The translations under genes and the position numbers were made by a program. Under the pieces are notes generated by a model that saw only the letters and a list, made by a program, of their open reading frames with translations, did not search any database and had not been told where the DNA came from. DNA of 64,000 nucleotides from positions 310,001-374,000 of the forward strand of contig NIVC01000230.1 of NCBI GenBank assembly GCA_002269645.1. Direction: 5' to 3'. Each line of letters starts with the position of its first letter. The stretch's first letter is position 1. Source of the DNA: Macrostomum lignano (Eukaryota). Shown here piece by piece: positions 1 through 64,000 of this stretch.

Positions 1-14920: not shown

Positions 14921-16624
14921 ACATTGCAGTAGAGTCGTTTTGGATGCTTTGAGGAGATTTTATAATTAGTACAGTGCATCGGCCATAAGTCTTTATCTGC
15001 CCATGTTTTCCTAATCTATAAACTGTACCATGTAATGGCTATACCATTAACATGTATATGCTGTCATTTGTTTAATTACATGCCCATCGGTGTACACTCA
15101 GACTAAAAATTACCCTACATGTTCTCCCGCTACGAGCACATCATCACACTACCTGTCAGTGGCAGCTTCTCGTGCTCAGCGAGTCTTGACAATCTTGACT
15201 GTGAGCAATAGCTGGCTAACTACTGTATTCACAGTAAAGAACTCAGTGTACATAGCATTTACTATTGTTTAATCTTATAGTAACTTTCAAAATTCTGCTA
15301 ATTTTGCTTGGAACAAGGTAAAATTATAGTCTGCTCCTATGCTTAATTTGTTATTAATTTCGTTTTAATGACAGCAAAATTCATTGCGTCATAATGGTCA
15401 TCAGAAACTATATTTAATGAATGATTGACTCGCACCTCTCCTGATGCCAAAACGGAGTTTTAGGCTCTACTGCGATTCGTATTTCATCCATTCATCACTT
15501 CCAGTCTTGATGATTTATCGATATTAATACTTATTTAGTTACTCAGTAGTAGTATGGTTAGGAAACTGTTTAACTTCTTTACCCTGTGAAATGCGCTCGA
15601 AAGTGGTCTGATAGCTTAAAATTACCTAATTACCAACTGCCGCTAAAATACATACAAGAGGCCTGCGAATCTTTTACAGTAGCTGATAAGATGCTGAGAG
15701 TTTCAAAAATGATAGTAAGATCTCAGCTATGAGAATTTTGGGGAATTATAAGGATTCAATTTCATATGCATGTAGGCCTTAGGGACTATTTAGGGACTAT
15801 TTTAGGAAGTAGTATTAGGGACTAAATTAGGCAATAATTAGGGAATTGCATTGTTATCAGAGCGTGGTGGAGTGTAGCAGTTGTGGACAGCTACACTCTT
15901 ACAAAAAGCCACAAGTGCTTGATGACGGCATTGCAAAGGGCGAGTGCAGGCCGCCCTAAAAAGTCTGCTTCCACTTTAGAGGGGTTGTATGCTTTTTGTG
16001 GGGCGGGGTTCAATTACATTTTTAACAGAGACATTTCAGAAATCACACGAGAAAGGGGAACCGTGAGAATCGGCCGGAATTGCGCGGTGGCTGGAAGACG
16101 TGGGAAATGATAACGCAGACAGTTTCACAGGGACTTCATCGGGGAAATTTACTATAAATAAGCGAGGGGTTAAATGCTAAAAACTTTACCCTTTTTCCAC
16201 TCTTTTTTCACTCTCTTTTACACGCCTTGTATTAACTTTTGGATTGCTTAATAGTTTGCAAATCACGACGACCGCTTCTGCAGACACCTGTGACCGGAGG
16301 GTAAGACTGAGCACTGCCATGACTTTAGATTTATGAATATTAGCGTATCGGTCTCAGACCAGGTAGATAGGTGTAATTTATATATATATATATAATAGAT
16401 TAATAGGAGTATTTGAGTAGCTTAGTTATACCGTAGTGTCTCAGACTTATTCTCCCTGCTTGTAGCTCGCTTATTTGCTTATTAATACAAACGTTGAAAA
16501 TGCAGTAGTAAATATAATTATATGGTTGATCGGTAAATAACATCCAAGCATATTCTACCTCGTTTGAGTTACTATTAATCATATGTAAGGTTCTTAGTTT
16601 GCGGCCAACTAGGAAACTTATAGG

Positions 16625-16822
16625 AATCTGAGAGTCTCAACTATGAGAATCTAATGGGGGAAACTGAGAGTCTCAGCTATGAGAATCTAATGGGGGAACT
16701 GAGAGTCTCAGCTATGAGAATCTAATGGGAGAACTGAGAGTCTCAGCTATGAGAATCTCATGGTGAACTGAGAGTCTCAGCTATGAGAATCTGATGGGGA
16801 ACTGAGAATCTCAGCTATGAGA
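16625..16822. repeat. About 36-bp minisatellite (gaactgagagtctcagctatgagaatctaatggg)
   Basis: About 5 tandem copies. Confidence 0.9.
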
Positions 16823-17146
16823 ACCATTCTCAAACCAAACCGAACAGTGTCAGCAAAAGATGTGTGCTTACAATCCAAAGATGAGAATGGTTCCTTATTA
16901 CAGGATCACCCCAAACAGGTTGTACCCTGTTGCATTATATTTTAAAAGGAAATTCCGCGGTAATTCTATGGCAATTCCGCGAATTTTCCATGGCATTTCC
17001 GCAGGGTTAACTCCGCGCCGAGTTTTTTTTATAAAAGCGTAAGCAGCAAGCTTGAGTTTCAATGCAATTCTCGATTAGTGAAAGCTTTCATAAGGCAGAG
17101 GTATTTTTTAGATTCATTTTACTGAATTATTATATTTGACAAAACA

Positions 17147-18043
17147 ATGGAAAATGACACACCATCTCAAGAGTACATTGGTCTCCAAATCGACCTTAAC
17201 GAGGCAAGAATGAAATTTGATAGCTCTGCTAAGCAGCTTCAAGCTCAAGTGAAATCTGAGACCAATTTTCTCAGAGACAGCACCAGAGTGATTCTCGATT
17301 CGGCAGGAGTGAGCAGACAGGACAAAGACAGGGCTGTGGAGGCACTGGAGAGTGTTGTTGAGGTGGGTTCTCTGTTTGGCAGACCAGAGCCGGAGCTTAG
17401 AACAGATGAGAGGTAAGTACGAGTTATTCAACGATATATGCTTACTTTGTAATCGGTGTAAACTTGGTAGGACAGAATTTACATGCACTGCTCGAACAGC
17501 AATTGGTATTTTTTAGCATTCAAAAGTCATTTGAGAGTAGAGAAGTTTTCTGCAAAACAATTTGTGTAAGCAATGCGGTATTTTTAGGTTAGAATAAATC
17601 TGTTTGAGTTCATCATTTATGTCAATGGCGTATCTGCTACATCAATTTTTAGATGGTTTCAAGATATGAGACCCAAGTTAGGGACATCAATGAAGATACA
17701 CCAGGAAATTTGGCGCCGTTTCGAGCAGGTCATGACTCCACATGTACGTCGCATTGTGCTCAGCCCAGCCGAGCTAATCACGGATCACGCAGAGGACCCG
17801 GACTGGATCAGCTCACAGTACATCAAGTATTATGTGGACCGACTGAACAACTACCCTGTCACTATTCGAGAGATGGACAGGCTAATTGTTGCTATGGAGA
17901 TTGAAATAAACAAGATTGCCGAGTGCGAAGCCAGGATGCGGCAGCTGGAGGCTGAGGCGGGACCTGCTGGACTTCAGCTGGATCCCACAGCTGCCGCCAG
18001 ACTTCGGGATGAGAGAGTCGCCATGCTGCTGCGGGCCTGCTGA
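17147..18043 (+). CDS. Orphan helical protein, 218 aa, 2 exons (17147-17412, 17653-18043)
   Basis: Donor ag|gtaagt and acceptor ttttag| join ORFs 17147 and 17666 in phase 2 (..DER-WFQDMRPK..); no family recognised. Confidence 0.7.
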
Positions 18044-18597
18044 GCTCTGTGCGCGATTCTACCGAATTTACTACTTACGGTTTAGTCTTACTTCTAGTAG
18101 TAAAGTGTGTTTAAGCAGGCAATTTTAATGATCATCAATTAAGAATTTACACTTGTAAAATAATTTGTAAATTCATAAATTTGAGTTTCCCCAACTTTAA
18201 GGTTTTGTGTGCTTTTCGTTTTTTTTATTTCCCCTTTGTTCAGCTTAAACGCACGTCCATTGTGATGCAGTTCAACTTTGTAAACCATTGCTTGCTCCTA
18301 AAATTCGCAAAATCCCCCAAAAAATTAACAAAAACTGTAAAATTTAAAAATCATAAATCATAAAATGACAAAAACAGATTACTCTAATGTCAAATGCATG
18401 CGATTATTTTAACTGTATCAATTAATCGTACCTGTAATAAAATGCGCCATAACATATTGCATTGCTAATAGATGCGGAATTCACATTAAAAAGTTTTATT
18501 TGTACTTTTTCTTTGTATTTTGAACTTAAATAGATTTTGTTTCTAAGCCTTTGGCTCAATTTTAGCCCGTTCAATGTCCACTACTCTCTCCCTCCAG

Positions 18598-19640
18598 TCT
18601 CCACTCCACTTTCCCCCTCCTTTCTCCCCCTCCACTTTCCCCCTCCTTTCTCCCCCTCCACTTTCCCCCCTCCTTTTCCCCCTCCACTTTCCCCCTCCTT
18701 TCTCCCCCTCCACTTTCCCCCTCCTTTCTCCCCCTCCACTTTCCCCCTCCTTTCTCCCCCTCCACTTTCCCCCTCCTTTCTCCCCTCCACTTTCCCCCCT
18801 CCTTTTTCCCCCTCCACTTTCCCCCTCCTTTCTCCCCTCCACTTTCCCCCTCCTTTTTCCCCCTCCACTTTCCCCCTCCTTTCTCCCCTCCACTTTCCCC
18901 TCCTTTCTCCCCTCCACTTTCCCCCCTCCTTTTTCCCCCTCCACTTTCCCCCTCCTTTCTCCCCTCCACTTTCCCCCTCCTTTCTCCCCCTCCACTTTCC
19001 CCCTCCTTTTTCCCCCTCCACTTTCCCCCTCCTTTCTCCCCCTCCACTTTCCCCCCTCCTTTTTCCCCCTCCACTTTCCCCCTCCTTTCTCCCCTCCACT
19101 TTCCCCCTCCTTTCTCCCCCTCCACTTTCCCCCTCCTTTCTCCCCCTCCACTTTCCCCCCTCCTTTTTCCCCCTCCACTTTCCCCCTCCTTTCTCCCCCT
19201 CCACTTTCCCCCTCCTTTCTCCCCCTCCACTTTCCCCCTCCTTTTTCCCCCTCCACTTTCCCCCTCCTTTCTCCCCCTCCACTTTCCCCCTCCTTTCTCC
19301 CCCTCCACTTTCCCCCCTCCTTTTTCCCCCTCCACTTTCCCCCTCCTTTCTCCCCTCCACTTTCCCCCCTCCTTTTTCCCCCTCCACTTTCCCCCTCCTT
19401 TCTCCCCCTCCACTTTCCCCCTCCTTTTTCCCCCTCCACTTTCCCCCTCCTTTTTCCCCCTCCACTTTCCCCCTCCTTTCTCCCCTCCACTTTCCCCCTC
19501 CTTTCTCCCCCTCCACTTTCCCCCTCCTTTCTCCCCCTCCAGCCCTCCCCTCCTTTCCCCCTCCAGCCTCCCCCTCCTTTCTCCCCCTCCAGCCTCCTCT
19601 CCTTTCTCCCCTCCAGCCTCCTCTCCTTTCTCCCCCTCCA
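18598..19640. repeat. Polypyrimidine minisatellite (tcccccctccactttccccctcctttc-like)
   Basis: About 1 kb of near-pure C/T tandem units. Confidence 0.95.
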
Positions 19641-20407
19641 GCCTCTCCTCCAGTCTAATCCTCCAATCTCACCCTCATGTCTCGCCCTCCTGTCTCACCC
19701 TCTAGTCTCACTCTCTCGTCTCTAGTGAGTCTAGTCTCACCCTTCATTCTCCCCCTCAGAGTCTCAGACCCACTCGACCACTTTAGTCTCCAGTTTTTCC
19801 TAATCCCCCCTGCCCCTGGATTTCCTTGGAATTCTTAAGCCGAAAAGCAGTCATTTAATCTTTCAAATATTTCAGAAGACCGCGTATCAAACGAGGCAGA
19901 ATTGTTTGACTTGTCAAATTCCTAAAAGCTTTTATTATAAAGTCCAAAAGTACTTCTTTTTCCAAACTGTTTATGACGAAACTGTATGAAATCTAAAAAC
20001 AGACATGACGAAATCGTTGATTTCTTAGATTAGGGAGCGCCAGGCCAGTAGTGTTAGCGTTAGACGTACGAGTTCTGTTTCTATTTTTAGAAACCACGTC
20101 AATCCCCGCTTGCTTTGGGGTAAACCCCGTGACTGTTTCTAAAAATAGCCTCGCCTCGCCTCAGTCCTCTAAACAATGAGTCACCGACCTACCAGGCTTT
20201 TTTTCGCTTCCTCCGCTATTTCGTCAGCTCAACTAGAATTTCTTATAAAATGAATCGTAGGCCAAACAAGTTGCAACGCTGAATTCTGAACATCTGACTA
20301 TTTGAGTACAGAAATGACAACAGCAACATTGACGATGACGATGACAGCAACAACTACAGACTCTGATTCCGGCGGTTCTAGCGGCGGTGATTCACCCATA
20401 GCCGCTA

Positions 20408-22524
20408 GTGGCAAAGACTCCTGCAACAGTTCAATTAGTGGCGAAAGCGACCCAGCAACAGCAGCTGGTGGCATGGAAGGCAGCTGTCGCGGTCAGCGGT
20501 ACCGTCAGCTGCAACACCGTCAGCAGAGTGGCGACAGGCAACGAGGGTTCCCTCACCGCTGCTACTCTACCAGACGGCCTCTTCTGGCGACCTGGGAAGT
20601 CGTGCCGCTACGTCTGCAAGAACTTCCTTGTGGGTTACATTGAGGATCGCCGGCGCATGTACAGGCTGGTGCGTGAGGCGCCGCAGGCTACTGATGGCCA
20701 GGTTGGTGACTGTGCGGTGGAGATCGGGGACTGGCAGACAGGGGCAGGGCATTGTGACAGAATTGTACTGACAGACAAACAGACATACTTAAGTAGATAG
20801 ATTCTTATGCGAGGTAGAATATAAGCAGACACAAAGACATGATGAAACTATAAGGCATAAAGACATGACGACATAAAAACACAAACACATAGAGTATTGA
20901 GACACTTAAGACATGAAGACACGAAGATAGAGACATGAAGACAACTGAGATATGAAGACACGAAGACACGAAGACATGAAGACAGGAAGGCATGAAAACA
21001 TGAAGACACAAAGACATGAAGACACGAAGACATGAAGACACGAAGACATGAAGACACGAAGACATGAAGACACGAAGACATGAAGACACGAAGACATGAA
21101 GACACGATTTTATGAAGACATTAAGACATTAAGACACAAAGACACGAAGACATTAATACATGAAGACACGAAAACATGAAGACACGAAGACATGAAGACA
21201 CAAAGACATGAAGACACGAAGGCACGAAGACACGAAGACAGAGACATGAAAACAACTGGGATATGGAGACATGAAGACACGAAGAGACGATTTTATGAAG
21301 ACATTAAGACATTAAGACACAAAGACACGAAGACATTAATACATGAAGACACGAAGACATGAAGACAGGAAGGCATGAAGACATGAAGACACAAAGACAT
21401 GAAGACACGAAGACAGAGACATAAAAACAACTGGGATATGGAGACACGAAGACACGAAGACATGAAGACATGAAGACACAAAGTCATGAAGATGCTAACA
21501 CAGATACTTACATTTAAATAAATGATAAAAGGGCAGACACTAACGAAGTAACTAATAAAGTACCGAATGACTCAAACTCAATTCAAACTTGACACCCACA
21601 GATTGGCGGCGGTCTTCACGTGACCACATTCGAGGCTGTCCGACGATTCAAAGACATGACGCTGACGAAAGAATCGCTGCGAATTCTCATCCTACCGAAT
21701 GCTGGGGGCAGCTCCCTGGTGTCCGAGGTTCTGTCCTACGAGTACATGCGAAAGTGCTATCAAGCTGAGCTGTTGAAAACCGAAATGGAGGTGCAGTATT
21801 TTCCGTACGGCGGCTCAATCACTGACTATGTGATGCGGCTGTTTGATAGGAAGGTGAGTGGATTTTTTTCAATATAGTGCGGCTGCTTATTAATCCGATA
21901 TGTATCGGTAATCAAATTTCAGCCAATATTTATCGATAATCACATTGTAGCCGATATGTATCGATAGTCACACATTGTAGCCGATATGTATCGATAATCA
22001 CATTGCAGCCGATATGTATCGATAATCACATTGTAGCCGATATGTATCGATAATGACATTGCAGCCGATATGTATCGATAATCAAATTGTAGCCGATATG
22101 TATCGACAATCACATTGCTGCCAATATGTATCGAGAATAAAGTTCCAGCCGATATGTATCGATAATCACATTTCAGCCGATATGTATCGATAATGACATT
22201 GCAGCCGATATGTATCGAAAACCTCATTATTTACAGGTGGCTGTTTCTGTGACTCGAGCTCTCCGATTTGACGGCGAGCCGTTCACGGTGGATAATGGCG
22301 TCCGATTGCTCACCAAGAAGCTGCTGGGTATTCGACAGGCTGACAGAAACAGTCTGGAGTCCTGGCAGCGACACGTTCTGCACGTGTGGGCTGACGGTCG
22401 GGCGGTGACGGAGGCGCTGGCCGAGGCGCATCGCCAACTACCGGCGAGCGTCCTTGGCAACGCAATCGTTCTGTTGACCTGCGTGCGGAACTGCAAAGAA
22501 ATATTCACCAACAATGTGAATTGA
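20408..22524 (+). CDS. AAC4-like protein (similar to Dictyostelium AAC-rich clone AAC4 proteins); exons ?-20701, 21602-21853, 22237-22524; 5' end uncertain
   Basis: Phase-0 GT-AG junctions give PNAGGSSLVSEVLSYE..LLKTEMEVQYFPYGGSITDY..VAVSVTRA..LLTKKLLGI. The frame closes at a stop at 20399-20401, so the true start is unresolved. Confidence 0.7.
20830..21495. repeat. 8-bp minisatellite (gaagacac/gaagacat)n in intron 1
   Basis: Direct tandem copies. Confidence 0.93.
21893..22220. repeat. 28-bp tandem repeat (gccgatatgtatcgataatcacattgta) in intron 2
   Basis: About 11 copies with a near-palindromic core. Confidence 0.93.
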
Positions 22525-23279
22525 CTGAGTTTGCCGTTGGGTACGTGTACATATATGGGAGACGTATATCCGTCTATCTTAGTCTATCTTAGCCTATTAA
22601 ATCTCTTTATAGGAAAAAGCTTTTAGAAAAGCAAAATTTAAATATTAAAATAGACGATTTAAAGGCAAAAATCCCATGTAGTCTACTAAGCAGTAGCTAA
22701 ATTAAAAAAATTATTAGTAAAATCAAAACAGTGATCATGACTAGCTCTTCGCAATGTAACTTAAAAGGACAGAATTGGTAAGATTGAGAATTCGCAGTTC
22801 GCGCGCATATACTACTGTTATCCCTCTCATATTTTAGCAGTTTTAATGCTTGCAACGAGTATCTAACACACTTTCTTGTCATCACTTTGTGTATACTGTA
22901 TGTAAGTACTCCTCAATCAGCGTCGGAATTTTAATTTTATACTATTCTACTTTGCACATAATAGTATATGTACAATAGATGAGTGTTCTATATTTTACAC
23001 GCAAGATGTACAGTTTTATTTATTTTAATTTATTAACATTTTAAAATGCTTATACTTTGCACTAATGACATTGACTAATGTGATACAATTTTTTTTTCAT
23101 TTTTTTATTTTTCACCAGTACGTACATAAAATATTTCCGTTCTTATTGTTTACTGAATTTAGCGATTTTATTGAAATAAATGTATAAATGTCTGTAACAT
23201 AACACAATAAATGATTGAGTTTTAATTTAAACATTAACAGACGCACAAACAAACGGATAAGCAGACATACAGACGAACG

Positions 23280-23879
<600 letters not shown>

Positions 23880-24544
23880 AATTCAGGAGACAGTTGTGCA
23901 ATAAGCAAACGAGAAACTTGAAGACACCAAATACTTAAACAAACAATAATATAAAAATACTAATAGTAAAACAAAACTCCAAAGTATACCAAAGTAACCG
24001 ATTATCTATTAGGAGCAGAGTAAAGCACCTTTTACAGTTTGTGCAACAATCTAGACACAAATTAAGATAGACTTACGAAATATTTAATGTTGTGTACAAT
24101 TCTACAAAAATAACAGAATAATAAATTTATTGCCAGTCAATCTTTCCCAACGTGAACAAAATTTTTCATGCGCAAATGACGCAACACGTTCTGACGTCAC
24201 AGCCAGTAAATAAGCACTATTACCGCGGCCAAACACCCTCAAGGTCAGGTGTTGTTTGCAAAAATGTGCGAATACTGGAATGTGTGAAGGCTATGCACCA
24301 TTGTGGGGGCTGCATTCCGGACGCTGGTATTGCCGGTTCCAATATTATAATAAGCGCTAATTACCCGTATAACACGGCATGTAGCGTGTTTGCCTGCTGA
24401 TTTCAAACTTGCGTTCGCACCTCTGTCGAATTGTGGCAAGAGAATAGTGTGCAACATGTGGATTCACGTTAACTTGCAGTTGACAGTGATGTGAGTTTAT
24501 ACGGAATACCGGCCTGCTCTGTACAATCCAGAAATGTTCCTGTT

Positions 24545-25960
24545 AGACTGGGAATCACACAGCTAGTGCGATCACCTGTTGGACAGGGGAATCACACAGC
24601 CAGAGCGATCACCTGTTGGACAGGGAAATCACACAGCCAGAGCGATCACCTGTTGGACAGGGAAATCACACAGCCAGAGCGATCACCTGTTGGACAGGGA
24701 AATCACACAGCCAGAGCGATCACCTGTTGAACAGGGGAATCACACAACCAGAGCTCACCTGTTGGACAGGAGAATCACAGTCTGTGCTTACCTGTTGGAC
24801 AGGGGAATCACACAGCCAGAGCTCACCTAGTCTTGGACAGGGGAATCACACAGCCAGAGCTCACCTAGTCTTGGACAGGGGAATCACACAGCCAGAGCTC
24901 ACCTGTTGGACAGGGAAATCACACAGCCAGAGCGATCACCTGTTGGACAGGGAAATCACACAGCCAGAGCTTACCTGTTGGACAGGGGAATCACACAGCC
25001 AGAGCTCACCTGTTGGACAGGGAAATCACACAGCCAGAGCTTACCTGTTGGACAGGGGAATCACACAGCCAGAGCTCACCTGTTGGACAGGGGAATCACA
25101 CAGCCAGAGCTCACCTAGTCTTGGACAGGGGAATCACACAGCCAGAGCTCACCTGTTGGACAGGGGAATCACACAGCCAGTGCTCACCTGTTGGACAGGG
25201 GAATCACACAGCCAGTGCTCACCTGTTGGACTGGGGAATTACACATCCAGTGCTCACCTGTTAGACAGGGGAATCACACAGCCAGTGCTCACCTGTTGGA
25301 CAGGGGAATCACACAGCCCATGCTCACCTGTTGGACAGGAGAATCACAGTCTGTGCTTACCTGTTGGACAGGGGAATCACACAGCCAGAGCTCACCTGTT
25401 GGACAGGGGAATCACACAGCCAGAGCTCACCTGTTGGACAGGGGAATCACACAGCCAGTGCTCACCTGTTGGACAGGGGAATCGCACAGCCAGTGCTCAC
25501 CTGTGCTCACCTGAACCACACAGCAGCTGGAGAATCACATAGTATAGCTTGTGAATCACACGGCAGCTTGTGAATCACACGGCAGCTTGTGAATCACATA
25601 GTATAGCTTGTGAATCACATAGTATAGCTTGTGAATCACATAGTATAGCTTGTGAATCACATAGTATAGCTTGTGAATCACACAGAAGCTGGAGAATCAC
25701 ATAGTATAGCTTGTGAATCACACGGCAGCTTGTGAATCACACGGCAGCTTGTGAATCACATAGTATAGCTTGTGAATCACATAGTATAGCTTGTGAATCA
25801 CATAGTATAGCTTGTGAATCACATAGTATAGCTTGTGAATCACACAGAAGCTGGAGAATCACATAGTATAGCTTGTGAATCACACGGCAGCTTGTGAATC
25901 ACATAGTATAGCTTGTGAATCACATAGTATAGCTTGTGAATCACATAGTATAGCTTGTGA
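24545..25960. repeat. Two abutting minisatellites: 34-37 bp (cacctgttggacaggggaatcacacagccagagct) then 19/21 bp (gcttgtgaatcacatagtata)
   Basis: Direct tandem copies; both arrays share the gaatcaca core. Confidence 0.95.
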
Positions 25961-26266
25961 ATCTTTTAATCTGTCAAACCAGTTTTCCATCCGCAATAAT
26001 TTCGCACATCTCATAACGCTTCAGCTATTCCAACGGATTCGCAAGCCACCAACCCGCGTCCCGCCTTCTCATTGGTTGAGCTCAAGTTCGAGGTGCGAAA
26101 GTTATATAAAACCAAGGTGTGAGAATTGATCTCGTTCACTCACCCCCCAATCCGATCAAGGCTTATAAAAAGCAGACACAATCCACTCTACATGGAATTA
26201 GAAACAACTTTAACGATTAAATATTATTGATATTTTCGCCAAGGAACCATATCATAATCAGTCATC

Positions 26267-27304
26267 ATGTGCAGTCGTCTGGCTGAACGAGAGCTGCGTC
26301 GGCATCGACAGACGGCAGCGCCGAGCGTCAGGCGGAGCTTCCGCAGCTGCCGAGCCGCTGGCAAGTCGCTGACCTCCTTGCTGCTGCTCAAGAGAAGCGG
26401 CGACAGCAGCAGCGGTACTAGCGGCTTCCATTTCGGCAGGGCGCTGCGTGACCAGCCGCAGACGGTGGTGGCCGGATTTGGCCCGGTGCCAAGCCTGCTG
26501 GCCGCCAGCTGCCGCTTCCTGTCCTCGGAGGCGGCGCAGTCAGCCGAGGGCCTGTTCCGGGTGGAGGGCGCCCGGCCGCGGCTGCTGCTGCTGCGCGCCA
26601 GGCTGGACGCCGACCGGAGCTGCGACATCCCGGCTGACACGCCTCCGCAGGACGTTTGTTCCACGTTGAAGGCCTGGCTAAGGCAGCTGCCGCGCCCGCT
26701 GCTGCCGGCTGCAACCGCCGAGGCTTTGTCCGGCGCTGCGAACTCGGCTCGCGAAGACTGCGACGGCGACGCTCAGCAGCGACTGTCGGCCCTCAGGGCG
26801 GTGGCGGCGGCGAATCTCGGCGGCGACGGAGGCTGCTCGGCCAGGGCGCTGCGCCTGCTGTGCCTGCTGCTGCACCGGCTGGCCGCTGCTGGTTGCCATG
26901 GCAACCGGATGGACTCGGCCAGTCTGGCCACCTGCCTCGGGCCCTGCCTGTACGGCGCAGCGACTGCCGACTCCGCCGAGACCGCCGCTCGTCTCAACCG
27001 CGGCGTCGCCCTCCTCATCCGCTCCGCCCCGGACATCCCGGATGCAGCTGCCGATGCAGATGAAGCCGAAGCCCAGCCTCCTTGTCAGAAGCTTCATCGT
27101 CGGCCGAGACCGCGCAGTCTCAGCCGCATCCGGGAGGCTGTGGTTCGAGCTGTCACTCGGCTCGGTGGCCAGAGTCGCAGTCGCAGCCGCAGTCGCAGCA
27201 CTTCCGTCTCGCTGCTGAGGCTGCCGAGAGAGCCGGCCAGGATGCAGCCGGCCGCAGCCTCCTCCAAGCCCGAGCTCACCCGAGTGCGAAGTTTGCTCAG
27301 ATGA
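26267..27304 (+). CDS. RhoGAP-domain protein, ARHGAP11-like, intronless
   Basis: FGRAL..VVAGFGPVPSLLAASCRFL, EGLFRVEG (arginine finger), LKAWLRQLPRPLLP, NRMDSASLATCLGPCL. ATTGG and TATAAAA elements lie upstream. Confidence 0.85.
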   Translation: MCSRLAERELRRHRQTAAPSVRRSFRSCRAAGKSLTSLLLLKRSGDSSSGTSGFHFGRALRDQPQTVVAGFGPVPSLLAASCRFLSSEAAQSAEGLFRVEGARPRLLLLRARLDADRSCDIPADTPPQDVCSTLKAWLRQLPRPLLPAATAEALSGAANSAREDCDGDAQQRLSALRAVAAANLGGDGGCSARALRLLCLLLHRLAAAGCHGNRMDSASLATCLGPCLYGAATADSAETAARLNRGVALLIRSAPDIPDAAADADEAEAQPPCQKLHRRPRPRSLSRIREAVVRAVTRLGGQSRSRSRSRSTSVSLLRLPREPARMQPAAASSKPELTRVRSLLR

Positions 27305-28750
27305 TTAATTTTATGATCTCCCAAAGTTTTATTTTGTATCCAATAGCAATATTATTCGAATGTTTTAATTTGTTTTAATTGGATTGTTATACTATTCTCT
27401 CAGTTTAGTTTTATTATTTAGATTAAAGGATGTCTATTTTATATTTCTTTCATATAATCTTTCATACTAAAAAAGTGTATCGTTCTAATATTTCTACTAT
27501 TTGACTTCTTGTAAGTGGTACTCAAAGTTTAGCTGGTTTAAATTTAAATCCTATGCTTAGGAAACAAAAATGTTTATAAAGCGCCAAAAAGCCAATTTAC
27601 TCTTTGTGTTTAATTTATATTTTGTTTTAATTAATAATACACGATAAGAACACATTTAGAAAATTTACGAACAGACTGCTAGCTGTATTATTTAGTAATA
27701 CTTCTTTTTACGCGTAATGCGTACAGTTTAAACAAATTAACAGTTCTAAAGTCCTTTCTTTTTTATTTCTAATAAAATGTAGAAATATTGCAAACTATTT
27801 TACCCTAAAATTATAACAGAAAAACACTCGTACAAGAATTACATTGAGTATAAGCTATAGTCGATAGACGGAATCAATTGAAATCAAATATTATAATTGT
27901 AATTTATTGACAAAAATACTTTTTTCGATAATGATAGATAAATATAAAATTATATATGATAAAGGAAGATAAAATAAGTTTGAAAAATTCGCAGTTACTC
28001 TCATTCATCTGAAATATAAGCAGCTGAAAATTTCAACAAAATGCTGAAAAGCTGAAATTAATTTAATAGCTACAGCTAATCATTGATGTGCTTTCAGAAA
28101 CAAATAACAAGCATGAGTAATCTCAACTCAGGAAAAAGTTAGAAGCTTTTTAGACTGTTTTAACAACATAAATACAAGGTCTACTAAACTAGATTATACA
28201 GCATAGTCCTTGCGTACATCATGTAGTCACCGCCTAACTCAGGCCACTTTTACAACGCTTCATCCAATTCCTGGAGACTGAGTGAGTGCTTCTTCGGGGA
28301 GGCCCCACCACAACCCGTCTAAGAACTGGAGGCAGCCCCACATGGCGACTCACCTGCTTGTTGGTATCATGCGGGAAATATCTTTTATTATAAGAATCCT
28401 GCTCAATTGGCATCAGTTGACGCCAAGTCAATCAGGTTATAATGCTACATGTAGCTTTGTGAGCTAATTATAGCGTGGGAGCAGATGTGCAGAATCTATA
28501 ATGAAAATTGTACGATATAAACGGACATAGCTAATGCACCAAATCAACATCATAAATTAAATTTCAGCTTAATGCAAATTGCTAAAGCAGAGATAACTTA
28601 CATGCACATGAAGCTATACTACTGACATTTGGTTGTGAAAATATCTCATACTATAGGAGTAGCTACATACATCATCTACTGAAAGTAGTTTAATCGCTAA
28701 TTAATCGTTAAAAACCGTTAAAATCGTTAAAAGGGACAAAAGTCCCTGAG

Positions 28751-29000
28751 CAGGGCTGGGCGAGTACACGGTACTCGTTTATAATTGAGTTTTTGACGAG
28801 TATGACGAGTAATTATAATCGAAAATTCGCGACTGAACTGTGTCGAATTTTGATGTTGACGAGATTGAAATTGAAACTTTGAAAGTAATATTCACGACTT
28901 TCTTTTCCAGAGAAAGGTAGCTGGAAATCAATTTTCAAAATGTTATTCTTTCCCGGGAAGAAAAAAGGCATAGAAGTACTCGGTACTCGGTCAACCCCTG
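28751..29000. mobile_element. Possible hAT-like MITE, 250 bp
   Basis: Imperfect TIRs cagggctgggcgagtac / gtactcggtcaacccctg; no matching TSD seen. Confidence 0.4.
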
Positions 29001-29015
29001 GGTTCGGTACTCAGG

Positions 29016-35307
<6,292 letters not shown>

Positions 35308-35524
35308 AGTATAGCATCAGTAGTACTGTATATATTCATAGCACAGGCAGGAGTCGTTAATCCTCGATTAAAATCACGATTCACTCACCGATTCAGTCTG
35401 ACCGCAGATAGAACCAAGCCCGCCTAGACTGAGTCGCTGCTCGCTGATGCAAAATTCGGTTTTAAAATAAATTTACAAGCTATATTTCAGTTGTCAGAAT
35501 AAAAAAATATACTTATGAGCGATC

Positions 35525-36865
35525 CTGATGCTTCTTCAGCCACTCCTACCCGGATGTCTCTTGTGTTTCGAATGGTTGTGCACGTAAAATTAACCTATTA
35601 CCCTGATGCTTCTGAAGGAACTCCAGCCCTGATGCTTCTGAAGGAACTCCAGCCCTGATGCTTCTGAAGGAACTCCAACCCTGATGCTTCTGCAGGAACT
35701 CCAACCCTGATGCTTCTACAGGAACTCCAACCCTGATGCTTCTGCAGGAACTCCAACCCTGATGCTTCTGCAGGAACTCCAGCCCTGATGCTTCTGCATG
35801 AACTCCAACCCTGATGCTTCTGCATGAACTCCAACCCTGATGCTTCTGCATGAACTCCAACCCTGATGCTTCTACAGCCACTCCTACCCGGATGTCTCTT
35901 GTGTTTCGAATGGTTGTGCACGTAAAATTAACCTATTACCCTGATGCTTCTGAAGGAACTCCAGCCCTGATGCTTCTGAAGGAACTCCAGCCCTGATGCT
36001 TCTGCAGGAACTCCAACCCTGATGCTTCTGCAGGAACTCCAACCCTGATGCTTCTACAGCCACTCCTACCCGGATGTCTCTTGTGTTTCGAATGGTTGTG
36101 CACGTAAAATTAACCTATTACCCTGATGCTTCTGAAGGAACTCCAGCCCTGATGCTTCTGAAGGAACTCCAGCCCTGATGCTTCTGCAGGAACTCCAACC
36201 CTGATGCTTCTGCAGGAACTCCAACCCTGATGCTTCTACAGCCACTCCTACCCGGATGTCTCTTGTGTTTCGAATGGTTGTGCACGTAAAATTAACCTAT
36301 TACCCTGATGCTTCTGAAGGAACTCCAGCCCTGATGCTTCTGAAGGAACTCCAACCCTGATGCTTCTGCAGGAACTCCAACCCTGATGCTTCTGCAGGAA
36401 CTCCAACCCTGATGCTTCTACAGGAACTCCAACCCTGATGCTTCTGCAGGAACTCCAACCCTGATGCTTCTGCAGGAACTCCAACCCTGATGCTTCTACA
36501 GCCACTCCAACCCTGATGCTTCTGCAGGAACTCCAACCCTGATGCTTCTGCATGAACTCCAACCCTGATGCTTCTGCATGAACTCCAACTCTGATGCTTC
36601 TGCATGAACTCCAACCCTGATGCTTCTGCAGGAACTCCAACCCTGATGCTTCTGCATGAACTCCAACCCTGATGCTTCTGCAGGAACTCCAACCCTGATG
36701 CTTCTGCAGGAACTCCAACCCTGATGCTTCTGCAGGAACTCCAGCCCTGATGCTTCTGCAGGAACTCCAACCCTGATGCTTCTGCAGGAACTCCAACCCT
36801 GATGCTTCTGCAGGAACTCCAGCCCTGATGCTTCTGCAGGAACTCCAACCCTGATGCTTCTGCAG
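35525..36865. repeat. 26-bp minisatellite (ccctgatgcttctgcaggaactccaa)n interrupted by four copies of a constant spacer of about 60 bp
   Basis: Spacer ccactcctacccggatgtctc..aacctatta at about 35540, 35878, 36060 and 36240. Confidence 0.95.
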
Positions 36866-37029
36866 GCCTCTCAACAGCTTCTTGCGTTTCTCATGGTCCT
36901 GCACGTAACATTAGTCTCTACTATACAATTTTCTATAGTCTTCTGTACTTCTTTATTCTTCTTTGTGTCAGTGGCACTTCTGGTTTGCATTACATCTCCA
37001 CTCTGATCCTGACTTCAAGTTCAAGGATC

Positions 37030-37740
37030 AAAGTCTCCATCTCTTCCTAAAATATACAAATCCTGGCTATATTTTTGGGCACTCAGCTTGAGTCTCACCG
37101 TTCGATAAGCCTAGCCAAGTCGTGGTGCCCGCCGCTTTTAGCAATATCCAAAGCACTGCGACCTTCACTATCCTTCAATTCCAGCAGTCTCAATCGTTTG
37201 TCATTGCTTTTCTGATTCCATTTTTTCAGACGCAACAGATGCAGCAGGTGCTTGGCGCAGTCACGACTGCCAGACAGCGCAGCCTCCATCAGCGGAGTGG
37301 CGCCTCGCCAATTCAGCAGCCACTTGGAGTCGAACGGCAGCAGCGCCAGCAGTCGCAGCTGGTTGCGCCTGGCCGCCAGGTGAGCTGCCGTGTCGCCAGA
37401 TTCCTCGTCTCTCGACATCGGATCAGCGCCTTGAAATAGAAAGTACTCGATGCACTTTGTTGTCGATACAGGCGTCTCATTGCAGGTGTCAGCTGCCGCT
37501 ACCAGCATGAGAACCGTCCAGCCTTTGTCATCGTCCACAGTTTTCACCAGGTCCGCGGTAGCGAAACGACGAACAAGGCTGATCTCGCCTTGAACAGCTA
37601 GCTGGGATAGTTCCTGATTCAAGGTGGGGAATATCTCTAACAGCAGGTTAGAGGAAATTTATTTGAGTTCTTACGATAGTTCAGTCGGCCCGTTTAGTCA
37701 CCTTTACATCGCAGGAAAATCTTGGCAAAGCCGACGCCAT
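37030..37740 (-). CDS. Ankyrin-repeat protein; main exon about 37613-37099, flanking exons tentative
   Basis: KGWTVLMLVAA, SGDTAAHLAAR, RGATPLMEAA, EGRSALDIAK. Strong donor cg|gtgaga at 37098; candidate ATG at 37740 and a short terminal exon near 37048. Confidence 0.7.
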
Positions 37741-38059
37741 TAGCTCGTGTGTAGTTCTTGCGGAGGCTCTCTGACAACGCGCTTTTAATGCATCTACACT
37801 ATTAAACTGCCTGCAGATACATTACAACCGAACTAACTTTCAGCAGGCTTATTAACTCTGTCTTTAACGCCTTGCCTTTAGCAGAGATAATTTTTCTGCG
37901 GAAGCAAACTATATACCGCTAGACAGGCGTGTGTGTGATTGAAAGTTTACGTTTCGTGATCAAAATGTGCGTTCTTAGTACACATGCTTGCATGCACACT
38001 TCGCTGTATAGCTGCTTTTCTCTAACTAACAGTAAGAACACCAAGCCATTTTCCGCCCG

Positions 38060-39035
38060 TCGAACTACCAAGAGGGGGGGGGGTAATTCCCCTTGACAAT
38101 TTTTTTGCTGCGCCATATTGGAGCAACGCAGGCCAACTTTTCAAGAACACGGGCCAACTTTTGTTGCGCACCTTCTCAAACAAGAATCAGGTCGCCAGCC
38201 TTCCAGACCGTTGAGATATTCGACGATTCTGCCAGAAGGTCGGATTTTTCCCATAAGCGCCAGTGTATTCAGTACACCCCTGTGCGCCAATCATCGAACA
38301 GATGTATCTGCATCAGCTGTGACTTCTTTGGTCACTAGCCCTCACCCAGGCGGAGCTTCTGGACCTTCAACAGGTGGCAGCAGGTAACTCTGGACACCCT
38401 AATGCAAATTTCTCTAGTTTCACCCATCAAGCCTCGACAGTGGGCTAGCCGCCACTGCTGGACATCCTCAGCTAGTCTCTCAAGCATTCAGTCATCACCA
38501 CGACGCCGTCGGCACCTCCAACAGGTGGCACCTGTGGTATTCTGTGGTCACATCTGTTGCACATCTTCTTAGGTACAATATCGCACAGTAAGTAACTTGT
38601 TGGCTACATCGTCCCACAACTTATAGAGAAATTCGCATCAGGGTGTCCATAGTCCCCTGGAGCCACCTGTTGAAGGTCCAGAAGCTCCGCCTGGGTAAAG
38701 GCCAGTGACCAACGAAGTCAGTTCTGATGCAGACACATGTGTTCGACGTGCTGTTGAAATTTGGAGACTTGGAAAGGCTGCGATGAGGCGCAGTGCTGAT
38801 TGGCGCACAGGGGTGCAATGAATACACTGGCGCTTATGGAAAAAATCCGACCTTCTGGCAGAATCGTCGAATATCTCAACGGTCTGGAGGGCTGGCGACC
38901 TGATTCTTGTTTGAGAAGGAGCGCAACAAAAGTTAGCCCGTTTTCTTGAATTTCGTGTGTCGGTGTTTGCTCCAATACGGCGTAGCAAAAAAATTGTCAG
39001 GGGGAATTCGCCCCCCCCCCTCTTGGTAGTAGTTC
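38060..39035. mobile_element. Foldback-like inverted duplication (arms about 38060-38417 and 38625-39035)
   Basis: The two arms are diverged reverse complements (e.g. aaacaagaatcaggtcgccagcc..ccagaccgttgagatattcgacgattctgccagaaggtcggatt) around a spacer of about 200 bp. Confidence 0.75.
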
Positions 39036-39040
39036 TACTG

Positions 39041-39960
39041 TTAACCATTTGGAAGCCAAAGTCCTGCACTGCAGGCCATACCGAAACGGCTCAAAAACCC
39101 AGAGATTGAAAAATGTCTATGGCATCAAAAACCATCTCCCAGTCACTAAAGCAAGTGCCCAGTATGGCCTGCTGTGCAGGTCATGATTAATTTAAAGAAG
39201 CCCTGCATTATGCATTTCCGTTATGTTTTCACTCAAATTTTAAATGTGAAATGAGCGAGCACAGTGAAAACATGAGGTGATGCACAAATGTATGGTCGTA
39301 TTAAATTTTAATCTCTTCGCTACTGACCTACGAGTATTATAACTAGTAGTATTAAACAAATACAAAATTTAACTGCATGGTTCCAAACAAAACAAGGACA
39401 TGAAAAGAAATGTGTAACAGGGTTCAAGTTAGGAGACGCCAATGCAGGATCGCTCGTGGGACTTCAATGTGTCTCGTGCCAGATCCTGAAGCATGGATCT
39501 GGGACAGAGACCAGGATTTCCGGGACAGTGGCTGCAGCAAAATACTGTCTTCTTAGCTGGAACGTCAGGTTTCAAAGAGCACATTCGGCATCGTTTGCTT
39601 GGGCGAGCCTGGGCTTCCGTTGCTGGGAGTCTCATTGGTGAATGAATTGGACGGTTAGCCTGCATCAGGGCTGGAACCTGAGTCGGTGGCCGAGCGCGTC
39701 CCGGTCCTGAGTTGCGGATCAGCGTCTTGATACTATTCTCTAGGAAAGTCAAAAATTTGGCTGTCCCACCACATTTCTTGTACAGCGTCCAAGCGTTTCG
39801 TACAAGCGTGAGAATCAGGTGAAACGCGACTTTCTGGAACCATTTGTAGGACTTACGATTTGGATGGTAGAGATGCACGGACGCATCAAGTCGATCAACA
39901 CCGCCCATTTTGCGATTGTACTGGATGTACTGGATGTATTAGTAGGGCATTTGCATTGCA
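39041..39960 (-). mobile_element. piggyBac transposon, 5'-truncated and pseudogenised 3' end
   Basis: YNRKMGGVDRLD, KSYKWFQKVAFHL and a C-terminal CRMC..CCSHC..LC-frameshift-PCFRIWH domain. Candidate end TTAA|CCATTT at 39041; short inverted repeat at 39063-39180. Confidence 0.85.
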
Positions 39961-42900
39961 CAGTATATTATAGTACATTTATGCATACCTCCAATCACCG
40001 TGCACCCTCCTGAGCAGAGCCGTCGAGACTGGGCCAGGTCTTTGACCAGGCCTGCTGACTCCCGCTCTGCTGCACCCCCTACTGCCTCGGCTCCGTCTCC
40101 CACGCCGCCACACATGCCGGAGCCCCTGTCTCTCTCTATTATACCTCCCCCGCTACTCTATCTCCTATGCGCTCTACCCTATTCATTGTGTACTTTTCCC
40201 AATCCCACTCTTTTTTGTCTCTTTTTACACTGTTTTCCTGCGCTGTCCCCCTCTTTTGGTACCTACTTACAGTACTTTGTGCGCTCACCGTCACCCCATC
40301 CCTTATCAAACTCCCAAACGGTGACGCAAGTCCTGTGACCCCTCTTTCCTCTCGATGACTCATCAATGACTCATCACCCTCTCTTGTGCAACCTTTTCTC
40401 ATGCCATTGTTTTCCTCCCCAAATTTCTCATGCGGCACCCACCCCACCTCCGCTTCTATTGTTCTCGTTTTTGATTATTTTGCTCTCCTTTTTGCACCCA
40501 ATTAGCAGTCCCTAATGTTTACTTTTCTATCCCCTAATTATTAACTATTACTAACCTACTCATTATTCACTCGTTCACCATCATTTCACTCATGGCTTGC
40601 TAAGCCTTTCTCCCGGATAAGGAAATTTGGGTAAGCTAATGGCCTCTCCCTGTGCAAAGCCCGCCTGTGTGTGCGTGCTGCGGGTCCGCGTGTGCGGGAA
40701 GTAGAGGGAATTAGCGAGTCTTGGCACAGAATGGCAGTAGGAAGGTTGCAACCCCATGCTGACGCGTCCCTTCGCCCTGAGCAATCTAAACTAGAGACAG
40801 TACATGTTCACCTCACACCACTCTTAGTAATTGAAGCCGCGAATCAGCCTCGCTCACAGCCACAAAGGATCCCCTGCTGAGAAATCCTCCAGATTGAGCC
40901 CAGAGTTCCCGATCATGCCCCAAGCAGAGTCCCTGTACTCGGCTGCATGTGTCTCCCCTGTTAGCCTAAATTCTCTGGTAACAATCCAGGCGGAGCTCTA
41001 GCCTCGAGAGGTCTAGAGACACTCGAGAGTAAGATCTACATGTAGGAGCGCCAGGTCACATAGAGTGGTGGCAGCCACTCGGTCATACTATCTATGCACC
41101 TTGCACCTTGGCTACAGATGGGGTCCATGTGGGTCCTTGGCCCTCTATGGTCACGAAAGCGCTACTAAATTAAGCTATCAATCATGTGGGCGGGACAATC
41201 TAGTATTGGAGGTCCGTCAGGTCATTGCCAGTCATAGGCAGCCTACGGTCATTGCCCCCTCTGGTCATGCGTTCGTCTTTCAGCAGAGCAGACAGGCGAC
41301 AAGGGCGGTTACATCACTTAGATCGAGCCAATTGAGATCTGTGCATGTACTTCCAACGTCTTCATCTGTATTTGGGCTTCTGTATATGTACGAGTATATG
41401 GGTGGAGCAACTGCATTGTGCAGTGTTGGTTTTGGTTTTAATCACTTCGAGAGCTCTCGACGATCTCGACTCTTGTTGTGAGCGTCGATCTTACGGTTAG
41501 TCTCGTACTTAGCAGCAGACAGCTAGCTGCTTGACATTTCAAAAATTTTTACCAAACACATCCTGAGTTGAAATTTGTGGTATATATAGCTTTTTAGCTC
41601 GTAAAAACTGCTAAAATTTTGCTGTTCTGTACCATATCATTTTATTGTACATAAGCTACATGTACATGTAGGTCTAAATTCTCGAGCGACGCGGGTGGTG
41701 CATGTGTACACTTGCTTGTCGCTGGATTGTCTGTCCCCGGTTTGACTGTCACCGGATCGCCTTGTCACCTGTTCGACCCGGTCCCCATACTAAGTAATCA
41801 GCTTTGATTTTCCCTAACTGTATGAGGATTGGTCCAGTACGGTGAACCCCAATATCGTTTGAAAGATCGACGGGGCATGTACTTCCTGGATATTTTTGTT
41901 GGCCCGTTACCAAAGAAGAATTGAGCTGAAAGGCAGCCATTTTTAGTTTCCTTGAGTCATTCGATGTTTTTATACATGTAATTATATACTGCGCTCAAAT
42001 TGACAATGATTAGTAAGAATAGTTACGACATTTGGAAACAACAATTGTTTTTTAGCATAACTATAAGTAAAAGTCTTTTTCTTAGTAAATTAATGCAATA
42101 TTACACTAAAGTTCGTTTGTCTGTATATCTATATTACTTTTTTGTTATACTTTGCATTTTAAAAATGGCTGACAAAGTGCTTGTTTGTATAAATACGTTT
42201 TGGCTAAATCATATAGTATTGGTAACTGATACAGAGCTTATAACAACTACATTTTTAGGTTCCTAAACAAATTCCCTAGCAGAAATGAAAGTTCTGCTGT
42301 CTAGTTTTACACCATAGTAGTTATTTTTGTCCAGTATTCGAAATTACCACAGAAAATTCTGGGAAATTACATTAGCTACATATTGTGTAACTTAAATTGG
42401 CGCTTTTTTTACCACCCAGCGATTTGAATTATCATTTTTACTGGCAAACATTTGAAATTGAAGGCATGGATCATACTTTCCAAGAACATTTCATTAGAAA
42501 ATGGCTGCAAAAGCAAGATTTAATAAGTACTGTCTATTTGATTCCATTTACGCCTTTACACATTGTACTTCTAGTTCTATGTTGATGTCCCAATTTGGGA
42601 TAAATCCTAAGGCCCAGGCCTAACCAAAGCCCCGACAGGGCTAGGGTCTAGTCTATTACTAAATAGAACTTTATAGCCTAGGTCACATCACAAGTGCAGT
42701 GCTGAAGTGCTAGGGTGCAAGCGAGACCTGTTTTTCTGGCAAAAGCCTATCCTAGATTAGATTTGTATATAGGCCTAGGCCTAGGCCTAGCCTAGACTAG
42801 ACCTACTGAAAAATCAGGCTATTCTATTCTTTAGTCACCCTCTGCCTCTATAAGTCTAAAGTCTATAATAAGTCTCGAATCTGGATAGGCTAGGCTGGGG

Positions 42901-44879
42901 CTGGCTGTGCAATATATGGTCTAGGCCAATAATTTTTATTCTAGGCCTAGGGTCCAAGTGACAATTATTGAATTAAGTCATGACATGAATGTTTTCTGTT
43001 CAGTAGGGACAAGGCCTTGAGTCTAAGGATTATATATTCTTGGATTTAACCTTTGTTAATATTAAGCCATATTTCAGATCTAGTCTAGGTCTAGGACCTA
43101 GGTCTAGCTGTCTAGGCCTTGTTCTATTGTTTAAAATTGAAAAAATAGCCTCCCTTACTACTAGTACTAGGCCCTAGTGGCTAGCTGTCAATTATCATAT
43201 TATATAAAACTACCTTTTTACAATTTAGGGCTATTCTCTATCTTAGTAAGTTTTGGTTTATCTTGGTTGAAGATCGTTGATCAACAAAAAGTTTGATTTA
43301 TTGCTGCGTCTCTATGCTTCAATCATTTGCTCTGAAACTTTTATCAATTCTTGATGCATGTCTTAGCTTTGCAATGACATCTTAGACACATGATTGCCTT
43401 TTGTATTTCCCAAGATATTCGCTTCCAAAATGTGTTTATAAGGGGTGCCAAATGAATTCATTTTTTGGCATACTTTGCATTTGTGCCAATGTTTTTTTCC
43501 TTTAGGACAGAAAATTTCTGCTTACAAATTTTTTAAGCTGAATATGGTGTCAGAGTAAGGAATGTATCCCAAAACATGAATTCATTTTTTGTATGAATTA
43601 TCTATTGGCAGTGCTTATCCCCACGGTACCGTAGGAATAATTTCTGTCTTATTCCAACGGTACCGTGCGAATAATTTTCTGCTTATCCGCACGGCACACT
43701 GAGGAGATAGCTGCCCTATCTTCTACATATGCCGTGCGAATAATTTTCTGCTTATCCGCACGGCACACTGACGAGATAGCTGCCCTATCTTCTACATATG
43801 CCGTGCGAATAATTTTCTGCTTATCCGCACGGCACACTGACGAGATATAGCTGCCCTATCTTCTACATATGCCGTGCGAATAATTTTCTGCTTATCCGCA
43901 CGGCACACTGACGAGATAGCTGCCCTATCTTCTACATATGCCGTGCGAATAATTTTCTGCTTATCCGCACGGCACACTGACGAGATAGCTGCCCTATCTT
44001 CTACATATGCCGTGTTGTGGCAAGTTTAGTACATACGATTTAAGTGCAGTATAACAACATAACTTGGCTTGAACATTTGTTCTAAAGAAATAAAGATTTT
44101 TTCTATGAGAAAGAATTTTTTTGTGTAGTAACAAATGATTTAAATTAAATTAACTCTAAGAATTGTTTATTATTTAAATTTTTAGCAAAGTCTAATCTGA
44201 TCTCGCCGTGATTTATATGGCGAAATCCAAAAACGTGGGATAAAGCGGTAAAACAAATCTGCGGACTATGAATGGAAGGTAATGTATCCGAAAAAGCATT
44301 TTAAAGGACAGGTAAGTCTTTAAAAAAAAGTTCAGGACACAAACTTTCATTTTTATACCACTGCATTGCTGAATAAACGAGCAAAACCACTAAAAAAGCA
44401 TTTTTTAAAGTGCGTATTGACACCTTCGCGATTATTTTTTTTCACTTTTTTTGCAAATAAACAATTAATTATAAGACTTTTTAGTCTCAAAAAGGGCTAA
44501 TTTTTTCTTTTGCTTACAAAGGAGAAAGAATTCTGTGTTTTACTTTTTATTTTTTTTAAAAAGAACAAGCAGTTCAAAAGATTTTGAACTTTTTCTAAAA
44601 CCACCTAAACTCTCAAAAACTCGATACTAACTCAAAGCGCAAACTTTGCCAGCAAACCTTTTTCTCCCGAAGTAAGTATACCACTTATTTCTTGTTGCAA
44701 AATAATCTTTAAGATGTCTTCTTTGATTTAAGTATTGACTTGTATCATGGTATTGTTCGTAATAGGCCATATTAAGGCTTTAAAAATTTCAGTGAAAAAT
44801 TTTGGACCACAAAATTTAAATCCGGAAATCAAATCAAATGCATCCTGTAGACGAAGTAAGCAATGAAATATCATAAACT

Positions 44880-45545
44880 TACACTTAAATATGCATCATC
44901 GCGGCGTGTATGCAGGAAAAAAAGAATTTTCTCAATAGGTATTGTAGAAGCTGAGAAAAACGCGATTTTCCAATCCTTATGGGAATTCTAATGTGTTACC
45001 CGGCTTCCAAAGTAAGCGCTTACTGTAAGCTTATTAAGCAACCAGGTATCGTGAAACTTCACTTAAATGTGTATCATCGCGGCGTGTATGCAGGAAAAAA
45101 TGAATTTTCTTGATAGGTATTGTAGAAGCTGAGAAAAACGCGATTTTCCAATCCTTATGGGAATTCTAATGTGTTACCCGGCTTCCAAAGTAAGCGCTTA
45201 CTGTAAGCTTATTAAGCAACCAGGTATCGTGAAACTTCACTTAAATGTGTATCATCGCGGCGTGTATGCAGGAAAAAAAGAATTTTCTTGATAGGTATTG
45301 TAGAAGCTGAGAAAAACGCGATTTTCCAATCCTTATGGGAATTCTAATGTGTTACCCGGCTTCCAAAGTAAGCGCTTACTGTAAGCTTATTAAGCAACCA
45401 GGTATCGTGAAACTTCACTTAAATGTGTATCATCGCGGCGTGTATGCAGGAAAAAAAGAATTTTCTTGATAGGTATTGTAGAAGCTGAGAAAAACGCGAT
45501 TTTCCAATCCTTATGGGAATTCTAATGTGTTACCCGGCTTCCAAA
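44880..45545. repeat. 178-bp tandem repeat, about 3.7 copies
   Basis: Unit starts at 44887, 45065, 45243 and 45421. Confidence 0.95.
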
Positions 45546-45957
45546 TAAGGTGTTGAATAAGTGTACTTTTATAATTTCTATGTATAATACACTTCAAACA
45601 ACTAGTAAGGCAGTTTTGGTATTTTTCATTTTGTTATAAACTAGTTTAGCATTTTAGGACAGCTAACTGAATCCCTTGATACACTTGCAGATCATGGCCA
45701 ATTCTATTCACTAATGTTGAATTGATTAATGAATAAATTATTAAAACACTATTTGCAGACTGGCAATATACCCAAAAGATGTGACTGATAATTGACAAAG
45801 CTTCTTTTCATTTATTAGATCAATAACCCAGGTTAAAAATAAGGCAACAATTGTTACATAACTAGATATAAAAGATAAAGACAATGGTGAGTGGAAAGCA
45901 CAGTATATATGCTATATAATAGCAACCCCCAACCCTGCTTTAGTGACTGGTCCATAC

Positions 45958-46100
45958 AAATATATCACTAAAAGCACTGGAAACCTCAAGAAGAGAAATA
46001 CTTGAACCTTCAATATATCACTAAAAGCACTGGAAACCTCAAGAAGAGAAATACTTGAACCTTCAATATATCACTAAAAGCACTGGAAACCTCAAGAAGA
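45958..46100. repeat. 53-bp tandem repeat, about 2.7 copies
   Basis: tatatcactaaaagcactgg at 45961, 46014 and 46067. Confidence 0.9.
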
Positions 46101-46448
46101 GAAATACTTAAACCTTCAATTTTCTAATTTTCGAAGCAGACAAAAACATTCTGGTTTGGAGTCTTGCAAATTTATAGCAACAATTGTATTGTGCATGATG
46201 AGGTATAGCACAATGAAAACAAAATGATTTTATTATTTAACTATTAAAAATTTTGTAAGTTCAAATGGATTTGTTAGCAGTGTAAATCCTTGCACTTTGC
46301 ACCTTGCACATTGCAAAAGTAAAGCACTCAAGTTTACTCACAATTCTATGTTGTACAAGTGTTGAGAAAAAGCAAGAATTACAGTAGTACATAGTATAGT
46401 TTATGTACTATGTGCTACTGTAATTTTTGCTAATTCACAGTTTCAGAT

Positions 46449-48900
46449 ATGACGAAGACCAAGTGCTCCAAGAGGAAGCTCAGCTCTGTTCAACAATATC
46501 AGGAACAGAAAGCCATGGACCCCACCTTCAAGGAGCGCCGACGTGAGTCTGACCGCAATCGCTACCAGAAGCAGCTTGCCACGGCAACAGATGAAGAGCT
46601 GAGTGTTCGTCGTGAGCAAAAGCGGAAGGCCATGGCCAAGTCAAGAGCCAAGAAGAAGCAGGAACTCCGTGATTCAGCAGCAGCCACCATCACCGCTGAG
46701 GACGCAGGTACTGTGGATTCAAAGGCTGACAGTGCTGTGACAACTGAGACCGAAGTCCAGACTGACAGTACTGATGACCGAGGCCGACGTCCAGACTGCT
46801 GACAGTACTGTGACAACCGAGGCCGACGTCCAGACTGACAGTACTGTGATGACCGAGGCCGACGTCCAGACTGCTGACAGTACTGTTGTGACCAAGTCCA
46901 ACCTGAAGTCTGCCGCTGCAACTCAGAGAGAGCGAGCAAAGCTCACGAACCGGATGGTGGCTGCTGGAGCTGAATCAGAGAGGCTTCGCAAAAAGATTAG
47001 GGAGCTTAAATCTGCACAAAAATCATCCGCCTACCCCGTTTTAGGTTTTCAGGTTTCATCTGCTGAGGATGTCGAAACGACCGACCACATCATCGATGCC
47101 CTGGTGTCCAACAAGAAGCTGACTGCCGTCCGACTCACCGTGTCCAAGATCTGCAAGTCTGCACCTGCCAACATTCGAGAGAAGGTCCTAAAGAAACTCC
47201 AATGCACCCACAAGGTTGTGAAGAAGGTACAAAAGCATCGGGTCGAGCGCCAACAAGAAGCCCTGGTCATCAAGTTCTACGAGCGAGATGACAACACACG
47301 CGCCAGTGCTTCCAAGAAGGAGACCATCTGCGTCAAGGGAGTCCATCACCAGAAGAGGTATCTCCTTCGCACTCGGAACGCCCTTTTCAAGAAGTTCAAG
47401 AAGGAGCATCCGAATTGCAAAGTGAGCAAAAGCAGTTTCTACAAGTGGAAACCGCGGTACATTGTCAAGCCACGGCTGGATGACCGGGACCAGTGTCTTT
47501 GCAAGCAATGCACCAACCTTGATGTATGTAAAATACTAATACTGTGTAATTTTACTAATTTTAGTTGTTTGTAATAACTAACACCATTTCACAAGTCTAT
47601 AGCACACTGCACACTGCACGACGCCCAAATTGCACTTGCACCTTGATTTGCACTATTTTGTTTGTAGCTGCTTCTCGCTGCCATGCATGCGGTCAAGCTT
47701 GTCAGGTCTAAGGACAAGCATAAGCTGCTGAAAACAATCATCTGTACCAACTCTGAACAGCATGCTTGCTTTAAAAGACAGTGCACAAGCTGCCAAAACA
47801 AGACTGCCATCAATCCAGAGGGACCAGCTTTAGAAACCGTGCACTACAAGGCCTGGGAAATTGTTCAGGAATCCAGGTTCCAATCTACGAAACTGATCGA
47901 CAAAACAGCCACCAAGGAGGAGATCATCGCCAAGCTAGACAAGGACCTCTCTGACTATGCTGGCCACTACATGCGAATTCGTCATCAATATGTAGCAATT
48001 GAACAACTGAAGGCGTCTCTAAAGCCAGGTCACCTGCTCCTGCATGTGGACTTCTCCGAGAACTACAGACTCAAGTACGGAACTGAAGTTACAGCTGCAC
48101 ACTTTGGTGGCCACAGTGAGGTGACCATCCACCAAGGCGTCGCCTACTGGAGGGTACCAGGCAACCCCAAAGTGATCGCAAAGTCCTTCGCATCGCTGTC
48201 TGATGACAACCGCAAAGTAAGACATTTTTGTCTGAAAGAAGTGTTAGGGAAAACTTGTAGAAATAGACCCAACTTCCAATATTTTAACCGGAATGCATCT
48301 TTATCTGAATCTCCAGGTTGCTGGTGCCATAGCAGCACATCTTAGCCTTGTCCTAGACCACTTCGCAGCTTCCGGCATCGGGCGAGTCAGCATCATTTCG
48401 GACTCGCCCAGCAGCCAATATCGTAACAAGAAGAATATCTTTGGCTTTGATGAGCTTATGCGCAGGCGAAACATCAGCGACTGGCAATGGATCTACACGG
48501 AGGCTGGACATGGCAAAGGTGCCGCGGACGGAGTGGGCGGCAACATCAAGCGACAATGCGACGCAGCTGCAGCAGCAGGAACTGATGTTGCTTCACTAGA
48601 CGACATGCTGCGAGTGCTCAATGCGGAGAAACAACTGAAGACCAAACTGTTCACAGTGACATCGGCGGAAATCGACACATGGATGGAATACATCAGCGCT
48701 GCCAATCTGCTCGACATGAAAGGTATTCGCTACACGCACCACGTGAGCCGGACGCAGGCAGGGATCATCTACAGGCAGCTAGTTTGCTGCTGCTCTGATC
48801 CCACCGAGACCTGCAGCTGCCATGGTGCTTTACTCTGGGTACCATTGGCACCGGCACAAACTAGGACCATCCAGCAAGCGGCCGACGGGACAGCACCAAC

Positions 48901-48942
<42 letters not shown>

Positions 48943-49159
48943 CGGCCGCAGACAACAGGATGAAGGACGACATGGCGGCGACTGGAACAAGTGCAAGGCG
49001 CCAGACTGCATCATCTCAAGCCTGCCACCGGAGCGCCAAGAGATAGAAATGACTGCCTGTGATGGATGTGATGACTGGTTCCACCTTTACTGTATTGGTT
49101 TTGACTACAACGACCTACCTGACATGTACTTTTGCGAGGATTGTAGGAGGGATGACTGA
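46449..49159 (+). CDS. DDD-type transposase (Sola-like motifs; superfamily uncertain) with RG linker and C-terminal PHD finger; exons 46449-47523, 47668-48216, 48317-49159; frameshift near 46770
   Basis: Phase-0 GT-AG introns. Motifs DQCLCKQC, HVDFSENY, ISDSPSSQYRN, EAGHGKGAADGVGGNIKR, YRQLVCCC..CSCH, then (GR)n and CKAPDC..MTACDGCDDWFHLYC..YFCEDC (C4HC3). Confidence 0.85.
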
Positions 49160-51296
49160 TGGATGCCTGCGTATAGACTTTTGACTTTAATACTTTTAGT
49201 TCTTTTTTACTTTTTTAGTACACTTCTACATGTATTAAAATATAGGTCTATGAAGTCATTGATTATGCTACGCAGTAATAATGCCAATAAAATACTTTAA
49301 ACACCTAGGACGAGGATGGACTCAGCTGATAACACCAGGATGAAGGACTACACTATGGCGACTGGTGAATTACAAGCTGCACTACACGGACTACACTATG
49401 GCAAAGTACAAAGCTGCATCGTCTACAAGTGTGCATCAGCTCATCTAATGGCTATGCAACCCAAAATTTGACTATAAGTACTAGGGACTTAGGGACCCTT
49501 ATTACTGCGATAGTAGTTGAGCTTAGTCAATTATTTAGGGTCAGCATTGTGTAGCTGACAGGAATAAATGTTTAGCTGACTTTGTCTTCCGTCTTATTCA
49601 TTTCCTTTTGACACTTACAAAACATATACTTATTAGTTATTTGTTGTTGCATGGTGTAACCCACTTATTTAATGGTACTTACATAAGCCAAATATTACAT
49701 GATTTATACTTTTTCTGAAGCTCAAGACTTAACTCCTCTCGTAGAGAATGTCTATTAAAAGTTTATGAAATTTAAAAGTCTATTAAATGTCATTCTGGCC
49801 TACATTAGATAAGTCATGCCACTATAGTGCATTTATTTACATTTTTTCTGCTTAAAGCCAATTCATTTTTTGGTTCCAACTTCCAACTAATTCAGTTCAT
49901 TCTTGTGCTTACATTTCAGATAATGGACAAAACGTACACAGTCCAGGACTATATTGCTGCCAAAAAGAAGTGCCCAATGTTGGAAGTGCCACCAAAGGGG
50001 AAAGTAAATCAAACACCCAAAGAAAGAAAAAAAATGAAGACGAAGCAGTCACTGACTTAGTGGCATGTAGAAAGAAGGGAGACAAGTGCCAATTTGCAGT
50101 TATAAAAAATAAATGAAGGAAAATCAAGAAACACAAAATATGAAAGTCAAATTTAACTTCTTTGGAAAATTTGAAGAGGTTTAAATAACTCAGCAAATTG
50201 GCACCTTAATGTTTTTTAAATGCTACACCAATAAGTTTTGTAATAATTTTTTTTGCTTTTTACTGCATTTTGTAAGAAGAATTATCACATTATTAATTAA
50301 TATAATGTTATTTGTATTAACCGTTACTTTTCATGTTCTGCATTTTTTTAATGTTAATACTGTTTTTAAGTTTTGTAATAACAATTCAAATATATAATTA
50401 ACACTAGTAGTAGTTTCTTATTAACAGAACTTGATGCATGAGTTAAAGTGCTTAAATTTAAATAGATTAATGCCAGACCTTTTCTTTGATTAAAAATGTT
50501 TGACATTGAAAAATCTTTTACATTGTATATTTAATATCAAAAGTTAATCAATATGCCGAAATAATCGTTCTGGAAGACTTAAAATCTGAGACTTGGATTA
50601 CTGATCGCATTCAGTATCATGGAGCACTCTGCAAAGGAAAAAGCATAATTGAATTTAAATCTCGAGAATTTTTAATTATTGTTAAATTAAAAAAAGATGT
50701 TGCAAATTAAATTCATAAAGTTTTTCCAGGTAAAAATTGTACTTTAAACTTACAATGGCACTCTTCTAACTTGCTTTACAGTTGATACTCTGAAAAGAGA
50801 GGTTTACTAAGTATTAATAACGTAAATTTAATTTTCCCTAACACATTAAATGACGCGTTCAATTTAGTAAATGACTCCAAGAAGTAACCACTTTTAATCG
50901 CAAATTATAAACGTTGTTAGGAGCAACAATGACATTAACAAAATACACCTAAATTATTTGCAAAATGTGACCATGCTAATAAAAACTTGATACAAATAAC
51001 TTATTTAAGGTTATTTACTATAGTAAAAAAGCTTTATTAACTGTTTTATCAGCACTATTTTAATCGTTATTTAGTTCAAAGTTTTAACAAATCTTTTCTT
51101 TCAAGCACACTTTATATACAGTTTATTTGTGCTTTTATTATACTTTCTTGATTCTTTGGTAGATTTTCAATAATTCTTAGCCATTTACTTGTTTTTTACT
51201 TGCAAAAAATGAAATCTGAAAAAATATGTCCCACGTTTTTGGATTTCGCCATATAGTCCATTGCCGCTTCCGTAGAATTTTACTACTCATGTGAAT

Positions 51297-51390
51297 CAAG
51301 GACGACTTAAGTAGAAGGACGGGAAACCTCGTGCCTTCAAAACTTTTCTAAGAAACGAGGTTTCCCGTCCTTCTGCTTAAGTCGTCCTTG
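51297..51390. mobile_element. 94-bp P-family micro-MITE (almost pure hairpin)
   Basis: 36-bp TIRs CAAGGACGACTTAAG(T/C)AGAAGGACGGGAAACCTCGT and perfect 8-bp TSD ATGTGAAT (51289-51296 / 51391-51398). Confidence 0.85.
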
Positions 51391-52333
51391 ATGTGAATTC
51401 GCATGATTCATATTCATATTGCGGACAAGCAGAAAATTATTCGCACGGCATATGTAGAAGATGGGCAGCTATCTTGTCAGTGTGCCGTGCGGATAAGCAG
51501 AAAATTATTCGCACGGCATATGTAGAAGATAGGGCAGCTATCTCCTCAGTGTGCCGTGCGGATAAGCAGAAAATTATTCGCACGGTACCGTTGGAATAAG
51601 ACAGAAATTATTCCTACGGTACCGTGGGGATAAGCAGTGCCTTATCTATTTGAAGGAAAGAATATCTGTTTCTCTTTTTTTCAAATAAACATGGTTGTAA
51701 TGCTGTATACCAAAAATCATATATAATGGTTTTTATACCAGCCATTTATGCCAATCCATTTTCTATTAATTTTTATACAAAGTATTTAATTTTTAAGTTG
51801 AGGCTATTTTTTAGACTTACAATAAGATTTCTTATATAAATAACAAAATGGACTGTGGCATTTCAACAAATTTAAACTTTACTATATTTTTGCCACTTTA
51901 ACTTTTTAATTTTATGTGTTTATCAGTTTATTTGTTCAATTGTTTATTTTATAATAAACCTATATCATAAAAATTTAAGCAAAACAACCTGCTTCCAGCA
52001 AATTGACTTTTGGCAAATTGATTGCTACCAAAGTAGATCTACTAGCTTAAATTTTCATTGGTATATAAAAACTGTTTAAAATAGTTTATCTTGTATATTG
52101 ATCAATAAGTCAATATTTGTGCAAATACAGTGCAGTTAATACAGACCATATGACATACATTTTGGCTTCAATAGGGTGACAGTTATTTTTGCAGTCATGA
52201 CTCGTGATGGCACTTTAAATAAGTTATTAAAATTTCACAATACTTCAGAGCACAGCTTATTGTGATTATACAAAAGCAGTTCCTCATCTTGGTGCCTTAA
52301 CAACTATATATCATTAAGAGCACCACTGTTGCC

Positions 52334-55300
52334 ATGGAAACTGGCTATGAAGAATTCGTTGCTGGCTCCGGCCATTCAGCCACAGTTGGCGCGTCAACGC
52401 GCAGCAAATCCAGCAGCAGCGCCAGACAGAAGCAGCGCCAGCAGCAGCAGCAGTTCGATAAGCTTCAGGCTAAATTGGCCAAACTTGCCAAGCACAAGAA
52501 ATTGGCTGCCAAGACTGGCGCTCCGGCCGCCACCGCCGCTGCTGCCGCTGCCACTGCTGCCACTTCAAAGAAGAAGAAAAAGCAGCAAAAAGCGGCGGAA
52601 CAACAGCAACAGCAGCAAGTGCAGAAGCAGCAGCAACAGTCGCGCTTGTCAAAAAAGCAGCAGAAACAATTGAAGGAGCGCCAATCTGGCAGTGGCCGGT
52701 CCTCAGGTCGAGCTGAAGCCGCGGCCGCTTATCAGAACGACGACACCCTGTACGACTACGGACCCGAGGCGCAGGTGTTCCTCCGTATGCAGAGCTCTTT
52801 CGGCGGCGCCGATGCCTCTGCCGGTGCGACCAGCGTGAAAGAGCGAAAGCAGGCCAAGCCTGCCAAATTGAACAAGGTGATTTACCTGTTTTACTGTATT
52901 TTAAGCATCAGAACTACACAGTGCGTAAATAGAAAAAAATCTTCACCCTATCATTTGAGGCAAGAGAGGACAAAGAAGAGAGAGGGATTCGGAGAATGAG
53001 CTAAAAAGAGTCTCAAACCTTGAGCAGGCCGGATTGATATTGTCTAGTTTTAAAGAACCCGAGGGCCGGATAAAGAGACTTTTAATAAAGAGATATAAAA
53101 AATAAAGAGAATAAAATATAGATATAGTTAATATAGTTAAAATAAGAGTTTAAAATTAGACAGCATCAAACTTCGAAAGAAATGGGTAACCAATTTATTA
53201 AATTTGCAACCAAAAATACACGCGCAGGCTAAAGTTCGTCAGCAGCTCGATAGCGGCCAGGGCTTCGGCTTGCCGCAGCAGCAGCAACAGGCCCATCAGT
53301 TGCACCAGCATCATCAGCAACAGCGTCATCTTCAACGCCAGCATCATCATCACCAGCTGCAGCAGCAGCATCAGCTCTATCCTAGCGAGCAGAGGAACAC
53401 CTGCGCTATGAACGCCACCCACCTGAAGAACATGCTGAAGCTGCCCAAGGCGCACCGATGGGTGTTCTACGAATGGTTCTATTCTAACCTAGACCGGCCG
53501 CTCTTCCTTGGGCCGAACGATTTTCAAAATTGTCTACGCGAAACTTTCCCGCTATTGCGCACCAGGCGCTTAACCAGAGCGCAGTGGTCGCTGATTCGCA
53601 AACTGCTTGGCAAACCGCGCCGCTGTTCGCCGGCCTTCTTCGCCGAGGAGCGTCGAGCTTTGCACGAACGGCGCGATAAAATCCGTTCGCTGCAAAGGCG
53701 TCGATCCCTTAAAGAAGGCGAAAGTGTTCGGGAATTGCCGGATGATCTGCGAGTGCCAATGCCGCTTATTATTGGCACTAATGTGAGTGCTGTTCTTCGT
53801 TTGTTATATAATTAATTTCGATACATATCGGTCTAAACTTGACGAAAGTAATTAGTGTTTTCGATACATTTCGGCTTGAAATTGCCGATAGTAATAAAGA
53901 TTTCAATACATATCGGCTTTAAAAATAACTGATTAGCGATAAATATCTTCGATAAATATCGACTTAAGAGTACCGATTAATAAGTAATAAATATTTTCCA
54001 TACATATCGGTTAATATTTGCGCAGTCCGATAAATGCTAATAACTGTACTTTTATACATTTTAATTTTCCCTAACTATCACTTATTCTTTCTCAAACGAT
54101 ATGTATCGAAATCAGCTTTCGATTTATAGATTTTATGCTTCTATGCATTATTTGTCCCCAATGGTAATTTCTAGTTGTGGTCAAGGCTGAACTCTGCAGT
54201 TTAGCTCTTTGATACTTGGGTTAAAAGTGTTTTTCAAGAAATTTATCCAAATATTGTAGCTTTTGCGATGCATGTCGGTTAGATTTAGAGCTAACAGGCC
54301 TAACTGAAATGCCACCCACTTAACCAGGTGGTAGCCAGGGTTCGCTATCCAACCGATGGTCTCTACGCCGGCGTTGTTGACGCAATTGACGGCTACAATC
54401 ATTGCTACCGGGTCACTTTTGTCAAGCAGCCGCTAGGGACCCGGTCCATACCAGACTATGAGGTTCGCTCGATCATGGAACAGGAGAGCATTCCCTTGGC
54501 TTCCTACAAGACCAACCACCAGCCGTCTAGGGCGCTGTTCACCCCGGCCAGGCTGCTGGCTCAATCGTCCGCTAACAGCGCGTCCGCTTCCGGTCATCGA
54601 ATTGGCGGCGTCGGCGACATTGGCGAGGTCACCCCAGGCGGCGTTGTGAAGCTCGGCGGCCTGACGAGCGCGGCCGCCGCAGAGATGCCGCCGCTGGTTG
54701 TGTCCAGCGTGACCCGATCGGCTCAGATGCTCGGCTTGAACGAGGAGGACTCGTTTAGCGGCTACGCTATTCGGTTTCTGCTGGTGAGTCAAATGAAGCT
54801 TTGTAATTTTTGTGCTTAAGTACATTCTAGGAAGGTCGCTAAAGTACATGAATTCTGGGATGGTCTCTAAAGTGCATTCTGGAAGGTCGCTAAGAGTGCA
54901 TTCTGGAAGGTCGCTAAGAGTGCATTCTGGAAGGTCGCTAAGAGTGCATTCTGGAAGGTCGCTAAGAGTGCATTCTGGAAGGTCGCTAAGAGTGCATTCT
55001 GGGAGGTCGATAAAGTGCATTCTAGGAGGGTCGCTAAAGTGATCTAGTTATTAACCGTTTCTCTTAAAGTACATTCTAAAATACTCGTGTCAGTGCGCAG
55101 GCCGTAGATGCGTAATAAACATTCGTTCTTTTACATCTCCTTGCAGGTGCTTACCCGCCTGATGAAGATGGTAGAGCGCAAGAAACGCTGCCTGGACGAT
55201 CTGCGCCAGCTAAACGATCAAGCCGAACTGTTGGTCACCTCGGCTAGGCCAGCCAGTCTGCAGCTCGTGCACGACTATTCGGCCTGTCTGCTGGGTTTGC

Positions 55301-56803
55301 GCCGGCTCAATACGGAACTGCGGCCACATTTAACCAGCGCCGCCCAGCTGGCCGGCGAGCTCGGCCACGAGCGCGGCCTGCCGCCCGATCCGGCGGTCGA
55401 ACTGAAATCCAAAGCCGGCGAATTGGCCGTGTCGGCTGTAAGCCGGGCCGAGACTCGCCTGGCTGGCGGGCCGTTGCGCAATTTGAAGAGCGCCGATTTG
55501 GTTACGCAACTGGTGACGCTGCTTGCTCTACTGCGTCGGGTTGCCGAGCGGCGTCCGGAGGAGCAGGTAACTAATTGTTTAAACGGCCCTTTTTGGGGCA
55601 ACATCTTGAATATGCGTTCTTACGGCTCTTGTGACACCCAATAAACTCGAAGTCTCGAATATTTGAGGTATTGGTATTAACTAACCACGCTCGACGAATG
55701 ACAGGAGATCAAATTTTTTGTCGATTGCATACATCGGTCTAACGAGACAGGGGTGTCCACCAAAAGACGGGGTGTCCACCAAGAGACCAGGGGTGTCCAC
55801 CTAGAGACAGGGGTGTCCACCAAGAGACAGGGCCTAGGGTGTCCACCAAGCGACAGGGGTGTCCACCAAGAGACAGGGGCGCTCAGCAAGAGACAGGGGG
55901 CGCTCACCAAGAGACAGGTGGCGCTCACCAAGAAACAGGGGGCGCTCACCAAGATACAGGGGCGCTCACCAAGAGACAGGGGGCGCTCACCAAGAGACAG
56001 GTGGCGCTCACCAAGAAACAGGGGCGCTCACCAAGAGACATAGGACGCTCACCAAGAGACAGGGGGCGCTCACCAAGAGACATGGGCGCTCACCAAGAGA
56101 CATAGGACGCTCACCAAGAGACAGGGGGCGCTCACCAAGAGACATGGGCGCTCACCAAGAGACATAGGACGCTCACCAAGAGACAGGGGGCGCTCACCAA
56201 GAGACATAGGACGCTCACCAAGAGACAGGGGGCGCTCACCAAGAGACAGGGGGCGCTCACCAAGAGACATAGGACGCTCACCAAGAGACAGGGGGCGCTC
56301 ACCAAGAGACATAGGGCGCTCACCAAGAGACAGGGGGCGCTCACCAAGAGACATAGGGCGCTCACCAAGAGACATGGGTGTCCACCAAGAGATAGGGGCG
56401 CTCACCAAGATACAGGGGGCGCTCACCAAGATACAGGGGGCGCTCACCAAGAGACAGGGGCGCCAGCCGAGACCAAATATTGGTGCCTCTTAAGTTTTGC
56501 CCCTTTGTAATTTAGTATGTCTGTTTTTCTGTTTTTCTGTTTTTCTCTAGGTTAAAATCGAGAAATGAATCGAGAATTGTAGAATTGCCAGTGCCCATTT
56601 CATACAAACTATTTGTCTCTTTCCCACAGGACTACGGGCCCGTCCGCTCCTTACTAGCCGAGGTGAAGGCCTCGCTGCACTCTGGCAACGTGAGCTTCTT
56701 TGAGAACACCGTGGAAGTTCATCTGCAAGCTGTGCTGGCTCGCCTAGACGAGGGCGCCCCGTTGCATCCGTTCCATCTTCGAGCGGCGTCAAACTACTTC
56801 TGA
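52334..56803 (+). CDS. lin-9: LIN-9 (MuvB/DREAM core subunit), about 715 aa, 5 exons (52334-52876, 53228-53782, 54328-54783, 55147-55566, 56630-56803)
   Basis: All introns are phase-0 GT-AG. DIRP-type region LKLPKAHRWVFYEWFYSNLDRPLF..LTRAQWSLIRKLLGKPRRCSPAFFAEER; Tudor-like GLYAGVVDAID..YRVTF..IPDYEV; C-terminal coiled coil. Confidence 0.93.
54830..55040. repeat. 24-bp intronic minisatellite (ctggaaggtcgctaagagtgcatt)
   Basis: About 8 copies in lin-9 intron 3. Confidence 0.92.
55745..56460. repeat. 21-22 bp intronic minisatellite (gggggcgctcaccaagagaca)
   Basis: Tandem copies in lin-9 intron 4. Confidence 0.93.
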
Positions 56804-58530
56804 ATTATATTTTACGATTACTACTACCACTATTACTTCAAGTAGTCTCGTTTGGGTTTTTAGTCGCTGTAACTTAATTCTCTGAAATTCTATATTTTCC
56901 AATTTAATTGTAATACAGCTGAGTATTTGATTCTAAGGATTCCAATATTTTATTCTGCTCCGAAACATTGTAAGTACTTGTTTCTCTGTTTTTCTTTTTT
57001 TTGCTTGTGTCCAAAATATTTATAATCCCCTTTCTTTATTTTAAGTTTTGCTCGTGTTATCGATGTTACTTGTACACTAACTAAAAACTAGTAGGCAAAA
57101 TAGTTCGTCAGACTTTTTAACGTACCGATTCAGACTTTTTCGGTGTTTTTGATACCGATATGTATCGAAAGCATGTTTCGCTGGATACATACTAATTGTC
57201 AAATGCTGATATGTATCGAATGATGCATAAAATTAAGTTAATGGTTTTTTAAATAATTACCTGCAACTTTGTTAGGTGTACGGTAATACCGATATGTATC
57301 GAAAGTTTAAAAAATAAAAAAGCAAAATTTGTAGTAAATGCTCTTGGCCTTGCGCGTTTGGTAAATTTCAATCTGTTACATGTCTATTGTATATTCTTTA
57401 ATTTTCTGTCTCCCTGTCTATGCTGTGTGTCTTTTTCACATAGCCATCATATTTTGTTTATATAAGCCTGAAAAACTAAACTGAAAAAAATCATGCACTT
57501 TGCGCTAATCTGCGCAAATTTTCTCTGTCTGCTTCATTTCTAATTGTGGCATTTTGTCCCAGCTCGTACTCGGCCCTCTTTGCTTAATCTGTCTTTTCCC
57601 TTAATCCTTTGTCACTGCGTCATTTTATATCATACAGTTTGAATATCAATTTTTATTATATATGTATCTATGTAATCTATGTACAGCCGTAGCTATTCAT
57701 TAAATTCGTTCTCAATTGTGTTGTACTTGTTTTACGGCTAAATAATAACAGCACAAGAAATAATTTTCTTCCTACTACTAGTAGTATAAGTGGCTATGCG
57801 ATTGCTTTTGTTCGAAACTTTGCTACAGTTATCTAAGCTGATAAGACATTAACGAAAATCAACCGATTTGTGTGAATAAATGGACTAAAATTATATATCA
57901 GGCTAAAATTGTACCATTAGTAGTCTGGTGTGCATATGATCGGGATTTTCTATTTTTATCCGAAAATATATTCAAGTCCGAAAAGAAGAGGCAGTGCCGG
58001 AGCCCTCTGTTGGCTTGGGTCTGTTTCTTTAAGTGTTAACTAAGTTGATTCAAATTTTCATGGTCAATCGCCAATTAGCAGCAAAATATATCAGCCTTTA
58101 CCAAGACTTCATTTTTTTATCAGTAAGCTACTCAGTACTCTGTAAGTCCAGGCATGAAGACAGCGTTAGTGTGAATTTTATTCACAGACATTAATAACGA
58201 CGAATGGAAAGGACTTACTCTGGGTCCTGGGAGTCCTCTTTTTAAAGCAAATAGGAGTATTTGAAATGTGGGCATAAAATGCTTTCTATCATCTGATCTC
58301 TACATCTACAGTGAAGGTTGGGCGTATTAAATGGTACAGTACAGATATTCAAGTTTAGTTTTTGTCCTGTCCTTGTGTTTTGACTAGGCTTGACTTACTT
58401 AGGATGACTTAGCATGGAAACACTGACTTCGGACCCCTTTTTTCTATTGTATTGTAAGTTGTAGACACCTTTTGATTTTCTCTCTGAATCTTGGGTATAA
58501 AGTAAAGATCTTCTTCACATGTGACTAAGC

Positions 58531-58602
58531 GGCTCAGTGGTCTAGGGGTATGATTCTCGCTTTGGGTGCGAGAGGTCCCGGGTTCAAATCCCGGCTGAGC
58601 CC
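58531..58602 (+). tRNA. tRNA-Pro(TGG): tRNA-Pro, anticodon TGG
   Basis: Acceptor stem GGCTCAG/CTGAGCC, anticodon stem CTCGC/GCGAG with loop TTTGGGT, GGTTCAAATCC T-arm, downstream T-run. Confidence 0.97.
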
Positions 58603-59004
58603 ATGTTTTTGTTTTCCTCTTCTACTTAAATTTTTTCATCTTTGTCAAATATTTCTTTAAGTATCTTTATTAGGAAGCAGAAAATATCTAATTCCAAATA
58701 GCATTTCTGATTTCGGTTCTGGCGAACTTGTCAGAAATTTGTACATTAATACTTAACTTGTACATTATACAAGTGCTATCCAATCTACACTACTTACTAT
58801 TGGCCTATAATGGGCTCTTTCAGTACTAAATTGTAGGTTTTATCTACAAATTTTTTTTGAATTTTTAACTTAACTATACTAAAGATTCAAGATGAATGTA
58901 AACATAACTTTATATTAACTTTCGGCCAAAAAGTTTCTAACTAAAAAAGGTGAGCGTTATTATTCTTAGTATAACTTATTGCTACCCCGAAGCCAAAAGT
59001 ATAA

Positions 59005-59021
59005 CGCCCCCGGGTGGGCTC

Positions 59022-59058
<37 letters not shown>

Positions 59059-59078
59059 GCCGATTGCGCCACGGAGGC
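59005..59078 (-). tRNA. tRNA-Asn(GTT): tRNA-Asn, anticodon GTT
   Basis: Reverse complement GCCTCCGTGGCGCAATCGGCTAGCGCGTTCGGCTGTTAACCGAAAGGTTGGTGGTTCGAGCCCACCCGGGGGCG folds as a cloverleaf. Confidence 0.97.
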
Positions 59079-59712
59079 GTTACTTAGAGCATCAAAATTA
59101 GAGTATAAATACCTAAAGACTTTTGGGCCGTGGAATTTAGGAAAGAGCCATCATGAAAAACACGCGTGACATGTCCCACTGTACCCAACCCTTATCGTCC
59201 TTGGCTAGCCAATGAGCTGTCTGTCTCTCGTTTAGAGGACGCTAGCACTGTAATTGTACTTGGCGCCAATGTACAGACACCAAGAAAATGTGTCATGTGC
59301 GACAGGCCGCCTTTTTCGTGGAGTTCAATGACCAGTCTATAAAACACAGCAATGCAAGGCCGAATTCTTCAGAAAAATTTGCTTATTGCAGTTCCAGTGC
59401 ACTGTTACTCAATTCAGCCCAAGCAATTTCAAAGCCTCCAGCCGTTGTGAATGTTCAAAATATTGGCCAGGTTGGTCAAATCATCAGCAGTGAAAGTGTC
59501 GGCACAAAGCAGTACACGAAGTCTCTTCAAGAAGCAGCAGCAACAGCAGACTGTGAGCTGCCACCAGCCCGCTTGTGGTCGTCAGGCGTTTAATTCGGTC
59601 AGCTTCGCTAAAAAGCGAATCAACTCGAGAGCGAAATTTTGCGGCTCCTGACTTTTTCATTGAAAGTTCGATTTGAATCTAACCGCATAAATCAATTAAT
59701 TCATTCAATTGA

Positions 59713-60000
59713 TTGATCAAGCAAATGGCTCACAAGCAACAGCGTCGACAGGTCATCAAGGACGACGACACTGTTGCCGACAGCGGCTCCGTGGACACCA
59801 AGAGGAGACGCCGCGACCAGTTGGACTCGGAGGTCTCCTCAGTTGACTCGGGCTACGAAGACGCCGCCTTGTCGCCAAGTTCCAGCAGTTCAACGTCGAG
59901 CTCGGAGGCTCAAACCGATGTTGCCAGTGCCATCGGCGGCGACTGGTGCTGGGGTCAATTCGGGTCACGACAGGCCTTTGTGGAGCTGCACCTCTGCTGA
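59713..60000 (+). CDS. Possible small Ser/acidic protein or exon
   Basis: GC-rich, coding-like island in AT-rich DNA; no family recognised. Confidence 0.3.
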   Translation: MIKQMAHKQQRRQVIKDDDTVADSGSVDTKRRRRDQLDSEVSSVDSGYEDAALSPSSSSSTSSSEAQTDVASAIGGDWCWGQFGSRQAFVELHLC

Positions 60001-61141
60001 CTAAGTTTTCTTCGATTCGAAACACCCAATCGATAAAACTATGCAATCGAAGTCTATAAAATTGGATTGATAATGCCAATAATGATGATGATTATTAATT
60101 TTGAAATTATGTCATGACTTGCATCACAAAAACATTTTTTAATTCATCCATAAATGTAAAAATTCTAGTCTAGTAAATAGACAATAGGCTGTAGTAGACT
60201 TGAATCCAATTTTGTTGTTTTTTACAAGTCTAATTCATCATAATACTGTGTAAATTTATAAAAATTGCTCCATTCATTGATTATGCAAGTTCTATAAATT
60301 TTCCCTTTATAAAATTGTTTGGTTAATTGATATTATACTCTAGCAGATCTATAAATAGGTCTGCATATGTTGTTAAATATTTAAGACACCATTATTTTTT
60401 CTGTTATCTAATCTATACTTTAAAATGAAAAAGCTGTTATATTCTAAATACTCTCTTATCAGTAGCCAAATTAATCATTGCACTGGCCCATAGTAAAACA
60501 ATACTGGTGTTCTAATCTAAATTCACAAAATGGCAAGTTGTTTTTATTTAACTGTTTAAATTAGCCAAATACTGTAGTGCACTCTGTAGACTGTGAGCTA
60601 ACTATTAGCTAGGCCCTAGAAAGTTTTATACTGTATAAGTAATTGGGAATTAACCTAATTACAAAAACAGTGAACATTGTAAAAATTAAATTCGAGTATT
60701 TTGATCAGTGCTTTTTTATTTTTTTATTTTAGATAAAACCTCGTTTGGATTGGGCGCCATTTTATGACTGGGTTGAGCGCCGTTTAAAGACAGGATTGGG
60801 CGCCATTTTAGAAAGTCAGGATTGAGCGTCGTTTTAAGACTGATTTGAGCTTGAGTCCAATGCTACAAAGACAGGATGGGAGTGCGCGCTTTGCTAGTTA
60901 TCTGAGACTATTCGGTTATACTTGTATACTGTACATGTGAAGGCGAAAATTTGCCACGTCACGTGGGGTGAACAGCTGCATGTTTTCAAGGTTGAATTCT
61001 GTAGGTTTACGTGTTAAGTGTGCATGCATGTTTGTATACATGTACATGTGCCCCTAATGTTTTCTGATGGGCCAAGTCGTGTTTTCAAACCATATGATTG
61101 ATTAATCACCCACAGCTGCAGCACAAAAAATGTGAAGCTAT

Positions 61142-61329
61142 CAGTAGCGCAACCAGAAATTTTTCAAGGGGGGGGGCGGATTCTGAGGGTAAAGTCCCGG
61201 GAGGGGGGGGGCGGCGGAGGGGTGGCTCTGTTTTTGGCGAAAATTCGCTTGGTCCCCCCTTTGATTTTTTTTCGGTCCCCCGCCTAAGGGGGGCGACCGC
61301 CCCCCCCGCCCCCCCTGGTTGCGCCACTG
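61142..61329 (+). mobile_element. Intact hAT-like MITE, 188 bp
   Basis: TIRs CAGTAGCGCAACCAG / CTGGTTGCGCCACTG and perfect 8-bp TSD GAAGCTAT (61134-61141 / 61330-61337). Confidence 0.9.
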
Positions 61330-63629
61330 GAAGCTATACATGTACATGTGATATACTACTATAGGTGGGCTCACTTATTGACGCGATGGCTAATGTTATG
61401 AACTTGTTTTCAAAGGCTTCTTGTTTTTATTGCAACAGCTGCATGGGTATGTACAATTAAATCACGTTGCAAAAATTTAATAAAAAAAGCAGGCTATAGG
61501 GGTTATAGTGTTAAACCAATTACTGGCGCCAACAGCGTCTAACCAATTTGTGGCGCTGCCAACAGTGTCCAACCAATTTGTGGAGCCAATAAGTAACTAT
61601 ATATGATGGGTTTCGACCTTCCGGCCCCCTTGTGGGGAAGCTTTCGGGCCTCAGGTCTCAGAAATAAATCAATTAGAGTCCTGGCCCCCCACTCCTGTCA
61701 GATGGTCAGCCCCATGGTAGCTTGATCGTGTGGCGAGCAGTCTAGGTCCTATAGCTAAGAGAGGGACAGCGAGAGACGAGCAGGGAGAATTTTGAAGGTA
61801 GAAATTAGCTAATCCGCAGATTAGCTAACTCGCTGCCACCAGCCCGTGCGCCCTGGCTCACCACACCGGGACTCTCGAAATCGGGCTTCCGACTAGAAGG
61901 GGCTTTGCACTTACCTGCCAACTACATGTAGTGTCATGTCTATCTACATGTCTATCTCGAAGTCATAGCCGATGATAAGGGACACTGCTGGGACTAGATC
62001 GCATTGGCCATGCAGGTACAGAGGGGACTTGTGCAGGGGATTCTTGCAGTGGCGAGACTATGGGGTAGCTACATGTACTATTACATTGCTAAATACGAAG
62101 AATTGTACTTTTGGCCTTCGACGCGCCAACTAGCCTCTCATAGCGCTGATGATAGACTAACTCGAACTTCAGAGACCGCATGATTCATTACCCGAGCCGC
62201 TTGGCGAACCTAGAGTGCACAGAGTACATCTGGCGCCGATTCTGCACTCCTGGCAGCTTCGCTAACTGATTTGATAGATTGATCGACTGAGAACTGCCTT
62301 GCCATTGGTCCACTGTGACCGGCGCCTACTAGCTTAGCTACTCATCTGAGCCATCGGCGAACAAAGAAATAAAACCGATAAAAATGACTGTTAGATTTAA
62401 CAGCTTCTCCCTCAGATCACTTCACACCTCAGATTGAATTGGAGTTTAGACTACTAGCAGTATTATTGAATGATTTCTGCCTCAGTAACAGCACTACTGA
62501 ACAGAATGAGCAAAAGTGTGCGCCCAATTCAGCTACTGAAACAGGGGATCCAGATAAGGGATCACCCAACCAAGCAAGTCTAGATAGCCTCTCACTCAAC
62601 CAATCAGAAACTCAACAGCCGGAGACCAGGAAATCCACAGTGACCGAATCGGCTTGAAGCTTCGCAGCTGTATACTCGGGATGATGCTGTCACAGTCTTC
62701 GCAGATTAGCTAGCAGGTGATGATCTTAACTTTGATGTTCGCTGCTGATGACCGCGGGGGACTCGTCCTTGGATGATGAGGGGGGAAGTCGCAATCCGGG
62801 GATCAAGAAACGACGGTCGGGCTCCGGGAACCAGAAATGTCGGGAAGGTTCCTCCGCGGGACAGCCGGTTGAGGTCCGAGCGGGCCAAAAACACCGGTTT
62901 AAATAGCCGCCAACTGGACCACAGTTTGTTATAATGGAACACGTCGATTCTGATTGGCTGAGCCGTTTTGTTAAAATGAGCGCCGAATTTTCTGATTGGC
63001 TAAGCTTGTTGCTTGCTTGAGCAGAATCACGTGACCGGGAGATCCTATCAGTTCCCACAGGGTCGTAAAAAGATGACAGGTGCGGTCATAAATGAATTTA
63101 AAAAAGCAACAAAATGATTTATGACTTTTTGCGTAGGATTGACAGAAATTAATGAAAAAATATACATTAGAAAGCTCTTATTAAATAGAAAGTGAAGATA
63201 ATAATGAGAAATCACTAATCGCTAATCCCAAGGTACTCTTAGGGGTAAAACGCATAGCTATCAAAGCTGTCACACGCTTGAGTGAACACGAACAATAGGC
63301 TCTGACCTCATAAATCTTGATGGCCTGTCAAAATGATGAGAAAAAAGCTACCGCCCGCATCCTCTCAGACCATCTGGCGCCCGCCTCAACACTGAGTGAG
63401 GCGCAGGTGGCTGTCAGACCACAGCTTCGAAAGCGATGATTTATGACCCAAAAAGCTGCGCCTATGTTATTATGACTACTAGTATGACCAAACATATCTA
63501 GTATAGATTCTATGACAATTCGCAGAAAAAGGATAAAAATGCCCATAGCCTGCTGTTAGTAGGCTAGTAAGTTTAGAGCCCATGTGCTAGCGCGGGATTT
63601 GGAAAAAAAGTGCGTCCTCATCATATACA

Positions 63630-63815
63630 TGTATAACCAATTTGTGGCGCCAATAAGTATCTATATAACCAATTTGTGGCGCCAATAAAATGTCTATAAC
63701 CAATTTGCGGCGTCAATAAAATGTCTATAACCAATTTGTGGCGCCAATAAAATGTCTATAACCAATTTGTGTTGCCAATAAAGTGTCCAGAACCAATTTG
63801 TATCGCCAATAAAAT
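63630..63815. repeat. 31-bp tandem repeat (ataaccaatttgtggcgccaataaaatgtct); related copies at about 61515-61600
   Basis: About 6 copies. Confidence 0.9.
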
Positions 63816-64000
63816 TATCCTCAGATTAAGACGTAATCGTGTTATTCTACTACACTGCATTAAGTCAGTAGTAAAATTGTCAATCGAAAGAAAAGAAATA
63901 ATTGAGAACCGAAAAAAGTATCTTACATATATTTTTTTGTTTCACAATTTGTTCAAGTTTACAAGTCTTTGATCGCATCAGTACTTGTCCTGTAGAGAAA

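Follow-up and report, generated by a model that had tools for sequence, protein, structure and literature searches.

Mobile DNA that encodes a histone-mark reader of its own illustrates how genomic parasites select their landing sites, and known cases of such readers are LTR-retrotransposon chromodomains and the PHD finger of RAG2. The integrases of chromoviruses (Ty3/gypsy) and of Maverick/Polinton elements are fused in cis to a reader of histone methyl-lysine; chromodomain integrases differ from the protein described here in that the reader recognizes a heterochromatin mark, the enzyme is of the retroviral type and the elements are not cut-and-paste. For ordinary cut-and-paste transposons, we know of no demonstration that a transposase directly reads a mark of active chromatin. 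A functional parallel is the RAG1/RAG2 system, where a cut-and-paste enzyme of the DDE/D type cooperates with an H3K4me3-binding PHD, as may be the case here; the RAG finger, however, belongs to a second subunit, RAG2, in which it follows a kelch propeller. Cross-brace zinc fingers positioned C-terminal to the catalytic core, with chromatin or DNA contacts, are also found in piggyBac, PiggyMac and Tpb2. None of these cysteine-rich domains (CRDs) resembles a KDM5-type H3K4me3 reader in sequence: the CRD of PiggyMac has another fold and weak H3 binding, that of Tpb2 prefers H3K9me3/K27me3, and that of piggyBac, a PHD-like cross-brace, binds transposon-end DNA and not histones (PMC8086355). In addition, a PHD finger has been described in the MULE-related transposases of Rehavkus elements, which contain minisatellites (PMC6446971), although Rehavkus belongs to the Mutator-like superfamily and has a 9-bp target site duplication (TSD). 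PHD-bearing transposases are therefore already known from Rehavkus and RAG2, and what appears to be new in the locus analyzed here is a PHD finger on a Sola transposase; the literature that we searched held no earlier account of such a combination, only those of piggyBac/PiggyMac, RAG2 and Rehavkus.

A Mobile Element and Its Catalytic Core

Our analysis of the window, the whole 64,000-nucleotide stretch of Macrostomum lignano DNA that was studied, revealed a 7,032-bp element (44219–51250) bounded by perfect 22-bp terminal inverted repeats (TIRs), the sequence of which occurs twice within the window against zero occurrences expected. No subterminal repeats of the TIR core motif were detected in the element. 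The identity of the element and of its domain is assigned with high confidence: the window carries a copy of a Sola DNA transposon that is autonomous and has moved recently. Two other copies, A on contig C1950 and B on contig C1298, are present in the genome in different flanks; the three are 98–99.7% identical over 7.04 kb, have identical ends and all contain the 178-bp tandem repeat. Their TSDs are 4 bp long (ATAT, CATA and ATAT), and uninterrupted empty sites were located for all three insertions, by which the TSDs of the window copy and copy A are proven. In particular, the flanks of the window copy, when rejoined over one ATAT, match C3480, C350 and C1119 at 100% over 304 nt. The genome also contains dozens of further related copies, of which many are decayed. 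One of these, a PHD-bearing copy of the L007 type at C3377:9238-15562, is missing from a 99.3–99.5% identical paralogous site on C1673, and this pair of filled and empty sites indicates recent transposition; the TSD of this relative is ambiguous, at 6, 4 or 2 bp.

The transposase gene extends, by translation, from an ATG at 46449 to a TGA at 49157–49159 and consists of three exons (Table 1). Both predicted introns are in phase 0, and their removal gives exact colinearity with intronless paralogues; exon 3 lies in a stop-to-stop frame at 48248–49159. The sequence-only reading had anticipated a spliced protein of about 820 aa, which is not intact in the window copy as assembled; copies A and B give intact spliced ORFs (822 and 858 aa). 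In this copy, a private 2-bp (TG) deletion at about 46771–46773, inside the 36-bp coding repeat of exon 1, breaks the frame after codon 107, and an in-frame ATG at 46774 leaves a predicted product of 713 aa. A hidden intron as the cause of the break was rejected in view of the extra TG in both sister copies, neither of which has the deletion, and the deletion could be a long-read assembly error.

The encoded transposase is of the DDD type, and its core is RNase H-like. The three catalytic residues, D176, D257 and D300, show no variation among 21 and among 147 homologues, and in the AF2 model, where the core has the topology beta1-beta2-beta3-alpha-beta4-alpha-beta5-alpha, they occupy their canonical places, the first in strand beta-1, the second where beta-4 ends and the third where the helix following beta-5 begins. 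Foldseek matches of the core were likewise RNase H-like, comprising Argonaute PIWI, herpesvirus terminase nuclease, RuvC and RNase HII. The placement in the Sola superfamily follows from a comparison with the published Sola2_DFa-2 transposase of Dictyostelium fasciculatum, whose sequence was taken from the supplement of PMC3627910: BLASTP aligned the whole core at E = 1e-6 and hhalign at a probability of 93% (E = 3e-7), with an identity of only about 22% over 180 residues. The aligned motifs of the window protein and Sola2_DFa-2 read DFSEN/DFKEN, SDS/SDG and GHGKGAAD/YHGKSDVD. With the Sola superfamily, the element shares the order of D-F-x-E-N, S-D-x and H-G-K-x-x-x-D, short TIRs and AT-rich 4-bp TSDs, the last of which are of the AWWT type in Sola1 and Sola2 (PMC3845634; PMC3627910). 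As the comparison covered Sola2 proteins, the placement is one in the superfamily and does not imply a subgroup. The Sola2_DFa-2 protein differs in ending in an acidic, low-complexity tail without a PHD finger. A search of the full window protein against Pfam matched the PHD finger alone and returned no model for the core, as expected from the fact that Sola has no Pfam family (PMC5751038).

Table 1. Positions of the element's features in the window
Feature	Positions	Strand	Content or basis
TSD, left copy, ATAT	44215..44218	.	Flanks and single ATAT match empty sites
5' TIR, GGCGAAATCCAAAAACGTGGGA	44219..44240	+	Perfect inverted match to 51229–51250
178-bp tandem repeat, 3.8 copies	44875..45549	.	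TRF, 98% matches; within the 5' non-coding stretch
53-bp tandem repeat, 3.1 copies	45959..46120	.	TRF, 99% matches; before the ATG
Exon 1	46449..47523	+	Basic N-terminus, 36-bp coding repeat, helical region with CLCKQC; GTATGT donor directly after codon D
36-bp coding repeat	46725..46893		Exon 1
CLCKQC	47494..47511		Exon 1
Predicted intron 1	47524..47667		GTATGT..AG
Exon 2	47668..48216	+	First catalytic Asp, HVDFSENY (48043–48066)
Predicted intron 2	48217..48316		GTAAGA..AG
Exon 3	48317..49159	+	Single open frame: second and third Asp, Cys-rich motif, RG linker, PHD, stop
Second catalytic motif, IISDSPSSQYRN	48392..48427		SDSPSSQYRN; exon 3
Third catalytic motif, EAGHGKGAADGVG	48500..48538		GHGKGAADG; exon 3
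Cys-rich motif	48779..48823		Exon 3
Perfect (AGGACG)x7 repeat	48901..48942		Encodes GRGRGR... between core and PHD
RG linker, GRGRGRGRGRGRGRGRR	48902..48952	+	(GGACGA)n; TRF period 6, 7.0 copies, 100%
C4HC3 PHD finger	48992..49144	+	Pfam PF00628, PDB matches, AF2 and Foldseek
Cage-position Met	49049..49051		EMTAC; three residues before Cys3
Cage Trp	49076..49078		DDWFH; two residues before the zinc-binding His
3' non-coding part, about 2.1 kb	49160..51228	.	ORFs all at most 98 aa; conserved across three copies
3' TIR	51229..51250	-	Inverted match to 5' TIR
TSD, right copy, ATAT	51251..51254	.	Junctions and empty sites

The PHD Finger and Its Predicted Pocket

The sequence-only reading had also placed a complete C4HC3 PHD finger in the same exon after the catalytic motifs, joined to the third of them by a GRGRGR linker encoded by (GGACGA)n, and both statements were borne out. 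The finger, CKAPDC-x18-CDGC-x4-H-x2-C-x15-CEDC, has the full ligand set (C-x4-C-x18-C-x2-C-x4-H-x2-C-x15-C-x2-C) and scores above the curated PF00628 cutoff of 24 bits, both in the whole protein (28.1 bits, E 2e-6) and alone (33.5 bits, E 4e-8); the match is not due to chance, since paralogues only 40–46% identical carry homologous fingers at the same place. As the PHD shares exon 3 with the second and third catalytic motifs, exon skipping that removed it would destroy the enzyme. In the AF2 model, pLDDT values are 80–89 over the finger, and the top Foldseek matches in the PDB are all PHDs, in H3K4me3-bound form (probability 0.97–1.00), with E-values that are modest owing to the small size of the domain. 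The linker, which TRF recovered as a perfect repeat in the same exon, is one repeat unit shorter in copy B and disordered in the AF2 models. RG/RGG tracts are sequences of the nucleic-acid-binding type, and most flatworm-clade subfamilies, PHD-less ones included, have such a tract at the equivalent position.

A Trp before the zinc-binding His is a hallmark of methyl-lysine-binding PHDs, and the RAG2 finger has Met and Trp at the same cage positions as the window finger, together with an extra cage Tyr. The nearest solved sequences and folds of the window finger are the H3K4me3 complexes of PHF2, MLL5, CFP1, PHF13, TAF3 and BPTF, and ING is also among its PDB matches. At the second cage position, occupied by Met in the window finger, the aligned PHF2 and MLL5 fingers have Met too. 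Thus, the earlier claim of a Met/Trp cage stands in so far as both positions match solved H3K4me3 readers, but the extra aromatic residue next to Cys1 is absent: the window finger has Lys before Cys1, and its lineage has neither the Tyr/Trp used there by Met-type cages (ING2, PHF2, TAF3, RAG2) nor a two-Trp cage. A Trp three residues upstream of Cys1 (DWNKC) might or might not contribute to the predicted cage. With Met replacing the first Trp and no aromatic residue next to Cys1, the predicted cage of the window finger is the weakest in the family.

At the level of the family, the PHD profile pointed to a specific relative, as its best matches were PHD3 of KDM5B (5e-12) and of KDM5A (5e-11), well ahead of other PHDs, whereas BHC80 and AIRE, readers of unmodified K4, ranked far lower or were absent among the matches. 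Features shared with KDM5A/B PHD3 are WVQCDG, the two cage Trp and a first ligand pair of the rare form C-x4-C; the difference is that the KDM5 finger sits on a demethylase and this one on a transposase. The cage of KDM5A PHD3 is formed solely by two Trp, Trp18 and Trp28, which read H3K4me3 (PMC9814790), and these align with the two Trp positions of the family. The window lineage departs from KDM5A/B PHD3 in having Met for the first Trp, a 4-residue insertion in loop 1 and a cage spacing shorter by one residue. Judged from these alignments, the balance tilts slightly towards the family's finger being a reader of methyl-H3K4, and the Met variant of the window may also be one, with prospects that we put a little below even.

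Evolution, Proposed Function and Alternatives

The earlier interpretation would have been undermined if other family members were devoid of the PHD, and in fact most subfamilies of the flatworm clade keep it. At least six transposase subfamilies of the genome (window, L007, L013, L016, L035 and L036), only 40–46% identical, carry the finger, as do three metagenomic proteins, P0002 (truncated), P0004 and P0008. Eight distinct fingers were compared, and none has lost any of the seven Cys or the His; seven of them keep the cage Trp that precedes His, the exception being Lys in L035/L039, and the Trp three residues before Cys3 is likewise found in seven, with Met only in the window lineage. The retention of the finger in L035/L039 indicates that the domain can persist without a canonical cage. 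In the tree, PHD-less lineages are nested within PHD-bearing ones (clade support 99%), and the PHD thus looks ancestral in the flatworm Sola clade as judged from the sequences compared, with at least two losses and retention down to about 40% identity. Two flatworm lineages that lost the PHD multiplied nevertheless, the L018 type to at least nine copies, and the PHD is therefore dispensable for transposition. A candidate PHD downstream in the PHD-less L018 family (a 'VKCTLCLKYYHSSC' match) was rejected as an isolated fragment in a closed frame. In the wider protein family, a PHD-like finger stands at the end of only 4 of the 142 top representatives.

The element thus encodes a Sola transposase with a KDM5-PHD3-like finger, and we propose, as an explanation that we consider about as probable as its opposite, that this finger tethers the enzyme to H3K4-methylated chromatin. 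The pocket for methyl-H3K4 would be a two-Trp half-cage in the relatives and Met plus Trp in the window lineage. Through this pocket, the finger would hold the transposase or the synaptic complex at H3K4-methylated nucleosomes, and the RG linker, being flexible, would bring AT-rich 4-bp targets in the vicinity within reach of the catalytic core. More speculatively, the reintegration of excised elements might be biased toward transcriptionally active, accessible chromatin.

Several other explanations need to be weighed against this tethering. A piggyBac-like role, in which the finger binds transposon-end DNA or helps the synaptic complex to assemble and has nothing to do with histone marks, is invited by the PHD-like cysteine-rich domain of piggyBac, likewise C-terminal to its catalytic core, by the adjoining RG/RGG tract of the nucleic-acid-binding type and by the subfamily L035/L039 that retains a finger without the cage Trp. 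We regard it as rather improbable, given that both sequence and predicted fold are those of a histone-reader PHD, with KDM5A/B PHD3 and other H3K4me3 readers as best matches and conserved cage residues, and that lineages without the PHD transposed nonetheless; in addition, subfamilies with quite different TIRs (GGCGAAATCC... versus GGTCGTTCTC...) share near-identical finger motifs, which is not expected of an end-recognizing domain. It is unlikely, to a lesser degree, that the finger has no selectivity for K4me3 in its binding to the H3 tail or to some other protein, with a possible preference for K4 that is unmodified or less methylated or with weak binding throughout, as in PiggyMac. Its role would then be regulatory, or that of a general anchor to chromatin or for nuclear retention, and not the targeting of promoters. 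Such binding would accord with a window finger that has Met and Trp only, without a third aromatic wall, with the insertions observed in repeats and with the PiggyMac CRD, which binds H3 weakly whatever its methylation state (PMC8086355); the Trp before the zinc-binding His, the relatives with a full KDM5A-type two-Trp cage and the low rank or absence of BHC80 and AIRE among the matches argue for a methyl-lysine reader instead.

DNA transposons capture host fragments, and the PHD could have been acquired as an exon of a host gene such as a KDM5-like one and be a neutral passenger with no role for the element; its strongest similarity is indeed to a host-type domain, KDM5 PHD3, and lineages went on after at least two losses of the finger. 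Nevertheless, ligands and cage residues have been kept in at least six subfamilies whose cores are 40–46% identical while the adjacent linker diverged freely, and eight intact ligands are not expected of a neutral 50-residue zinc finger over such divergence, which makes a passenger very improbable. The introns, the PHD and the RG-rich tail recall many chromatin proteins and could suggest a domesticated host gene composed of a transposase-derived domain and a PHD, a reading to which we assign a negligible probability and which is refuted by the TIRs, TSDs and empty sites, by several nearly identical copies whose flanks differ and by the dozens of relatives.

A RAG1/RAG2-like logic in one polypeptide had also been suggested for this locus. 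The analogy extends only to the functional logic; the core itself is Sola-like and not of the Transib/RAG1 type, with which Sola shares only the RNase H fold, and there is no kelch-PHD partner. The window protein gave no Pfam match to RAG1, and no second ORF was found in the element.

Insertion Sites and C-Terminal Tails

The sequence-only reading further suggested that the finger steers integration to active promoters, and for this we found no support, as each of the three insertions known for the window family is in another interspersed repeat and not obviously at a promoter. The location of these three could be explained by survivorship. The gene-proximal cases are limited to two anecdotes, namely the window copy, about 1.1 kb upstream from what may be the first exon of a DIRP/LIN-9-like gene, and one copy of the L007 type, 3.3 kb upstream from an RPB3-like gene. 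A measurable promoter-proximal bias of insertion is in our estimation unlikely, and similarly we give a low probability to the broader possibility that the flatworm Sola clade represents a convergent counterpart of RAG1/RAG2, namely a single-polypeptide, H3K4me3-guided cut-and-paste transposase in which a finger derived from KDM5 PHD3 would, over a flexible RG tether, direct excision or integration to promoters active in germline or stem cells.

The M. lignano genome provides a natural experiment on this question, with two-Trp (such as L007 and L016), Met-variant, cage-less (L035) and finger-less (L014/L018) families. The families to be compared are young and apparently intact and share both catalytic core and host, and the PHD-less sisters are built-in controls. 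If the finger biases integration, this would inform the origin of RAG-type logic and could inspire chromatin-targeted transposase tools; if it gives no bias, it is one more case of domain accretion on a transposase. A Pfam survey of 52 family representatives detected no other reader domains in their long C-terminal tails. A recurrent barrel-like motif was seen by eye in the C-terminal tails of family representatives.

A Sola transposase ending in a PHD finger

The window element was shown to encode a DDD transposase of the Sola type in which a disordered RG tether leads to a reader-type PHD finger at the C-terminus, and this finger is conserved within an active transposon clade. Both introns of the gene have canonical ends (GTATGT...AG and GTAAGA...AG) and lie in phase 0, and their removal gives a protein that is colinear, residue for residue, with intronless paralogues elsewhere in the genome (at one splice junction, ...CKQCTNLD/LLLAAMHAVKL in the window versus ...CPLCTNVDLLVEGICKAKL in a paralogue); one paralogue is annotated as BOX15_Mlig001506g19 (Macrostomum lignano). 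One uninterrupted reading frame spans the last exon and contains, in order, IISDSPSSQYRN, EAGHGKGAADGVG, a Cys-rich motif, an RG microsatellite (a perfect (GGACGA)7 encoding GRGRGR...) and the finger, and it terminates with CKAPDC-x18-CDGC-x4-H-x2-C-x15-CEDC, a complete C4HC3 finger. Translation confirmed the sequence-only reading, which had placed a catalytic motif, a GRGRGR linker and a C4HC3 PHD in the same exon, and the Pfam check proposed there called the finger a PHD above the curated cutoff of 24 bits (28.1 bits in context, 33.5 bits alone). Because the finger and two of the three catalytic motifs are in one exon, the fusion is no gene-model artefact.

The spliced protein of ~820 aa expected from the same reading was found as an intact ORF in the sister copies, of 822 aa on contig C1950 and 858 aa on contig C1298 (the latter with three more 36-bp repeat units and one RG unit fewer than the window copy), whereas the frame is broken in the window copy, which lacks at ~46771-46773, within a 36-bp coding tandem repeat, a TG dinucleotide that both sister copies have. 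Three readings follow for the window copy: fresh inactivation, translation from an in-frame ATG at 46774, or a long-read assembly indel error. The repeat that varies in copy number is also the site of the 2-bp frameshift, and the RG microsatellite differs in length by one unit between element copies.

Pfam returned no model for the catalytic core. Against a published Dictyostelium fasciculatum Sola2 transposase (reference sequence from the supplement of PMC3627910), BLASTP gave an E value of 1e-6 and hhalign a probability of 93% (E = 3e-7), with DFSEN/DFKEN, SDS/SDG and GHGKGAAD/YHGKSDVD (window/Sola2) aligned by both methods. The three catalytic Asp are invariant in alignments of 21 and of 147 homologues. 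The AlphaFold model (mean pLDDT 76) of P0004, a close homologue, has an RNase H-like fold in which the first Asp lies on beta-1, the second where beta-4 ends and the third where the helix following beta-5 begins; the structural neighbours of the model are Argonaute PIWI, a herpesvirus terminase nuclease, RuvC and RNase HII. We file the element under the Sola superfamily, its core having been compared with Sola2 sequences alone among Sola1, Sola2 and Sola3.

The three element copies are 98-99.7% identical across 7.04 kb, and their similarity stops sharply at two shared positions. ATAT is present on each side of the window element, and the window flanks joined by a single ATAT match three other loci without interruption at 100% identity; these empty sites prove a 4-bp target-site duplication. 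Similarly, the other two copies have duplications of CATA and ATAT with contiguous empty sites, and 4-bp AT-rich (AWWT-type) duplications are known from published Sola elements (PMC3845634; PMC3627910). In addition, a 6.3-kb PHD-bearing element of another subfamily, the L007 type (C3377:9238-15562, loci L053/L054; terminal inverted repeat GGTCGTTCTCAAA; ambiguous duplication CACTTG, ACTT or CT), is demonstrably young, since a paralogous or allelic site on contig C1673 (L055), 99.3-99.5% identical, precisely lacks it.

Distribution and history of the finger

A six-frame search of the genome found at least 95 matching places. The sister-copy check suggested earlier did not refute the proposal: at least six genomic subfamilies carry the PHD, and the L014, L018 and L015/P0005 lineages are without it, their proteins stopping after an RG/RGG tract. 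The PHD-bearing subfamilies are the window type (three copies), the L007 type (at least six near-identical 771-aa intronless ORFs plus older copies), the L013 type (several copies: L013, L043, L044), the L016 type (several copies: L016, L017, L026, L042), the L035/L039 type (at least three loci: L035 on C516, L039 on C1600, L046 on C779) and the decayed L036/L029 type, and the finger is also found in the metagenomic relatives P0002 (truncated), P0004 and P0008. Maximum-likelihood analysis of the cores placed every flatworm-type sequence in one clade with 99% support. The PHD-less lineages branch from inside PHD-bearing ones, and the PHD-bearing P0008 belongs to the sister clade; the simplest reading is a single ancient gain followed by two or more losses. 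Comparison of eight distinct fingers revealed the full set of zinc ligands, seven Cys and one His, in every complete finger; the L036 sequence stops short of the last Cys pair. The adjoining linker varies freely, a pattern pointing to purifying selection on the finger during the active life of the elements.

Outside the flatworm clade, the fusion is rare: a profile search of public data found 17,745 representatives of the transposase protein family, and only 4 of the best 142, which were inspected, have a PHD-like finger at the end. Pfam recognised no other domain in the long C-terminal tails of 52 representatives. Many non-flatworm members (P0009, P0014, P0035, P0044, P0139) carry, at the position of the flatworm-clade PHD, a conserved C-terminal motif of ~90 residues (G-x-[FY]-[VL]-x-V-x-F ... 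V-x-F-[LM]-K ... R-x-x-Y-x-F) that has no Pfam match and looks like a small beta-barrel, perhaps Tudor- or chromo-like. In one L018-type copy (L020/L030, C137:300860-306376), most of the catalytic core is internally duplicated, in tandem and in frame, so that the open frame spans 1,149 aa.

The cage of the finger and its putative role

The solved sequences nearest to the window finger are PHF2, MLL5, KDM5B PHD3, CFP1, Spp1, PHF23, PHF13, PHF8, KDM5A PHD3, BPTF, TAF3 and ING, all of which we take to be readers of methylated H3K4 from PDB entry titles and established knowledge. Modelled by AlphaFold with pLDDT 80-89 across the domain, the finger retrieved the same PHD set, mostly as H3K4me3 complexes. 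Far greater specificity came from a profile of the family fingers, which placed KDM5B PHD3 (E = 5e-12) and KDM5A PHD3 (E = 5e-11) well ahead of all others, and the family shares with them an unusual C-x4-C first ligand pair and a WVQCDG motif. KDM5A PHD3 reads H3K4me3 by a cage of two tryptophans only, Trp18 and Trp28 (PMC9814790). In the family they align with one Trp three positions ahead of Cys3 and another two positions ahead of the His zinc ligand, each present in 7 of the 8 fingers; the L007, L013, L016 and L036/L029 types have both. Only the window lineage departs at the first position, where it has Met (EMTACDGCDDWFH), as in PHF2 and MLL5 by alignment and in ING2, TAF3 and RAG2. The Met-type cages of these proteins use an extra aromatic next to Cys1 that the window finger lacks. 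The H3K4me3-reader hallmarks claimed from the sequence alone, the Met and the Trp, are therefore real, but the window copy seems to have the least complete cage in the family. L035, L039 and L046 have an otherwise intact PHD with Lys for the second cage Trp (CDGCRRKSHCEC), a natural 'cage-less' variant; a canonical cage is evidently no prerequisite for keeping the finger.

We somewhat favor the view that the PHD of the family binds K4-methylated H3 tails and so anchors the transposase to the nucleosomes carrying them; for the window Met variant, the same binding and tethering is put forward tentatively. That the finger instead binds H3 or another protein non-selectively is rather unlikely, and binding of DNA ends, as by the piggyBac cysteine-rich domain, is more doubtful still. 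A neutral captured exon is unlikely because the finger is conserved across the family, and a domesticated host gene is refuted by the element structure. A bias of integration toward active promoters through H3K4me tethering would be a speculative and rather improbable further step, and the targeting evidence gathered does not help it: all three window-family insertions are within other interspersed repeats. The window copy is inserted centrally in a foldback-like element whose inverted arrays are built from a 69-bp unit (longest arm pair 179 nt, 99% complementarity), and this host repeat, by appearance a non-autonomous element of foldback or long-TIR type, occurs uninterrupted at dozens of other loci. 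Two gene-proximal cases are anecdotes and not evidence of promoter targeting. An ORF at 52301-52999, possibly exon 1 of a DIRP/LIN-9-like gene with its DIRP domain at 53141-53815, starts ~1.1 kb downstream of the right end of the window element, and the young C3377 copy is 3.3 kb upstream of an RPB3-like gene in the same orientation. This copy and the RPB3-like gene are fused in a chimeric public protein model, P0010.

RAG2 provides RAG1 with an H3K4me3-reading PHD, and chromodomains are found on LTR-retrotransposon integrases. The RAG1/RAG2-like logic first proposed for the element holds only as an analogy of logic, the enzyme being a Sola. There are precedents for a PHD or PHD-like finger on a transposase, including Rehavkus elements with a PHD within the transposase (PMC6446971) and piggyBac-family enzymes with a cross-brace finger binding DNA or H3 (PMC8086355). 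In the searchable literature, we found no Sola transposase with a KDM5-PHD3-like finger bearing an H3K4me3 cage, no description of such a finger as ancestral to a whole flatworm clade, and none of natural cage variants and PHD-less sister families side by side in one genome; all three appear to be new. Although not categorically new, the Sola-PHD fusion merits a bench test.

Other contents of the window

Features of the window (window positions)
Feature	Position	Strand	Remarks
Transposase gene, exons	46449-47523, 47668-48216, 48317-49159	+	ATG at 46449
36-bp coding tandem repeat, exon 1	46725-46893		peptide units like DSTVTTEADVQT; copy number differs between element copies
Element proper	44219-51250		7,032 bp; perfect 22-bp inverted repeat GGCGAAATCCAAAAACGTGGGA at ends
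Inverted 69-bp-unit arrays	43607-44014, 51420-51641		5.1 and 2.4 copies; flank the Sola element
U6 snRNA gene	13351-13457	-	full-length; 118 bits
tRNA gene	58531-58602	+
tRNA gene	59005-59078	-
Host-gene exons	26258-27304	+	RhoGAP domain
Host-gene exons	37095-37658	-	ankyrin repeats
Host-gene exons	52301-53815	+	DIRP (LIN-9) domain
Minisatellite arrays	6.2-8.4, 11.3-13.2, 18.5-19.7, 23.2-23.9, 24.5-25.5, 29.5-30.8, 36.2-36.9, 54.8-56.5 kb

Long minisatellite arrays occur at unusually high density in the window; they are open in several frames on both strands and can mimic long ORFs. At 2966-5547 (+), two long ORFs resembling a transposase-associated protein (weak DUF4218 match, HGCPYC motif) are interrupted by an (LSIY)n-encoding microsatellite and are probably a remnant of another, unrelated DNA transposon.
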